Positions 1 through 64,000 of a stretch of DNA of 64,000 nucleotides are shown in pieces (positions within the stretch are counted from its first letter, which is position 1; each line of letters opens with the position of its first letter). The translations under genes were made by a program, and so were the position numbers. The notes beneath the pieces are model-generated. The model saw only the letters and a list, made by a program, of their open reading frames with translations, ran no database searches and was not told where the DNA came from. Location of the stretch: assembly GCA_041390245.1 (NCBI GenBank), contig JAWKQI010000006.1, positions 19,968-83,967 of the forward strand, read 5' to 3'. Source of the DNA: Eubacteriales bacterium (GTDB lineage: Bacteria; Bacillota; Clostridia; Christensenellales; JAWKQI01).

Positions 1-51
1 TGTAGTAATATAATTTCTGTAAGATCATTTTTTATAAACTATGGTGACAGA

Positions 52-951
52 ATGAATAAGTTTCCAGATTTAACTCGATGGTTTAATGTTACTACATATT
101 GCGATTTTAATGATTGTAGAAAAATAGAAATTAACATGAAAAGCGGCCTTACATATCAAGACATTAATTCTTTTTGTAATGAATTTGCAAAATACTTATG
201 CCGCATTCGTTGTCCTCAAAGTGCTCATCTCAATATAATGATAAAGTCTATTGATTCCGGTTGTGATATAGAGACAGAAGAAAAAGCATTTTGGAGAAAT
301 ATATTCTTTCGTGGTTTTATTAGTCAAGAAAAGTTCAACGGATATGGGGATTATACAAAATCGTTCGATGATGATGCAATTTTAGGGTACATAGGTGAAG
401 CATTATATTATGTTGTTCGTGCACAAATATTAGAAGATGAAAAAGTATGTATAGAACCATCAAGACCAAAATTTTATTCAAAGGATACGGGCATAGATTT
501 TTTGGAAATCAGGAAAGAAACTTCTGGCTATTATATGATTATTGGTGAAATTAAGGCTACAAAAAATACTATCAGTTCCCGGGCAAAGGAGATAATTGAA
601 TCATTTAAACTACGTGCTGATAAGAATTTTTCTGAGCTATGTGTAGCTTTACAAGATCGCCATATTCCTGTTGATAATCTAGAATTATCCGAATTTATTA
701 GTAATATGTGCGATCTTTTTTATCATATTGGACAAAAGCCCTCACTTCAAAAACGCTATGGTGGAATTATAAACTATAATTTCCGTGGACAAAAAATAAG
801 AGATTCTGCATTTCATGATTTCAAGGAACAATTAACTGGAAAAGTTGCAGATGAAAACTGTTGTAGGAGATTAGCTTTGGTTGGTATATATAATATTGAA
901 AATATTATTGATCAAGTGAGAGATACAATATGGAACAAAATAGTTACTTGA
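52..951 (+). CDS. hamA: HamA-like DUF1837 protein with putative D-ExK (PD-(D/E)xK-type) nuclease core; Hachiman effector candidate
   Basis: 299-aa ORF whose end overlaps the downstream helicase start by 22 nt. Motif series GYIGEAL (E116), GIDFLEI (D149), IIGEIKATKN (E166-x-K168) resembles the GE...GxD...GExK pattern of DUF1837/HamA. AT-rich coding sequence. Confidence 0.55.
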   Translation: MNKFPDLTRWFNVTTYCDFNDCRKIEINMKSGLTYQDINSFCNEFAKYLCRIRCPQSAHLNIMIKSIDSGCDIETEEKAFWRNIFFRGFISQEKFNGYGDYTKSFDDDAILGYIGEALYYVVRAQILEDEKVCIEPSRPKFYSKDTGIDFLEIRKETSGYYMIIGEIKATKNTISSRAKEIIESFKLRADKNFSELCVALQDRHIPVDNLELSEFISNMCDLFYHIGQKPSLQKRYGGIINYNFRGQKIRDSAFHDFKEQLTGKVADENCCRRLALVGIYNIENIIDQVRDTIWNKIVT

Positions 952-3900
952 ATACATTATTTAAAGACTTTACATCTCTTCTAGATAGTGAGAATGATTT
1001 TTCTATTATAGAAAATGCACTTCGAGAAATTCATTTTGAATTGATTAGAAGAGATTTATTTAATATTCCAAACAGAGAAAAGGAAATTATAGACGATTAT
1101 ACCGTACTAAGCAAAATAGGCTTTTATTTTATTACAAAAATTGCAGATAAAAAATCGAACTTATTTGCTAATACCGCTATCAAAAATCAAGCATTAGAAT
1201 TAGCGGGTTTTTGTTTTGAAATGCTAAGCAAGTCTTCAGCAATTAATGAAGCTTTACATTGGGAATATTCTTTATTATCTGGAATTAGTTATTCACTATC
1301 TGAGAAACAGGCTAATGCAATCGTTATGGCTAATAGCGCTCTTGGGCTTTATCATTCAGAAAATATCGCAATAAACTGTATGCTTTATTTTATTGCAAGG
1401 CGATTTAAAGATATTCGGAAAATGCACATCCCCACTCAGGCAGAAAAGGACGTTATTACAGTTTTAACAAGCATAAAACACTTTGCAGATTCAATGTTAT
1501 ATAGAAATTCCCGCAAAGATGAGATCGAGAAGCTTCGTGAAGCTTATGAACGTTTATATATGACGGGCTCTTCATTATTCTATTATTTACGTCTTATATA
1601 TCTTGTTGCTATAGAGATGGATAGAGGTGCAATTAGAAATTTATTATCAAGTCATCCCAACCTTGAGCCATATATAAGTGTTCTTACGCAGATTGATACT
1701 AAAAACGTTTACGAGTTGTGGGCATCACAGCTTTTTCTTCTTCATCCTGATAATTCATTGCTTTCAAACGATGACCGCATCCCCCTAGTGTCTATGCCAA
1801 CAAGTGCTGGAAAAACTTTAATTGCTGAGCTTGCAATATTTAATGTATTATCACAGAATAGTGGCTTGGCTATTTATGTTGTTCCCTCAATCGCTTTGAC
1901 TAATGAAATTGAAAATAATTTCTTTAAGCGTTTTCATAAGGTTGGAATTAAAGTGCGTAAAGAGATTCCAGACACAGAAGAAGTGGATACTGATACCTTA
2001 TTGGCAGAGTCTACCATCCTGGTCTTAACGCCTGAAAAACTCGACTTATTAATACGTAAAAGGCCTGTCTTAATGTCGACTATACAGATTATCGTATTTG
2101 ATGAATTTCACAAGGTATCTGCTAATGAACGTGGCTGGCTTTTAGAAACATTAATTGCGTGGTTTATACTATTTAAAGGAGAATACAAATATAAAGTTGT
2201 CCTAATGTCTGCTATTCTTAGTCACGTAAACAAGTGTATAGACAATTCACTTATTGATATTATTTATAGTGATTGGACTCCGACAAGAAAATTATATGGT
2301 CTATATTATTTGCCTATCAAATCTCAAATAATTTATGCAAAATCAAAGGTTAAAAAACAGTCCATAATTAAAGAGCCATATAATTTATGTTTAAGATATA
2401 ACTCAAAAAATAAAGACATTGCTCATATTTTTAATAAGGTTAGTTATGGCAAGAAAACGGTAGACGGAGTTGATGCAACCAAATCTGATACAAAATATGA
2501 TTTATGTTGGAGAGCCATTATTGGTTTATCTGAACGCCCTGTTTTAATCTATTTCTTTGCAAAGAAAGATATAAAGAGTTTCATCAAGCGAGCTCCCAAG
2601 TATTTATCGCCTGATAATAATGTAGAGCTGAATAATCTAATTACCACTGTTCAAAAACAATTAGGGAAAGATCATTTGCTATGCAAATATTTGAATTTTG
2701 GAATTGGCTTTCATACTGGCGATTTACCTGAGGATGTTAGAGCTTCAATTGAAAATGCATATAAAAATGGGGTTATAAAAATACTTGCGTGTACAACAAC
2801 TCTTGCCGATGGTATAAATTTACCTGTGAGCACATTTATAGTTGGATCGTACATGTCAAATAATAATTATATTAGCGATAGCGATTATAAGAACATTATT
2901 GGACGAATTGGCCGAGCATTAATTGATACGGAGGGAAAAATATTTTTAATTCGTCCACCAGAATGCTACACAGTTACCGATAAGAAGACTTTAAACAGAT
3001 TTGTTTTTCCGGAAAAAATTGAGACACCATTAAAAAGTACACTAGATAATATTTTGCCGTCGGACGTAGAGTCGATAATTAATTGTTTAGAAGATGCTGA
3101 ACTGGATGGGACTTTGACGATTCGGGAATTAGCTTTAAATGTTTTAGACCGTATACAAGTCTTCATTTTTTCTGTCTACGAAACTGCAGCAGATACTACA
3201 TTTGATGCGTTTTGGGAACAATACAAAAACTGTTTTTTTATTAATGTAAAAGAAACAGGTTCCTTATTTTTAACTGCCGCAGCACGAAAATATTTTTATT
3301 CTGCTGTAAGGATAAATGCAGAACTTCTTTCAAAATACAATAAGACAGGGCTATCATATCGGTCAAATCTAAAACTGTCAGACATCGCTACTAATATACC
3401 TGTAAGCTTTGATCTTGATGAGATTATATCTGAAGAAATATTTAACAATATAATCACCTGCAAGGAGTTTAAGCCCTCCATTGCAACCATAAACCACTTT
3501 GCAATATTCAAATCTTGGATTAGCGGAGAAGCATATTATTCAATTCGGGAAAAATATTTTGCAGAGTATAATAATGAGGATGCTACACAAAAATGCACGG
3601 CTTATATCAGAGAAATGTTCCAATATAAATTACCTTGGGCTTTTAGTTCTTTGCTTGTATTTTGCGGTAACTTCGTAAGCTCATTGATTGGTACATTACC
3701 GCAAGAAATTAAGTATGGTACGACTAATCTTAATGCAATAGAACTTTGTGTTGGTGGCATTAATTCCCGTGAGCTGTCTATTGCTATTGCTAATGCTTAT
3801 GACAATGATCTTGATAAAGAGGCCGGCGGTATAGAAGAATGGTTAGTAACATTACCGCAAGATAAATTGAAAACTATATTGGACAAATCCTTTGATTATA

Positions 3901-4259
3901 TTTCCCTAAGCCAGGTTTCAAAATATCGTTCCGTAAGAAGGACAAAGACTTTTGAAATAAAGAAAACCGGCTATCTGGATTGTAATATCGCAGGCTTATT
4001 TTATTATAAATTTCAAGACGCATACAATAATAATGCTCTTAATATTAGCTCCATTGTTCTCTTGGAACAAGACGTCAAAAACTCATATGATATCTACGCT
4101 GTAAAAGTATTTACAAGTGATCATCAATATCATCTGGGATATGTCCCAGCTCAATATTCAGAAGAAATATTCGATCTACTTGAAAGTGAAATGAATGTAT
4201 ACGCAGTTGTTCAATTCATCTCTGCATATAAACTATCCATAAAAATATTATGCAAATAG
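930..4259 (+). CDS. hamB: HamB-like superfamily-2 DExH helicase with C-terminal HIRAN-like domain
   Basis: 1109-aa ORF. Helicase motifs: MPTSAGKT (Walker A, nt 1794-1817), VFDEFH (motif II, nt 2100-2111), LACTTTLADGINLP, GRIGRA (motif VI, nt 2901-2918). Last ~90 aa (NIAGLFYYKF...VLLEQDVKNSYDIYAVKVF...HLGYVPAQYSEEIFDLLE) fit the HIRAN pattern. Confidence 0.7.
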   Translation: MEQNSYLNTLFKDFTSLLDSENDFSIIENALREIHFELIRRDLFNIPNREKEIIDDYTVLSKIGFYFITKIADKKSNLFANTAIKNQALELAGFCFEMLSKSSAINEALHWEYSLLSGISYSLSEKQANAIVMANSALGLYHSENIAINCMLYFIARRFKDIRKMHIPTQAEKDVITVLTSIKHFADSMLYRNSRKDEIEKLREAYERLYMTGSSLFYYLRLIYLVAIEMDRGAIRNLLSSHPNLEPYISVLTQIDTKNVYELWASQLFLLHPDNSLLSNDDRIPLVSMPTSAGKTLIAELAIFNVLSQNSGLAIYVVPSIALTNEIENNFFKRFHKVGIKVRKEIPDTEEVDTDTLLAESTILVLTPEKLDLLIRKRPVLMSTIQIIVFDEFHKVSANERGWLLETLIAWFILFKGEYKYKVVLMSAILSHVNKCIDNSLIDIIYSDWTPTRKLYGLYYLPIKSQIIYAKSKVKKQSIIKEPYNLCLRYNSKNKDIAHIFNKVSYGKKTVDGVDATKSDTKYDLCWRAIIGLSERPVLIYFFAKKDIKSFIKRAPKYLSPDNNVELNNLITTVQKQLGKDHLLCKYLNFGIGFHTGDLPEDVRASIENAYKNGVIKILACTTTLADGINLPVSTFIVGSYMSNNNYISDSDYKNIIGRIGRALIDTEGKIFLIRPPECYTVTDKKTLNRFVFPEKIETPLKSTLDNILPSDVESIINCLEDAELDGTLTIRELALNVLDRIQVFIFSVYETAADTTFDAFWEQYKNCFFINVKETGSLFLTAAARKYFYSAVRINAELLSKYNKTGLSYRSNLKLSDIATNIPVSFDLDEIISEEIFNNIITCKEFKPSIATINHFAIFKSWISGEAYYSIREKYFAEYNNEDATQKCTAYIREMFQYKLPWAFSSLLVFCGNFVSSLIGTLPQEIKYGTTNLNAIELCVGGINSRELSIAIANAYDNDLDKEAGGIEEWLVTLPQDKLKTILDKSFDYISLSQVSKYRSVRRTKTFEIKKTGYLDCNIAGLFYYKFQDAYNNNALNISSIVLLEQDVKNSYDIYAVKVFTSDHQYHLGYVPAQYSEEIFDLLESEMNVYAVVQFISAYKLSIKILCK

Positions 4260-4381
4260 TTTTCAAATGAAAAATGACACAACCCTAAGGATATAAAGTT
4301 GAATAGTAAGGTAATTTATAGTAAACTTAATCTATTAAGATAATTCGATATATGATTGTATAAACAGAGGCCTATATAGTA

Positions 4382-4831
4382 ATGGAAATTTCTATTCCCA
4401 CTGATGATGAAGGGTATGTTCTTCTAAAATGTTCTAAATGCGGGAGTTATTTTAAAATTACTCCAACCGATTACGAAGATAATAAATTGCTATTCATTTA
4501 TTGTCCAAGTTGTGGTTTAAGTAGCGATAATTATATTACAGAAGATGTTTTGGAATTGGCAATAGCTATGATTAAAAATGTTGAGGTGGAGTTAATTTAT
4601 AGTGAGATGAAAAAATGGGAAAGACAATTAAGCAATGAAATGGTGACATTTAAAGTAGGGCGAAAACCTAGCCAAGAACCAGAAAATCCTATTAGGTCTA
4701 GTATAGAAGCGTTAGTAATCAAACATTTTCGGTGTTGTAATCGAGATGCAAAAATAAAACCGATGTTGAAATTCACTGGTTGTTACTGCCCATTTTGCGG
4801 AGTGAAAGAATATGAAGTTGAATGTGATTGA
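4382..4831 (+). CDS. Hypothetical double zinc-ribbon protein (orphan, defence-islet associated)
   Basis: 149-aa ORF. Cysteines: C17-x2-C20 and C41-x2-C44 (N-terminal ribbon); C118-C119 and C134-x-C136-x2-C139 (C-terminal knuckles). Helical middle. Preceded by a 122-bp gap with a possible TTGAAT-17-TAAACT promoter (4299-4327). Confidence 0.6.
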   Translation: MEISIPTDDEGYVLLKCSKCGSYFKITPTDYEDNKLLFIYCPSCGLSSDNYITEDVLELAIAMIKNVEVELIYSEMKKWERQLSNEMVTFKVGRKPSQEPENPIRSSIEALVIKHFRCCNRDAKIKPMLKFTGCYCPFCGVKEYEVECD

Positions 4832-5600
4832 GCTTAAAAAAGTTATGTATGATTTTAACAGCATATCGAATCGCTTGATGCAGGCGAATTTCGCGGATTA
4901 TACTGATGTACTAATTAAATTTGTAGCCTATATTATAGGAAATGAACTGATACTTACATATATCACCGACTGTGGAAATATAGAGTTTGATGTAAAGGAA
5001 GAGTATCTAGAAGTCTCATCAAGTCGTGGAAATGCGATTTTTTCACTTGGAGAAAGTGATGCCGAAGAAGTCAGAAATGTTTATGCTATATTAAGCTATA
5101 TTGCAGACAACAAGAAGGAAATATATAATAACGTTGCAAAGGGGTATGCGAACTCGAATAAGTATCAAGATATGATTAAGGGATTCAATGATCGTTTTGT
5201 TATGGTATTGATTCGTCATATTGAACGATATTTAACCAAGATAGGAATTGATATGGGAATGGATGAAAGTGTAAGATACTCTATAACTGTATCAAACGGA
5301 CAAGTTAATATTGCTAACGACAACGCCACAATTAATGCCACAAACAATAGTGGAATTGATTCTGAACGCTTATCTCTGCTTATAAATGCCGTTAAAACAG
5401 AATTAAACAGCTTGTCCTCTGCTGACCAAGAATCAGCTTCAGATAGTTTAGCGGTTATTGAACAAGAATTGCAGACAGAAAAACCCCGTAAGAATTTTAT
5501 CAGAACAGCCCTCTCTGGATTGGAAATATTAAAAGGCTCAACTGAATTTGGTGCTGCTGTTGTCACACTAGTTACTTTTGTTCAACAAATTATCTCGTAA
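4812..5600 (+). CDS. Hypothetical protein, Asn-rich linker and C-terminal hydrophobic segment (orphan)
   Basis: 262-aa ORF. Its ATG overlaps the upstream gene end by 20 nt, with GGAG 9 nt upstream. No motif recognised. Contains NGQVNIANDNATINATNNSG, then a helical region, and ends in FGAAVVTLVTFVQQIIS. Confidence 0.55.
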   Translation: MKLNVIELKKVMYDFNSISNRLMQANFADYTDVLIKFVAYIIGNELILTYITDCGNIEFDVKEEYLEVSSSRGNAIFSLGESDAEEVRNVYAILSYIADNKKEIYNNVAKGYANSNKYQDMIKGFNDRFVMVLIRHIERYLTKIGIDMGMDESVRYSITVSNGQVNIANDNATINATNNSGIDSERLSLLINAVKTELNSLSSADQESASDSLAVIEQELQTEKPRKNFIRTALSGLEILKGSTEFGAAVVTLVTFVQQIIS

Positions 5601-5700
5601 AACCCCTCTTAATAGCATTTGAGGTGAAAAAAAGAGGATATCCTTTTCTGGAAAGCCCCTTATATATGTAACAGTTTCAACTCTTTTTTCTATAAGCTAG

Positions 5701-5877
5701 TCACCAATGACAGGTAGAATATCCTATGCTTAAAAATATAGGCTTGTCCTCTGCCTTGGCCTTTTTAAACGCTTCTTTACCCCAAGGATACCAGTTTACC
5801 GGATTATACGCATGCTGAAGAAGGTAAGGTGATTTCTCATCTATTAATTTATTTGGTGTTTTGTTATTACCAATCAT
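5701..5877 (-). pseudogene. Truncated N-terminal fragment of a DUF255/YyaL-type thioredoxin-domain protein
   Basis: Own translation of the - strand gives [58 protein letters not shown], then TGA. The family normally continues ...CHWCHVM... for about 600 more residues. The ORF is below the track length cutoff. Confidence 0.75.
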
Positions 5878-6099
5878 GGCGTCACCTGCTTGTATGTAGG
5901 ATTTTAATAATTTTAGTATTATCTTATCATAATTAAATAATGCAGTTTATAAATTTTAGATGGAATAAAGAAATAGATTATTTATTAGAAACTTTTAAAA
6001 TTAATAGCCTGTTTTCGTAAATTGTTCCAAATTAAGCAGATATTTATCCCTTTAGAAGAAAGCGTCACTGTGAACGTATGTAGCTCCATCCTTTTTCCA

Positions 6100-7344
6100 T
6101 TATATCGAATCATCCTCATTAAGCGCTAGCTTTGCAGCCGGAAACGGCTCCAGTGCACGTGGAAGAATCCCCATCACATATGCTATAAGCACTCCGTAAT
6201 TCGTTATGAAAACTCCCTGTTCACGTGCCTTTTCTACTCGGTACTGCATCTCTCTGCGCCCCAGCATACAGCCTCCGCAGTGGACTATTACAGCATACTC
6301 AGTTATATCCTTAGGATAGCAAGCTCCAGATGCCCATTCAAACTGTATGTCCCCGCCCGCAATCTGGCGTATCCAGCGCGGTATTTTAACTTTGCCGATA
6401 TCATCCGATTGCCGGTGATGCGTACATCCCTCTACAATCAATACCTTATCTCCCGGAGCCAGCCTTTCAATACGCCTTATCCCCCGCACCATTTCCGCAA
6501 GGTCTCCTTTTTGCCTCGCGAACAATATGGAAAAAGAAGTCATCGGGATACTGTCCGGTGTATCGGCTGCCACCTTTAAAAATGCCTGCGAATCTGTTAT
6601 GACCATAGCCGGCGGATCTTTAAGGCGCTCAATTGTCAGCTTTAATTCGTGTTCCTTCGTTACTATTGCCATCGCATCGCACTCTATTATGTCGCGGATC
6701 GTCTGCTGTTGTGGTAAAATAAGCCGGCCTTTAGGTGCAGCTTTGTCTATTGGCGTAACCAGCACTACCATATCCCCAGAATGAATTAAATCTCCTACTA
6801 ACGCAGGCTCTACATCCTCAAAATTCGAATTTGCTACAATCTGCTTTTTAGCCTCGCCGATACCAAACCCAGTCTGTGTGCTGACGCAGGCAACAGGTAT
6901 GCCAACCATTTGTTTAATCTTTTTGAGATCAGCCGCAGATGGAGCTTTACTGTCACATTTATTAAGTATTAAAATGCTATTAATCTTACGACGCCTAAGC
7001 TGCTCTATAAATTCTATTTCAAGTTTCGTAACACCCATATTCACGTCCACGACGACCAGAGCCAAGTTACATTTTCGCAGCACTTCATATGTCTTCTCTA
7101 TGCGCAGTTTACCAAGATCGCCAATATCATCCAGCCCCGCAGTATCAATAAATACTACCGGCCCAAGTGGTAAAAGTTCCATCGTTTTGTAAACCGGGTC
7201 TGTCGTCGTGCCTGCCACCTCAGATATAACTGCAATATCCTGCCCCGTAAGTGCATTTATAAGAGAGGATTTCCCGGCATTTCGCTTGCCGAAAAGCCCT
7301 ATCGCAAATCTATTCGCCATAGGCGTTGCATTCAAGTCTTGCAT
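6100..7344 (-). CDS. hydF: [FeFe]-hydrogenase H-cluster maturation GTPase HydF
   Basis: 414 aa. G1 motif GKRNAGKSS, then TTD and DTAG. C-terminal cluster motif EGCTHH...HCGGC. Lies in the operon with hydE and hydG. Confidence 0.92.
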   Translation of the reverse strand: MQDLNATPMANRFAIGLFGKRNAGKSSLINALTGQDIAVISEVAGTTTDPVYKTMELLPLGPVVFIDTAGLDDIGDLGKLRIEKTYEVLRKCNLALVVVDVNMGVTKLEIEFIEQLRRRKINSILILNKCDSKAPSAADLKKIKQMVGIPVACVSTQTGFGIGEAKKQIVANSNFEDVEPALVGDLIHSGDMVVLVTPIDKAAPKGRLILPQQQTIRDIIECDAMAIVTKEHELKLTIERLKDPPAMVITDSQAFLKVAADTPDSIPMTSFSILFARQKGDLAEMVRGIRRIERLAPGDKVLIVEGCTHHRQSDDIGKVKIPRWIRQIAGGDIQFEWASGACYPKDITEYAVIVHCGGCMLGRREMQYRVEKAREQGVFITNYGVLIAYVMGILPRALEPFPAAKLALNEDDSI

Positions 7345-7345
7345 C

Positions 7346-8740
7346 TTATTTCTCCTTAAATCTGTCAGGCGATGTCAGCCTTTCAGGCCTGAATATTTCG
7401 TCTAGAGTCTTTTCATCCATTAGTTGTTTCTTAAGCACCACTTCACGTACTGTACGGCCCGTTTTTTGACATATAGCCGCCACTTCCGCCGCTTTATCGT
7501 AGCCAATATATCCTGTCAACGCCGTTGCGAGTATATAGCTACCGTATACTTTACCCGTACACTGCTTGATGTTGGCTTCAATACCACTAATACACCTTTC
7601 AATGAACAAAGGCAGCATATTTAATAGCAAATCTAACATTTCCAGCAAATTTTTAGCAATAAGCGGCATAAACGCATTAAGTTCAAGTTGCCCGGCCTGT
7701 GCTGAAAGCGTTACCGCCATATCATCTGCCATTATCTGAAACGCGACCTGGTTCATGGCTTCGCAGATTACTGGGTTGACCTTCCCGGGCATTATAGATG
7801 AGCCAGCCTGTACTGCCGGTAGCTTGATTTCGCCAATGCCAGCAAGTGGCCCTGATGATAACAACCGCAGATCATTTGCAATCTTGTTTAAACTCACTGC
7901 CGCTGCCTTTAATAGACCTGATACCTCGACGAATACATCGCAGTTCTGCGTTGGGTCTATCATAAATTCAGCGCGTGCAAGGCCTATGCCAGTCAGCCTT
8001 CTTAAACGCTCTATCATAGTAAAAATATATTCCTTTGGTGCATTTAGCCCTGTGCCAACAGCAGTGCCGCCGATACCCACCTGGCGGAGCCTCTCCTCAG
8101 CTTTATATAGCCTCCACCTGTCCCGTGCAATCGCCTGAGCCCATGCACCGAACTCCTGCCCAAGAGTCACCGGAACTGCGTCTTGCATCTCCGTCCTGCC
8201 GACTTTGACGACCGTCGAAAACTCCTCTTCCTTCTCCTGCAGCGCTGTCTGCAGCATTGCAAACTGTTCGGTCACTGGCTTTAAGAGTCGTATCGCTGCG
8301 ATACGCACTGCCGTTGGGAATACATCGTTAGTAGACTGGTGCATATTAACGTGGTCCAGCGGATGTACGATAGAATAATCGCCTTTTTTCCCCCCAAGCT
8401 TCTCTATTGCACGGTTTGCAATAACCTCATTTACGTTCATATTGGCAGATGTTCCTGCCCCGCCCTGCATAGAATCTACTACAAACTGGTCTGATAGCTC
8501 CCCTGCAAGTATCTCATCGCATGATGTAATAATAGCATCAGCAATCTCTTTATTTAACGCCCCAATATCACGGTTGGTAATAGCTGCTGCCTTCTTAACG
8601 GTCACCAGCGCACTTACTAATTCGGCGTGAATAGGTGTCCCAGTAATATTAAAATTTTTTATAGCACGCTCCGTATGGATACCGTAATAAGCATCGTCTT
8701 CAATTGAAAGCGTACCAAGCATATCATGTTCAGTTCTCAT
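7346..8740 (-). CDS. aspA: Aspartate ammonia-lyase (fumarate-lyase superfamily) embedded in the hyd maturase operon
   Basis: 464 aa. Signature QAGSSIMPGKVNPV. Aspartase-like N-terminus DMLGTLSIEDDAYYGIHTERAIKNFNITG. 4-nt overlap with hydE and a 1-nt gap to hydF. Confidence 0.8.
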   Translation of the reverse strand: MRTEHDMLGTLSIEDDAYYGIHTERAIKNFNITGTPIHAELVSALVTVKKAAAITNRDIGALNKEIADAIITSCDEILAGELSDQFVVDSMQGGAGTSANMNVNEVIANRAIEKLGGKKGDYSIVHPLDHVNMHQSTNDVFPTAVRIAAIRLLKPVTEQFAMLQTALQEKEEEFSTVVKVGRTEMQDAVPVTLGQEFGAWAQAIARDRWRLYKAEERLRQVGIGGTAVGTGLNAPKEYIFTMIERLRRLTGIGLARAEFMIDPTQNCDVFVEVSGLLKAAAVSLNKIANDLRLLSSGPLAGIGEIKLPAVQAGSSIMPGKVNPVICEAMNQVAFQIMADDMAVTLSAQAGQLELNAFMPLIAKNLLEMLDLLLNMLPLFIERCISGIEANIKQCTGKVYGSYILATALTGYIGYDKAAEVAAICQKTGRTVREVVLKKQLMDEKTLDEIFRPERLTSPDRFKEK

Positions 8741-9822
8741 CGTTGCGTACCTCTTTTCTGTAAATCGATATGATCTCCTCGGGAAAAATCCGGTATAAAC
8801 CCGGCCGACTTAATTCTGCGTGAAAGGCAGGCAAGGCACTCTGCCGCCTCCTCTCCGGTACAGATCTTATTGTCGTATATGGCATAGTCCTTACGATGTG
8901 CCAAAGGAGAAAGATTGGGCATAACTACGTTCGCACCTGCCTTCATCCCTTTTTCACGCCCCAACGGGTCTACGGTGCCTAACGCGGTTGTAACCGGCAG
9001 CAATACCTTAGGCAGCATAATCCTAATCAGCGGAAGCATCTTAAGCGTATTACTGCTGTTTGGCTTGCAAAACCCGGCAAACCTCGTATCCTTATGTGGT
9101 ATAAACGGCCCGATACCTATCATATGCGGCTGTAAACCTCTTAAAAAAATCAGATCCTCCGCCAGCGTTTCATACGTCTGGAAAGGTGAATCCACCATAA
9201 ATCCGGCCCCAACCTGATACCCTATTTCCTTTAAATCATAAAGGCAGCGCTTACGGTTTTCAAGGCTTAACTCCGGAGGATGAAGCCTTGAGTAGTGCTG
9301 TTTGTCTGCCGTTTCATGGCGTAGCAGATATCTATCTGTACCCGCTTCAAACAAACGTTTATAAGAATCTTTGCTGCGTTCCCCAATAGAAAGCGTAACC
9401 GCACAATCCGGGTAATTCGCCTTGATTCGTGATATTATCTGGCACATACGCTCATCTGTAAAATATGGGTCCTCACCGCTTTGCAGCACAAAAGTGCGAA
9501 ACCCTAACGCGTAGCCATCTCTGCAGCTTTTAAGCACCTCATCTTCTGAAAGCCTGTATCTTGCGGCATCTGTATTACTCCTGCCAAGGCCGCAATAATA
9601 GCAGTCGTTTTTGCAGTAGCTTGAAAATTCTATCAGGCCTCGAAGATATACCTTCCTGCCATAATATATTTCCCTAATATCGTTCGCAAAACAACAAATC
9701 GCTGATAATTCCTCTGTCCCGGCTTCTTTATAAAAAAACCGAATCATTTTTGCAAGCTCTGCTTTTGTAGCAGCGTTCATCCACGCTGAAAAGCTATCTT
9801 TATTATCTAGCTTAAAATCCAT
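8737..9822 (-). CDS. hydE: [FeFe]-hydrogenase radical-SAM maturase HydE
   Basis: 361 aa. Radical-SAM motif CKNDCYYCG. Size and operon context match HydE. Confidence 0.88.
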   Translation of the reverse strand: MDFKLDNKDSFSAWMNAATKAELAKMIRFFYKEAGTEELSAICCFANDIREIYYGRKVYLRGLIEFSSYCKNDCYYCGLGRSNTDAARYRLSEDEVLKSCRDGYALGFRTFVLQSGEDPYFTDERMCQIISRIKANYPDCAVTLSIGERSKDSYKRLFEAGTDRYLLRHETADKQHYSRLHPPELSLENRKRCLYDLKEIGYQVGAGFMVDSPFQTYETLAEDLIFLRGLQPHMIGIGPFIPHKDTRFAGFCKPNSSNTLKMLPLIRIMLPKVLLPVTTALGTVDPLGREKGMKAGANVVMPNLSPLAHRKDYAIYDNKICTGEEAAECLACLSRRIKSAGFIPDFSRGDHIDLQKRGTQR

Positions 9823-9831
9823 CGGCGCCTC

Positions 9832-11283
9832 CTATAAGCGCAGATCACGTTCGCCGTTTTCCAGCCTCTTTAAGTTCTTTTGTATAGCATCATATATAGG
9901 CTCGCCCTTGAATTGTTCGACATGCTGCTTTAGCACCTTCTCGCCTTTTGCTTTGGTTTCTTCAGTCGCATAATCTAAAAGGTATTCTTTCAATGTAAAA
10001 ATAGCGTTTGGAATACAGAAATTATGCACGAACTTGGATTTAGCTACCTTCATGAATTCCTCACCTGTACGCCCTGCACGGTAGCACGCAGTACAGAAGG
10101 AAGGTATGCAGCCCATGTCGCATATCTCTCCTATAACATCGTCCAGCGTCCGTGAATCACCTATGGAAAACTGCTCTGCGTCCGGTAGCTCATTAGCTTT
10201 TTTAGATTTAACATAAGCGCCGACGCCGATACGTGTCCCCGCATCTATTTGTGATACGCCAAGAGGTATAACCTCACGGCGGACACTTTCCGGTTCACGT
10301 GCGGTACATATCATGCCGGTATAAGGGACGGACAGCCGCAGTATTGCAACAAGCTTTTTAAAATCACTGTCGCTGACCGCATATTCTGGATGATCTGAAA
10401 ACGGAGTCCCTGTAGCAGGAGTTATACGCGGGAACGAGATAGTATGCGGCCCTACGCCGTTAAATGTTTCCTCCAGATGTATGGTATGGTATAAAAGCCC
10501 CATGACTTCAAAACGCCAGTCGTACAGCCCGAACAATACGCCAATACCGTTGTCATCCACCTTAGCCTCCTGTGCCCTGTCCATGCTGTAAAGGCGCCAG
10601 CGGTAATGCCCTTTGATAGTGCCTTCCGGATGCATCTCGCGATACGTCTTATGATGGTACGTCTCCTGGAATACCTGGAATGTGCCAATGCCGACTTCTT
10701 TTAGCTTTTTTAGTTCTTCAACGGTCAGCGGTGCACAGTTAATATTTGAGCGGCGGATCTCGCCGTGCTCAGTTTTGGTTGCATAAACCGTCCGTACCGC
10801 ATCACAGATATAATCTATGTTTGTCTTAGGTGATTCCCCAAAAACGAGGATCGTGCGCTTCTGCCCTTCCTCGATCAAAATACGCACTTCTTCAGCTATC
10901 TCATCCATGTTAAGGGTCTTGCGCTTCATTGCGGTATTGCTGGACCTGAAACCGCAGTATTTGCAGTTGTTTGCACATTCATCGCTTATATATAACGGTG
11001 CGAAGAAAACTATGCGGTCTCCATAGACCTCTTCCTTCAACTTATGCGCAAGCTCATACATTTCCTGTATCGTGCTCTCATCCTTATTCTGAATTAGTAT
11101 CGCTGTCTCCTCAGGCTCTAGGCGGATACATTGCTCAGCCTTTTTAAGAACCTTCCGTACGTCCTCTTTAGAAGGGTTGCTCCACTTATTGAGCTGCGCC
11201 CATATCTTATCATCGTCAATAAAATCGTGGTCGAGCTTATCGTATTGTTCAAACTCTTTCTTATATTTGTCTAAAAAATTCAT
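9832..11283 (-). CDS. hydG: [FeFe]-hydrogenase radical-SAM maturase HydG
   Basis: Radical-SAM motif CANNCKYCG plus C-terminal Cys motif CIPSFCTACYR...C. Start moved to MNFLDKYK (ATG at 11283), which has AAAGGAGA 6 nt upstream. The track ORF extends to 11307. Confidence 0.9.
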   Translation of the reverse strand: MNFLDKYKKEFEQYDKLDHDFIDDDKIWAQLNKWSNPSKEDVRKVLKKAEQCIRLEPEETAILIQNKDESTIQEMYELAHKLKEEVYGDRIVFFAPLYISDECANNCKYCGFRSSNTAMKRKTLNMDEIAEEVRILIEEGQKRTILVFGESPKTNIDYICDAVRTVYATKTEHGEIRRSNINCAPLTVEELKKLKEVGIGTFQVFQETYHHKTYREMHPEGTIKGHYRWRLYSMDRAQEAKVDDNGIGVLFGLYDWRFEVMGLLYHTIHLEETFNGVGPHTISFPRITPATGTPFSDHPEYAVSDSDFKKLVAILRLSVPYTGMICTAREPESVRREVIPLGVSQIDAGTRIGVGAYVKSKKANELPDAEQFSIGDSRTLDDVIGEICDMGCIPSFCTACYRAGRTGEEFMKVAKSKFVHNFCIPNAIFTLKEYLLDYATEETKAKGEKVLKQHVEQFKGEPIYDAIQKNLKRLENGERDLRL

Positions 11284-11308
11284 TGCTGTTCTCCTTTCGT
11301 TTACCAAA

Positions 11309-11554
11309 TCAACGTTTGGTAACCATCGATTTTACGGTTGTACCGCTTATTCTTCCAAGTTTTCCGGTAAGGGCGCTTATTTCATCGTTGCTCCCGTCTA
11401 CAATCAGAGTGATTACAGACACCCCGCGTTCCCTGTATGGGATACCCATTCGGCCGACAATTAACGCCGCGTATTCATGCAAAATGGTGTTTACATGCTC
11501 AACGCTCTCCATGTCTTCAATAACAATACCAACGACACCGATTCTTTTTTCCAT
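11309..11554 (-). CDS. TM1266-family putative iron-only hydrogenase system regulator (small ACT/NikR-C-like protein)
   Basis: 81 aa (MEKRIGVVGIVIED...ITLIVDGSNDEISALTGKLG). First gene of the hydG-hydE-aspA-hydF operon, the typical position for this family. Confidence 0.7.
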   Translation of the reverse strand: MEKRIGVVGIVIEDMESVEHVNTILHEYAALIVGRMGIPYRERGVSVITLIVDGSNDEISALTGKLGRISGTTVKSMVTKR

Positions 11555-11580
11555 ATTACGTTACTTCCTTTCTAAATTCT

Positions 11581-11617
11581 AAAATAAAAAGCTCTCTTTT
11601 CTATACGAAAAGAGAGC
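11581..11617 (-). terminator. Intrinsic terminator inside the hyd-maturase leader (candidate attenuator)
   Basis: On the - strand, GCTCTCTTTTC-GTATA-GAAAAGAGAGC (11-bp perfect stem) is followed by TTTTTATTTT. It ends only ~27 nt before the start codon at 11554. Confidence 0.8.
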
Positions 11618-11754
11618 ATATCGACACTTACATATAACCACACATGCCGGATGCGCGCCTTTCCGTTCAGAAATACCCAACGGTCAGGTAATAAATTGAG
11701 CCCTATCTCATCAGGCTTAAGCGAGAAGAGATATTGCAAATGTTTTTCATTTAG

Positions 11755-11783
11755 ATTTTATCACTATACTTATATGCCGTCAA
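11755..11783 (-). promoter_or_regulatory. Sigma-A-type promoter for the hyd maturase operon leader
   Basis: - strand TTGACG, 17 nt, TAAAAT. Overlaps the stop of the upstream flavoredoxin-like ORF. Confidence 0.55.
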
Positions 11784-12272
11784 GAAAGAAACTGTATACT
11801 GCTAAAATCTAAATCTCCGTTTTCTTTAATAAACTCCGGGTCTGCATGTACATATTCTATTTTACCGACAAACATTTCATGCGAACCGGTTTTAATTGAG
11901 TCAACTATACGGCATTCGATATTTACCGGACAATCCTCAAGTATTGGTGCATTTATCTTGACTGCCTCACCCATCCGTGCTCCAGCAGATTTAAGCTTTT
12001 TTCATCCCTGCCGCTATGTGACCTAAATAATCGAACAGTTCTTTATTTGCCTTGCACGTCAGATTCACCACAAAACATCCTGACTCCTTAATAAGCTTAT
12101 ATGAATGGCGCGAAGGAACGATACCTACCATCACCATAGGAGGGTCATAGCTGCAGTTGCAACAGTACGCAACTGCCAATGCATTGTTTTCTCCGTTAGT
12201 TCCTCTGCAGGAAACAAGAACGTTTGGCCTTGGTTGAATACATGATTTAAAATTTGCTGGTTTCTTATTCAT
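11780..12272 (-). pseudogene. Flavin reductase-like (flavoredoxin) gene interrupted by frameshift(s)
   Basis: Two consecutive ORFs (11991-12341 and 11780-11974) together cover a flavin-reductase-like protein. The break sits at an A6 run near nt 11995-12010. The alternative frame there reads SGRDEK and the downstream frame extends back to KKLKSAGARMGE. Likely start MNKKPANF at 12272. Confidence 0.55.
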
Positions 12273-13149
12273 TGATACTTTTCCTTTCACTCTTATTTTG
12301 CAGCTCCGTTGTAAGCCTGTTCCAAAGCTGTTTAATCTCATTAGCTACTTTTTCTATACCAGCCTCTACAGGCGTTTTAAAAGACTGAAGCGCTTTTACG
12401 ATTTTCGGTTCAAACGGTATATGGCCAATAACAGGAATGCCATTTTCCTCACAATATGTTTCAATTTCAGCGGCGATATCCGCGTTCAAATCGTGTTTGT
12501 TTATACATACATAAGCGGGTATAGAAAAATGCTGTGTCACTTTAAGAACCCTTTCTAAGTCACTTTGTCCGGATTTTGTTGGCTCACACACAGCAACGAC
12601 GGCATCTGCTCCCGTAATAGAGGCAATAACCGAACATCCGATGCCAGGTGATCCGTCTATTATCGCCCACTCCTCGCCGCTAATAAAGGCGAACAGGTTT
12701 TCCTTAACTTCTGACACAAGCTTACCAGAGCCTTCTGCGCCTATATCAAGCAACGCATGGGAAAATGTCCCTCGCTCCGTACTGTCTACGTATGTCTCGC
12801 CTGTTTTTACTTCCAGCAGCGAAATCGCATCTACAGGGCAGGCCACCGCGCATGCTCCGCATCCCTCGCACTTCATCGGCTGTATCTCAATATTCTCAGT
12901 AATCGCATCAAACCGGCATACCTCGCGGCACTGCCCGCATGATATGCATTTATTAGGATCAATGGCTGCCTGTTCTGCACCATAGTAATCGTTCTTCTGG
13001 ATGCGTTTCCCGTTCAGCAGCAGGTGAAGATTTGGCGCATCTACATCGCAGTCTGCCATTATCTTATTACGGACAAGCAGGCTAAGTGAAGCCACAATCG
13101 TACTTTTTCCTGTTCCTCCCTTTCCGCTTATAAACACAATCTGTTTCAT
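12265..13149 (-). CDS. MinD/ParA-family P-loop ATPase with two 4Fe-4S ferredoxin motifs
   Basis: 294 aa. Deviant Walker A SGKGGTGKST. Ferredoxin motifs CISCGQCREVC and CEGCGACAVACP. Confidence 0.85.
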   Translation of the reverse strand: MKQIVFISGKGGTGKSTIVASLSLLVRNKIMADCDVDAPNLHLLLNGKRIQKNDYYGAEQAAIDPNKCISCGQCREVCRFDAITENIEIQPMKCEGCGACAVACPVDAISLLEVKTGETYVDSTERGTFSHALLDIGAEGSGKLVSEVKENLFAFISGEEWAIIDGSPGIGCSVIASITGADAVVAVCEPTKSGQSDLERVLKVTQHFSIPAYVCINKHDLNADIAAEIETYCEENGIPVIGHIPFEPKIVKALQSFKTPVEAGIEKVANEIKQLWNRLTTELQNKSERKSINE

Positions 13150-13976
13150 GGCTCACCGCCTCCCTTTATCTTATCATATAGCCAAACAAATTCTTCTCTC
13201 AGCTCTTTTAGCATTTTTATAGGGAGTATGCCTTTTGAGTAGCACTCTGCGATTTCGCGCATATACGGAATTTCCATTAATACGTCAATACCTTGCTGTT
13301 TACAATATTCCTGTATGCTTTGATCCTCCTGCATAGCCTTATTTATTACAATACCGAAGGAAATCCCCATTTTTCTCACCAGTGAAACGGCAATCTTTAA
13401 ATCATGTAGTCCAAAGGGCGTAGGTTCAGTTACCAATATGCAGTAATCGCAGCCGTCTATTGTCTGTACAACTGTACACGAAGCACCAGGCGAACAATCT
13501 AATATCACAGGAATATCTTTACGCAGGTACTGCTTTAATTTACGTATAATCGGGATCGTAATAGGCTCTCCTATGTTGAGCCTCCCTTGAAGAAAGCTTC
13601 CATCACCGCCGGCTTCCACTACCCCGATTTCTCTTTCAACTTCCGATATGGCTTTTTTCGGGCAGGCGATTACGCATGCGCCGCAATGGTGGCAGACCTC
13701 CGGAAAAATCAACACCTTATTTTTGACAACGGCTATGGCATTAAACCTGCAGGTCTTGCCACAAATACCGCATCCATTACATTTAGTTTCATCAACTTTT
13801 GGTACGAGAACGTTTACAGGCACAGTATGCTCTATTTTAGGGTTCAAGAATAGCGCACCGTTTGGTTCTTCTACATCGCAGTCTACATATTGGCTGCTTT
13901 TAAGCGAAGCGGCAAGGCTGGCTGAAACCGTTGTCTTACCAGTGCCTCCTTTTCCGCTCAAAACTGCGATCTTCAT
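13146..13976 (-). CDS. MinD/ParA-family P-loop ATPase with two 4Fe-4S ferredoxin motifs (paralog)
   Basis: 276 aa. Walker A SGKGGTGKTT. Ferredoxin motifs CNGCGICGKTC and CHHCGACVIACP. 4-nt overlap with the downstream paralog. Confidence 0.85.
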   Translation of the reverse strand: MKIAVLSGKGGTGKTTVSASLAASLKSSQYVDCDVEEPNGALFLNPKIEHTVPVNVLVPKVDETKCNGCGICGKTCRFNAIAVVKNKVLIFPEVCHHCGACVIACPKKAISEVEREIGVVEAGGDGSFLQGRLNIGEPITIPIIRKLKQYLRKDIPVILDCSPGASCTVVQTIDGCDYCILVTEPTPFGLHDLKIAVSLVRKMGISFGIVINKAMQEDQSIQEYCKQQGIDVLMEIPYMREIAECYSKGILPIKMLKELREEFVWLYDKIKGGGEP

Positions 13977-14344
13977 TATTTTTCTCCCATTCCAAAGTGT
14001 GATGGTACTGCCGTGTTTATTTTCTCAAGCGCTTCTTTTTTTAATAGTTCCACATTTTCTTTTACACAATCAGCATTCCCCTTATATATCTCGATACCGG
14101 CTGCTCTGAGCACATTCATAGCATTAGGTCCTACGTTTCCTGTTATAACCGCCTCTACGCCTTTATCTGCAACCAACTGTGCAGCGGATATACCTGCCCC
14201 TCCCGAAGATACTGCTGCTATGTTATCAATAACTTCATAATTTAAAGTTTCGGTTTCAATAATGATGAAGTTAGCCGCCCTTCCGAATCTTTTATCCATT
14301 TGGCTTTCCATTGTATTACCTTTTGCAGATACTGCAATTTTCAT
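13976..14344 (-). CDS. NifB/NifX-family (dinitrogenase FeMo-cofactor-binding domain) protein
   Basis: 122 aa: FGRAANFIIIETE...GGAGISAAQLVADKGVEAVITGNVGPNA...GIEIY. Confidence 0.8.
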   Translation of the reverse strand: MKIAVSAKGNTMESQMDKRFGRAANFIIIETETLNYEVIDNIAAVSSGGAGISAAQLVADKGVEAVITGNVGPNAMNVLRAAGIEIYKGNADCVKENVELLKKEALEKINTAVPSHFGMGEK

Positions 14345-14404
14345 TTAATCTCTCCTTTCGTTCATATCATAACCATAGATTTATTGTCTTATGACCACAA
14401 CCTA

Positions 14405-14432
14405 ATTATATCCAATTATGAGCATATGTCAA
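14405..14432 (-). promoter_or_regulatory. Promoter of the NifX-like/MinD-like operon
   Basis: - strand TTGACA, 16 nt, TATAAT. Confidence 0.55.
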
Positions 14433-14490
14433 TAACATTTTTGGTCTAAATAAATGGTCTAGCGATATAATTTGCATTTTCAATTGCTGT

Positions 14491-14519
14491 GTAAACAAAA
14501 AAGCACTGCTAACAGTGCT
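14491..14519 (-). terminator. Intrinsic terminator downstream of the VanW-family gene
   Basis: - strand AGCACTG-TTAG-CAGTGCT followed by TTTTTTGTTT. Confidence 0.65.
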
Positions 14520-14602
14520 TTTGATTTTTCAGGAAATAAAATTTGTAATATAAAACCTGCTTTATTGTTATAAAATACACTAAAGCAGGTTAATAAGCTA
14601 TA

Positions 14603-16312
14603 TTATGGGGTCGGCGATGTCGTTGGTGACGTAGTTGGTGACGTCGTCGGCGATGTCGTCGGTGATGTCGTTGGTGGGACCTCAGCCGGATCTGGGCCGT
14701 TTACATAAGTCGTTCCGTTTATCGGCCTCCATTGGTAATAGGTAAATTTCTCGACATTAAGTTCAGTTCCGTCAAGTGATAAAGTATGTTTATATGTCTG
14801 CGCTTTTCTACCCGGCCGTGCTTCGGCGTATACTACAGATCCTCCTTCCGGAATTGGAGTTCCATCATATGATACTGTTGCATTATAAACGTAATTCATA
14901 ACTGGAGTGTTGCCATACGCTCCCAAGTTGTCCGATGTGTATGTAAGTATAACATCTCCATATTTATCGTCTACAACTGTTTGCCCGTATATCTCAACCG
15001 TTACATTTTTATCCTTCGGGTTTATATAAGATACGATATATATAGGTGTGCTTTGATTATTCTTTATCTTTAAATCAGGTGCACCGGAGCTTATAGTCGC
15101 ATCCAGCCCAAGTGGAATATAACCTGATATTATTGAATGGTGGGTAGAATCTGTAATTTCCAAATCTGACCTTATCGCAGCATTATAAAGCGTACTAGAA
15201 ATCTGGCAAACGCCGCCGCCCGGTTGATCGGTATATCCACCGTTTTCTATACCTGCTGCTGCTTTCCAGCCCGCAGCTAATGTTCTGTTCCCTGCCGTAT
15301 CGTTTATAGACCATTCTGTATCCGGTTCAATCACCTGGCCGTTTATAATGCCGGACAGCTTTGCAACGTTCCATGTTCTTGTTGAAGTCGCATGTGTCGA
15401 ATAACTAGACGTCCAAGATGAAATCAGCTGCGTAGATTTTTTTACGTCTTCTAAGGTTACATTAGGCTCGGTAACTTCGGCATCCACTTTTATAGTAGAA
15501 AAATCGTTCTCTTTAACCGCGTTTAATACCTCGTTTATTATGGTGTTCATATCAACAGAAAGCCCTGTTACCGCATCCGTATACTGAAAACGTGATATCT
15601 TTGCATCGTTCGGTATATAATCGTCTACATAGGCAGTGTTTTTCCAATACTCATATCTATATTTATTAGGCATCTGGTCTGCAGAAATCGTTACAAGATT
15701 CGGGCGTTCCCACGTTTTGCCGCTAGCGGCGGCTTCTATCATAGTTTGTTCGTCTTGCTCGTATAAGGTTCCGTCTGCAAGATATCCCCATGGCGCAAAG
15801 ACAGCAGTCGCATCCTGCGCTTCTCTATTAAATTCATCTTCCTTGGCCAAAATTGCAGCTTTAACATCTTCTTCTACAGCAACAGCTTTAACTATAAAGT
15901 CTTTCCCTTTGCTTTTCGCAGTATTCGTCTCCATCCACCTGGTAAACAACGATCCCGTATTTCCGTAGTTGATAGCTGACGTTATTACATCGTCATAATC
16001 AGTTGTAAACCCAAGGTCTTTTGCAGTAAAGTTGATTACCTCTACATCTACATCAATGTTTATTTCTAAATCATTAAGTACTTGGTCCGGCAGTTCAGAC
16101 GTTGCTTCCAGTGCTTCTTCTTTTGTCATTCCCGATATATCAATACCATTAACAGTTATACCGTTTAATGCTATTCTATTGCTTACGGCTGCTTCACTTT
16201 CTGATGGAGTAATAACAAATAATACAATAAATGCAATCAAAAGCACAGAGAATACAGAACCTACTGTAATTAAAACTTTTTTATTAATTTTGATATTTTT
16301 TAATAAGTCCAT
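14603..16312 (-). CDS. VanW-family cell-wall associated protein with N-terminal TM anchor and C-terminal (TTSP)n tail
   Basis: 569 aa. N-terminal hydrophobic helix. VanW-type core (GGGVCQISSTLYNA...). C-terminus is PPTTSPTTSPTTSPTTSPTTSPTP. Confidence 0.75.
   Translation of the reverse strand: MDLLKNIKINKKVLITVGSVFSVLLIAFIVLFVITPSESEAAVSNRIALNGITVNGIDISGMTKEEALEATSELPDQVLNDLEINIDVDVEVINFTAKDLGFTTDYDDVITSAINYGNTGSLFTRWMETNTAKSKGKDFIVKAVAVEEDVKAAILAKEDEFNREAQDATAVFAPWGYLADGTLYEQDEQTMIEAAASGKTWERPNLVTISADQMPNKYRYEYWKNTAYVDDYIPNDAKISRFQYTDAVTGLSVDMNTIINEVLNAVKENDFSTIKVDAEVTEPNVTLEDVKKSTQLISSWTSSYSTHATSTRTWNVAKLSGIINGQVIEPDTEWSINDTAGNRTLAAGWKAAAGIENGGYTDQPGGGVCQISSTLYNAAIRSDLEITDSTHHSIISGYIPLGLDATISSGAPDLKIKNNQSTPIYIVSYINPKDKNVTVEIYGQTVVDDKYGDVILTYTSDNLGAYGNTPVMNYVYNATVSYDGTPIPEGGSVVYAEARPGRKAQTYKHTLSLDGTELNVEKFTYYQWRPINGTTYVNGPDPAEVPPTTSPTTSPTTSPTTSPTTSPTP
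14613..14672 (-). repeat. Five imperfect 12-nt tandem repeats encoding (TTSP)5
   Basis: + strand reads ggcgatgtcgtt ggtgacgtagtt ggtgacgtcgtc ggcgatgtcgtc ggtgatgtcgtt. Confidence 0.9.
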
Positions 16313-16480
16313 AGATATCTTCCTTTATAGCTGGTAATTATTTAAATTATAAATTATTTCTTTACATAACTATATAGACGGCAAATCTATTTAAAATGTT
16401 TTATTTTGCTAAAATATTTTTTATTTTAATGCTTGCCCGCTTATATACTTGAGTATTTTACCATAAAAATGTATTTTCAA

Positions 16481-16520
16481 CAATAAAAATAAAAAACAGA
16501 GCAAAAATTTTTGCTCTGTT
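16481..16520 (-). terminator. Intrinsic terminator after folT
   Basis: 13-bp stem AACAGAGCAAAAA/TTTTTGCTCTGTT, followed on the - strand by TTTTTTATTTTT. Confidence 0.75.
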
Positions 16521-16534
16521 TTTCACTGAAATTT

Positions 16535-17068
16535 TTACAAGTTTTGATCCGGCATCAAATTAGCTTTTTTAAGTGCTATCGAAATATAATATATAAGTAA
16601 AGAATATACCGGAATCGTTATAAGTGTAACCACCGCCCTTGGGAAAAACAGGTCTCCGTACGACAAATCATAAAGCAGGGCTATCCAAAGCGTTTGAAGA
16701 AACATTGAACATAATATCTGTGTTGTAGCAACAGCTACGAGGACCTTTGCCCAAACTTTTTTTGTCTTTATAACTTTTACGATCAAAAACGGTATTATAC
16801 CGACAAGCATACTGGTTATAGTTATTGGCGGGAAATATGCCCCGCTCGGAAAGATTACATAGCCTAAAACATCAGCCAAAGCCCCCGTGACCATACCAAA
16901 ATATGGCCCTAAGGCTATACTTGCCAAGATAATAGGTACAAAGCCTATCGCTAATCTTGCACCCGGTATACCGGCAATCATCAGATACGTTGAAAAAACT
17001 CTTGTTAGTACGATGCTAAGGGCAATTAAAAGCCCTGCGGCAACTACTTTGTAAACTTTTTTGTTCAA
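16535..17068 (-). CDS. folT: ECF transporter S component, folate family
   Basis: Multi-pass membrane protein. Start reassigned to TTG at 17068 (AAGGAGG 8 nt upstream). Lies directly downstream of a THF riboswitch and folC. Confidence 0.75.
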   Translation of the reverse strand: MNKKVYKVVAAGLLIALSIVLTRVFSTYLMIAGIPGARLAIGFVPIILASIALGPYFGMVTGALADVLGYVIFPSGAYFPPITITSMLVGIIPFLIVKVIKTKKVWAKVLVAVATTQILCSMFLQTLWIALLYDLSYGDLFFPRAVVTLITIPVYSLLIYYISIALKKANLMPDQNL

Positions 17069-17149
17069 AATAAAAATCCTCCTTTTCTTAGATTTCACAG
17101 AAATATAGCTGCAAATCAAAGGAGAATATTTTTCTCTTTTTTATTGCAG

Positions 17150-17247
17150 CACAGCGGAATGCAACATTGAATCGTGGGCCTTAAATACCCTTCGTTTAAA
17201 GGCGACTTCCCATCCTTTAACACTTGACGCTCAATATTTACTCTGTG
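17150..17247 (-). promoter_or_regulatory. THF (tetrahydrofolate) riboswitch
   Basis: The - strand sequence is CACAGAGUAAAUAUUGAGCGUCAAGUGUUAAAGGAUGGGAAGUCGCCUUUAAACGAAGGGUAUUUAAGGCCCACGAUUCAAUGUUGCAUUCCGCUGUG. This tracks the THF-riboswitch consensus blocks as I recall them (AGAGUAG, GCGUUAAGUG, AUGGGAUGUCG, ACGAAG, UUGCAUCCGCU). It lies upstream of folT. Confidence 0.8.
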
Positions 17248-17275
17248 CATCTCTTTGTTAATTTACTAAATATAT

Positions 17276-18571
17276 CTATGTAAAATCAGTAATAAACTGA
17301 TGAATTGTCTTTTCCATTTTACCTGCCATATAAAGGGACCCGCAGACAACTATGGCTCCGCCCTTCCCACAATACTCATAAGCGATTTTTATTGCTTCCA
17401 TATAATCGTCGCTTTTAGCTATATTGTTTAAATATTTAGCGGCAACTCTAGCTAAATCAGTGTTTTTAAGCGCCCTGCCGCTTTCCGGCTCAACGGCTAT
17501 GAACATATTGCAAAGCGGAGCAATCATTGATACAGACGTCTCAAAATCTTTGTCTTCGAGCATTCCCATTACAACTGCAATACACCTTCCTTTAAGGCTA
17601 GTTTTAATAGTTGCGGCAAGAGTTCTTACTCCATCCGGGTTATGGGCTCCATCTAGCAAGATATAGGGTTTTTTAAAAAGGACTTCCTGCCTTGCCGGTA
17701 AAGACGTGTTCTTTATCCCGTAAACTATATCTTCGTCTTTAACTTTCATATCCCTATGCTCACGCAAGGTAAGTATAGTTTCTACAGCTGTCATAGCGTT
17801 ATAAATCTGGTGTTTTCCTATTAAAGGTATATACAGGTTAATATCATCATAAACGATTTGAGCGCCGTCTAAATCAGCGGCTTTTTTAAACGTTAACTTT
17901 TTATCTGGCACAACAAACAAGTTGTTTTTTAAAAGCGCAGTTTCTTTAATCACCCTAAAGGCTTCTTCATTTTGCAGAGGATAAGATATAGTAATGCCAT
18001 CAGGCTTGATAATTCCGCACTTTTCGTATGCGATCTTTTTAATAGTGTCCCCTAAAACATCAGTATGGTCAAGGGATATGGATGTAATAACACATGCAAG
18101 CGGGTTTCTTATTACATTCGTGGCATCCAGACGGCCGCCTAAACCAACTTCCAATACAACTATATCACAACCGGCTTTACTGAACAATAAGAAAGCGGCC
18201 GCTGTTAATATTTCAAATTCCGTAGCGTTTAATAGACCTTGAGGCATGCTTTCTAACTTATCTTTTACCAAGGATACCGCATCCGCAAACAAGCCCTCAG
18301 ATGCCGTTTTGCCGTTTATCTTTATGCTGTCTGCATAGCTATCCAAATAAGGCGACACAAATAGCCCCGTCTTATATCCAGCCGTACGCAGTATTGAAGC
18401 TATCATGCTGCATGTGCTTCCCTTGCCGTTTGTTCCGGCAACGTGTATACAATTATAAGTATCCTGCGGGTTTCCTAAAAGTTCGCATAGTTTAGAAATG
18501 TTTTCAAGCCCAGGTTTTGAGCCAAATCTATTTGTAGACTTTATAAACTCAATTGCTTCATCGTATGTCAA
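17276..18571 (-). CDS. folC: Bifunctional folylpolyglutamate synthase / dihydrofolate synthase
   Basis: 431 aa. Mur-ligase P-loop HVAGTNGKGST. FolC-typical length. Confidence 0.88.
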   Translation of the reverse strand: MTYDEAIEFIKSTNRFGSKPGLENISKLCELLGNPQDTYNCIHVAGTNGKGSTCSMIASILRTAGYKTGLFVSPYLDSYADSIKINGKTASEGLFADAVSLVKDKLESMPQGLLNATEFEILTAAAFLLFSKAGCDIVVLEVGLGGRLDATNVIRNPLACVITSISLDHTDVLGDTIKKIAYEKCGIIKPDGITISYPLQNEEAFRVIKETALLKNNLFVVPDKKLTFKKAADLDGAQIVYDDINLYIPLIGKHQIYNAMTAVETILTLREHRDMKVKDEDIVYGIKNTSLPARQEVLFKKPYILLDGAHNPDGVRTLAATIKTSLKGRCIAVVMGMLEDKDFETSVSMIAPLCNMFIAVEPESGRALKNTDLARVAAKYLNNIAKSDDYMEAIKIAYEYCGKGGAIVVCGSLYMAGKMEKTIHQFITDFT

Positions 18572-18633
18572 TTTATACCCCCGTAAATCGCATTAAAAGT
18601 ACATTTTTAATATGTAAAATTTAACACTATTAC

Positions 18634-18662
18634 ATTCTAAACTGGGTGATTTAAGTTGTCAA
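18634..18662 (-). promoter_or_regulatory. Promoter of folC
   Basis: - strand TTGACA, 17 nt, TAGAAT. Confidence 0.45.
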
Positions 18663-18676
18663 TTCTTATAAGTCCT

Positions 18677-20125
18677 TTAAGTCAATTCTTTTTCTAAATT
18701 TTCTTGCGCCGGGTTATCTATTAGTTCTCCATTGTAATTATATCGCGATCCGTGACAGGGGCAGTCCCAGCTGTTTTCATCTGGGTTCCATTCAAGCTGA
18801 CAGCCCAAATGGCTGCACTTTGTAGATACTATAAAAACTTCCCCCTGCTCATCTTTATAAACGCCGGCTTTATGTCCGTTATATTCAACTATTCCCCCGT
18901 GATTTCTAGGCAGTTCATCGATCTTTTCCTTTGGAAGTTTAAACGCCTCTTTTATAAGCCCCTTAGCGGACTTTATCGTATCTTCTGCCAATGTCTTAAT
19001 AGATGCAGAGAATTCAAACCTTTGCGGCGAAAACGCCTCGGCATATTGGTTTTCTTTTCCTGATATCATATCAGATATAATCATTGCCGATACCATCGAG
19101 GTTGTCATTCCCCACTTTTTAAACCCAGTTGCTACATACCAGCTATCTTCAGAAGAGGAATACTTTCCTATATACGGTACTCCGTCCAATGTGATGCAGT
19201 CCTGTGCGGACCATGCTGCAACTTCGCTGCTTTTAGGGTAGATTTCCTCTGCTAGCGTCCTTAACTTATCATATTTCCCGCCGACAGAGTTTTCGCCGGT
19301 TCTGTGTCCTCCGCCTCCTAGTATCAGATATTTGCCGCTGCTTCTAAACGAAAAACTATTGCCCTTATCAATACCTAGATACATACCGTCGGGTAGAGGC
19401 GCATTTTTTAAAGCCATGGCATAGGATCGTTCCTGGTGCATACGCATAAAATAGTATCCGGGTGCATTAATAAATGGATAATGTGTTGCAAACACTATCT
19501 TTTCAGCGTTTATAGTGCCTTTATCCGTAAGGATTTTATTCCCTTCAACAGTCTTTGCCATCGTATCCTCATAAATAGTGACCTTGTCTGCAATTGCCTT
19601 TAAGAACTTAAGGGGATGAAACTGGGCCTGAGAATTAAATTTTAAAGCCGCCTTAACCTTGAATGGCAAAGTGACGTCTTTAACTATTTCGGCATCTATA
19701 CCAAGTTTTTGCGCCGCTTTGCACTCTTTCTCAAGAGGCTCTTCTTCGATAGTAGAATAAAGATATGCTGCCTTGTTTTCAAACATACAATCTATATTTT
19801 CCTCTTCTATTATACGTCTAAACTCATTAATGGCTTTTTCGTTGGCAATAGCATACTTACCTGCTTTTTCTTCTCCGAAATCCTCAATTAACTTATTATA
19901 GATAAGATTATGCTGTGATGTGATTTTAGCTGTTGTATTTTTCGTCTGCCCGCTTCCTATTTGGCTACCTTCAATTAAAACGACGTCTACCCCACTACGT
20001 TTTAAAAAATATGCGGTTAAAACTCCTGCCATGCCACCACCTATAACAGCAACATCTGCTTTTAAATTGCCGGCTAAAGCTTCCCGCCTGCCAATATCTG
20101 TTGTTTTTGTCCAAATAGATTCCAT
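18677..20125 (-). CDS. FAD-dependent oxidoreductase with C-terminal Rieske [2Fe-2S] domain (YhfW-like)
   Basis: 482 aa. N-terminal VAVIGGGMAG dinucleotide fold. C-terminal CSHLGC...CPCHGS Rieske motif. Confidence 0.8.
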   Translation of the reverse strand: MESIWTKTTDIGRREALAGNLKADVAVIGGGMAGVLTAYFLKRSGVDVVLIEGSQIGSGQTKNTTAKITSQHNLIYNKLIEDFGEEKAGKYAIANEKAINEFRRIIEEENIDCMFENKAAYLYSTIEEEPLEKECKAAQKLGIDAEIVKDVTLPFKVKAALKFNSQAQFHPLKFLKAIADKVTIYEDTMAKTVEGNKILTDKGTINAEKIVFATHYPFINAPGYYFMRMHQERSYAMALKNAPLPDGMYLGIDKGNSFSFRSSGKYLILGGGGHRTGENSVGGKYDKLRTLAEEIYPKSSEVAAWSAQDCITLDGVPYIGKYSSSEDSWYVATGFKKWGMTTSMVSAMIISDMISGKENQYAEAFSPQRFEFSASIKTLAEDTIKSAKGLIKEAFKLPKEKIDELPRNHGGIVEYNGHKAGVYKDEQGEVFIVSTKCSHLGCQLEWNPDENSWDCPCHGSRYNYNGELIDNPAQENLEKELT

Positions 20126-20199
20126 ATACTCACCTCATCACTATGGTGTGCATATTTTACAATATTAAACATAATTTGTTGCCTATAATATTAAACTTT

Positions 20200-20239
20200 A
20201 TAAAAACCAAAGCGGCTGCTAAAATTAGCAGCCGCTTTG
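20200..20239 (-). terminator. Intrinsic terminator after the peroxiredoxin-rubredoxin unit
   Basis: 13-bp stem CAAAGCGGCTGCT/AGCAGCCGCTTTG, followed on the - strand by GTTTTTAT. Confidence 0.7.
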
Positions 20240-20269
20240 TATACTAAATAATTTCCTAAATTGATTAAA

Positions 20270-20428
20270 TTAATCAATCAATGTAAAAGCATCTTTTGAA
20301 AGTCCGCATACCGGACATACCCAATCTTCTGGCAAGTCTTCAAATGCAGTGCCCGGTGCAATCCCGTTGTCCGGGTCTCCGAGTTCAGGGTCGTATATAT
20401 ATCCGCATGCACATTCATATTTTTTCAT
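20270..20428 (-). CDS. Rubredoxin (52 aa), absent from the ORF track
   Basis: Own translation gives [52 protein letters not shown]. This is a near-textbook rubredoxin, except that the first knuckle reads C-A-C-G instead of C-x-x-C-G. Confidence 0.85.
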
Positions 20429-20460
20429 ATACATTTCTCCTTTTTAAAGTAATTGCCAAA

Positions 20461-21138
20461 CTATTTACTCTCACGTTTAAAGCACATAAACCAATCTAGG
20501 CAATACTTGTCTTTATCCGTATTTTCCATTCTCTCTTTAGCAGCTCCGCATGAACCCGCAGTTGGTACGATAACGTCATTTCCCGGTCTCCAGTCTGCCG
20601 GAGTTGCAACGCCGTCTTTATCTGCCTTTTGAAGAGCTAAGATTATCCTCTTTATTTCATCGAAGTTTCTTCCTGTAGTAAGCGGATAGTATAGTATTGT
20701 CCTTATCTTTGCTTTCGGATCTATAACGAAAACTGCTCTTACAGCCTGAGTACTGGATTGATTAGGCTGGATCATTCCAAACTTGTTGGCAACTTCCATT
20801 TTAATGTCTTCTATAAGTGGGAATTTTACTTCAATATCTTTCTTTCCGTTCCAGTTAAGCTCTTTTATCTTTCTAAGCCACGCAATATGAGCATAAAGAG
20901 AATCTACTGACAGCCCAATTAGCTCAGTGTTAAGTTCCTTAAACTCATCTGCCATCGATGCAAAAGTCATAAATTCAGTTGTACATACCGGCGTAAAGTC
21001 TGCCGGGTGTGAAAAAAGTATAACCCATTTCCCTTTGTAATCATCTGGAAAATTGATTGGTCCTTGTGTCGTTACGGCTTTAAATGAAGGTGCGCTATCA
21101 CCTATAAGCGGCATTTTGTATACATTGGTTTCTTCCAT
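20461..21138 (-). CDS. Peroxiredoxin (Prx6/1-Cys-like AhpC/TSA family)
   Basis: Active-site motif FSHPADFTPVCTTE. Start moved to MEETNVYK (ATG at 21138, AAGGAGG 8 nt upstream). Confidence 0.88.
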   Translation of the reverse strand: MEETNVYKMPLIGDSAPSFKAVTTQGPINFPDDYKGKWVILFSHPADFTPVCTTEFMTFASMADEFKELNTELIGLSVDSLYAHIAWLRKIKELNWNGKKDIEVKFPLIEDIKMEVANKFGMIQPNQSSTQAVRAVFVIDPKAKIRTILYYPLTTGRNFDEIKRIILALQKADKDGVATPADWRPGNDVIVPTAGSCGAAKERMENTDKDKYCLDWFMCFKRESK

Positions 21139-21216
21139 TATGGTATCCTCCTTAATATTTTTTAATACCAACTATTTTAATTGATATCTAAATCTTATCG
21201 TTAAAAACGACGTTCC

Positions 21217-21232
21217 TCCGTGATTAAATCAC
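21217..21232 (-). promoter_or_regulatory. Candidate Crp/Fnr-type operator upstream of peroxiredoxin-rubredoxin
   Basis: The - strand reads GTGATTTAATCACGGA, with inverted repeat GTGAT-N3-ATCAC. A near-identical motif sits upstream of trxA. It lies 22 nt upstream of a TAAGAT -10-like hexamer. Confidence 0.4.
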
Positions 21233-21259
21233 TTTTTAAAAATTATTTCGTAAGATCCC

Positions 21260-21925
21260 TTAATTTTTGCTCATCAATATCTTTATACCCCCGCGAGACA
21301 CCTCAACTATACCTTCATTTGCAAAATAATGAAGCATTCTGGTAACGACTTCACGTGCACTGCCTATATATTTAGCTACCTGCTCATGTGTAAGCTTGAT
21401 AACATTGTCTTTATCTTTTATTTTTATATATTCATCAAATAAAAAAGTCGCCAGCCTCTTATCAAAACTCATAAACAATATCTGTTCAAATGCCCACATA
21501 ACGTCTGAAAAGCGTTCCGTCGCTATCTTATGCGCAAAATTTTCAACGTATATATTGCTGCTCGCAAGTTTTGCAAAAGCTGTCGACCCTAGTAAGAATA
21601 TTTCACAATCCGTTTCCGCATCTATATTTACATCAAATGTAACAGAATCTAAAATACATGCAGCTGATAAAACACATACTTCCCCTTCATTTAACCTGAA
21701 AAGCGTTATTTCCTTGCCTTCGTTTGAAAGCATATAAGTTCTTATAGTCCCGTTTCTAATGAGTATCAACCCTAGGCAATCATCATCTCCGCCGTGCAGT
21801 GTTGTACCACTCTCGTACTTTAAATCTAAAACATTGTTCATGAAAAATTCTTGTTCATTAGAACTTAATTTATCCCAAAATGGAATATACTGCTTTAGTT
21901 CTTCGCGATAATTGCTGTCGACCAT
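21260..21925 (-). CDS. Crp/Fnr-family transcriptional regulator
   Basis: 221 aa. N-terminal cNMP-binding-like beta-roll. C-terminal HTH THEQVAKYIGSAREVVTRML. Confidence 0.85.
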   Translation of the reverse strand: MVDSNYREELKQYIPFWDKLSSNEQEFFMNNVLDLKYESGTTLHGGDDDCLGLILIRNGTIRTYMLSNEGKEITLFRLNEGEVCVLSAACILDSVTFDVNIDAETDCEIFLLGSTAFAKLASSNIYVENFAHKIATERFSDVMWAFEQILFMSFDKRLATFLFDEYIKIKDKDNVIKLTHEQVAKYIGSAREVVTRMLHYFANEGIVEVSRGGIKILMSKN

Positions 21926-21953
21926 ATAATACCCCCCCGAAATTATAAAATTT

Positions 21954-22793
21954 TTATTTTTTTATCAGCTTATCAAAAGAATCCGCTAGTACGTCAAGCC
22001 AATCTCCATTAAAAAGTTCAATCATTCCGCTGTCGCAAGCTGCAGCCAGCTTAGGATCTATAGGTAACTTTGCTATTATATCAATACCGTGTTCTTTTGC
22101 TATTTCGTCTATGTGGCTTTCCCCAAATATTTTCTGCTCGCTGCCACAATCAGAGCATTTAAAATATGACATGTTTTCTACGATACCAAGGACTGGTATG
22201 TTCATCATCTCCGCCATCCTAACAGCTTTAGACACTATCATAGATACCAATTCCTGCGGTGATGTTACTACAATTATACCATCAACCGGAATAGATTGGA
22301 ATACAGTTAATGGGATATCACCTGTTCCCGGCGGCATATCGATAAACATAAAGTCTACATCGTTCCAAATTACGTCTGTCCAGAACTGTTTTACTGTTCC
22401 CGCGATTATAGGCCCTCTCCATATAACCGGATCTTTTTCATTTTTTAACAATAAATTTATAGACATAATTTCTATGCCTGTTTTGCTATTTACAGGGAAA
22501 ATACCTGTTTCGCTCCCTGTTGCTTTTTCCTTCAGCCCAAAAGCCTTTGGAATAGATGGTCCCGTTACATCGGCATCTAGTATAGCGGTCTTATATCCAC
22601 GCCTTTGCATAAGTACAGCTAGCATAGAAGTTACAATAGATTTACCTACGCCGCCTTTTCCGCTTACTACGCCTATTACTTTTTTTATATGGCTCATCTC
22701 ATGCGGGCTTTCAATTAAACTATCGTTCTGTTCTTTCCTGTCTGCACAATTCTCTTTGCAGGAACTACAATCGTTATTGCATGTTTCACTCAT
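21954..22793 (-). CDS. Mrp/NBP35 (ApbC-type) iron-sulfur cluster carrier ATPase
   Basis: 279 aa. Walker A SGKGGVGKS. Cys-rich N-terminus CNNDCSSCKENC. CxxC motif (FKCSDCG). Confidence 0.85.
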   Translation of the reverse strand: MSETCNNDCSSCKENCADRKEQNDSLIESPHEMSHIKKVIGVVSGKGGVGKSIVTSMLAVLMQRRGYKTAILDADVTGPSIPKAFGLKEKATGSETGIFPVNSKTGIEIMSINLLLKNEKDPVIWRGPIIAGTVKQFWTDVIWNDVDFMFIDMPPGTGDIPLTVFQSIPVDGIIVVTSPQELVSMIVSKAVRMAEMMNIPVLGIVENMSYFKCSDCGSEQKIFGESHIDEIAKEHGIDIIAKLPIDPKLAAACDSGMIELFNGDWLDVLADSFDKLIKK

Positions 22794-22978
22794 TTTAATT
22801 TCTCCTTATAATCTATTTGATAAGACCGGTTTAAAACCAGTTACCTGTTTAGTTAAGTATATGTTTCATATATTATAGCATATCCACCCACAATTTGGAT
22901 ATTCCATAAGCTTTCTTATTCATAAATATCAAGCTTACATTTATTTAAAATTATAGTTTCTATACGCCTGCATTTTTT

Positions 22979-23006
22979 ATTATATTAGGTTATTGGCATA
23001 TGTCAA
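22979..23006 (-). promoter_or_regulatory. Promoter upstream of mrp/apbC-crp
   Basis: - strand TTGACA, 16 nt, TATAAT. 22 of 28 positions are identical to the promoter at 14405-14432. Confidence 0.5.
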
Positions 23007-23027
23007 CAACCTAAATTTCTGCAAAGC

Positions 23028-23056
23028 GCAAGGCCCGTTTAAAAAACGGGCCTTGC
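23028..23056 (-). terminator. Hairpin downstream of trxA (weak terminator candidate)
   Basis: GCAAGGCCCGTT/AACGGGCCTTGC 12-bp stem. The T-tract lies mostly in the loop, so it is not canonical. Confidence 0.35.
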
Positions 23057-23203
23057 TCCAATCCTAATCCTTCTGTATATTATTTTGTATCGAGCTATTA
23101 CCTAATAAATATTTATATATCTATTTTGGAAATGCTCTCTAACGCGAAGATGTATATATATTTATTTCCTTATTTTTAATACTCTTATACCTTCTTTCTT
23201 TAA

Positions 23204-23518
23204 TTACACTTTAGTCATAGCTAGAAGTTCATGTTTACCTTTAACGCCAACAGAACGTGCTTTCTCTTTTCCATCCTTAATGATAACAACTGTAGGGATG
23301 CTCATAACTCCATATTTCATAGCTAGTTCCGGTTGTTCATCAACATTGATCTTACCAACTTTAAGTTCGGAATGATCTTCTGAAGCTATGGTTTCAATGG
23401 TCGGAGTGAGCATTCTGCACGGTCCACACCATGAGGCCCAGAAATCGACCATCCAAGTTTTACCGCTGTTTATCACTTCAGAGTTAAAGTTGTCTTTCGT
23501 AAGTTTGATCGCCGACAT
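23204..23518 (-). CDS. trxA: Thioredoxin
   Basis: 104 aa with the WCGPC active site. Confidence 0.93.
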   Translation of the reverse strand: MSAIKLTKDNFNSEVINSGKTWMVDFWASWCGPCRMLTPTIETIASEDHSELKVGKINVDEQPELAMKYGVMSIPTVVIIKDGKEKARSVGVKGKHELLAMTKV

Positions 23519-23574
23519 AATTTTAACCTCCTTGTTTGTTATGTTTGAATTATAACCTCATACATAAAACCTAT

Positions 23575-23590
23575 TCCGTGATTAAGTTAC
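23575..23590 (-). promoter_or_regulatory. Candidate Crp/Fnr-type operator upstream of trxA
   Basis: The - strand reads GTAACTTAATCACGGA. Its 3' end lies 23 nt upstream of a TATAAT, placing the centre near -41.5. Confidence 0.4.
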
Positions 23591-23629
23591 AATAAATAAA
23601 ATTATTTAAATAACGTCAAAATATCCCTA

Positions 23630-23672
23630 TTTTAAATAAAAAGTGCCTTTGCAGAGTAACTACAAAAGCACT
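23630..23672 (-). terminator. Intrinsic terminator after the FAS/alpha-oxoamine synthase operon
   Basis: - strand AGTGCTTTTG...CAAAGGCACT stem followed by TTTTATTT. Confidence 0.65.
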
Positions 23673-23699
23673 TTAAAATACTTTAAAATTAAAACTTTA

Positions 23700-24875
23700 T
23701 TATACCTTTGAAAAAACTTCTTTGAATATGCTGGCTGCATGGTCTATCTGCTCCTTTGTATGTGTCGCAGTATAACTTGTACGTAACAAGCATTCATTTT
23801 CGTGAACTGCCGGAGCAACCACCGGGTTTACATATACGCCCCCCTCGAATAGCATCTTAGCTATAATGAACGTACGCTGGGTGGTGTATGTATATACCGG
23901 GATTATAGCCGTCTCACCATCCATTATCGGTATATTTGCCTCTTTTAATTTTTCTCTCATATAATTTGAAATATCATATAAATTTTTTTGCCTCTCCGGC
24001 TCTTTTTTTATAATATCAAGAGCTTCAAGCGCAGCTGCTGCAGATGCCGGAGGTATCGATGCGCTGAATATAAACGGCCTGGATGTATGCTTTATAAAAT
24101 TGACCACTTCCTTGCTAGTTGCAATGATGCCGCCAAGAGATCCAAACGCTTTTGAAAAAGTTGTCATTATTATATCAGTCTCATCCTCCAGCCCATAATA
24201 CGAAGCGGTACCGCGTCCGTTTTTTCCTATCATTCCAGCACCGTGCGCATCATCTACCATTACTCTTGCTCCATATTTTTTAGCTAAACGTATGATATGA
24301 GGAAGGTTGGCAATATCTCCTCCCATTGAGAATACGCCGTCTGTAACAATTAGCTTTCCGTTTTCTGCCGGCAGGTTTTTAAGCTTTTCTTCCAGGCTAT
24401 CCATGTCGTTGTGGCGGTATTTTATAGTCTTTTTACAAAAACTAAGCCTTGTAGCGTCAACTATGCTTGCATGGTTCTCAGCATCGCTTAAAATATAGTC
24501 ATGCATGCCCATCAAGGCTGAAACCGTGCCTAAATTTGTTTGGAACCCCGTGCTGAAACTAAGTGCCGCAGGTTTGTTGAAAAACTTGGCGAACTCTTCT
24601 TCAAGCTCCTCATGTAACTTAAGCGTTCCGTTCAAGAACCTAGAACCTGAGCACCCTGTCCCGTATTTTTCAATTGCAGTAATTGCCGCATGTTTTAATC
24701 GTTCGTCGCTGACAAGCCCCATATAGTTATTAGACCCAAGCATGATGATCCTTTTCCCATCCATAAAGACTTCTGTATCCTGTGCGGTTGAAAGCGCATG
24801 AAAATAAGGATATAAACCTGCTTCTTTTGCTTTTTGGGGCGCATCATATCGAAAACATTTTTCAAATAAATCCAT
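23700..24875 (-). CDS. PLP-dependent alpha-oxoamine synthase family enzyme (BioF/Kbl/serine-palmitoyltransferase-like)
   Basis: PLP-lysine context TFSKAFGSLGG. Also GTGCSGSRFLNGT and DDAHG. Start moved to MDLFEKC (ATG at 24875, AAAGGAG upstream). Confidence 0.8.
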   Translation of the reverse strand: MDLFEKCFRYDAPQKAKEAGLYPYFHALSTAQDTEVFMDGKRIIMLGSNNYMGLVSDERLKHAAITAIEKYGTGCSGSRFLNGTLKLHEELEEEFAKFFNKPAALSFSTGFQTNLGTVSALMGMHDYILSDAENHASIVDATRLSFCKKTIKYRHNDMDSLEEKLKNLPAENGKLIVTDGVFSMGGDIANLPHIIRLAKKYGARVMVDDAHGAGMIGKNGRGTASYYGLEDETDIIMTTFSKAFGSLGGIIATSKEVVNFIKHTSRPFIFSASIPPASAAAALEALDIIKKEPERQKNLYDISNYMREKLKEANIPIMDGETAIIPVYTYTTQRTFIIAKMLFEGGVYVNPVVAPAVHENECLLRTSYTATHTKEQIDHAASIFKEVFSKV

Positions 24876-24959
24876 TAAATCTCCTTTTTGCGGCAATAGA
24901 TTAACTGATACTTTGCCGCTGCATATATTAAAACATGCTTTTAAAAACAGTTATAAAAA

Positions 24960-25823
24960 TCACTTTTTAAAGTCTCTTGACATTTCAAGTTCATTTAATC
25001 GGCTGTTTGCTTCAAGCCAAATGGTCCCTATAACATCAAGGCCTAAATGTATCCCTAAAACCGGCCCTATTTGCCTTAATTGTACCGGCTTTGAACATTT
25101 TTCCTCCAAAGCTTTTGCTATGCTTTCCGCCTCTTTTCGTTCACAAGCATACTGAACCATAATCTCTTCGGCATCGGCTGGGACAGATTTAATAAGTGAA
25201 AGCCTCTGTTCGTTTCTTCCGCGTGCTACACCGCATGTCACAACTGCACCTTCCTTGCATGTAAACAGCGGCCTTAAGTTTAAAATAGTCCCTATAGATT
25301 GCCTCACCGGGCCTAACCTCCCGCTACGTCTTAAAGGCATCATATCCGCAACAGAAAATACTACTCTAACTCTATCTCTCATGTGCATCATTGCCTTTGC
25401 AACCTGATCCAGTGAATACCCAAGGTCAATAAGCCTTCTGGCTTCTTTAATCATTATAAGTATACCGCCAGCTGAGGATTGCGTGTCTATAACGCGTATA
25501 CCTTCTCCGCCTAATTCCCTCGCACACATGGAAGCATTTCCAAAAGTACCGCTTAAACGTGAGGAGATGTTTAAGCAAAGTATCTCGTGGGATAAGTTTC
25601 TAAGTCCTGAAAATATCCTTAAAAAAGTAGCGGCGGATGACTGAGATGTATGCAATTCTTTTGTGCCCGCAATCAGCTCGGTATAATTCCCGTTTTCATT
25701 TACGAAGCGCTCTGTATACATAGTACCTGCAACCGTATACGTCATCGGGACACATACCACGCCCAGCTTTCTCGCTTCCTGGCGCGTGATACAAGCAGAA
25801 CTGTCTGTTACAATTACAATCAA
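24960..25823 (-). CDS. DegV-family fatty-acid-binding protein
   Basis: 287 aa. N-terminus IVIVTDSSACI is typical of DegV. Overlaps the accA end by 4 nt. Confidence 0.8.
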   Translation of the reverse strand: MIVIVTDSSACITRQEARKLGVVCVPMTYTVAGTMYTERFVNENGNYTELIAGTKELHTSQSSAATFLRIFSGLRNLSHEILCLNISSRLSGTFGNASMCARELGGEGIRVIDTQSSAGGILIMIKEARRLIDLGYSLDQVAKAMMHMRDRVRVVFSVADMMPLRRSGRLGPVRQSIGTILNLRPLFTCKEGAVVTCGVARGRNEQRLSLIKSVPADAEEIMVQYACERKEAESIAKALEEKCSKPVQLRQIGPVLGIHLGLDVIGTIWLEANSRLNELEMSRDFKK

Positions 25824-26602
25824 GTATTTAATCCTCCGATCTTTCTAAATCTTTCGTATCTATGTTCCAGCAGTTTAGAAATTTTAAATTTCTTATACTT
25901 TTTAAGAGTTCTTACCAAGGCTTCTTTTAAAGATGCATATACAGGTTCAAAGTCTCCACCGTTTTCTTGAAAAATACGTTCAATGACCTTAAACCCAAGC
26001 AAGTCCTCCGCCGTCATCTTAAGTGCGTTGCTTGCTTCCTCTGCTTTTGAAGCATCTTTCCAGATTATACTTGCGGCGCCTTCAGGTGAAATTACCGAAT
26101 AAACGGAGTTTTCAAGCATCCAAACTTCATCTGAAACAGCCAGAGCAAGGGCTCCGCCGCTGCCGCCTTCTCCTATGACTATAGATACGACCGGCGTTTT
26201 TAATCCCATCATACCTAAAAGATTTTTAGCTATGGCACTTCCCTGCCCTCGCTCCTCTGCATCAATTCCGCAGTAAGCGCCGGAAGTATCCACTATGCAC
26301 ACTACCGGGCGGTTAAACTTCTCCGCCTGGTGCATAAGCCGCAGAGCTTTTCTATAACCTTCCGGATGTGCACAACCGAAATTTCTTAGCACCTTATCCT
26401 TTGTGTCCTTGCCTTTTTCAATACCAATTACCGTTACCGGCATCTTTTTTATAGTTGCTATACCGGCCACTATCGCCTTATCGTCTCCATAGAGCTGGTC
26501 TCCATGAAGCTCGTAAAAATTTTCAAAAATATTGTCGATAAAATCAACCGCAGTCGGGCGTTCCTTTGACCTCGCTATACATAACTTTTCATATGCGTTC
26601 AT
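25820..26602 (-). CDS. accA: Acetyl-CoA carboxylase carboxyltransferase subunit alpha
   Basis: 260 aa. Contains DTSGAYCG and GEGGSGGALA. Adjacent to accD. Confidence 0.9.
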   Translation of the reverse strand: MNAYEKLCIARSKERPTAVDFIDNIFENFYELHGDQLYGDDKAIVAGIATIKKMPVTVIGIEKGKDTKDKVLRNFGCAHPEGYRKALRLMHQAEKFNRPVVCIVDTSGAYCGIDAEERGQGSAIAKNLLGMMGLKTPVVSIVIGEGGSGGALALAVSDEVWMLENSVYSVISPEGAASIIWKDASKAEEASNALKMTAEDLLGFKVIERIFQENGGDFEPVYASLKEALVRTLKKYKKFKISKLLEHRYERFRKIGGLNT

Positions 26603-27467
26603 TGTGCGGACCCCCTTTATGCAGTTTTAAAAGCATAGATATGATTTCACGTTGCTGCCGCCTGTCAACTATATTGTCTACAAAACCCTTTTCAAGCAAG
26701 AATTCTGCACGTTGGAATCCTTCCGGCAGTGTCTTTCTTATGGTCTGTTCAATTACACGCTGCCCGGCAAATCCTACGAGTGCACCCGGCTCAGCCAATA
26801 TTATGTCGCCTTCCATGGCAAAACTGGCTGTAACGCCGCCTGTCGTCGGGTCTGTTAACATTGTCAGATAAAAAAACCCTGCTTCACCGTGTCTCATTAT
26901 AGCTCCGCTCGTTTTTGCCATCTGCATTAAAGATAAAATGCCTTCTTGCATACGGGCTCCGCCTGAGGCCGTAAAACCTATAACACTTAGCCTTTTTGAT
27001 GTAGAATATTCAAACAGCCTGGAAATTTTTTCTCCGGCAACAGTACCCATGCTGCCCATCATGAACCATGAGTCCATAACAAATATCGCACATTCAATAC
27101 CGTTTATTTTGCAATGCCCTGTAACTACAGATTCGCTCTCATTGCTATTTAACTTTGCCTTTTTAAGCTTTTCATCGTAATCTAAAAAACCAAGTAAATT
27201 TTTAGATTCTGCATTAGCGTCGTGCTCGACAAAAGACCCTTCATCGGTAATTAAGTTAATACGGTCGCGTGCATTTATACGAAAGTGATACGCACAATGA
27301 GGACATACATATAAACTTTGTTCAAGCTCTCTTTTAGTAATTTTTTTCTTGCAGCCAGAACATGTAACGCTTAGCTCCTCTTCTATAGGAGTTGCTAAAT
27401 CATCTTCTATCTCCGGATGCCCCTCAAGTGCGATGTTGGGTTTTATAAATTGATTTTTTTTAAACAT
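26589..27467 (-). CDS. accD: Acetyl-CoA carboxylase carboxyltransferase subunit beta
   Basis: 292 aa. N-terminal Zn ribbon CSGC...CPHC. Also GGSMG-type and GGARMQEG motifs. Confidence 0.9.
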   Translation of the reverse strand: MFKKNQFIKPNIALEGHPEIEDDLATPIEEELSVTCSGCKKKITKRELEQSLYVCPHCAYHFRINARDRINLITDEGSFVEHDANAESKNLLGFLDYDEKLKKAKLNSNESESVVTGHCKINGIECAIFVMDSWFMMGSMGTVAGEKISRLFEYSTSKRLSVIGFTASGGARMQEGILSLMQMAKTSGAIMRHGEAGFFYLTMLTDPTTGGVTASFAMEGDIILAEPGALVGFAGQRVIEQTIRKTLPEGFQRAEFLLEKGFVDNIVDRRQQREIISMLLKLHKGGPHNERI

Positions 27468-27507
27468 AATTAATTATAATGCCGTTTTTGTAACACCGCT
27501 TAAAGCA

Positions 27508-28842
27508 CTACTCCCTTCTTTCCAAAAAATCTGTGGTATAAGTTCCTGTACGGAATTCCTTATCCGAAATCAAATCTATCTGCAGTTCTCTGTTTTGTTC
27601 AATACCTTCTATAACAAGTTCACACAAAGCCGCAAGCATCTTTCTTATTGCTTCATCCCTTGTCTGTGCCTGAACTATTAGTTTACCTACCATAGAATCA
27701 TAAAACGGCGGTATCTTATAGCCCTGATACAGTGCAGAATCGAAGCGTACCTGAGGGCCTCCCGGTATATGAAGCAATTCGATTTTCCCGCAGCTAGGCC
27801 GAAAGCCATTTCTAGGGTCCTCCGCATTTATTCGGCATTCGATAGCATGGCCGTTCATCTTCACGTTTTTTTGCTTCATGTCAAGGGGTAGATCAGCGGC
27901 TACACGGATCTGCCACTTAACTAAATCTATTCCCGTGATCATCTCTGTTACCGGATGTTCGACCTGTAGCCTCGTGTTCATCTCCATAAAATAAAAACTG
28001 CCGTCTTTAGACATCAAAAACTCTATGGTGCCAAGCCCGGTATACTTAACTGCTTCTGCCGCCTTAATTGCAACTTCTATCATATTCTTTCTTGTCTTTT
28101 TACTGACAGCAGGAGAAGGGCTTTCTTCGATAAGCTTCTGATGTTTTCTCTGCATCGAACATTCACGTTCGCCAAGACATACCGCATTGCCGTGATTGTC
28201 GCATAATAGCTGCATTTCTATATGTTTTACCGGAGACAGGTACTTTTCTAAATACACACCGCCATCGCCAAAAGCGCTTTTTGCTTCAGCTATTGCAGCT
28301 AAAAATGCCTTCTCCATTTCATCTTTGTCGTTGACTTTTCTCATCCCGCGTCCGCCGCCGCCGGAACGGGCTTTTACTAGAAGCGGATATCCTATTTTTT
28401 CGCCCCAGTTAACAGCCTCCTCAAGGCTATTAACAAGGTCGCTTCCTGGAACTACCGGCACGCCTGATTGCTGCATGGTAGAACGCGCCTTTTCTTTATC
28501 CCCCATAAGCGAAATAACTTCCGGAGTAGGCCCTATAAATGCAATATCGCTTTTTTTACAGAGTTTCGCAAACTTTGCATTTTCCGATAAAAGCCCGTAT
28601 CCCGGATGTATTGCCTGTGCACCGCTCAAAACAGCGGTAGATATTATTGAACTCATATTTAAATAACTGTCTTTTACCGGAGCTGGACCTATACAGTAAC
28701 TTTCGTCTGCTAAACTTACGTGAAGTGCATCCCTGTCTGCTTCTGAAAAAACTGCAACTGTTAAAATCCCCATTTCCTTACATGCACGGATAATACGAAC
28801 TGCAATTTCTCCTCTGTTAGCTATTAATATCTTCGAAAACAC
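27508..28842 (-). CDS. accC: Acetyl-CoA carboxylase biotin carboxylase subunit
   Basis: 444 aa. ATP-grasp motifs (GGGGRGMR, EMNTRLQVEHPVTE). Confidence 0.93.
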   Translation of the reverse strand: MFSKILIANRGEIAVRIIRACKEMGILTVAVFSEADRDALHVSLADESYCIGPAPVKDSYLNMSSIISTAVLSGAQAIHPGYGLLSENAKFAKLCKKSDIAFIGPTPEVISLMGDKEKARSTMQQSGVPVVPGSDLVNSLEEAVNWGEKIGYPLLVKARSGGGGRGMRKVNDKDEMEKAFLAAIAEAKSAFGDGGVYLEKYLSPVKHIEMQLLCDNHGNAVCLGERECSMQRKHQKLIEESPSPAVSKKTRKNMIEVAIKAAEAVKYTGLGTIEFLMSKDGSFYFMEMNTRLQVEHPVTEMITGIDLVKWQIRVAADLPLDMKQKNVKMNGHAIECRINAEDPRNGFRPSCGKIELLHIPGGPQVRFDSALYQGYKIPPFYDSMVGKLIVQAQTRDEAIRKMLAALCELVIEGIEQNRELQIDLISDKEFRTGTYTTDFLERRE

Positions 28843-28846
28843 TCTA

Positions 28847-29266
28847 TCAACGCCCTTCTATAACTGCAAAAGACAGTTCACCTGTAGCGCAGCATTTATC
28901 ATTTACTCTGGCTTCACACGTTGTAAAATAAAATGGGTCTTTGTGCTTTACTAAGCTTGCTGATATATTTACGACATCTCCAGGCCGTACTTTATCTTTA
29001 AAACGCGCCTTACTTATGCTGGTATAGTAAGGCGTCTTGCCAAGTATTAAATCACCTAACAAAATTGCACAGGTCTGAGCCATTATCTCGCATAATATTA
29101 CACCCGGTACCACAGGGTTGCCAGGAAAATGGCCGTTTAAGAACCATTCGTCACCCCTTACTTTATAGACACCATGAGCTATTCCGTTTTCATCTAATTC
29201 CACTTCATCCACTAGCAGCATTGGTTCGCGGTGAGGGAGCATTTTTTTTATCTCTTCTCTCTTCAA
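28847..29266 (-). CDS. fabZ: 3-hydroxyacyl-ACP dehydratase FabZ
   Basis: 139 aa. LPHREPMLLVD and HFPGNPVVPGV. Confidence 0.92.
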   Translation of the reverse strand: MKREEIKKMLPHREPMLLVDEVELDENGIAHGVYKVRGDEWFLNGHFPGNPVVPGVILCEIMAQTCAILLGDLILGKTPYYTSISKARFKDKVRPGDVVNISASLVKHKDPFYFTTCEARVNDKCCATGELSFAVIEGR

Positions 29267-29281
29267 AGTAATTTACCCCCG

Positions 29282-29731
29282 TTAAAATATCTTAAATAAC
29301 GTCTGGCCAAACTCCACCATATCTCCATCAGATACACAGATGTCAACTATTTCTCCGTCGCATTCCGAAACGACTTCGTTCATAAGTTTCATCGCCTCGA
29401 CAATACAAAGTACATCGCCTTTTTTTATCTTGCTACCGACCTTTACATAAGGTTCCTTATCCGGTGCCGGAGCAGCATAGAAAACCCCTACCATTGGAGC
29501 TTTTACGGTATTTATATCGTTAAAATCCAGTTCCGTATCAGGTGCCTTAAACATTTCTTTTGGCGTATTACTTATAGTGACGGTATCTGTCGATAGATAA
29601 TTAGGCTGCCTTTTATCTGTTGGCGGAGCTTTTTCTATCCTAATACGCTGCTCATCGTCTTCTACCTCTAAAACTGTCAGCTGTTCGTCCTTTAATAATT
29701 TTGCAAGTTCTTTAATAATTTCGATATTCAT
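29282..29731 (-). CDS. accB: Acetyl-CoA carboxylase biotin carboxyl carrier protein
   Basis: 149 aa with biotinylation motif EAMKLMNE. Confidence 0.92.
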   Translation of the reverse strand: MNIEIIKELAKLLKDEQLTVLEVEDDEQRIRIEKAPPTDKRQPNYLSTDTVTISNTPKEMFKAPDTELDFNDINTVKAPMVGVFYAAPAPDKEPYVKVGSKIKKGDVLCIVEAMKLMNEVVSECDGEIVDICVSDGDMVEFGQTLFKIF

Positions 29732-29736
29732 TATAC

Positions 29737-30981
29737 TTACCTCGTTAAAGAAACTGGCCTAAATGCTAAACATGCATTATGGCCTCCAAATCCTAGTGAA
29801 GTTGAAAGCCCAAGTGTAATCTTTGCTTCAACAGACTTATTTGGCACATAGTTTAAATCACATTCTTCGTCTGGCTCATTTAACCCTATCGTAGGAGGTA
29901 TATGCCCCGATAAGATTGCAAGAGAAGTAGCAATAGCTTCTGCTGCACCGGCAGCGCCAAGCATATGCCCCGTCATGGATTTCGTAGAGCTAATCAATGA
30001 TTTTTGGGCTAACTCTTCGCCAAGAGCTAATTTTATAGCTTTAGTCTCTACTATATCATTCATAACTGTTCCCGTTCCATGAGCATTTATGTAAATACTA
30101 TCATCTGATTCAAATCCCGCTTCTTTCACGGCTATTTCAATAGCGCGTGCTGCACAGCTTGCATCCGGCCTCGGCGCCGTTATATGATATGCATCGCATG
30201 TGTTGCCATATCCGCAAATTTCAGCATATATCTTTGCACCGCGGCTTTTAGCATGCCCATACTCTTCTAATACCAAAACTGCTGCACCTTCCCCCATTAC
30301 AAAGCCTTTACGGCGCTTGTCAAATGGAATAGAAGCTGTAAGCGGGTCGCTGCTTAGTGAAAGAGCCTGGCAGCTTGTAAAACCGGCAACTGCAATAGGT
30401 ATTATCGCTGCCTCGGAGCCCCCTGCTATGATGGCATCCGCATATCCGTGTTTTATAGCCTTAAAAGCTTCGCCAAGAGCATTGCTCGACGTAGCGCATG
30501 CAGTTACAGTGGGCAGACACACCCCTTGTGCATCGTACTTCATCGCAATGTTTCCGGCGGCTATATTCGATATCATCATTGGAATGAAAAAAGGTGATAT
30601 CCTGTCTGGTCCTCTTTCTTCCAATTTTTTTGTTTCTGTTACAAGTGTCTGTATACCGCCGATACCTGAACTTACATACACACCAAAACGGTCCGGCCCA
30701 ACCGTACCTTTAATTTCGCTGTCGTCCATAGCCTGCTTTGCGGCTGCCATAGCATACTGTGTGTATAAATCCATTCGCCTTATTGAATGTGCGTCCATAT
30801 CGAACTGCTTCGGATCAAAATCTTTGACTTCCGCCGCTACCTTGGCTTTAAACTTTTCTGTATCAAAGCGTGTAATGGGAGCAATGCCGCACGTACCGTT
30901 AAGCAAATTTTCCCAATAAGATGTAATATCGTTGCCAATTGGAGAAATTATCCCCAGGCCGGTTATTACAACGCGTTCCAT
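29737..30981 (-). CDS. fabF: Beta-ketoacyl-ACP synthase II
   Basis: 414 aa. Active-site context TACATS, plus HGTGT and GHMLGAAG. Confidence 0.92.
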   Translation of the reverse strand: MERVVITGLGIISPIGNDITSYWENLLNGTCGIAPITRFDTEKFKAKVAAEVKDFDPKQFDMDAHSIRRMDLYTQYAMAAAKQAMDDSEIKGTVGPDRFGVYVSSGIGGIQTLVTETKKLEERGPDRISPFFIPMMISNIAAGNIAMKYDAQGVCLPTVTACATSSNALGEAFKAIKHGYADAIIAGGSEAAIIPIAVAGFTSCQALSLSSDPLTASIPFDKRRKGFVMGEGAAVLVLEEYGHAKSRGAKIYAEICGYGNTCDAYHITAPRPDASCAARAIEIAVKEAGFESDDSIYINAHGTGTVMNDIVETKAIKLALGEELAQKSLISSTKSMTGHMLGAAGAAEAIATSLAILSGHIPPTIGLNEPDEECDLNYVPNKSVEAKITLGLSTSLGFGGHNACLAFRPVSLTR

Positions 30982-31027
30982 ATGTTTCTCCCCTCCATGT
31001 TTGTAAAATATTAAATAATATAAATCC

Positions 31028-31768
31028 CTACATACTTAATCCGCCGTCTACTGGAATTACTGTTCCCGTAATGTACGACGCTTTTTCAGAACATAAAAAC
31101 GCAACCAAATCTGCCACTTCTTCAGGCAGCCCAGCGCGTTTCATCGGTATTGCCTGCATTAAAGCTTCCCTTCCGGCTTCAGGCATTGAGTCTGTCATGT
31201 CTGTTTTTATTAATCCAGGCGCAACCGCATTGCATGTGATTCCGCGGCCTGCCAATTCCTTTGCAACACTTTTAGTTATGCCTATAAGTCCTGCTTTTGA
31301 TGCCGAATAATTGGCCTGGCCGACATTTCCCATTATTCCGGCCACTGAAGAAATGTTTACTATCCTTCCTTCCCTTGCACGGATAAATCCACCATAAGTA
31401 TGCCTTATAAGATTAAAAGCGCCCTTTAAATTTACGCTTATCACACGGTCAAAATCATCTTCACCCATTCGGGCAGTAAGTTTGTCGCGCGTTATTCCGG
31501 CGTTGTTTATAAGTGCAAAAATTAGGCCTAAATCGCTTTCTACTTGCTTAACCAACTCAGCAGCTTTATTGAAATCAGATACGTCACAAAGATAACATTT
31601 AGCTTTAACACCTAATTTTTCGGCCATCTGCCTCGTCTCTTCCGCCGCAGAAGCATTGCCGCCGTATATAATGGCTATGTCCGCCCCGTTTTCTGCGAGC
31701 TTTAATGCAATTGCTCTTCCGATACCGCGCGAAGCTCCACTTACTAAAGCAACTTTACCTTTAAGCAT
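31028..31768 (-). CDS. fabG: 3-oxoacyl-ACP reductase
   Basis: 246 aa SDR. GASRGIG, NAG and YSASK motifs. Confidence 0.9.
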
Positions 31769-32693
31769 GGCTCTCTCCTTTCAAAATTTCAACCGTATTT
31801 GCAAGGCTTTTTTTATCTTCAACGTTTAATATGGCTTCAGCCCCGCCTATCTTTTTAACAAGCCCGGACAAAGTCTTCCCTGCGCCGACCTCAACAAACC
31901 GGTCGTACCCGTCTTGAATCATGCGTTCTATACTTGCCTGCCATAATACTGGGCTCTTAACCTGGTCTGCCATAAGCTTAACCAAATCCCCTTCATATGG
32001 AGCTGCAGTAGCATTTGCGTATAAAGGAATATTCGCCTGTTTAAACTCAAAAGATTTAGCGTAATCAAATAGTGCCACGCTAGCTTCTTCCATAAACGGC
32101 GAGTGAAACGCTCCGCTGACTTTAAGGCGTACATATCTTCCGCCTGCTTCAAGCACTTTTTTTTCAAATTCGTCTAACTGTTCGGTTGAACCAGATACTA
32201 CATTTTGAAATGGACAATTTAAATTAACTAAAAATAATGAATTATACCGGTTTAATAATTTTCTAACGTCCTCAGTATCCAGTTTTAAAACAGCTGTCAT
32301 TGCCCCTGGATGCCTTTTCGCAGCGCTCTGCATCAGCTCCGCCCTTTTCAAGACCAATAAAAATGCCTCTTTAAATGAAAGTATACCACAAAAACCGAGT
32401 GCTGCAAGTTCTCCAAGCGAAAATCCTGCTGAAGCCTCAGCATTGATACCCGCTTCTGTCAGTGCGGCAGCGCTTGCATAATCTACGGTAAAAAGACACG
32501 GCTGAGTGTTTTTTGTGATTGACAGTTCATTCATATCTCCGTTGAAGCATTGTTCAATAGTTCCTGGCCTAATGGTCTCAGCACTGTCAAAGACCTTCTT
32601 TGCTGCTGGAGATATTTCATAGAGTTCTTTTCCCATGCCCGGATACTGTGCGCCCTGCCCTGCAAACAAAAACGCTACTTTACCCATTGGCAT
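31761..32693 (-). CDS. fabD: ACP S-malonyltransferase
   Basis: 310 aa. FAGQGAQ and GFSLGE motifs. Confidence 0.9.
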
Positions 32694-33622
32694 GCATCCT
32701 TTAAGACTTCTTCAGCCTGATTAAACATATTAGATATAATGTCGGCAGCGGGCAATTCATCCTTTATCATAGCGGCTACCTGCCCTGCCATGAAACATCC
32801 TTCTTTATCATCGCCTTCACGCGCAGCCTTTCTAAGTGCTCCGGCACCAAATCGTTCTATTTCCTCATTTGAAATGCTGCTGTCATATTCCATATCGAAA
32901 AACTTACGTGTAAAGGGTGTTTTAAGTGCACGTACCGGATGCCCCAAGCGTTTTCCAGTAGTTATTGTATCGATATCACGTGCCTTTATAATACGCGCTT
33001 TATAATTAGAATGAATAGTACACTCTTTTGCCGTCAAAAAACGCGTTCCGCACTGGACTCCCTTTGCCCCAAGCATCATTACGGCAGCTATCCCGCGACC
33101 GTCTGCAATTCCTCCAGCTGCTATAACCGGAATAGATACGGCGTCACATATCTGCGGCACTAACGCCATAGTATTAATTTCTCCTATATGCCCGCCAGAC
33201 TCTCCGCCTTCTGCTATTACGGCGCGTGCTCCCATCTTCTCAACCATTCTTGCAACTGCAATAGATGGTACTACAGGAGCTGCTTTTATTCCAGCTTCTA
33301 CCCATTTCTTCATATATTTAGATGGCAGCCCTGCACCAGTAGTGACAACTGGGACTTTTTCATCTATCACCACTTGTGCAACATCATCCGCATATGGGCT
33401 CATAAGCATTATATTTACCCCGAACGTTTTATCTGTCATAGTCCTGCATTTGCGGATTTCTTCACGCAGATAGTCTGCATCGGCATTCATAGCGGAAATA
33501 ATCCCAAGCCCTCCTGCGTTTGATACCGCACTTGCTAAAGAGGCATCGGATACCCATGCCATTCCACCTTGAAATATTGGATATTTTATCCCGAATATAT
33601 CGCATATTTGAGTATGCAGCAT
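32675..33622 (-). CDS. fabK: Enoyl-ACP reductase FabK (FMN-dependent, nitronate-monooxygenase fold)
   Basis: 315 aa. Contains IFQGGMAWVS. Sits between acpP and fabD. Confidence 0.85.
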   Translation of the reverse strand: MLHTQICDIFGIKYPIFQGGMAWVSDASLASAVSNAGGLGIISAMNADADYLREEIRKCRTMTDKTFGVNIMLMSPYADDVAQVVIDEKVPVVTTGAGLPSKYMKKWVEAGIKAAPVVPSIAVARMVEKMGARAVIAEGGESGGHIGEINTMALVPQICDAVSIPVIAAGGIADGRGIAAVMMLGAKGVQCGTRFLTAKECTIHSNYKARIIKARDIDTITTGKRLGHPVRALKTPFTRKFFDMEYDSSISNEEIERFGAGALRKAAREGDDKEGCFMAGQVAAMIKDELPAADIISNMFNQAEEVLKDACQWVK

Positions 33623-33623
33623 A

Positions 33624-33842
33624 TTATTTACCCCCGTCTATTAAATTAACTAAGTCCCCTACTGTTTTTAAATTTTCGTTCATCTCAATTGTAACTCCAA
33701 GCTCATCTTCAATATTCATGACCAATTCAACTGTATCAAGAGAGTCAAGTTCCAAATCCTGAAATGTACTTTCCATCTTAATTTCACTTGCGTCCATATC
33801 CTTGTGATCTGCAAGGATCTTTGCTACCTTTTCAAACGTCAT
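33624..33842 (-). CDS. acpP: Acyl carrier protein
   Basis: 72 aa with phosphopantetheine site LELDSLDTVEL. Confidence 0.93.
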   Translation of the reverse strand: MTFEKVAKILADHKDMDASEIKMESTFQDLELDSLDTVELVMNIEDELGVTIEMNENLKTVGDLVNLIDGGK

Positions 33843-33921
33843 CTTTTATTCCTCCATTTACAATTATAATATATAATGTTTATTATTGCATCGGCTAATT
33901 AAGCCGGTGAAAACGGTATTA

Positions 33922-34884
33922 TTAGCTACCCCATGTAATTAAACATGCTCCCGCCGTTAGTCCCGCGCCAAATGCGCTCATAGCCAGGTAATCTCCACTC
34001 GATAGCTTCCCGCTCCTGTTAAGTTCATCCAGTAAAAGCGGTATACTTGCAGAAGAGGTGTTTCCGTATTTATCAATATTTGTAGGGAATTTTTCTTCTG
34101 GCTGTTTAAGCCTTGAGCGTACTGCTTCTAAAATACGTTTATTAGCTTGATGCAGTAAAAAGAATTTTATTTTACTCAAATCAGTTCCTTGCGATTTAAT
34201 CAGGCGCTTTAACCCAACTGTTGATATTGAAACGGCAAACTTATAAACGTCCTGTCCTTGCATATGCATCAAAGATCCTTCGGGATAAGATTTAGTATAC
34301 GGGCAGTTCCCCGGGGGATTATACGAATATATAACTTCTGAATCTGGTAAGCTTTCTATCTGAAACGCAGCTTTCCTGCACCCACCGTGTGTTACTATAG
34401 TGGCAGCTGCTGCATCTCCAAATAATACGCATGTAGACCGATCTTTCCAATCTGCTAAGCGCGATGCGTTTTCTGCACAAAGTATTAAAATATTCTTATA
34501 TTTTCCGGATTCAATAAAAGCATTTGCCATCTCAAGTGCATATATAAATCCTACACATGCACCGTTTATATCTATACACGGGCAAAAAACCTTTAATTTC
34601 TCCGCCACCACACAACTAAGGGCTGGAGTAACATACGAACTATATACATTAGAACATATTATATAATCGATATCTTTGGGCTTTAATCCTGCCATTTTAA
34701 GTGCATTTAAACATGCCCTAGCCCCTAGTTCTTCAATAGTTTCGTCTGATAAAATATGTCTGCTGTTAATACCCGTCCTAGTATTAATCCATTCGTCGCT
34801 GGTGTCTAAAAAAGTGGCTAAATCACCATTTGAAACCGACAGTTTGGGTACAGCGCTTCCCGTTCCTATTATTTTCATATTCAA
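33922..34884 (-). CDS. fabH: Beta-ketoacyl-ACP synthase III
   Basis: 320 aa. Active-site context NGACVGF, plus HQAN and SAFGAGL. Confidence 0.9.
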   Translation of the reverse strand: MNMKIIGTGSAVPKLSVSNGDLATFLDTSDEWINTRTGINSRHILSDETIEELGARACLNALKMAGLKPKDIDYIICSNVYSSYVTPALSCVVAEKLKVFCPCIDINGACVGFIYALEMANAFIESGKYKNILILCAENASRLADWKDRSTCVLFGDAAAATIVTHGGCRKAAFQIESLPDSEVIYSYNPPGNCPYTKSYPEGSLMHMQGQDVYKFAVSISTVGLKRLIKSQGTDLSKIKFFLLHQANKRILEAVRSRLKQPEEKFPTNIDKYGNTSSASIPLLLDELNRSGKLSSGDYLAMSAFGAGLTAGACLITWGS

Positions 34885-34933
34885 GTCCTCTCTATAAAAA
34901 CATTTTAATTATTGTTTAATTTTGTTTAATTTT

Positions 34934-35398
34934 TTATTTTGCCATTACATCTTGTGCCGTTCTTCTTAAAAATGTATCTAAATTTTTAAGCGCATTGAAA
35001 ATCATAGGGCGATCTTCTTCTTTTATATCATGCAGGAGCGACCTCACCATCTGTTCATGAAAATGCCTGTGTGCTGCATCTGCTCTACGGCCCTCACGTG
35101 TAAGAGCTACATTTACTACCCTTGCATCTTCGGCAGAACGTATTTTTTTTACATACTGCTTTTTCTCAAGTTTTTTAATAGCAACAGTAACCGTAGGAAG
35201 AGTTACCTTTTGGCTTTGTGCTATTTCGCTTATTGAACATCCTTTATTGCCTTTTCTACCAACCGTCTCAAGTATATGAAGTTCACTTATACCAAGATCT
35301 CGGTTCACGCTCTTTAGCATTTCCTCTTCAACTCTTATTATTGTGCTATAAATATCTACTAATATATCATTTACTTGGTTATTAAACAAATTCGGCAT
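34934..35398 (-). CDS. MarR-family transcriptional regulator, FabT-like (first gene of the FAS II cluster)
   Basis: Winged-HTH region ISEIAQSQKVTLPTVTVAIKKLEKKQYV. Start set at MPNLFNN (GGGAGG upstream). The position is analogous to FabT. Confidence 0.75.
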   Translation of the reverse strand: MPNLFNNQVNDILVDIYSTIIRVEEEMLKSVNRDLGISELHILETVGRKGNKGCSISEIAQSQKVTLPTVTVAIKKLEKKQYVKKIRSAEDARVVNVALTREGRRADAAHRHFHEQMVRSLLHDIKEEDRPMIFNALKNLDTFLRRTAQDVMAK

Positions 35399-35504
35399 AA
35401 GGCCTCCCAAATTAAAAAATGTAGTTCATTTGCTTTTTAATATATAAACCTCTTATATACCTTATTGCAAATATCCCTATATTAAAATCCATCCTTAAAA
35501 CACC

Positions 35505-35527
35505 TAATTAGTTAGTTTAACTAATTA
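35505..35527. promoter_or_regulatory. Perfect 10-bp inverted repeat (TAATTAGTTA-N3-TAACTAATTA), candidate FabT-like operator
   Basis: The palindrome overlaps the -10 hexamer of the promoter at 35524-35552. Confidence 0.5.
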
Positions 35528-35552
35528 TAAAGACGATGATTATTTTTGTCAA
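35524..35552 (-). promoter_or_regulatory. Promoter of the FAS II operon
   Basis: - strand TTGACA, 17 nt, TATAAT. Confidence 0.6.
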
Positions 35553-35623
35553 GAAATCTTAAGCTCTTTATACTACCTAATAAATATGTGCTTTAAATAG
35601 AGTAAATAATAAAAATCTGGTTA

Positions 35624-35663
35624 AATAAAAAAGCCTTCGTTTTGTTAACGAAGGCTTTTTTAT
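35624..35663. terminator. Bidirectional intrinsic terminator
   Basis: Stem AAGCCTTCGT/ACGAAGGCTT flanked by A-run and T-run. Confidence 0.7.
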
Positions 35664-35675
35664 TTAAGAGACAAA

Positions 35676-36188
35676 TCATATATCTAGAATTTCTTTATTT
35701 AGTTCAATAAGTTTCTGAATGCGCTCTATTCTTTGTTCCTGAATACTTATGATGTTTTTGTATGCTGTCTTTATTGCTTCATAATTTTTGTTCTGTTTCA
35801 TAGTTCTTAAATTTTGTCTATTTTTTTCCATCGATGCATTTGAATTTTTAAGTGTAGTATTGCACTCTTTGATCTGCGACATAATTCTTTGCATTTCCTG
35901 AATCTGCTCCTCTGTAACAGAGTCAATATCTTCCTTATAATTCTCAATGCATACCTGTGCCTGTTGGCGTACTGTGTTCAATTCACGGGTTAATGATTTA
36001 ATCTGTTCCTTATTAGCAACTATTTCATTTACAAGAGGCTTTATCTCCTCTATATATTGGCTTCTTGTTTTCATGCCATTAGATGTGGTGCTCGAACTAT
36101 TATTCCCGTTAGCAGCATATGCAACTGATCCTGTAAATACTGTAAAGATAAAAACTACTGAAAGTATTATAGCTATTCTTTTTTTCAT
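35676..36188 (-). CDS. Secreted coiled-coil protein, function unknown
   Basis: 170 aa. Signal peptide ending VAYA. Heptad-rich, Gln/Glu/Lys-rich remainder. Confidence 0.6.
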   Translation of the reverse strand: MKKRIAIILSVVFIFTVFTGSVAYAANGNNSSSTTSNGMKTRSQYIEEIKPLVNEIVANKEQIKSLTRELNTVRQQAQVCIENYKEDIDSVTEEQIQEMQRIMSQIKECNTTLKNSNASMEKNRQNLRTMKQNKNYEAIKTAYKNIISIQEQRIERIQKLIELNKEILDI

Positions 36189-36202
36189 TTTAATTCTCCT
36201 CT

Positions 36203-36520
36203 CTAATCGATATCGTCAACGTCTAAATCTGAATCGTTGAGATCCTGAAGGTCATTGACATTATCTAGGGCACTGTCCAATTCGCTTGATAAATCATTTA
36301 ATATTTCTTCTTTTTCTTTATCAGAAACGGTATTAGATGATTTTGCAATAATTGAAGAATCTGTCTGCCCTTCACCTTCGTTAAGCGATGCACTAGGCGA
36401 TGTGGTACTTACATTATCGGTCTGTGTTTGACTTGCGCTTTCGTTGTTTTCGCCTGCGCAGGCACTAAAAAGCATGACACAAAATACAATTGTCAAACAT
36501 ACGTATAAGATCTTTTTCAT
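36203..36520 (-). CDS. Small acidic lipoprotein, function unknown
   Basis: 105 aa. Signal peptide with lipobox-like LFSAC. Asp/Ser-rich mature part. Confidence 0.55.
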   Translation of the reverse strand: MKKILYVCLTIVFCVMLFSACAGENNESASQTQTDNVSTTSPSASLNEGEGQTDSSIIAKSSNTVSDKEKEEILNDLSSELDSALDNVNDLQDLNDSDLDVDDID

Positions 36521-36604
36521 AACACCCTCCTTGCTTTAGCTTAAATGTATTATATTTTTAAGGTGTAAAACTCAATCAGATTAAATGTAAACAGTTTGTA
36601 AACG

Positions 36605-38020
36605 TTATAAAGCAGGTATTTCAAAAGAAATTTGAGTACCTTCCCCCACTTTGCTCTTAACCTCTAAATGTCCGCCATGAGCTTCTACATATGTTTTTAC
36701 AATGCAAAGTCCTAAACCAAAACCGTCTTTTCCTTTAGTCACGTCTGCCCTAAAATACCTGTCGAATATATGAGGTATATCCTCTGGCGGTATGCCAGCG
36801 CCGGTATCTTTTACTGAAACTTTGATTTTATCTTTAAATTGTTCTGCATTTACAGTTACTATACTATTTTCGTCAGAATACTTGATAGAATTATTAATAA
36901 GGTTATATAAAATCTGTTCTATTTTTTTAGCATCTGCATGAAGTTTAATATCTTTAGACACATTGGTTACTATTTTAATCTGTTTATCTATAGCAATTTG
37001 CTTATTTGCTTTTACAGCATTATCTACAATTCGCCTTAGGTTAAAGGTATTTTTATTAAGCTCAATATTCCCGGATTGGATCTTTGCAGTTTCCAGTATC
37101 TCTCCGGTTAAACTTATAAGGCGTTTTGTCTCCTGGCGTATTATACCTATATACTTAAGATAATCCTCCGGTTTTATAACTCCGTCGTACATTCCGCTTA
37201 TAAACCCATTTATACTGGTTATTGGTGTGCGAAGATCATGAGAAATATTGGCAATTAAATTCTGCCGCAGTTCCTCATTCTTAATTAATTTTCCCTTCAT
37301 ACTATTAAAGGAAGAAGCAAGGCTGCCAAGCTCATCTTTAGAACGTATCTTTATATCTTCAACTTGCTCCCCTTCCGACATTTTTCTGGATGCTGTATCT
37401 ATCTCCTTTATAGGCCTTACTATTCTCTTTGAAAATAGGTATATGATAAAGCCGCCTATCAAAACAAATGCTGCTGCAGTCAGCAATATTATTATGCGGA
37501 TATTACTGACAATAGACGATATCTCCTTCTCGGGAGAAAAAAGCAAGATAGCGCCCTTTATGCCACTCGAATCTGCCCACGGATAAGCTTCGACAAGCAT
37601 CTGCGCCTCAAATCCTTTAGAGTACTGCCTAACTAGGAAGACTTCTTCCCCTTCTAAAACTTTATCAATCGCATTCCTTAAATAATCGTCACCAAGTTCA
37701 TCTCCTAAACTGATGTTACCTGAATCATCTGTTTTTACAATATAAATCTTGGTATCAGTTATATATCCCATAGAATCTATTAACTCAGTCAGCTGAGAGT
37801 TGCTTATTTCTCCATTTGAATAATCGTTTGCTATACTATTAGTTTTATAGGCAACACTTTGAAGCACACCTTTTTTTTCATTGTAAACATAATTATCTGC
37901 AAGTGAAGAAATTGTCACAGTAAGCACTATCATGACAAGTATCAAAATAGAAAGATAAGTAACAAATATTTTTTGAAATATACTTTTAAACATCTTACTT
38001 GCCCTCAAGCTTATAGCCAA
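36605..38020 (-). CDS. Sensor histidine kinase (two TM helices, HAMP, HisKA, HATPase_c)
   Basis: 471 aa. H-box SHDLRTP. N and G boxes (NLINNSIKYS, DTGAGI, GFGLGL). Confidence 0.9.
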   Translation of the reverse strand: MAISLRASKMFKSIFQKIFVTYLSILILVMIVLTVTISSLADNYVYNEKKGVLQSVAYKTNSIANDYSNGEISNSQLTELIDSMGYITDTKIYIVKTDDSGNISLGDELGDDYLRNAIDKVLEGEEVFLVRQYSKGFEAQMLVEAYPWADSSGIKGAILLFSPEKEISSIVSNIRIIILLTAAAFVLIGGFIIYLFSKRIVRPIKEIDTASRKMSEGEQVEDIKIRSKDELGSLASSFNSMKGKLIKNEELRQNLIANISHDLRTPITSINGFISGMYDGVIKPEDYLKYIGIIRQETKRLISLTGEILETAKIQSGNIELNKNTFNLRRIVDNAVKANKQIAIDKQIKIVTNVSKDIKLHADAKKIEQILYNLINNSIKYSDENSIVTVNAEQFKDKIKVSVKDTGAGIPPEDIPHIFDRYFRADVTKGKDGFGLGLCIVKTYVEAHGGHLEVKSKVGEGTQISFEIPAL

Positions 38021-38684
38021 CGCCCCACACTGTCTTGATATCCCAGCTATCGCCTTTATCTAAAAGCTTTTTTCGCAATGTTTTAATATGGACATCCACA
38101 GTTCTCGTGTCTCCTGAAAATTCATAATTCCATACTTTCTGTAAAAGCGTATCCCTTGACATAACGATATTTTTATTTAATAAAAGAAAATGTAAAAGTT
38201 TAACTTCCTTTGGCTTTAAATCAACATGCTTATCACTTTTTTTAACCTCATACGCATCTATATTCACCGTAACTTTCCCGATTTTGAGTATACTGTTTGT
38301 ATTACTGCCTTCCTTAACCTTAGGTTTACGTAATCGTGCATTTATCCTGGCAATAACTTCTACAGGCTCGAATGGTTTAACAATATAATCATCTGCCCCG
38401 CAGTTAAATCCCTGTATTTTATCTTTCAACATATCGCGTGCCGTTATCATTATCACTGGTATATCCTTTTTTTCTTTAATAAACTGGCAAAGTTCATATC
38501 CCTTCACATCAGGCAGCATTACATCTAAGAGGATTATGTCGTATGTATTAACCAGTAGGTTATCCCTGGCACTTTTTGCATCGTTGCATATATTTATTTC
38601 AAATCCCGCGTTAAGTAAATAAAGCTCTAATAACTCACAGATATTCTTATCGTCATCTACAACTAAAATTTTACTTTTTTCCAT
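37995..38684 (-). CDS. OmpR-family response regulator
   Basis: 229 aa. Receiver domain (DDD...D...K). C-terminal winged helix ending VWGVGYKL. Confidence 0.9.
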   Translation of the reverse strand: MEKSKILVVDDDKNICELLELYLLNAGFEINICNDAKSARDNLLVNTYDIILLDVMLPDVKGYELCQFIKEKKDIPVIMITARDMLKDKIQGFNCGADDYIVKPFEPVEVIARINARLRKPKVKEGSNTNSILKIGKVTVNIDAYEVKKSDKHVDLKPKEVKLLHFLLLNKNIVMSRDTLLQKVWNYEFSGDTRTVDVHIKTLRKKLLDKGDSWDIKTVWGVGYKLEGK

Positions 38685-38830
38685 TTATTTCACCTAATTG
38701 TTTTTTTATATTTTAACATATTTTAATATAAAATTAGAATATTGTAAATTATTGGTAAGAAACTTAATCATTACTTTAATAAAAAAGCGAAGAGTCAATC
38801 ACCCTCCGCTTTTTATTAATATGCATAAGC

Positions 38831-39904
38831 TTATCTTCGTTTGTCCTTCTCCTTAATAAAGTCGCGCGCTTTTTTCATCCCGCCTGCTTCCTTAAACATT
38901 GCATTTAACTTTTCGGTTTCTATCTGCTTAAAAGAAAGCCCGTCATAACGTGCTTCTTTTTTAAGTTTCTGGTAATTCTTAAAACGCCTTTCATCCAGCT
39001 TGCCCGATGCAATAGCTTTAAGTACTGCACATCCCGGTTCGCAGACATGTGTACAATCATTAAATCTGCATTGCGAAATGAGTTCGTCTATATCGGCAAA
39101 AGATTTAGACAAATCTACAGCCTCTACGCCAAGCTCCCTCATTCCGGGGGTGTCTATCACTATACCGCCCTGCGGGAGTATAAGTAGTTCCCGCCGGGTT
39201 GTTGTATGGCGGCCCTTACCATCTCCCCTGACAGCTGATGTAGCCATAACGTCTCTTCCTGCCAGCAGGTTTATCAAAGTGGATTTTCCAACGCCGGATG
39301 AACCTATAAACGATGCGGTTACTCCGGGCTGCAAATAATATAGTAGCTTTAAATAGAAATCCTTATCAATACTTGATGTAGTAATAATATCAACGCCTAT
39401 TGCGGCAGAGGAAACTTCAGATAGTGTGCTTGTCAAATTTTCGCATAAATCTGATTTGGTCAATACAACTACTGGTATTGCACCGCTGTCCCACGCGACA
39501 GAAAGGTACCTTTCTAAGCGGCTTAAATTGTAGTCGTCTTTTAGTGACATACAGATAAACACGAAGTCAATATTAGCTGCAACAACCTGCGTTTGATTGA
39601 CAAGGCCAACAGCGATACGTTCAAAAGAGCTTTTCCGCGTTAAAACCTTTCGAATAACTGCATTTCCAGAGTGCATCACCTCACGGTCGACCATTACAAA
39701 ATCGCCGACTGCAGGATAATTAAAAAGGCGTAAAGCTTCATGCCTGAATTTTCCGGATACTTCGGCAAATCCCTCGCTTTTGTCTGTAATTATTCGATAA
39801 AGGTCTTTATACTGCGATATAACTCTTGCCATGTTCAAATCCGGAAACAAGGTGGCTTCAGCAAAGAAACGGTCGCTTGCTCCATATTTTTTTAATTTAT
39901 TCAA
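38831..39904 (-). CDS. rsgA: Ribosome small-subunit-dependent GTPase A
   Basis: 357 aa. Circularly permuted GTPase (TKSD...GSSGVGKSTL). Zn motif CRFNDCTHVCEPGC. TTG start with GGAGGT upstream. Confidence 0.9.
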   Translation of the reverse strand: MNKLKKYGASDRFFAEATLFPDLNMARVISQYKDLYRIITDKSEGFAEVSGKFRHEALRLFNYPAVGDFVMVDREVMHSGNAVIRKVLTRKSSFERIAVGLVNQTQVVAANIDFVFICMSLKDDYNLSRLERYLSVAWDSGAIPVVVLTKSDLCENLTSTLSEVSSAAIGVDIITTSSIDKDFYLKLLYYLQPGVTASFIGSSGVGKSTLINLLAGRDVMATSAVRGDGKGRHTTTRRELLILPQGGIVIDTPGMRELGVEAVDLSKSFADIDELISQCRFNDCTHVCEPGCAVLKAIASGKLDERRFKNYQKLKKEARYDGLSFKQIETEKLNAMFKEAGGMKKARDFIKEKDKRR

Positions 39905-39963
39905 ATTTATTACCTCCGTAACTGAAATAATTTTAATAAATGGAGGTATAATGAATTAAATCC

Positions 39964-40023
39964 TTATCTTACATATACCTCCTCGCCAAAAACAATCTCC
40001 AGTTTACGAGTTTTATTTAACAT
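39964..40023 (-). CDS. Possible 19-codon upstream ORF in the rsgA leader (MLNKTRKLEIVFGEEVYVR)
   Basis: ATG preceded by AAGGAG 9 nt upstream. Its 3' end contains GGAGGTATA, one arm of an alternative-pairing triad. No other support. Confidence 0.25.
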   Translation of the reverse strand: MLNKTRKLEIVFGEEVYVR

Positions 40024-40071
40024 AAATCATTTCTCCTTTTCTTTTTTATATAATACTTTTTATAACCTTAG

Positions 40072-40326
40072 TTATTTATGGGTATGATAAAATTCTCTAA
40101 GTTCTTCTTTTGTTTTTGTATCTAGATAATGCCATCGGATACCTTTAATTGCACCCTCTAGAGCTGAAAGTCGCATTAAGCAAGCCGACGAGTCGATAGC
40201 CTTGATACGAAGCCAAGTGTCGCGGCTGCCAATCACCTTTAGTTCCTCCGGCGTATTTATACCTACTTTATGAAGCTGATTTTCAAGTTTTTCACCTATG
40301 TTTGGCATTTTTGTAAGTTCGCTCAT
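40072..40326 (-). CDS. TfoX/Sxy C-terminal-domain protein
   Basis: LTKMPNIGEKLENQL...INTPEEL (HhH-like) and IRWHYL. Its start forms an ATGA overlap with the upstream stop. Confidence 0.7.
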   Translation of the reverse strand: MSELTKMPNIGEKLENQLHKVGINTPEELKVIGSRDTWLRIKAIDSSACLMRLSALEGAIKGIRWHYLDTKTKEELREFYHTHK

Positions 40327-40670
40327 TTTAGTCTCTCCCATTCTGCTTGCTTAAAACCAACCAGAATAAAATCGTCTCCAATTAAAACAGGGCGTTTTAC
40401 CAGCAAACCATCCGTAGCGAGTAAACGTAGCTGTTCATCTTCGCTCATATCCGGTAACCTCTCTTTTAATTTAAGAGATTTGTATTTTAGGCCACTGGTA
40501 TTAAAGAACCTTTTTAGTTGTAACCCGCTTTTTTTATGCCACGCTTTTAGTTCATCGTAGCTTGGATTTGAAATTTTGATATCCCTAAAATCATATGAAA
40601 TCTTATTGTTGTCAAGCCATTCCCTTGCCTTTTGGCAGGTAGTGCATCTAGGATAACATATAAATAACAT
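40323..40670 (-). CDS. ArsC/Spx-family (CxxC) protein
   Basis: 115 aa starting MLFICYPRCTTCQKAREWL, with ...LVKRPVL. GGGAGG RBS. The track ORF is N-terminally over-extended. Confidence 0.75.
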   Translation of the reverse strand: MLFICYPRCTTCQKAREWLDNNKISYDFRDIKISNPSYDELKAWHKKSGLQLKRFFNTSGLKYKSLKLKERLPDMSEDEQLRLLATDGLLVKRPVLIGDDFILVGFKQAEWERLK

Positions 40671-40855
40671 TTTAGTATCCTCCCTTTGTAAAAAACTATT
40701 CGCTACTCTTTTTAGCATAAATATTTTCGCCTTTAAATATCTTTGGTTAACCAATTATATAAATGCTATATTATTTTTGTCAAGAAACCTCTTCTTTAAT
40801 GCTATAAGCATCTCTTATCTAACAAAACAACCCTCTTTACGTATAGATCGCCTGT

Positions 40856-41107
40856 ATGGGGACTACAAAGTTAAAGTCTACATTCAAACAGATACATAAG
40901 CGCACTATAACCGAATACATACAACAACGCCGAATAGGGCAAGCAGAACACCTGCTTTTCAATGCAGAACTTTCCATCGGGCAGATTGCCAAAGTCGTTG
41001 GATATAATGCAGCCGGCCGTTTTTCTGAACTTTTTAAAAAGAATACGGGGTTATTACCTAGCGAGTATAGAGCTTTAGCATTACGGAATACTAAAAATAA
41101 CAGTTAA
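40856..41107 (+). pseudogene. AraC-family regulator remnant (C-terminal HTH only)
   Basis: The 83 aa cover only the end of HTH1 and HTH2 (IGQIAKVVGYNAAGRFSELFKKNTGLLPSEYR). There is no room upstream for a sensor domain. Confidence 0.6.
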
Positions 41108-41148
41108 AAATGGTTAAGATTCCATTTAAGCTAATTTAAGTTCACCTA

Positions 41149-41177
41149 TTGACGCAAAACAGTATCGGTCGTATAAT
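41149..41177 (+). promoter_or_regulatory. Consensus-like promoter of rex-lysR
   Basis: TTGACG, 17 nt, TATAAT. The ATATCGATAT palindrome (41176-41185) overlaps the -10/+1 region. Confidence 0.65.
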
Positions 41178-41207
41178 ATCGATATCAAGATATTGATGGA
41201 GGGTGTT

Positions 41208-41876
41208 ATGGATCAAAACAAACAAGTAAAAGATCTTTCACTGCAAGCATTTCAAAGAATGCCCTATTACTTACAATATTTAAAAGAGCTCTATTCCGAA
41301 GGTGCTACAAGTGTTTCTGCCCCTAGCGTATCTTCACATTTTGGATTCAGTGAGATACAGGTTCGCAAAGATTTTGCGGCAGCCAGTTCTTCGCAAGGAA
41401 AACCAAAATATGGATTTGAAATTAAAGACTTAATTGATGACATAGAAAATCTGCTTGGATGCCAAAATACCAACGAAGCAGCTCTCGTCGGCGTTGGTTC
41501 TTTGGGCAGGGCCTTTTTGCAGTATGGCGGGTTCGACGCATACGGCCTAAAGATTGTAGCAGCATTTGATAAAAATGAAGAGTTAATAGGCAAAAATATA
41601 CATGATAAATGTATCCTGTCCGTTGAAAAAATAAGCGATATTTGCCGCCGTATGAAAATACACATCGGCATCATCACTGTTCCTGCAGCGCAAGCTCAAA
41701 TAGTTTGTGACCAGCTTGTTGCTGGAGGGGTGCTTGCCATTTGGAATTTTGCACAGGTTCATCTGTCCGTTCCTAAAGATATCCTTGTCCAAAACGAAAA
41801 TATGGCAGCTTCTCTTGCCCTACTTTCTAAACATCTGCGTGAAAAAATGCAGAAAGGTAAGCTGGTGACTCCATGA
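41208..41876 (+). CDS. rex: Redox-sensing transcriptional repressor Rex (divergent paralog 1)
   Basis: RMPYYLQYLKEL, IQVRKDF and LVGVGSLGRAF (GxGxxG). The wing region (AAASSSQGKPKYGF) differs from canonical FGxxGxxGxGY. Confidence 0.8.
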   Translation: MDQNKQVKDLSLQAFQRMPYYLQYLKELYSEGATSVSAPSVSSHFGFSEIQVRKDFAAASSSQGKPKYGFEIKDLIDDIENLLGCQNTNEAALVGVGSLGRAFLQYGGFDAYGLKIVAAFDKNEELIGKNIHDKCILSVEKISDICRRMKIHIGIITVPAAQAQIVCDQLVAGGVLAIWNFAQVHLSVPKDILVQNENMAASLALLSKHLREKMQKGKLVTP

Positions 41877-42808
41877 ATACCATGTTTTTTAAATATGCTA
41901 TAGAAGTACAACGCACCCGTTCCATTACGCAGGCTGCGGAAAATCTTTTTATGGCGCAGCCTAACTTAAGCAAAGCAATCAAAGAAGCCGAGGATACTTT
42001 AGGTTATGCCATTTTTGAAAGAACTTCCAAAGGCGTTGTTCCTACAGTTAAGGGTAGTACATTCCTTGAACACGCACGCGAAATTTTAAAACAGCTTGAA
42101 AAAATGGAAGCAATCGGTAACAGCGATAACGAAAATGTACAGAGACTGAGTGTCTCAATGCCGCGGGGCAGTTATATTTCAAAAGCGCTTATTCGCTTCA
42201 CAGAAGCATTAGACCAATCAAAGGGTATGGAACTCAATATACTGGAGACTGGTTCTGTTAAAACGATAAACAATGTAGTAGATGGGACATTTAAAATTGG
42301 AATCATCCGTTACCAAACCGTTTACGAACAGTATTTTCAAAATTTTCTGGCAGAAAAAAACTTATGCAGCGATCTCATTTGGGAATTCAGTTATCTTGCT
42401 CTTATGTCTAAGCAGCATATACTAGCAAACAAAAACGTAATTTCGCCACAGGATCTACGCAAGTCTATTGAAATTATACACGGAGATACCGTCGTTCCTT
42501 ATTTAACTACGGATAAAGACAAGCTTAAGAAAAATCCGCCTACTAAAAAGAGGATTTATCTGTATGAAAGAGCAAACCAATTTGAACTGCTTTCGCTTAT
42601 TCCTTCAACATTTATGTGGGTATCGCCTATACCGCAGGATATGCTTAAGCGTTATGGTCTTGTACAACGCAGATGTGATTTTCCCTCTAACAGTTATAAA
42701 GATGCATTAATTTATCAGAAAAAATATACTTTTTCCGAACTTGAAAAAAAGTTTATAGACAAAGTATATGAATCTAAAAATGAGGTTTCTTTAAGAGAAT
42801 ATCAATAA
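41873..42808 (+). CDS. LysR-family transcriptional regulator
   Basis: 311 aa. N-terminal HTH SITQAAENLFMAQPNLSKAIKEAE. 4-nt overlap with rex. Confidence 0.85.
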   Translation: MNTMFFKYAIEVQRTRSITQAAENLFMAQPNLSKAIKEAEDTLGYAIFERTSKGVVPTVKGSTFLEHAREILKQLEKMEAIGNSDNENVQRLSVSMPRGSYISKALIRFTEALDQSKGMELNILETGSVKTINNVVDGTFKIGIIRYQTVYEQYFQNFLAEKNLCSDLIWEFSYLALMSKQHILANKNVISPQDLRKSIEIIHGDTVVPYLTTDKDKLKKNPPTKKRIYLYERANQFELLSLIPSTFMWVSPIPQDMLKRYGLVQRRCDFPSNSYKDALIYQKKYTFSELEKKFIDKVYESKNEVSLREYQ

Positions 42809-42820
42809 AAAAGATAGTAA

Positions 42821-42860
42821 AGATAGTATCGAATTTAATGGTTCGATACTATCTTTTTTT
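42821..42860 (+). terminator. Intrinsic terminator after lysR
   Basis: 13-bp stem AGATAGTATCGAA/TTCGATACTATCT followed by TTTTTTT. Confidence 0.85.
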
Positions 42861-43308
42861 ATGTCCATTTATTTTCCCCATTCTTAGAATTACACAAATT
42901 GGCTTTATTTACCGGCTATAATATGATTTATTTAATATTCTTATCAGTTTTATAATATCAATAATTATATATCGATATTCCAGTTTCGTATTATTAATAG
43001 ATAAATATTATATAATTATATCAATATTAAATATACTAATCGCCATTCCCCTTTCGCAATATCAGCGTCGATATCCCTTTTGCAAAGGCTTTTATGACAA
43101 TATAATCAATTAATCATTAGCTTAACTGCCATTATTGCAAATCATCATATATACAAATATATCTGTTTAATTTTCCATATCGATATTTAGATATCGATAT
43201 TCCGTGTTTATATTTCCAATATAAAATGCACCGCACTAAACTATTAATAGATAAAAAAAGTTTAAATACCACGGCGCATAAATAATTTTATTAAACAGGA
43301 GGAACAAA

Positions 43309-43941
43309 ATGAACAAAATTAATTCAATTCCAGAGCTGACTTTAAAAAGGCTGCCATTATATTTATCCTATTTAAAGACGCTGCCAAAAGATGCTCCTTC
43401 AAATATCTCCGCAACAGCAATTGCTGCCGACCTTGAAATAAACGATGTTCAGGTACGCAAAGATCTGGCTGCATTAGGTGATGGCGGAAGGCCCAAAATC
43501 GGCTATATCGTAGAAGAACTTATTAATGAAATAGAAAACTGTCTTGGATATAGAGATGCTCACAGTGCAGCACTGGTGGGCGTTAGCGATTTAGGACGCG
43601 CTTTGCTTTGTTACGATGGCTTTTGTGACTTCGGCATGAATATTGTCGTGGCGTTCGATAAGAACAAAGAGCTTGTCGGGACTCAGATAAATGGGAAACA
43701 CATTTTGGCTCTTGAAAAGCTTGAAAATCTCTGTGAGCGCATGAAGACCAGGATTGGTATCATCACAGCTCCGGCAGAAGAGGCACAAGAAATCTGCGAT
43801 ATCCTTGTCTATGCAGGCGCTATTGCAATTTGGAACTTTACCACCAGCAAGTTAAATGTACCAGCCGATGTAATGGTTTTAAACGAGCATATCGAAGAAT
43901 CTATTCCTATACTCACTCGATATGTAGAAGACACTATATAA
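43309..43941 (+). CDS. rex: Rex-family redox-sensing repressor (paralog 2, degenerate GxGxxG)
   Basis: 210 aa. RLPLYLSYLKTL and VQVRKDL. The Rossmann motif reads LVGVSDLGRAL (G-x-S-x-x-G). Confidence 0.78.
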   Translation: MNKINSIPELTLKRLPLYLSYLKTLPKDAPSNISATAIAADLEINDVQVRKDLAALGDGGRPKIGYIVEELINEIENCLGYRDAHSAALVGVSDLGRALLCYDGFCDFGMNIVVAFDKNKELVGTQINGKHILALEKLENLCERMKTRIGIITAPAEEAQEICDILVYAGAIAIWNFTTSKLNVPADVMVLNEHIEESIPILTRYVEDTI

Positions 43942-43970
43942 AATACATTAAAACAAGGGAGATACCAACC

Positions 43971-46580
43971 ATGCTAAAATTTAAAATTGTTAATGACATT
44001 GATACGCTAAAAATAGCATTAAAAACTGTACGGGACGCTGAAAAAAAATACGCGTCATATTCTCAAGAGCAAGTAGACGCAATTTTCAAGGCGGCCGCCC
44101 TTGCTGCAAACAAAGCAAGGATACCCCTTGCAAAAATGGCAGTTGATGAAACCGGTATGGGCGTTGTCGAGGATAAGGTGATAAAAAACAACTATGCTGC
44201 TGAATACATCTATAACGCCTACAAAAACACGAAAACCTGCGGCGTAATTGAAGAAGATACGGCTTTCGGGATCAAAAAAATCGCAGAACCTTTAGGTGTT
44301 ATCGCAGCAGTCATCCCGACGACAAATCCCACTTCAACCGCGATATTTAAAATACTTTTGGCCTTAAAAACTAGAAACGGGATCATAATAAGCCCTCATC
44401 CAAGGGCAAAAGGAGCGACCATCGCAGCAGCAAAGTTGATCCTTGAAGCTGCTATCGAGGCCGGAGCTCCGGAAGGTATCATCAGATGGATAGATGTCCC
44501 TTCTTTAGAGATGACCAACCTGTTGATGAAGGAAGCTGATGTAATCCTTGCTACAGGCGGCCCAAGTATGGTAAGAGCCGCTTACTCAAGCGGGAAACCG
44601 GCAATAGGAGTAGGCCCTGGGAATACACCTGCAATTATAGACAGCAGTGCAAATATACCTCTTGCGGTAAATTCTATAATCCACTCTAAGACCTTCGACA
44701 ACGGAATGATTTGTGCTTCTGAGCAGTCTGTAATCGTACTTGATAAAGTCTATACGGAGGTAAAGAATGAATTTTCCTATAGAGGCTGTTATTTCTTAAG
44801 TCCTGAAGAAACCGAAAAAGTAAGAAAAACAATAATTATAAATGGTGCTCTAAACGCAAAAATCGTCGGACAGACTGCATGTAAAATTGCTGAACTATCA
44901 GGTATCACAGTACCTGATAATACGAAGATACTCATCGGCGAGGTTACAAGCGTTGAGCTTTCAGAAGAATTCGCACATGAAAAACTGTCCCCCGTACTTG
45001 CGATGTACCGCGCGAAGAATTTCTCAGACGCACTTTTAAAAGCAGAACGTTTGATTGCCGATGGCGGTTATGGTCATACGTCCAGCGTTTATCTTAACGA
45101 GGTAATGGAAAAAGAGAAACTAGCAGAATTTTCTGAAAGAATGAAGACCTGCCGTATTCTTGTAAATACCCCTTCTTCGCACGGCGGTATAGGAGACCTA
45201 TACAACTTTATGCTTACACCCTCTCTGACGCTTGGCTGCGGTTCCTGGGGTGGTAACTCTGTGAGCGATAACGTAGGTGTCAAGCATCTTATAAACATAA
45301 AGACCGTAGCTGAAAGGAGAGAAAATATGCTTTGGTTCCGTGCGCCTGAAAAGGTGTATCTTAAAAAGGGTTGTTTACCGGTTGCGTTAAACGAACTTAA
45401 ATATGTAATGAACAAAAAGAAAGCATTCATTGTAACTGATAGTTTTCTTTATAACAATGGCTATACAAAACCCATCGAACAAAAGCTAGACGAAATGGGA
45501 ATTACGTATACTACTTTTTCAAATGTAGCTCCAGATCCCACACTTGCCTGCGCCAAGGAAGGCGCCAAACTTATGACAGCCTTTGCCCCCGACGTAATAA
45601 TTGCAGTCGGTGGCGGTTCAGCCATGGACGCAGGCAAAATCATGTGGGTAATGTACGAACATCCGGAAGCAGACTTTTTGGATATGGCAATGCGTTTTAT
45701 CGATATCAGGAAAAGAGTATATACCTTCCCCCACATGGGAGATAAAGCGTATTTCATTGCTGTTCCAACCTCGGCCGGCACTGGTAGTGAAGTTACTCCG
45801 TTCGCAGTAATAACGGATGAAACCAGCGGCGTCAAGTATCCGCTTGCAGATTATGAGCTGATGCCGAAGATGGCTATTGTGGATGCAGATATGATGATGA
45901 ACGCCCCTAAGGGATTAACCTCTGCCTCTGGTATTGACGCTTTAACACATGCCTTGGAAGCATATGCTTCCGTTATGGCAACAGATTATACAGACGGCCT
46001 TGCGCTTCGTTCTTTAAAAATGATTTTTGAATATCTGCCGCAGGCCTACGACAGTGCCGTTGCTGGCACAGCAGAACCTGTTTCCAGAGAAAAGATGGCC
46101 AATGCCGCTACCATGGCTGGTATGGCATTTGCAAATGCTTTCCTAGGCGTATGCCATTCAATGGCGCATAAACTTGGTGCTTTTCACCATCTGCCCCATG
46201 GTATTGCAAATGCTCTAATGATTAACGAGGTGCTTATCTTCAATGCTGTAGAAGCACCTAAGAAAATGGGTACGTTTTCACAATACGACCATCCGTATAC
46301 CCTTGCACGTTATGCGCAAGTCGCAGATTACCTTGGAATAACAGGAAAGACAGATGAAGAAAAATTAAAAGGCCTTATAAAGAAAATCGACGAGCTTAAA
46401 GGCTATGTCGGTATTAAAAAAACAATTAAGGATTACGGTATAGATGAAAAGGATTTCTTAAAGCGTCTTGATGAAATGACAGAGCAGGCCTTCGACGACC
46501 AGTGCACGGGCGCCAATCCGAGATATCCATTAATGAGTGAAATCAAGCAAATGTATTTAAACGCATACTACGGTAAATAA
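43971..46580 (+). CDS. adhE: Bifunctional acetaldehyde-CoA/alcohol dehydrogenase
   Basis: 869 aa from MLKFKIVND (GGGAGA RBS). The aldehyde dehydrogenase half contains the catalytic Cys in GMICASEQS. The Fe-ADH half contains GGGSAMDAGK and the HxxxH region. The track ORF start at 43830 runs through the rex2 3' end and is rejected. Confidence 0.93.
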   Translation: MLKFKIVNDIDTLKIALKTVRDAEKKYASYSQEQVDAIFKAAALAANKARIPLAKMAVDETGMGVVEDKVIKNNYAAEYIYNAYKNTKTCGVIEEDTAFGIKKIAEPLGVIAAVIPTTNPTSTAIFKILLALKTRNGIIISPHPRAKGATIAAAKLILEAAIEAGAPEGIIRWIDVPSLEMTNLLMKEADVILATGGPSMVRAAYSSGKPAIGVGPGNTPAIIDSSANIPLAVNSIIHSKTFDNGMICASEQSVIVLDKVYTEVKNEFSYRGCYFLSPEETEKVRKTIIINGALNAKIVGQTACKIAELSGITVPDNTKILIGEVTSVELSEEFAHEKLSPVLAMYRAKNFSDALLKAERLIADGGYGHTSSVYLNEVMEKEKLAEFSERMKTCRILVNTPSSHGGIGDLYNFMLTPSLTLGCGSWGGNSVSDNVGVKHLINIKTVAERRENMLWFRAPEKVYLKKGCLPVALNELKYVMNKKKAFIVTDSFLYNNGYTKPIEQKLDEMGITYTTFSNVAPDPTLACAKEGAKLMTAFAPDVIIAVGGGSAMDAGKIMWVMYEHPEADFLDMAMRFIDIRKRVYTFPHMGDKAYFIAVPTSAGTGSEVTPFAVITDETSGVKYPLADYELMPKMAIVDADMMMNAPKGLTSASGIDALTHALEAYASVMATDYTDGLALRSLKMIFEYLPQAYDSAVAGTAEPVSREKMANAATMAGMAFANAFLGVCHSMAHKLGAFHHLPHGIANALMINEVLIFNAVEAPKKMGTFSQYDHPYTLARYAQVADYLGITGKTDEEKLKGLIKKIDELKGYVGIKKTIKDYGIDEKDFLKRLDEMTEQAFDDQCTGANPRYPLMSEIKQMYLNAYYGK

Positions 46581-46591
46581 GGAGGAGGAAT

Positions 46592-47347
46592 ATGAGTAAC
46601 AATTTATATAAAGTTATCGCTGTCCAAACAAATAAAACCGTATACCGAGATGGCGACACTGTCATTAAAGTATTTGACGCTGATTTTTCCAAAGCAAATA
46701 TTTTAAATGAAGCGCTTAATCAGGCGCGTGTAGAAGAGACGGGTCTAAACGTTCCGCAGATTCTGGAAGTTATGAAAATCGACGGTAAGTGGGCTATCCG
46801 CTCGGAATTTATTCCGGGGAAAACATTGCAGCAGTTGATGAACGAGCAACCTGATAAGAAAGACAGCTACTTAAATCTATTCGTAAATACACAGATGGAG
46901 ATACATAGCAAAAAAGCTCCGATGCTCAGTAATTTGACAGATAAAATGCACCGTAAAATCAGCAGCAGCGGGCTAGATGCTACGACAAGATATGAGCTGC
47001 ACACACAGCTGGAGGGCATGGAAAGGCACAATAAGGTATGCCATGGAGATTTTAACCCCTCCAATATCATCATAAAACCGGATGGTGTACCCTATATTCT
47101 GGATTGGTCTCACGCCACCCAGGGAAATGCCTCCGCAGATGTTGCAAGGACTTATCTATTATTCTGGCTTGATGGTGAAATAGACCTTGCCGGTAAATAT
47201 CTGAATCTGTTCTGCAAAAAAAGCGATACGGCAAGACAATACGTTGAAAAATGGATACCTATAGTTGCCGCCTCTCAGCTTGTCAAAGGTAAAAAAGAAG
47301 AACGCGAATTTTTGCTCCACTGGATAGACGTTGTAAGTTACGAATAA
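46592..47347 (+). CDS. APH/choline-kinase-like phosphotransferase (putative protein kinase of the HydS module)
   Basis: 251 aa. Catalytic loop HGDFNPSNIII. Also ILDWSHA. Confidence 0.7.
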   Translation: MSNNLYKVIAVQTNKTVYRDGDTVIKVFDADFSKANILNEALNQARVEETGLNVPQILEVMKIDGKWAIRSEFIPGKTLQQLMNEQPDKKDSYLNLFVNTQMEIHSKKAPMLSNLTDKMHRKISSSGLDATTRYELHTQLEGMERHNKVCHGDFNPSNIIIKPDGVPYILDWSHATQGNASADVARTYLLFWLDGEIDLAGKYLNLFCKKSDTARQYVEKWIPIVAASQLVKGKKEEREFLLHWIDVVSYE

Positions 47348-47363
47348 TCAGGAGGTAAATTTT

Positions 47364-47606
47364 ATGAAAATAACTATTTGTATCGGCAGTTCGTGTCACT
47401 TAAAAGGTTCACGTCAGGTTGTGGAACAGCTTCAATATATGATAGCTGAAAATAACTTAAAAGATAAAATCGAGCTTGCGGGAACGTTTTGTATGGGAAA
47501 ATGCCAAACCGGCGTCAATGTATCTATAGGTGATAAAGACTTTTCCGTTTCACCGGAGACAGTTGGCAGTTTCTTTGAAAACGAAGTTCTTAAAAGGCTT
47601 AAATAG
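47364..47606 (+). CDS. Small thioredoxin-like [2Fe-2S] ferredoxin-domain protein
   Basis: 80 aa with four Cys (ICIGSSCHLKG...FCMGKC). Paralog of 54525-54773. Confidence 0.7.
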   Translation: MKITICIGSSCHLKGSRQVVEQLQYMIAENNLKDKIELAGTFCMGKCQTGVNVSIGDKDFSVSPETVGSFFENEVLKRLK

Positions 47607-47620
47607 ATAAGGAGAGAAAA

Positions 47621-49303
47621 ATGTCGGAAGTACTTAAATTAAAAAAATCAAATTGTAAAAATTGTTACAAATGCATCCGGCATTGCCCTGTCAAGTCCAT
47701 TCGCTTTTCAGGGAACCAGGCGCATATAGTCGGAGATGAATGTATCCTCTGCGGGCAGTGCTTTGTAGTATGCCCGCAAAATGCCAAGCAGATCGCCGAC
47801 GGAACAGAGATAATTAAAGTTCTTTTATGCGAGGATGCGCCGGTTATAGCTAGTGTAGCACCATCCTTTGCGGCATATTTCGAAGGTATAGGCTTTTCCT
47901 CACTTAAGGAATCTCTTTGCAAGCTGGGCTTTACATCTGCAGAAGAAACAGCGATCGGGGCAACACTGGTAAAACGGGAATATGAGAAGCAGCTTAAAGA
48001 AAAAGCAGAGGATGTAATCATATCCTCCTGCTGCCATTCGGCTAATCTGCTGATACGAAAGTATTACCCAGACCTTTTAAAATACCTCTCTCCCGTCGTA
48101 TCGCCGATGATCGCACACAGTATTGATATAAAGCGCCGGCTGCCAAACGCAAGAACAGTGTTCATAGGGCCATGTCTTTCAAAAAAGGATGAGGCGGAAA
48201 ACAGCCCTGTCGATGCAGTCTTAACGTTTGACGAATTATCCAGAATGTTTGACATGGCAAAATGCCAGCCCCAAAAAGAAATGGACTTAATTGAAGAAAG
48301 CAGGGCCCGCCTCTTCCCCACAGTCGGCGGCATACTTAAAACTATGGACATTCCAGATACCGGATACACTTGTATGACAGTAGACGGTACGGACAATTGC
48401 CGGGCAGCATTAGATGATATTGCAGCAGGTAATATCCATAATTGTTTTATAGAAATGTCCTCCTGTGCCGGAAGCTGCATCGGCGGCCCGGTTATGGAAA
48501 AATATAAAAACTCACCCGTCCGCCATTTTCAGGATGTTACATCATATGCGGGAAAGAAAGATTTTAACGTTTCAAAGCCGAAGGAAGACGCATTATTTAA
48601 ACATCATTCTTATATCGGCAGCGTCAAGTATATGCCATCTGAAGCTGAAATTAAAGAAGTGCTTAAAAAGACCGGAAAACTAAAACCCGAGGACGAGCTG
48701 AATTGCGGAAGCTGCGGCTATAATACCTGCCGGGAAAAAGCTATTGCAGTTTGTCAGGGTAAAGCAGACGTCAGTATGTGTTTGCCTTTCCTAATGAATA
48801 AAACAGAGCGCCTCTCCAATACGATCTTAGACAACTCACCTAACGGTCTGCTCGTCGTAAACGAAAATCTTGAAGTACAGCAAGTTAATAGTGCCGCGAT
48901 GAAAATGCTCCACATCAATCATGAGTCGGATGTTTTGGGTGAACTGCTCGTACGCGTTATGGACCCTATTCATTTTATCAATGTATTGGATAACGGCAAG
49001 ATGATCAAGGAACAGCGCGATTATTATGCTGAATTCCAAAAATACCTTGAATTGACAGTAGTCCACGACAAGACAACTCATGTTCTTATAGCAATTATCA
49101 GAGACGTGACAGAAGGTGAAGAAGAGCGGCTCAAAAAAGAGGAAATCGGGCGTCAGACCGTTGAAATAGCGGACCAGGTTGTAGATAAGCAGATGCGCAT
49201 AGTACAGGAAATTGCCTCACTTCTTGGAGAAACAACGGCAGAGACCAAGATTGCATTAACAAAGTTGAAGGAGTCGATAGCTCATGTTGAAAAAGACGAG
49301 TGA
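47621..49303 (+). CDS. hydS: Sensory [FeFe]-hydrogenase-like protein HydS (2x[4Fe-4S], H-cluster domain, extra Cys motif, PAS)
   Basis: 560 aa. CKNCYKCIRHCP and CILCGQCFVVCP. H-cluster motif variants SSCCHS, GPCLSKKDE and EMSSCAGSCIGGP. Extra Cys motif CGSCGYNTC...C. C-terminal PAS-like segment. Confidence 0.8.
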   Translation: MSEVLKLKKSNCKNCYKCIRHCPVKSIRFSGNQAHIVGDECILCGQCFVVCPQNAKQIADGTEIIKVLLCEDAPVIASVAPSFAAYFEGIGFSSLKESLCKLGFTSAEETAIGATLVKREYEKQLKEKAEDVIISSCCHSANLLIRKYYPDLLKYLSPVVSPMIAHSIDIKRRLPNARTVFIGPCLSKKDEAENSPVDAVLTFDELSRMFDMAKCQPQKEMDLIEESRARLFPTVGGILKTMDIPDTGYTCMTVDGTDNCRAALDDIAAGNIHNCFIEMSSCAGSCIGGPVMEKYKNSPVRHFQDVTSYAGKKDFNVSKPKEDALFKHHSYIGSVKYMPSEAEIKEVLKKTGKLKPEDELNCGSCGYNTCREKAIAVCQGKADVSMCLPFLMNKTERLSNTILDNSPNGLLVVNENLEVQQVNSAAMKMLHINHESDVLGELLVRVMDPIHFINVLDNGKMIKEQRDYYAEFQKYLELTVVHDKTTHVLIAIIRDVTEGEEERLKKEEIGRQTVEIADQVVDKQMRIVQEIASLLGETTAETKIALTKLKESIAHVEKDE

Positions 49304-50468
49304 TCTTTGTGCTGATATCGGATACATGTTTTTAAATCATGCAGGGGAACAACTCTGCGGTGACCATGTAGAGATAGTAGAACAAGGTGAAAATTCCATG
49401 ATCGTTGTTTTAGCGGATGGGCTTGGTAGCGGCGTCAAGGCTAGTATTCTATCAACGCTGACTGCAAAAATCATTTCCACAATGCTTGCCGAAGGGCTAA
49501 AACTTGAAGACGCTGTTGAAACGATAGCCGCCACCTTGCCCGTATGTTCGGTCCGTGGGATTGCATATTCCACCTTCACCGTCATTAGGATTGTAAATTA
49601 TAAGCGTGCAGAAATTATCCAGTATGACAATCCTAAAGTTATTCTATTGCGTGATGGCCAGGACTTTGAGTTCCCGTATACAGTGCTTGATATCGGAGGA
49701 AAGAAAATCTATTGTTCTGACATCTCACTAAAAAAAGACGATGTATTTATAGCTATGAGTGACGGCGTTGAGCATGCCGGTGTCGGCGGTGTCTGGAATT
49801 TTGGCTGGAAACGTGAAGATATTGCCAAATTTATGGAGAACTTCTGGCACGTAGGATATACTGCCAAAACGCTCACAACTATTCTAATAAATGAAGTCAA
49901 TAAGCTATACAACGGAAAACCTGGTGACGATGCAACAGTATGTACCGTACGTATCCGAAAACGCGTTCCTATGAATTTACTGCTAGGCCCGCCTTCCAAC
50001 CGCGACGACTGTAAACGAATGATGTCTTTATTCTTTGCAAAGGAAGGCAAGCATATCGTATGCGGTGGAACGACATCTACCATTGCGTCGGAGTATTTAA
50101 AAAAGCCGATAGTCCCGGATTTAAAATATCTAGACCCTAAAATACCCCCCACAGCAACTATTGATGGTGTGGAGCTGGTCACAGAAGGCATGATCACGGT
50201 AAACCGCGTTTTAGAATATGCAAAAAATTATCTGGCAGACAATAAATCATACGAACAGTGGAGCTTTAAGAAAGACGGCGCATCGAAAATCAGCCGTATG
50301 CTTTTCGAAGAAGCTACAGACATTAACTTTTTTGTAGGCCGTGCCATTAACCCGGCACACCAAAATCCGAATCTGCCTATAAATTTTAGTATAAAAATGC
50401 AGCTTGTTGAAGAATTATCTGACTGCCTAAAAAAAATGGGAAAAAAGATAAAAGTCAGTTATTTTTAA
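49284..50468 (+). CDS. SpoIIE/PP2C-family serine phosphatase with ~190-aa C-terminal extension
   Basis: 394 aa. Contains GDHVEIV...VLADGLGSGVKASI...MSDGV. Overlaps the hydS end by 20 nt. Confidence 0.78.
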   Translation: MLKKTSDLCADIGYMFLNHAGEQLCGDHVEIVEQGENSMIVVLADGLGSGVKASILSTLTAKIISTMLAEGLKLEDAVETIAATLPVCSVRGIAYSTFTVIRIVNYKRAEIIQYDNPKVILLRDGQDFEFPYTVLDIGGKKIYCSDISLKKDDVFIAMSDGVEHAGVGGVWNFGWKREDIAKFMENFWHVGYTAKTLTTILINEVNKLYNGKPGDDATVCTVRIRKRVPMNLLLGPPSNRDDCKRMMSLFFAKEGKHIVCGGTTSTIASEYLKKPIVPDLKYLDPKIPPTATIDGVELVTEGMITVNRVLEYAKNYLADNKSYEQWSFKKDGASKISRMLFEEATDINFFVGRAINPAHQNPNLPINFSIKMQLVEELSDCLKKMGKKIKVSYF

Positions 50469-50479
50469 GGAGGAAACAA

Positions 50480-50971
50480 ATGAACGGTCAATTTGATTTC
50501 GCAGTGGTCGACGAGATTTTGTCAGCCAACGAAAACAATCCGCGGGCGATTATATCGATCCTGCAGGAAATTCAAGAACATTATCATTACATTCCAAGAG
50601 AGGTATTCCCCTATATGGCAAACTGGCTTGGAATCAGCGAAGCAAAAGCTTACAGCGTGGCAACATTCTATGAAAATTTTTCACTGGAGCCGAAGGGAAA
50701 ATACGTTATCAAAGTATGCGATGGTACAGCATGCCATGTCAGGCATTCTGTCCCTATCTTAGAGCGGCTTAGATCGGAGCTTGGATTGTCTGCTTCCAAA
50801 AAGACCACTGACGATTTAAATTTCACAGTGGAAACAGTATCCTGCCTCGGTGCCTGCGGCCTTGCACCAGTCATAACGGTTAATGATAAGGTTTATCCCT
50901 CTATGACGCCTGACAAGGCTTCGGAGTTGCTTGAAAGCTTAAAGGAGGAACTAAGCCATGATAAAAAATAG
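50480..50971 (+). CDS. hydC: NuoE-like [2Fe-2S] subunit of electron-bifurcating [FeFe]-hydrogenase
   Basis: 163 aa with the Cys pattern VCDGTACH...SCLGACGLAP. Confidence 0.88.
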   Translation: MNGQFDFAVVDEILSANENNPRAIISILQEIQEHYHYIPREVFPYMANWLGISEAKAYSVATFYENFSLEPKGKYVIKVCDGTACHVRHSVPILERLRSELGLSASKKTTDDLNFTVETVSCLGACGLAPVITVNDKVYPSMTPDKASELLESLKEELSHDKK

Positions 50972-52829
50972 AAAAGAACTCATTGCGTTTAGAGCCGCAG
51001 TTAAAAAGACTTTTGACTCGCAGACAAAAAAAATACTGGTTTGCGCAGGCACAGGGTGCATCGCCGGCGGTTCTTTAGGGATTTATGACAGATTGTCTGA
51101 AATTATGGCTGAAAAGGGTCTGCCATATTCAGTAGAACTTGAGGAAGAAGCGCATGATGAGTCTGTCGGCCTAAAAAAATGCGGCTGTCACGGTTTTTGT
51201 GAAATGGGGCCTTTAGTTCGCATCGAACCTCAAGGGTGGCTTTATACAAAGGTAAAAAAGGAAGACTGTGAAGAAATTATAGATACCACCATTATCGGCG
51301 GTAAACTTATTGACCGCCTGGCATATAAGAAAAACGGTGAAGTGTATCCAAAACAAGAAGATATCCCGTTTTACAAAAAGCAAACCAGGGTGGTCCTAGA
51401 GCATTGCGGACATATCGATGCAGACTCTATTTCAGAGTATATAGCAGTTGGAGGATATTCCGCTTTTGAAAAAGCGTTATTTGAAATGAGCGGAGACGAA
51501 ATAGTTAAAGAAGTTAAAGATTCTGGGCTTCGCGGAAGAGGTGGCGCAGGCTTCCCCGCCGGTATCAAATGGGAGACCGTTAGAAAAATAGAATCAGACC
51601 AGAAATATATACTTTGCAACGGTGACGAAGGTGACCCCGGTGCCTTTATGGACAGAAGCATTATGGAAGGGGATCCCCACCGCGTGCTGGAAGGTATGAT
51701 GATAGCCGGCCTTGCAACTGGTGCCTTAAAAGGATACATATATGTACGTGCCGAATACCCCATGGCAGTCTCCCGCCTTAAGAATGCTATTAAACAGGCA
51801 GAAGAGCTCGGGCTTTTAGGTGACAATATCTTAGGAAGTGATTTTAGCTTTAATATTCATATCAATCGCGGCGCCGGCGCTTTTGTATGCGGCGAAGAAA
51901 CCGCTCTTATCGCTTCCATTGAGGGCGAACGCGGTTTCCCACGGGTACGTCCCCCGCTTACTGTCGTCAAAGGTCTTTTCGGCAAACCTACAGTCCCTAA
52001 TAACGTTGAAACCTATGCAAACGTACCGGAAATTATAAATAAAGGTTCTAAGTGGTTTAATAGTATAGGAAACCCAAATAACTCCGGTACAAAGGCATTT
52101 GCCCTAACAGGCAATATTGAAAATACCGGCCTTATAGAAGTACCTATGGGAACTACCCTCCGTGAGGTCATCTACGACATCGGGGGCGGCTGCCGCGATG
52201 GTGCAGATTTTAAAGCAGTACAGATAGGAGGCCCGTCGGGCGGCTGCCTTACAAAGGAACATCTGAACCTCCCTCTTGATTACGACTCTTTAAAATCAGT
52301 AGGCGCGATTATAGGGTCTGGCGGCCTTGTAGTTATGGATGAACATACCTGTATGGTTGAGGTAGCACGTTTCTTTATGCACTTTACGCAAAATGAATCC
52401 TGCGGTAAGTGCGTGCCGTGCCGCGAAGGTACCAAGCGGATGCTTGAAATCTTAGAGCGCATTGTCTCAGGCGAAGGTAAGGAAGGTGATATTGAAACGC
52501 TGCTGGAGCTGTCAGATATGATAATTTCAACTGCACTTTGCGGCCTTGGTAAAACCGCTCCAAACCCTATTCGCAGTACGATTAGGAGCTTTAGGGATGA
52601 ATACGAAGCCCATATTCGCGGGATATGCCCTACCGGTAACTGTAAGAAGCTTAAAAAAATACAAATAGATCCGGAAAAATGCAAAGGATGCTCTAAATGC
52701 TCCAAAGTATGTCCTGTACATGCAATCTCCGGAAAAATAAAAGAACCGTTTACTATCGATCAATCGAAATGTATCAAATGTGAAGCGTGCATCGGCACTT
52801 GTCCGTTTAACGCAATTAAGGAGGTCTGA
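50958..52829 (+). CDS. hydB: NuoF-like FMN/NAD(H)-binding subunit of bifurcating [FeFe]-hydrogenase
   Basis: 623 aa. GRGGAGFP, ESCGKCVPCREG and two C-terminal CxxCxxCxxxCP motifs. Confidence 0.9.
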   Translation: MIKNRKELIAFRAAVKKTFDSQTKKILVCAGTGCIAGGSLGIYDRLSEIMAEKGLPYSVELEEEAHDESVGLKKCGCHGFCEMGPLVRIEPQGWLYTKVKKEDCEEIIDTTIIGGKLIDRLAYKKNGEVYPKQEDIPFYKKQTRVVLEHCGHIDADSISEYIAVGGYSAFEKALFEMSGDEIVKEVKDSGLRGRGGAGFPAGIKWETVRKIESDQKYILCNGDEGDPGAFMDRSIMEGDPHRVLEGMMIAGLATGALKGYIYVRAEYPMAVSRLKNAIKQAEELGLLGDNILGSDFSFNIHINRGAGAFVCGEETALIASIEGERGFPRVRPPLTVVKGLFGKPTVPNNVETYANVPEIINKGSKWFNSIGNPNNSGTKAFALTGNIENTGLIEVPMGTTLREVIYDIGGGCRDGADFKAVQIGGPSGGCLTKEHLNLPLDYDSLKSVGAIIGSGGLVVMDEHTCMVEVARFFMHFTQNESCGKCVPCREGTKRMLEILERIVSGEGKEGDIETLLELSDMIISTALCGLGKTAPNPIRSTIRSFRDEYEAHIRGICPTGNCKKLKKIQIDPEKCKGCSKCSKVCPVHAISGKIKEPFTIDQSKCIKCEACIGTCPFNAIKEV

Positions 52830-52831
52830 AC

Positions 52832-54523
52832 ATGAGCCGCGAGTTTGTAACGATAGACGGAATACCCGTTGAAATTGAAAACGAAAAAAACCTTTTAGAG
52901 CTTATACGCAAGGCCGGCATTAAAATGCCAACCTTCTGCTACCATTCAGAACTATCGGTTTATGGCGCATGCCGGATGTGTATGGTCGAAAACGAAAGAG
53001 GAATTCTGGAAGCTGCATGCTCCACTCCCCCGCGTCCCGGTATGTCTATAAAGACAAATACCGAAAGGCTGCGCAAGTATAGGAAGATGATACTGGAGCT
53101 GCTGCTTGCCAATCATTGCCGCGATTGCACCACCTGTGACAATAATGGAAAATGCAAACTTCAAGATCTTGCTATGCGCTTTCATATAGACGGTGTTCGT
53201 TTCCCGAATACCTCACCTGAACCGATAGTAGACGATTCCTCGCTTTGTATCATAAGAGATGCAAGCAAGTGTATTCTATGCGGCGACTGCGTTAGGGTCT
53301 GCAATGAAATTCAAAATGTAGGCGCGATAGACTTTGCCAAAAGAGGTTCTAAAATGACTATCAGCACAGCATTCGACATCCCGATTTCTGAATCTCCGTG
53401 TGTCGGCTGCGGGCAGTGTTCGGCAGTTTGCCCGACAGGCGCAATCGTAGTCAGAAACGATACAGATAAAGTATGGGACGCACTTAATACGGAAAATGTA
53501 AAAGTATCTGTCCAGGTAGCCCCTGCAGTCCGCGTGGGTATTGGCAAAGAACTTGGAATTGGCAACGGCGAAAACGCTATGGGAAAAATCGTAGCCGCCC
53601 TGCACCGCATGGGCTTCGACGAGGTTTACGACACTACGACCGGCGCCGACCTTACCGTCCTGGAAGAATCAGAAGAATTTCTCCACCGGCTCGAAGAAGG
53701 AACCGGGATTCCGCTGTTTACCTCCTGCTGCCCGGCATGGGTACGCTATTGTGAAAAGAATCATCCGGAACTGCTTCCAAATGTATCGACCTGCCGCTCC
53801 CCTATGGAAATGTTCGGGGCGATACTTAAAGAACAGAGCAAATACGCATCGAGAAAATTGTTCCATCTTGCCGTTATGCCGTGTACAGCAAAAAAATTCG
53901 AAGCCGCACGGGAAGAATTTAAGATGAACGGGGAAAAAAACGTAGATGCGGTAATAAGCACTCAGGAGCTTATCCACATGATCAAGGAATCCGGCGTTAT
54001 CTTTAGCGAATTAGAACCAGAAGCAGTAGATATGCCGTTTGGAACTATTTCCGGAGCCGGTGTGATATTCGGTGTAACCGGAGGCGTTACGGAAGCCGTT
54101 TTAAGAAGGGTTACTTCGGATAAAACAAAGACAGCGCTCCTTGCCGCCGCGCAGACAGGCGTTAGAGGTACGGACGGTATCAAAGAGTTGACACTTCCGT
54201 ATGGAACAGCAAAACTTCATATAGCTGTTGTCAGCGGCCTTGCTAATGCAGAAAGTATCATAGAACGCATAAATAACGGCGAACACTTTGATCTGGTGGA
54301 GATTATGGCATGTCCCGGTGGGTGTGTCTGCGGAGCTGGCCAGCCGTTTGCCGTTTCTTCTGAAAAAGAACAGCGTGCAAAAGGCCTTTATGCGGCAGAC
54401 CGTGTTTCGAGCATACGGCGCTCAGAAGAAAATCCGCTTATGATGACTTTATATGAAGGGCTGCTTAAAGGTAAAGTCCATGAACTGCTGCATGTTGATT
54501 ATGCAAATAAGGAGGGTAACTGA
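52832..54523 (+). CDS. hydA: [FeFe]-hydrogenase catalytic subunit (multimeric, NADH-dependent type)
   Basis: 563 aa. N-terminal 2Fe-2S and 4Fe-4S motifs. H-cluster motifs FTSCCPAW, MPCTAKKFE and EIMACPGGCVCGAGQP. Confidence 0.92.
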   Translation: MSREFVTIDGIPVEIENEKNLLELIRKAGIKMPTFCYHSELSVYGACRMCMVENERGILEAACSTPPRPGMSIKTNTERLRKYRKMILELLLANHCRDCTTCDNNGKCKLQDLAMRFHIDGVRFPNTSPEPIVDDSSLCIIRDASKCILCGDCVRVCNEIQNVGAIDFAKRGSKMTISTAFDIPISESPCVGCGQCSAVCPTGAIVVRNDTDKVWDALNTENVKVSVQVAPAVRVGIGKELGIGNGENAMGKIVAALHRMGFDEVYDTTTGADLTVLEESEEFLHRLEEGTGIPLFTSCCPAWVRYCEKNHPELLPNVSTCRSPMEMFGAILKEQSKYASRKLFHLAVMPCTAKKFEAAREEFKMNGEKNVDAVISTQELIHMIKESGVIFSELEPEAVDMPFGTISGAGVIFGVTGGVTEAVLRRVTSDKTKTALLAAAQTGVRGTDGIKELTLPYGTAKLHIAVVSGLANAESIIERINNGEHFDLVEIMACPGGCVCGAGQPFAVSSEKEQRAKGLYAADRVSSIRRSEENPLMMTLYEGLLKGKVHELLHVDYANKEGN

Positions 54524-54524
54524 T

Positions 54525-54773
54525 ATGACAGAGTTACGTATCTGTATCGGAAGTTCCTGCCACCTAAAGGGCTCCTATAATGTTCTTCAAACTTTCCGCC
54601 ACTTGATAGAAGAAGAAAAGCTATATGACAAAATCGAGCTAAAAGCGACGTTTTGTATGAAAGAATGCCACCGGCCCGGTGTTTCTGTAACGCTAAATGG
54701 CGAAAACTACAGCATTCCAGCCGAAAGTGCAAGGGAGTTCTTTAAGACAAAAGTCCTGCCAGCTATAAATTAG
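54525..54773 (+). CDS. Small thioredoxin-like [2Fe-2S] ferredoxin-domain protein (paralog)
   Basis: 82 aa from MTELRICIGSSCHLKG...FCMKEC. ATG lies 1 nt after the hydA stop, with AGGAGGG upstream. Confidence 0.7.
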   Translation: MTELRICIGSSCHLKGSYNVLQTFRHLIEEEKLYDKIELKATFCMKECHRPGVSVTLNGENYSIPAESAREFFKTKVLPAIN

Positions 54774-54826
54774 TTTATTCGTTATATCCGTATGGACGGT
54801 TATAACCCTCCGCGCATACGAGTATT

Positions 54827-54862
54827 TTCGGCCGCATCTTACTGATGCGGCCGAATTTTATT
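54827..54862 (+). terminator. Intrinsic terminator closing the rex2-adhE-hydS-hydCBA operon
   Basis: 12-bp stem TTCGGCCGCATC/GATGCGGCCGAA followed by TTTTATT. Confidence 0.85.
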
Positions 54863-54917
54863 ACTTCGCTTTATAATTTTTTATATATAATCTACAAGTA
54901 TAAAAATTAAGTAAACA

Positions 54918-57200
54918 TCACCTAATATTATTTCTTATACTGTTGGCTGCAGCTACCATATTCCTTAGGCTTTTATTAGTCTCTTTCTCTCCTCTGGTTT
55001 TTAACCCACAGTCTGGATTAACCCATAATTTTTTCGGGCTTATTTTTTTTAGCATTAATAAAATTGCCGATTTTATCTCTTCATTTGTCGGTACCCGCGG
55101 AGAGTGTATGTCATAAACGCCGGGCCCAACTGCTGTCTTAAATTTTGCTTTAGCAAGTACATCAACAATAGAATAATGGGAACGTGCCGCCTCAAAAGAG
55201 ATTACGTCTGCATCCATTTCATCAATTTCATTAATTATATCGTTAAATTCACTGTAGCACATATGAGTATGAATCTGCGTAGAGGGTTTTACTGAACAGT
55301 GTACCAATCTAAAAGCTGGGATCGCCCAATCTAAATAATCGCTGTGCCAATCAGACCTTCTCAAAGGCAATTTTTCCTTTAATGCAGCTTCATCAATCTG
55401 GATAATCCGAATACCTTCTGATTCAAGGTCCGCTGCTTCTTCTTTTAGTGCCAGTGCAATTTGAAACGCCATTTCCCTATTTGATATATCTTCACGGGGA
55501 AATGACCAGTTTAATATGGTGACAGGCCCTGTAAGCATACCTTTTACCGGTTTACTTGTAAGGCTTTGCGCATAAGCAATATACTCTACTGTAATAGGTT
55601 TATTTCGTCTTATATCCCCCCAGATAATCGGCGGTTTTACACAGCGCGTACCATAAGACTGCACCCATGCATTTTGGGTAAACAAAAATCCGTTTAGGTT
55701 CTCGCCAAAATACTCAACCATATCGTTGCGTTCATATTCCCCATGTACTAATACATTGAGTCCGATGTCTTCCTGTAACGCTATACAGTCGGCGATCTTC
55801 TTTTTTATTAAGGCCTTATAATCTTTAAAAGTAATCTCGTTTTTCTTAAGTTTCGCCCTTAGAGCCTTGACATCCGGAGTCTGAGGGAACGAACCTATTG
55901 TAGTAACTGGCAAAACGGGAAGATGCAATGCTTCTTCTTGAATGTTTTTTCGTTCTTCAAATGCAGGTTTTCTAATAAAGTCATTCTTTGTTAAAGCAGA
56001 TACTTTTTTTCTTAACTCAATGTCCATATTAATCATCTTAGATTCAATTAAAGCAGCGTTTGTTTTATATATATTGTTTTCATTATAATTAGCGTCGATT
56101 AACAACGAACTTAAATCACTTAATTCCTCAAGTTTTTCCTGTGCAAAAGCAAAATAACGTTTATACTTTTCTTCCATCGAAGCTTCATTTTCAATAGTGT
56201 ATGGTACGTGCAGAAGTGAACATGAGGAACTAATTATAATATTTTCCGTCAAAATATAACCCTTAAGCTCATGCATAATGGATAAAGTTTTTGTATAATT
56301 GTTCCGCCATATGTTTTTCCCGTTTATAATTCCCGCAAATAACATAGTATCTTTTGGAAAACCATATTTTAAAATGAGTCCCATGGTTTTTTTACCTTCA
56401 ACAAAATCCAGTCCAATCCCGTCAAAAGGCAAAGAAATAACTTTATCATATACATCACGGATATCCCCGAAATATGTCTGAAGTAAAATTTTAAGATCCC
56501 CTTTGCTCAAAAGAAGTTCTTTATATATTAAGATAAATAGGTCAATATCATCTTTATCCAAATCAGTAACTAAAGACGGCTCATCCAGTTGAATCCAATC
56601 ACATCCTAAGAGTTTAAATTCGTTAAAGATATTCTTATATGCTTTTACTATGTCACTGACATAATCAGATTTGTGTTTGTTGCCTTTATAATCGGCAAGC
56701 ATAAGAAATGTAAAGGGGCCGACCAGTACAGGCTTGGTTTTAATGCCAATCTCCAACGCCTCTGAATATTCTTCAAATGGTTTTCTTGAACTAACAGTAA
56801 TATCCGAATTATCGTCCAATTCGGGGACCATATAATGATAATTGGTATTAAACCATTTACGCATAGACAAAGCTCTTACATCACCATTTTTGCCCTGGTA
56901 ACCATGTGCCATTGCAAAGTAAGTATCAAGTTTACCTAATCCTAAATCTTTGTATGCCTGTGGAATCGCTCCAAGCAGAAAAATGGTATCCAACATACCG
57001 TCGTAAAATGAAAAGTCGTTTGATGGGATTAAATCGACACCTTTTTGTCTTTGAAATTGCCACTGCTTTTTTCTTAAATCTGCGGCATGTGCCTTTAATG
57101 TTTCAGTTAAGATGTTTCCTTTAAAATAATCCTCGGTCCAAAACTTAAGTTCTCTTTGGCTTCCTACCCGAGGGTATCCTATAATTGTAGTTTTTAACAT
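54918..57200 (-). CDS. metE: Cobalamin-independent methionine synthase
   Basis: 760 aa, two-domain MetE length. C-terminal Zn-site contexts (HMCYSEF, NPDCGLKTR). Confidence 0.92.
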   Translation of the reverse strand: MLKTTIIGYPRVGSQRELKFWTEDYFKGNILTETLKAHAADLRKKQWQFQRQKGVDLIPSNDFSFYDGMLDTIFLLGAIPQAYKDLGLGKLDTYFAMAHGYQGKNGDVRALSMRKWFNTNYHYMVPELDDNSDITVSSRKPFEEYSEALEIGIKTKPVLVGPFTFLMLADYKGNKHKSDYVSDIVKAYKNIFNEFKLLGCDWIQLDEPSLVTDLDKDDIDLFILIYKELLLSKGDLKILLQTYFGDIRDVYDKVISLPFDGIGLDFVEGKKTMGLILKYGFPKDTMLFAGIINGKNIWRNNYTKTLSIMHELKGYILTENIIISSSCSLLHVPYTIENEASMEEKYKRYFAFAQEKLEELSDLSSLLIDANYNENNIYKTNAALIESKMINMDIELRKKVSALTKNDFIRKPAFEERKNIQEEALHLPVLPVTTIGSFPQTPDVKALRAKLKKNEITFKDYKALIKKKIADCIALQEDIGLNVLVHGEYERNDMVEYFGENLNGFLFTQNAWVQSYGTRCVKPPIIWGDIRRNKPITVEYIAYAQSLTSKPVKGMLTGPVTILNWSFPREDISNREMAFQIALALKEEAADLESEGIRIIQIDEAALKEKLPLRRSDWHSDYLDWAIPAFRLVHCSVKPSTQIHTHMCYSEFNDIINEIDEMDADVISFEAARSHYSIVDVLAKAKFKTAVGPGVYDIHSPRVPTNEEIKSAILLMLKKISPKKLWVNPDCGLKTRGEKETNKSLRNMVAAANSIRNNIR

Positions 57201-57287
57201 TTAATTTCCTCCTTAATTTATGGAGAAAATAGGGTTTTTAAGCCTATCTTCCTTCCCAAAGATAATTTTGCTGATATACAGCAGTGC

Positions 57288-57469
57288 ATTCAGGCAGGTC
57301 TCCTGACTCCTTTTCATACTACTCTTTCTTACCTTCCCAAAATAAATCAGTGGCGAGAATTTATATTCTCTCAGAAATTTCATCCAAGTTACAGTAGTGG
57401 GTGCTGTTTCGGATTTTCACCGAATTCCCTATTATCATCTGGCAGCAAATCTGCCAAAGCACCTGAATA
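57288..57469 (-). promoter_or_regulatory. Cobalamin (B12) riboswitch
   Basis: The - strand carries ...AAUAGGGAAUUCGGUGAAAAUCCGAAACAGCACCCACUACUGUAA...GCCACUG (B12 box)...GGGAAGG...AGUCAGGAGACCUGCCUGAAU. P1 is AUUCAGG/CCUGAAU. Downstream, UUCUCC (57222-57227) can pair with the metE SD GGAGGA. Confidence 0.88.
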
Positions 57470-57507
57470 CAAATTATGTAGCTATACTATTTTTAAAATC
57501 ACCTCCC

Positions 57508-57800
57508 AAATAAAAAATCTCATCCTCTTTTAAAGAAGACGAGATAGCTCCCGTGTTACCACTTCAATTTTATCTATACCTCACGATATAGACCTTAATA
57601 AGTACGCCAAAAATAATATTGGTTATACTCCTCTTCAATAACGGGAAATCCCGTCGTATTTTCAATGCTTTATACATTTTAAATACGCCACTTAAAAGCC
57701 ATTTTCATCATGCATCATGTTGCTTCCTTTCAGCTCGACTAGGTCGCAGAAGCATCTCTAACACTATTAGCATGATTACTATCTTTGTCATCGTGTTTAC
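57508..57800 (-). promoter_or_regulatory. T-box leader (probable Met specifier AUG) with intrinsic terminator
   Basis: On the - strand, Stem I carries GAUGA (K-turn), AGUA, AGAGA and the helix AUCAUGC/GCAUGAU, followed by GAAAAUGG. The T-box sequence is GAAGUGGUAACACGG (57550-57565). The terminator is CUCGUCUUCU...AGAGGAUGAG plus UUUUUUAUUU (57508-57543). Confidence 0.72.
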
Positions 57801-57822
57801 GATTTATTTATCATTTGAAAAT

Positions 57823-57851
57823 ATTTTAATAAATCAAACCCAAATTGTCAA
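57823..57851 (-). promoter_or_regulatory. Promoter of the metE leader
   Basis: - strand TTGACA, 17 nt, TAAAAT. Confidence 0.6.
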
Positions 57852-57910
57852 TTATTTTACTTAATATATGTTTACCTAAAGCCTTATTCTTATTTAATTT
57901 TTAATTTTTC

Positions 57911-57939
57911 TTGACAAATACAAAACCAGATAGTATATT
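57911..57939 (+). promoter_or_regulatory. Promoter of the ABC-GntR operon
   Basis: TTGACA, 17 nt, TATATT. Confidence 0.6.
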
Positions 57940-57961
57940 GTGTATATACAATATACACAAT
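57937..57961. promoter_or_regulatory. Perfect 11-bp inverted repeat ATTGTGTATAT-N3-ATATACACAAT, candidate GntR (YtrA-type) operator
   Basis: The palindrome overlaps the -10/+1 of the promoter. The operon ends with a YtrA-like GntR regulator. Confidence 0.55.
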
Positions 57962-57977
57962 ATTAGGAGTGATAAAA

Positions 57978-58829
57978 ATGGCGATATTATCTTTGCAAAA
58001 CTTAAGCAAACGATATGAAAAATTTGAGTTGAAAAACGTATCATTTACATTGGATAAAGGCTATATAATGGGCTTTATAGGACGAAACGGCGCAGGTAAG
58101 ACAACTACACTTAAAACAATGCTTAATCTGGTACACGCTTATAGTGGTAAAACTTTTATTTTTGATAAAGAATTCACAAGCAATGAGACTGACATAAAGC
58201 AGCAGATAAGCTTTATGTTTGGAGGTGCAAACTATTACCCCAAAAAGAAATTAAAAACGATCACAAGCGTTATCAAAAGGTTTTATAATGGATGGGATGA
58301 TACAGCATATAAAAACTATCTAAAAAGATTTGATTTAGACGAGAATAAAAAAGTAGATGAACTGTCCCAAGGTATGAAAGTGAAATACGATTTGGCTTTG
58401 GCTCTGTCCCACAATGCAAAATTACTTATACTGGATGAACCGACAAGCGGGCTTGATCCTGTCTCACGTGATGACTTGCTTGAATTGTTTCAGGAGTTGA
58501 TTGAAGATGGCGAAAGAAGTATACTTTTTTCCACACAGATCACCTCTGACCTTGAAAAATGTGCTGATTTTATCACATATATCAAGAACGGCGAAATCAT
58601 TGCAAGTAAAGATAAAGACGATTTTCTTAGCTCCTATAAAATTGTTAAAGGCACCAGCGAACAACTGACGCAGCAGCTTAAATTTAAGCTAATCGGATAT
58701 AAGCAAAATGCATATGGTTTTTCGGGGCTTATCAATACTGAAGATTTGCCTTCTGTTAATGGTCTTAATGTATCAGCCCCGGACATTGAATCGATAATGA
58801 TATATTTTGAAAAGGAGAAAAGGGATTAA
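57978..58829 (+). CDS. ABC transporter ATP-binding protein
   Basis: Walker A GRNGAGKTT, signature LSQGMK, Walker B LLILDEP. ATG at 57978 with AGGAG 8 nt upstream. Confidence 0.9.
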   Translation: MAILSLQNLSKRYEKFELKNVSFTLDKGYIMGFIGRNGAGKTTTLKTMLNLVHAYSGKTFIFDKEFTSNETDIKQQISFMFGGANYYPKKKLKTITSVIKRFYNGWDDTAYKNYLKRFDLDENKKVDELSQGMKVKYDLALALSHNAKLLILDEPTSGLDPVSRDDLLELFQELIEDGERSILFSTQITSDLEKCADFITYIKNGEIIASKDKDDFLSSYKIVKGTSEQLTQQLKFKLIGYKQNAYGFSGLINTEDLPSVNGLNVSAPDIESIMIYFEKEKRD

Positions 58830-58831
58830 TT

Positions 58832-59479
58832 ATGAAAGATTTATTATATAAAGAATTTAAGCTGTCTCTAAATCCCGGTACTTACATATACCCTGCGACA
58901 AGTGCGTTATTGCTCGTTCCAGACTACCCGTATTTTCTAGCATTTATATATACATTTATCGGCCTTATGACCATATTTATTCTAAACAGGGAAAGCCATG
59001 ATATCTTTTTTACTGCCTCTTTACCTATACGTAAAAGAGACACAGTAAAAGCACGTGTATATACTATTGCAATAATCGAGTTGATTCAGATTGCAGTAGC
59101 TGTACCTTTTGCAATAATACGCGGCCTTATAAACCCCCTTGGCAATTCCGTTGGAATAGATGCAAACCCCGCCCTGTTTGGATTTGTATTTATAATGTAT
59201 GCAGTATTTAATGCCATTTATTTCCCCATGTTTTATAAAACGGCATATAAGGTAGCCTGGCCCTTGATAATCTCATGCACAGCCGTAACTATATATATTT
59301 TTGCTGTTGAAGTTGCCATCCAGTCCGTCCCCGTTCTAAAGACATATTTAGATACTCTAGACGCCAGGTACGCCGCTATACAGCTTACAGCATTGATTGC
59401 TGGCATGGTAATATTTGCTTTGTCCTGTATATTTGCCTATAAAAAAGCGGCTAGCCGTTTTGAAAAAGTAGATTTATAA
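58832..59479 (+). CDS. ABC-2-type transporter permease
   Basis: 215 aa with about six hydrophobic helices. Coupled to the ATPase gene. Confidence 0.7.
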   Translation: MKDLLYKEFKLSLNPGTYIYPATSALLLVPDYPYFLAFIYTFIGLMTIFILNRESHDIFFTASLPIRKRDTVKARVYTIAIIELIQIAVAVPFAIIRGLINPLGNSVGIDANPALFGFVFIMYAVFNAIYFPMFYKTAYKVAWPLIISCTAVTIYIFAVEVAIQSVPVLKTYLDTLDARYAAIQLTALIAGMVIFALSCIFAYKKAASRFEKVDL

Positions 59480-59493
59480 TATGAGAGGGTTAG

Positions 59494-59874
59494 ATGGATA
59501 TCGTAATTTCAAATACATCCGATAAACCTATATACCAGCAGATATACGAACAAATATCCGCACAGATCATAAAAGGCAAGCTAAAAAAAGACTATTGCCT
59601 GCCGCCGATAAGAACAATCGCTAAAGAACTGCGTATAAGCGTAATTACAGTGAAAAAAGCCTGGGAGGAACTGGAGCGGAACGGTTTCATTTATTCTGTA
59701 GTAGGAAAAGGATGCTTCGTGTCACCTATGCAGCATCATGAGCTTATAAACAAACGGGACGAGCTTATTAGTGAAAAATTAAAAAAAGACATTGGATATT
59801 ATAAATCACTTGGCCTTTCTCTCTCAGATATCATTAAATTAATTGAACGTTCATTTAATTCATTAGATGATTAG
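59494..59874 (+). CDS. GntR-family (YtrA-subfamily) transcriptional regulator
   Basis: 126 aa. PIYQQIYEQI...LPPIRTIAKELRISVITVKKAWEELERNGFIYSVVGKGCFV. Confidence 0.88.
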   Translation: MDIVISNTSDKPIYQQIYEQISAQIIKGKLKKDYCLPPIRTIAKELRISVITVKKAWEELERNGFIYSVVGKGCFVSPMQHHELINKRDELISEKLKKDIGYYKSLGLSLSDIIKLIERSFNSLDD

Positions 59875-59880
59875 TATAAA

Positions 59881-59909
59881 AATACCGCAAAATATAATTT
59901 TGCGGTATT
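59881..59909. terminator. Bidirectional terminator hairpin between gntR and tRNA-Arg
   Basis: Stem AATACCGCAAAAT/ATTTTGCGGTATT. The T-run is better on the - strand (TTTTATAC). Confidence 0.6.
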
Positions 59910-59932
59910 TAAAATAAAAACTTGCTTTGATA

Positions 59933-60009
59933 TGGCGCGCCTATCGGGATTCGAACCCAAGGCCTTTCGCTTAGGAGGCGAACGCTCTATCCTGCTGAGC
60001 TATAGGCGC
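59933..60009 (-). tRNA. tRNA-Arg (anticodon CCT), CCA-encoded
   Basis: The - strand sequence is GCGCCTATAGCTCAGCAGGATAGAGCGTTCGCCTCCTAAGCGAAAGGCCTTGGGTTCGAATCCCGATAGGCGCGCCA. Features: 7-bp acceptor stem, anticodon loop CTCCTAA, GGTTCGAATCC T-arm. Confidence 0.9.
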
Positions 60010-60082
60010 TCATTTTGAAAGGACAGCGTGTATCTTATTAAAATACACCCTATCCTTTTATTATTAAATCAGTACAAAAAGA

Positions 60083-60111
60083 ATTGTACCTTCATTTTCT
60101 AAAATAGTCAA
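60083..60111 (-). promoter_or_regulatory. Promoter of tRNA-Arg
   Basis: - strand TTGACT, 17 nt, TACAAT. Confidence 0.5.
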
Positions 60112-60120
60112 ATGAAACTA

Positions 60121-60909
60121 TTAGAAAAATACATGGAATACTAATTGATCGAGTATAACTAATGCACCTAAAATACCTACGTACACTGCAAATCCGTAAA
60201 GCCTCTTCCTTTTTATTAAGTTTAACATAAACTTTACTGCTACATAACCCGATATACAAGCTGCAACCATTCCTAATATTACAGGTAACCAGTCTACATT
60301 TCCTATTCCTACCTTAACAGCATCATAACCTTCAAATATTGCAGAACCTAAAATAATTGGGATAGACATAAGAAATGAAAACTTTGCCGCTGCTTCCCTG
60401 TTCATGCCAGTAAAAAGTCCTCCTGCAATAGTACTTCCGGAGCGAGATACACCCGGTAATATTGCCAGCGCCTGCATAATGCCCATTGAAAGCGCATTTT
60501 TTAAATTAACTTCCTGGCGCGGATTTTTTCTCTGGCGAGAATACAGCTTTTCAGACAATGTAAGTATTAGTGCCGTTAATAAGAACATGTAACCTAAAGA
60601 TGCTCCGCCGAACGCTTCCTCGAAAAAGTCTGAAAACAGGGCACCTATAATAACGGCTGGTATCGATGCTATTACGATCATCCATGTCATGTGTCCAAAC
60701 AGATTCTTTAGTATTTTTAATATATCTTTCCAAAGTACAATCGTAACGGCTACCAATGTTGCCAAATGGACCATCACGCCAAAAAATATCTGCTGTTCCT
60801 GTATACCAAATACGTTTTGCAGTAAAACGATATGTCCGGAGCTCGAAACTGGCAGGAATTCAGTTAATCCTTGTACCAAACCAATTATTATAGATTCAAT
60901 TATGTTCAT
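60121..60909 (-). CDS. uppP: Undecaprenyl-diphosphate phosphatase
   Basis: 262 aa polytopic membrane protein. Motifs LTEFLPVSSSGH and PGVSRSG. Confidence 0.92.
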   Translation of the reverse strand: MNIIESIIIGLVQGLTEFLPVSSSGHIVLLQNVFGIQEQQIFFGVMVHLATLVAVTIVLWKDILKILKNLFGHMTWMIVIASIPAVIIGALFSDFFEEAFGGASLGYMFLLTALILTLSEKLYSRQRKNPRQEVNLKNALSMGIMQALAILPGVSRSGSTIAGGLFTGMNREAAAKFSFLMSIPIILGSAIFEGYDAVKVGIGNVDWLPVILGMVAACISGYVAVKFMLNLIKRKRLYGFAVYVGILGALVILDQLVFHVFF

Positions 60910-61137
60910 AAAGACTCCTTAAAACACTACTTAATAAATTATTATTGTCTTTTGCTAAAGCGCTTTTTTACTTTATCTATTATACACAAATTTTAGTGTT
61001 TTTTAAATTCTTTTTTTGCTTACTTTTTAACTTTCATTCTCTAATTCAGACATATCTTGTATTATATGTATTGTTTTAACAAAACTTATGCTATAATTAC
61101 TTAAAAATATTATTTTTAATCTATTTTAGGGGGGTAT

Positions 61138-63642
61138 ATGCGCTCTTTAAAAAAAGCCTTTATTATTTTCATTTTTTTATCTATATTAATTGGCTCTCCT
61201 TCAAATGCACTTAGTGGAAATAATAAGGCTCTCGATATAACAGATACAGTCCTTTTTGAGACTGAGAACGGCATAACTAATTTTTCTAAAGTAACGGATT
61301 CTGATATAGAAACATATTTATCTTTTAGCAAGCAAGATGAACTTACTATTACCATACCAAGTGGTAATACGGGCGGATATATATATCTTAAATGGTTTAA
61401 TTCCCCTGATTCATACGAAATATCCTATACCGATAAAAACGGGAATCAAAATACGGCCAGCCGTTCCGGTGGCATGTTCCATGAAACTATTTCGATAAGC
61501 GAAGGCTTTACCTCAGCCAAAATATCTGTTAACAAAGGTTCTAAGCTTTCCGAAGTAACTGTTTACTCTTCAGGCAACCCTATAGATGAGATACAAACCT
61601 GGTCTCCAACTGTAGATAAAGCCGACCTCATGGTCATTTCTGCCCATCCAGACGACGAAATGCTATTTATGGGAGGTACCATCCCCTACTACGCCGGCGA
61701 GTGTAAAAAAGACACTGTTGTGCTTTATATGACTCACCAAAAGCGTATACGGCAAACAGAAGCCTTAAACGGCCTTTGGGTTACCGGGCTTAAAACTTAT
61801 CCCGTCTTTGCCGGCTTCCCAGATAAATATTCTGACGATTTAGACACAGTCGCTGCTTCATGGGGCGGAAAAGACAAAGTAATTAAATACTTAGTCGAAC
61901 AAATACGGCATTATAAACCAGATGTAATAGTAACACACGATGAAGACGGTGAATACGGGCACGGCGCCCACCGCCTTGTCGCTTACTGCATACAAAAAGC
62001 AGTTATTGCCGCGAAAGATGAAACTAAATATTTAGATTCTTATAATAAATACGGAACATACGAAGTTAAAAAGCTATATCTGCATCTATATGATGAAAAT
62101 AAAATAACTATGGACTGGAGAATACCTCTTAGCAGTTTTAACGGAAAAACAGCACTCGAAATGGCTGAAGCCGGTTATTCTGAGCATTTATCACAGCAAG
62201 ACTTATCGTTTAAAGTTTTAGATACCGGGCGGACAAGCTGCGCGGAATTTGGCCTTTGCTATTCAAGCGTTGGGTCAGACGTAAATAAAGATGACTTTTT
62301 TGAAAATATACCTATACTTGTAGAAACTGAAGAATCTCCTTTGGCAGAACCAGAAATGGCATCTTCTGCTTCTTTAAGTGAAGATACTCTTGCTGAAATT
62401 GAATCGCTTAATACCAATACCTCATTTTTCAATAATTCTTTCCTATTGGTAATAAGCGTTTTAGCTGCTCTTATCGCTGCACTTATCATAGTTTTAATAA
62501 ACGTTATTAAAAGATGCACAAAAAAAGCCCTTAAAAATTTCCTTACGGCCTCTATTGCAGCCTTGATTGTCATTGCATTGGGCGTAAGCGGATACTTTAC
62601 ATATTCATATTTAAAGAATGGATCTATCTTCACTTCCGAACCGTCCGCTTCATCCTCTGTTTCCCCTTCGGCTAGTGAGCCTGATGTGTCCAGCACTTCT
62701 TTTAACTATATAGATAATTCTACATCCTCAAAAAAAGATTTAAATGGATATTTTATGCAGGATGGCACTGAGCTTATAGTAAATAACTTTGAAACCGGCA
62801 TTTGGATGTACAGAGACGATTCTCTTTCCATAACTATTGAAAGAAAGGAAATGTCTTCTAAAAAAGTCGTTTACTACGTTGCCGATATCCGTACCAGAAA
62901 TGGTGAGATGCCTTTTGCCGCAATGGCTCAGGAAGGAAGCGGTACTGCAAGGGATTGGCCGTACCTGTTATCCAGAAATAATAATGCGGTCTTTGGTGTA
63001 ACATCAGATTTCTTAACGGTTCAGGATACCCAGTATAAAGGCGTACTTATAAGGAACGGTAAAGTATATAGTGATGGAAAAGGTGAAGATACTCTTGCAG
63101 TCATGCCAGACGGTGAACTTAAAATATTCGCAAAAGGCAAAATAACTGCAAAAGAGCTTTTAGATATGGGTGTTGAGAATTCTTATTCATTTGGGCCTAC
63201 GCTAATAAACGATGGAGTTATAGAAGATGGCCTAACCAGCCACCGCCTCCGCTCGAAAAATCCAAGAAGTTCTGTTGGAATGATAGAGCCCGGGCACTAT
63301 ATCTTTATAGTTGTAGACGGCAGAGACCCAGGCCACAGTATCGGCGTAACACTTCAGGAACTTGCAGAATTATACTCCTCATACGGCGTTAAAGTAGCAT
63401 ATGCAATGGACGGCGGCTCCTCCTCCGGAATGGTGTTCATGGGTAATTCGGTAAGCCAGCACAATATGCAATTAAATTGGGGCCAGCGCCGCAATCCGGA
63501 CCTGTTTGCCTTTGGAAAATCCGACTCAGTTCCAGGCGTAAGCGATCCTGTTATAAATAAAGGAAACGGCGTTGACGTCGGCGTCAAGACCGGTGCCAAT
63601 ATAGATACTGGAACTAATACTACAGACGATACGTCAAATTAA
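61138..63642 (+). CDS. Multidomain envelope protein: signal peptide, PIG-L/LmbE-type deacetylase, TM segments, phosphodiester glycosidase (DUF2233-like) domain
   Basis: 834 aa. SAHPDDEMLFMGG and HDEDGEYGHGAH (PIG-L). Two hydrophobic helices around aa 430-490. C-terminal ...IFIVVDGR...AYAMDGGSSSGMVF. Confidence 0.75.
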   Translation: MRSLKKAFIIFIFLSILIGSPSNALSGNNKALDITDTVLFETENGITNFSKVTDSDIETYLSFSKQDELTITIPSGNTGGYIYLKWFNSPDSYEISYTDKNGNQNTASRSGGMFHETISISEGFTSAKISVNKGSKLSEVTVYSSGNPIDEIQTWSPTVDKADLMVISAHPDDEMLFMGGTIPYYAGECKKDTVVLYMTHQKRIRQTEALNGLWVTGLKTYPVFAGFPDKYSDDLDTVAASWGGKDKVIKYLVEQIRHYKPDVIVTHDEDGEYGHGAHRLVAYCIQKAVIAAKDETKYLDSYNKYGTYEVKKLYLHLYDENKITMDWRIPLSSFNGKTALEMAEAGYSEHLSQQDLSFKVLDTGRTSCAEFGLCYSSVGSDVNKDDFFENIPILVETEESPLAEPEMASSASLSEDTLAEIESLNTNTSFFNNSFLLVISVLAALIAALIIVLINVIKRCTKKALKNFLTASIAALIVIALGVSGYFTYSYLKNGSIFTSEPSASSSVSPSASEPDVSSTSFNYIDNSTSSKKDLNGYFMQDGTELIVNNFETGIWMYRDDSLSITIERKEMSSKKVVYYVADIRTRNGEMPFAAMAQEGSGTARDWPYLLSRNNNAVFGVTSDFLTVQDTQYKGVLIRNGKVYSDGKGEDTLAVMPDGELKIFAKGKITAKELLDMGVENSYSFGPTLINDGVIEDGLTSHRLRSKNPRSSVGMIEPGHYIFIVVDGRDPGHSIGVTLQELAELYSSYGVKVAYAMDGGSSSGMVFMGNSVSQHNMQLNWGQRRNPDLFAFGKSDSVPGVSDPVINKGNGVDVGVKTGANIDTGTNTTDDTSN

Positions 63643-63674
63643 CCGTATAGATATTAAGAAATCTCGAGGCTTTT

Positions 63675-64000
63675 ATGATAAGAAAATTATTTATTTTTAA
63701 ACCTATTAGAATTATTATAAAATTGGTGCTGTTTTTGTTGGCTCTCGTTGTTGGATTTATCATCTATACAAATATATCAGTAAACAATTTTTCTTCTAGC
63801 TACATTTTTAAAGCAGACGATACTAACAACATCACAAAAGCAGATGCCGTATTAGTTTTAGGCACGCTTGTTGTAGGCGAAGATACTTTAAGCCCTGCCT
63901 TGAAGGACAGGATGGATACGGGTATTGCACTTTATGAAGAAGGCAAAGCCAGTAAGCTTTTGTTATCCGGCGACCATGGACAAGCCACTTACGATGAAGT
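63675..64000 (+). CDS. SanA/YdcF (DUF218) family protein, 5' partial (runs off the window)
   Basis: Own translation gives MIRKLFIFKPIRIIIKLVLFLLALVVGFIIY...ADAVLVLGTLV...LLLSGDHG. N-terminal TM helix followed by a DUF218-type core. Confidence 0.65.
   Translation, partial: MIRKLFIFKPIRIIIKLVLFLLALVVGFIIYTNISVNNFSSSYIFKADDTNNITKADAVLVLGTLVVGEDTLSPALKDRMDTGIALYEEGKASKLLLSGDHGQATYDE

Follow-up and report, generated by a model that had tools for sequence, protein, structure and literature searches.

Identification of a PDC-M14 locus

Two overlapping genes in the window (the whole 64,000-nucleotide stretch of Eubacteriales DNA analyzed here) are, judged by profile matches along their full length, a copy of the PADLOC candidate system PDC-M14, and on balance we favor reading them as a self-contained, mobile, and probably non-enzymatic candidate defense cassette. 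Gene A (PDC-M14A; positions 4382 to 4831, + strand) encodes an acidic, 149-aa dual zinc-ribbon protein, and gene B (PDC-M14B; positions 4812 to 5600, + strand) encodes an acidic, helical protein of 262 aa. Gene A matched PDC-M14A model PDLC04447 (E = 3e-52; 175 bits; residues 1 to 142 on profile positions 6 to 150 of 152), while gene B matched PDC-M14B model PDLC04451 (E = 1e-110; 367.6 bits; residues 1 to 260 on profile positions 1 to 260 of 261) and five more M14B models. The order specified for PDC-M14, with A followed by an adjacent B on the same strand, was found on the + strand of the window. A first-pass annotation of this DNA had called the pair orphan and undescribed; since both proteins are full-length members of the PDC-M14A and PDC-M14B families of a catalogued candidate system, it is neither.

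[quoted passage not shown] A literature search found no paper naming PDC-M14, nor was it among the systems assayed in Streptococcus and Lactococcus defense screens. A 2026 BREX survey described the Schlafen neighbor discussed below but not the A/B pair.

Placement in a low-GC islet

The pair lies in a stretch of low GC content (0.28 to 0.36 over positions 1 to 6000 versus 0.43 to 0.52 beyond), as the first-pass annotation had noted, and is flanked there by a Hachiman system and a truncated gene. The type I Hachiman system (positions 52 to 4259, + strand) consists of HamA (52 to 951) and HamB (930 to 4259), the latter with a C-terminal HIRAN domain; HamB matched PADLOC at E = 1.6e-68, plus Pfam DEAD, Helicase_C, and HIRAN. 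At the right edge of the islet, the open reading frame at positions 5701 to 5877 (− strand) encodes a 58-aa N-terminal fragment of a DUF255/thioredoxin-like (Thioredox_DsbH) protein, which matched Pfam PF03190 (E = 2e-25) over profile positions 2 to 51 of 163. This fragment breaks off directly after "STCHW," so the truncation junction proposed earlier is real. An empty islet site was sought in 80 related genomes, in which DUF255 did not adjoin hydF, and none could be shown; the sole other contig with the window's locus begins within HamA.

The helicase gene ends at position 4259, leaving the 122-nt gap to gene A that had been reported (positions 4260 to 4381, + strand), with an AGAGG Shine-Dalgarno-like motif at 4366 to 4370. 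The "plausible promoter" assigned to this gap is at chance level (12 promoter-like sites observed versus 11.0 expected), and a promoter upstream of gene A is possible. No terminator-type signal was detected 3' of the pair, where the region folded no better than shuffled sequence (z = 0.77).

Coupling and fusion of A and B

Both open reading frames were present as first described, with a 20-nt overlap. The junction (positions 4799 to 4831, + strand) comprises a GGAG motif within the 3' end of A (4799 to 4802), the ATG of B (4812), and the TGA of A (4829 to 4831). The family-typical overlap is 14 nt (ATGAARTTGAATAG; 51 of 52 loci), and that of the window is longer because the TAG of A is TGT here and A reads two codons further. 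A Shine-Dalgarno-like motif for B occurred within the 3' end of A in all 52 loci, which supports the translational coupling that the first-pass annotation had proposed.

A was directly upstream of B in all 53 species-representative genomes, and plasmid relatives retained the pairing, together with all Cys ligands of A, where B was only 24 to 39% identical (tblastn). Four full-length natural A-B fusion proteins of 404 to 417 aa, 31 to 33% identical to each other, were also recovered; gene A aligned to the N terminus of fusions P0264 (45% identity; E = 3e-47) and P0327 (33%; E = 8e-20). Such fusions show that the two proteins, as far as their architecture can tell, act as one unit.

Gene A, a dual zinc-ribbon protein

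The cysteines of A fall into the motifs C17xxC20, C41xxC44, C118C119, and C134xC136xxC139, with C17, C20, C41, and C44 forming predicted ribbon 1 and C118, C119, C136, and C139 forming predicted ribbon 2. The arrangement proposed initially, four CxxC knuckles in two ribbons around a helical spacer, was right as to the two ribbons and the helix, which is predicted at about residues 54 to 82 and is accompanied by a conserved linker (EPENPIRSGIEAL); the knuckles are instead three CxxC and one CC. We recovered 555 homologs of A. The zinc-ligand cysteines were invariant, while C134 was not kept in distant relatives. The protein is acidic (pI 5.1; family median pI, 5.2), and its AF2 model was poor (pLDDT 60). 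Ribbon 1 weakly resembled Lar models, with a sub-threshold match to PF14354 (E = 0.012; 16.3 bits versus a cutoff of 28.6). Membership of A in the Lar-type restriction alleviation family was not found, PF14354 falling below its curated threshold and TIGR03655 giving 12 bits versus 39.6. "Symfoil" matches to A in a PDB sequence-profile search were discarded as an artifact, being the sum of three repeat segments that were each insignificant.

Gene B, a helical protein

The AF2 model of B (pLDDT 85.5) has an all-helical N-domain (residues 1 to 148; positions 4812 to 5255), a beta-hairpin (residues 156 to 169) that together with a GQVNIAxDNATINA motif spans residues 156 to 183 (positions 5277 to 5360), and a C-domain of four helices (residues 184 to 262; positions 5361 to 5597), the last of which is amphipathic and hydrophobic. 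The overall order given in the first-pass annotation (N-terminal domain, Asn-rich segment, and C-terminal helices) is thus retained, but what had been taken for an Asn-rich "low-complexity linker" is the strongly conserved GQVNIAxDNATINA motif. The terminal hydrophobic stretch is likewise present but only borderline, with a best 19-residue Kyte-Doolittle mean of 0.9 to 1.7 across 20 homologs. The C-terminal helix carries conserved Q/E, and its hydrophobic moment is high; in the AF2 model it is part of a soluble bundle of four helices. As modeled, the tail would not be a clear transmembrane helix, and the idea that it is membrane active is weak.

The homologs of B numbered at least 641, and clustering at 50% identity gave at least 906 representatives. 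B matched no family in Pfam, NCBIfam, or PHROG. When 78 diverse members of the family were scanned against Pfam, no weak match recurred, and Zn-ribbon matches came from fusion proteins only. Foldseek with the B model returned no fold relatives (best E = 0.22 versus PDB and 0.27 versus BFVD; TM below 0.3), and a PDB sequence-profile search with B returned nothing. Across the 78 representatives, no polar residue of B reached 90% conservation, which could in part be alignment noise from fragments and fusions; the best-conserved positions were F15, Y91, L94, Y112, F125, I137, and P225. Since B has no highly conserved polar residues and no enzyme family or fold was detected for it, B, and with it the cassette, is probably non-enzymatic. 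A HEPN-like reading of the "RH" helix of B was considered and rejected, as the spacing departs from Rx4-6H, conservation of H136 in the family is below 70%, and there was no HEPN fold match.

Genomic context of the pair

Context was compared across the 53 species-representative loci, which cover only the subfamily nearest the window. BREX genes lay within four genes of the pair in 18 loci (typical order, PglX-[A-B]-(Schlafen)-PglZ), and type I RM genes accompanied it in 13 (typically HsdM-HsdS-[A-B]-HsdR). These counts cannot be taken as independent, since the flanks of many BREX loci are 70 to 100% identical and such loci may represent a single co-inherited lineage. Two further loci (plus six metagenomic ones) were on an integrative mobilizable element, where GmrSD_N/HNH and an EcoRI-type methylase adjoined the pair. 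In total, 33 of the 53 loci had BREX, type I RM, or GmrSD genes within four genes, which, with the unbroken adjacency of A and B, bears out the defense-island association suggested by the first-pass annotation. Neighbors in the remaining 20 loci included bSEFIR/TIR, type III RM, DRT, GajB, AbiLi, and AAA_21 genes. The pair is widespread and is nearly always found within or next to an anti-phage system. A Schlafen-type gene was directly beside the pair in about 16 loci; bacterial Schlafen-HisK-wHTH RNases have been described as BREX "backup effectors" (PMC12839542).

In 48 of 50 loci, the pair shared its strand with the gene upstream, and in 26 of 50 the gap to that gene was ≤60 nt, from which we infer that the pair would usually be co-transcribed with the flanking defense operon. 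Gaps to flanking BREX or type I RM core genes were 7 to 40 nt. The family thus reproduces the BREX and type I RM context on which its candidate status was based, and the window copy has the family's gene order and strand; it differs in its 20-nt overlap and in its placement, as it adjoins Hachiman and is not embedded.

Copies also occurred outside such operons. The closest relative of B (79% identical) is inside a conjugative element, between a coupling-protein gene and VirB4-like genes. In this element, as in a Petrotogaceae island and on plasmids, the pair had no RM or BREX genes nearby, and some copies were in conjugative-element or plasmid backbones without obvious defense neighbors. The pair had no match in 50,697 sequenced phage genomes. 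Sigma-70 genes near three mobile-element copies raised the idea of an anti-sigma factor, which was dropped given that sigma genes were absent from the window context and from the BREX and type I RM loci.

Proposed function and mechanism

The constancy of the A-B pairing across all 53 loci with differing host systems upholds the earlier view of a self-contained two-gene module. From these patterns, we think it somewhat probable that the cassette is an anti-phage or anti-mobile-element defense module lodged in defense loci as an extra layer. It would be added in the manner of other genes that BREX and type I RM operons harbor, and the window copy would have landed beside Hachiman in one acquired low-GC islet. 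If PDC-M14 does work in defense, Clostridia and further Firmicutes, many gut species among them, would gain a widespread immune module. Since B has no recognizable enzyme domain or structural relatives, its mechanism would probably be new. The obligate pairing, the fusions, the coupling junction, the hairpin/Asn motif, and the hydrophobic-dominated conservation now make PDC-M14 a well-defined experimental target.

How such a module might operate is a matter for speculation, and the following scheme, in which A restrains B and senses while B is a non-enzymatic effector with abortive-infection logic, is put forward as a long shot. Coupled synthesis would yield the dual zinc-ribbon protein A and B at a ratio of roughly 1:1; A would hold B in check and act as a sensor, probably binding a protein or nucleic acid cue, and the helical N-domain of B would dock A. 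A trigger would then release the C-terminal four-helix bundle of B with its amphipathic, hydrophobic last helix, and the released B might harm the cell envelope or shut down a process that is essential or that the phage needs, so that infection stops. A more specific version, which we regard as more doubtful still, casts A as a guard that would detect phage interference (e.g., by anti-restriction proteins) with the methylation- or helicase-based immunity beside it and then release B, whose C-terminal helical bundle would perturb or enter the membrane, a new and non-enzymatic class of abortive infection with a previously unseen fold.

The architecture invites comparison with known systems. BREX- and type I RM-embedded modules (BrxU/GmrSD type IV enzymes, PrrC, and Schlafen RNases) share with the pair the niche between PglX and PglZ or HsdS and HsdR and are likewise modular, found with different host systems. 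However, they carry recognizable nuclease or RNase domains, whereas PDC-M14B has no recognizable enzymatic domain, no conserved catalytic-type residues, and no fold relatives. In CapRel-type fused toxin-antitoxin (TA) defense proteins, a sensor or antitoxin domain auto-inhibits the effector. The pair is likewise two-part, occurring both as coupled genes and as fused polypeptides, with a small sensor-like and a larger effector-like partner, but it has no sequence or structural similarity to any known toxin or antitoxin.

Alternative explanations

Among the alternatives, the best placed, though an improbable one in our estimation, is a TA-like addiction module, with B as toxin and A as antitoxin, that would mainly stabilize carrier mobile elements and defense islands and have no dedicated anti-phage function. 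Such a role would suit the pair, a small operon of two translationally coupled genes that travels on plasmids, a conjugative element, and integrative mobilizable elements and is absent from phages. Yet Pfam, NCBIfam, and PADLOC gave no toxin or antitoxin family for either protein, and the acidic A (median pI 5.2) lacks the usual antitoxin DNA-binding folds; the type II TA combination of an antitoxin with a DNA-binding fold and a toxin of a known superfamily was not found in A and B. A labile antitoxin paired with a stable toxin is also hard to reconcile with stable in-frame A-B fusions down to 31 to 33% identity, and most copies are inside chromosomal defense operons rather than element maintenance regions. 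TA and defense roles are compatible and not mutually exclusive.

Less probable again is that, in place of acting as an autonomous defense, the pair assists or regulates methylation-based systems (BREX, type I RM), perhaps by controlling their establishment or alleviating restriction on entry into a new host. The 31 of 53 loci within BREX or type I RM systems, with their short gaps to flanking core genes, and the weak, sub-threshold Lar resemblance of ribbon 1 (PF14354) point in this direction. Against it, copies in the window, the conjugative element, the Petrotogaceae island, and plasmids have no RM or BREX genes near them, the pair is missing from the majority of BREX and type I RM systems, and the similarity to Lar is no better than that to other generic zinc ribbons such as TFIIB, CSL, and DUF7836.

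That A and B are mobile-element genes directed against host defenses, or serving transfer or entry exclusion, appears quite unlikely. The conjugative element carrying the 79% identical B and the copies on mobilizable elements are consistent with it, but an anti-defense gene would hardly be expected where the pair is found, embedded in the same orientation and with short gaps among BREX and type I RM genes, no phage carries the pair, and there is no similarity to known anti-restriction families.

Least credible of all is the proposal of the first-pass annotation that the pair represents extra components of the neighboring Hachiman system: the pair shares its strand and low-GC islet with HamB and follows that gene after 122 nt, but HamA or HamB homologs were found within ±10 kb of PDC-M14 in none of the 53 loci, and the flanks of the closest Hachiman relatives contained no A or B homolog. 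Judged by this distribution, the pair is independent of Hachiman. The likeness between PDC-M14 and type I Hachiman (a HamA DUF1837 nuclease and a HamB helicase) is that of immediate neighbors, and the acquired low-GC islet holds two separate systems, not one enlarged Hachiman. A peptide-pattern search of reference genomes yielded no close HamA relatives; in a protein search, the closest Hachiman relatives were 82% (HamA) and 73% (HamB) and 51% (HamA) and 48% (HamB) identical to the window's system, and HamA relatives carry PF08878.

Membership of the gene pair in a candidate defence family

Two overlapping ORFs on the same strand, gene A (window positions 4382 to 4831; 149 aa) and gene B (4812 to 5600; 262 aa), matched PADLOC-DB models end to end (PDC-M14A, E = 3e-52; PDC-M14B, E = 1e-110). 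The pair is therefore not undescribed, as a first-pass annotation had it, but a further copy of the known candidate family PDC-M14, one of 145 phage defence candidates described as untested by Payne et al. (bioRxiv 10.1101/2024.01.29.577857). A literature search found no paper that mentions PDC-M14 by name, and two Firmicute defence screens using PADLOC did not include it among the systems assayed. The same annotation's view of a self-contained module and candidate defence system is supported, and genomic context makes it moderately probable that the A-B cassette is a defence module. New here for PDC-M14 are a conserved 14-nt coupling junction, natural A-B fusions, the absence of any fold relative of B, a conservation pattern in B that appears non-enzymatic, the breadth of mobile-element carriers, and evidence that explicitly excludes a tie to Hachiman.

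The two overlapping ORFs had been placed in an AT-rich islet, which was confirmed with minor corrections: GC content is 0.28 to 0.36 over positions 1 to 6000, versus 0.43 to 0.52 in the core genes beyond. A begins 122 nt downstream of a helicase gene. On the other side, 5701 to 5877 (minus strand) retains just the N-terminal 58 residues of a DUF255/Thioredox_DsbH protein (Pfam E = 2e-25; profile positions 2 to 51 of 163); since this fragment ends directly after "STCHW," the islet's right edge cuts a host gene. The adjacent core genes on the minus strand (6100 to 9822) encode HydF (6100 to 7344), an aspartase/fumarase-like lyase (7346 to 8740), and a HydE-like radical SAM protein (8737 to 9822), a [FeFe]-hydrogenase maturation cluster in keeping with an anaerobic host from the Clostridia. 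No reference genome matched HydF at more than 81% identity, and the bacterium is an uncultured member of that class.

Pairing and predicted properties of A and B

Homologs in a large protein collection numbered at least 641 for B and at least 555 for A, and a profile search recovered 906 representatives of the B family at 50% identity, almost without exception ~260 aa long. Among species-representative genomes, 53 loci were examined, and in every one an A homolog immediately preceded B; one of these loci is split by an insertion and one is degraded. At 51 of 52 loci the A stop and B start share an overlap of precisely 14 nt (ATGAARTTGAATAG), with an SD-like motif within the 3' end of A in 52 of 52; the 20-nt overlap in the window differs only trivially (TAG to TGT). 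Plasmid-borne relatives in Clostridium estertheticum, Lysinibacillus, and Bacillus cereus are still paired, although B is only 24 to 39% identical by tblastn, and keep the eight conserved Cys of A. In locus L051 (670 to 4010), B of one PDC-M14 copy is split by a ~3.3-kb insertion with 517-aa and 417-aa ORFs.

In-frame A-B fusions comprise four full-length proteins of 404 to 417 aa (P0264, P0303, P0311, and P0327) and a truncated one (P0313); A aligns to fusion N termini at 45% (E = 3e-47) and 33% (E = 8e-20) identity. The fusions come from divergent lineages and are mutually only 31 to 33% identical, which indicates that the fused state is real and maintained, and they would be handy targets for structure prediction or expression. 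Translational coupling, together with these Rosetta-stone fusions, supports the view that the two proteins act as one physical unit. An addiction or toxin-antitoxin module is an unlikely reading of such a pair, being weakened by the fusions and by the lack of a toxin or antitoxin fold in either protein.

A contains ten Cys, of which C17/C20/C41/C44 are predicted to make up a classical zinc ribbon, and C118/C119/C136/C139 a second zinc site. These eight residues are invariant, distant relatives included. Between the sites lie a predicted helix (~54 to 82) and a conserved linker, EPENPIRSGIEAL. The AF2 model of A is poor (pLDDT 60), and scans of Pfam (2025), NCBIfam (June 2026), and PHROGs returned only generic zinc-ribbon matches, all subthreshold. 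Both proteins are acidic (median pI ~5), and the acidic, cysteine-rich A is more suggestive of an adaptor that binds proteins or ligands than of a DNA-binding repressor.

The AF2 model of B is confident (pLDDT 85.5), with an all-helical N-domain (1 to 148), a beta-hairpin (156 to 169), a short low-confidence stretch (171 to 181), and four C-terminal helices (184 to 261). What had been taken for an Asn-rich low-complexity linker is no filler: it is GQVNIAxDNATINA, among the best-conserved motifs in the homolog alignment. The last helix (EFxAAVxALIQFxQ) is hydrophobic yet amphipathic, with conserved Q/E within it and a best 19-residue Kyte-Doolittle mean of 0.9 to 1.7 across 20 homologs; as a transmembrane segment it would be borderline. 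The Pfam, NCBIfam, and PHROGs scans assigned B to no family, searches of PDB and BFVD with its model yielded no structural relative (best E = 0.22 and 0.27; TM below 0.3), and B had no relatives among solved-structure sequences. Across 78 diverse members, a Pfam scan gave no recurring weak signal, and conservation peaks at aromatic or aliphatic positions (F15, Y91, L94, Y112, F125, I137, and P225), whereas Asp, Glu, His, Lys, and Arg residues all stay below 90% conservation (H136 is below 70%). Such a pattern points more to a role in binding, structure, or pore formation than to catalysis.

A tentative and rather doubtful mechanism that we infer for the putative defence module follows abortive-infection logic. 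A and B would form a 1:1 complex with A as sensor and lock, and B, without enzymatic activity, would serve as the effector: a trigger would free its C-terminal bundle, including the hydrophobic amphipathic last helix, to perturb the envelope or block an essential process.

Genomic context and mobile carriers

Neighboring genes at the 53 species-representative loci were clustered and then annotated by Pfam and PADLOC. BREX genes occurred within four genes of the pair at 18 loci (typically BrxB-BrxC-PglX-[A-B]-(Schlafen-type gene)-PglZ-BrxL) and type I restriction-modification (RM) genes at 13 (typically HsdM-HsdS-[A-B]-HsdR). An integrative mobilizable element with A-B after an EcoRI-type methylase and a GmrSD_N/HNH enzyme accounted for 2 loci and six metagenomic places, and the remaining 20 had other neighbors, including bSEFIR/TIR, type III RM, DRT, GajB, AbiLi, AAA_21, and Schlafen genes. 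Because flanks at many loci are 70 to 100% identical to one another, these counts overstate independent events; we estimate about six to eight independent contexts, mostly defence related. An accessory or regulator of methylation-based systems would fit the BREX and RM loci but is improbable, given the many contexts without either and a Lar match of A that is subthreshold and generic.

In 48 of 50 loci the gene preceding A-B is co-oriented with it (gap of ≤60 nt in 26), which suggests that A-B is normally transcribed with the host operon. The A-B-bearing integrative mobilizable element, which encodes a serine recombinase, Mob_Pre, and DUF5906, has integrated at a TRAM methyltransferase gene. 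A conjugative element houses the closest relative of B (79% identical), the Petrotogaceae copy lies in an island of HTH, DUF4325, and ImmA-type genes, and B was found in 0 of 50,697 sequenced phages. An anti-defence or transfer function for such elements is very unlikely, as A-B is embedded co-directionally within host defence operons.

The integrative mobilizable elements form one family at the TRAM/tRNA-U5-methyltransferase site with alternative defence cargos, either EcoRI-type methylase, GmrSD/HNH, and PDC-M14 (L004, L006, and L054 to L059) or type I RM with PDC-M14 embedded (L007 to L009). The latter element is 97% identical in nucleotides over ~14 kb between a Candidatus Stercorousia MAG (L007) and Clostridium oryzae (L009), a likeness across very distant taxa that reflects either recent cross-phylum transfer or MAG contamination. 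The Mediterraneibacter glycyrrhizinilyticus f23 chromosome has two copies of a 20.8-kb BREX segment with PDC-M14 embedded (L016 and L017) at 100% identity, pointing to a segment duplicated recently or to a repeated mobile element of large size. In ~16 loci, many BREX and some non-BREX, a Schlafen(AlbA_2)-HATPase_c_4 gene follows A-B directly (e.g., L025:10827-12341); a 2026 BREX survey describes this gene type as an embedded backup RNase (PMC12839542).

The neighboring Hachiman system

HamA (52 to 951; 299 aa) overlaps the start of the helicase gene HamB (930 to 4259; 1,109 aa; PADLOC HamB1, E = 1.6e-68), which has Pfam DEAD, Helicase_C, and C-terminal HIRAN domains. HamA is too divergent to match the Pfam or PADLOC HamA models, but relatives at 41 to 50% identity carry PF08878, and with the HamB-like helicase this indicates a real Hachiman. 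As called on the source contig, the gene has 322 aa, and the true HamA start may therefore be outside the window, to the left of position 1. That A and B are extra Hachiman components, as once suggested, is extremely improbable and contradicted by co-occurrence: HamA/HamB homologs occur at 0 of 53 PDC-M14 loci, and the closest Hachiman relatives (HamA 82%/HamB 73% and HamA 51%/HamB 48% identical) have no A or B homolog in their flanks. A-B and Hachiman are thus two separate systems that by chance share one acquired islet.

The HIRAN domain (aa 1014 to 1099, ~nt 3969 to 4226; Pfam E = 4.8e-10) recurs in the same architecture in HamB relatives at 73% and 48% identity. HIRAN domains in other proteins bind DNA 3' ends, and by analogy this one may bear on DNA sensing by this Hachiman subtype. 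The closest relatives (L150 to L154) have as neighbors a tandem pair of serine recombinases (DUF4368) and phage packaging-like genes, and a 51% relative (L155) lies in a RepA_N/ParB/ArdC element, where thymidylate kinase, radical SAM, and UDG genes immediately precede it, settings which suggest that this subtype also travels on mobile elements.
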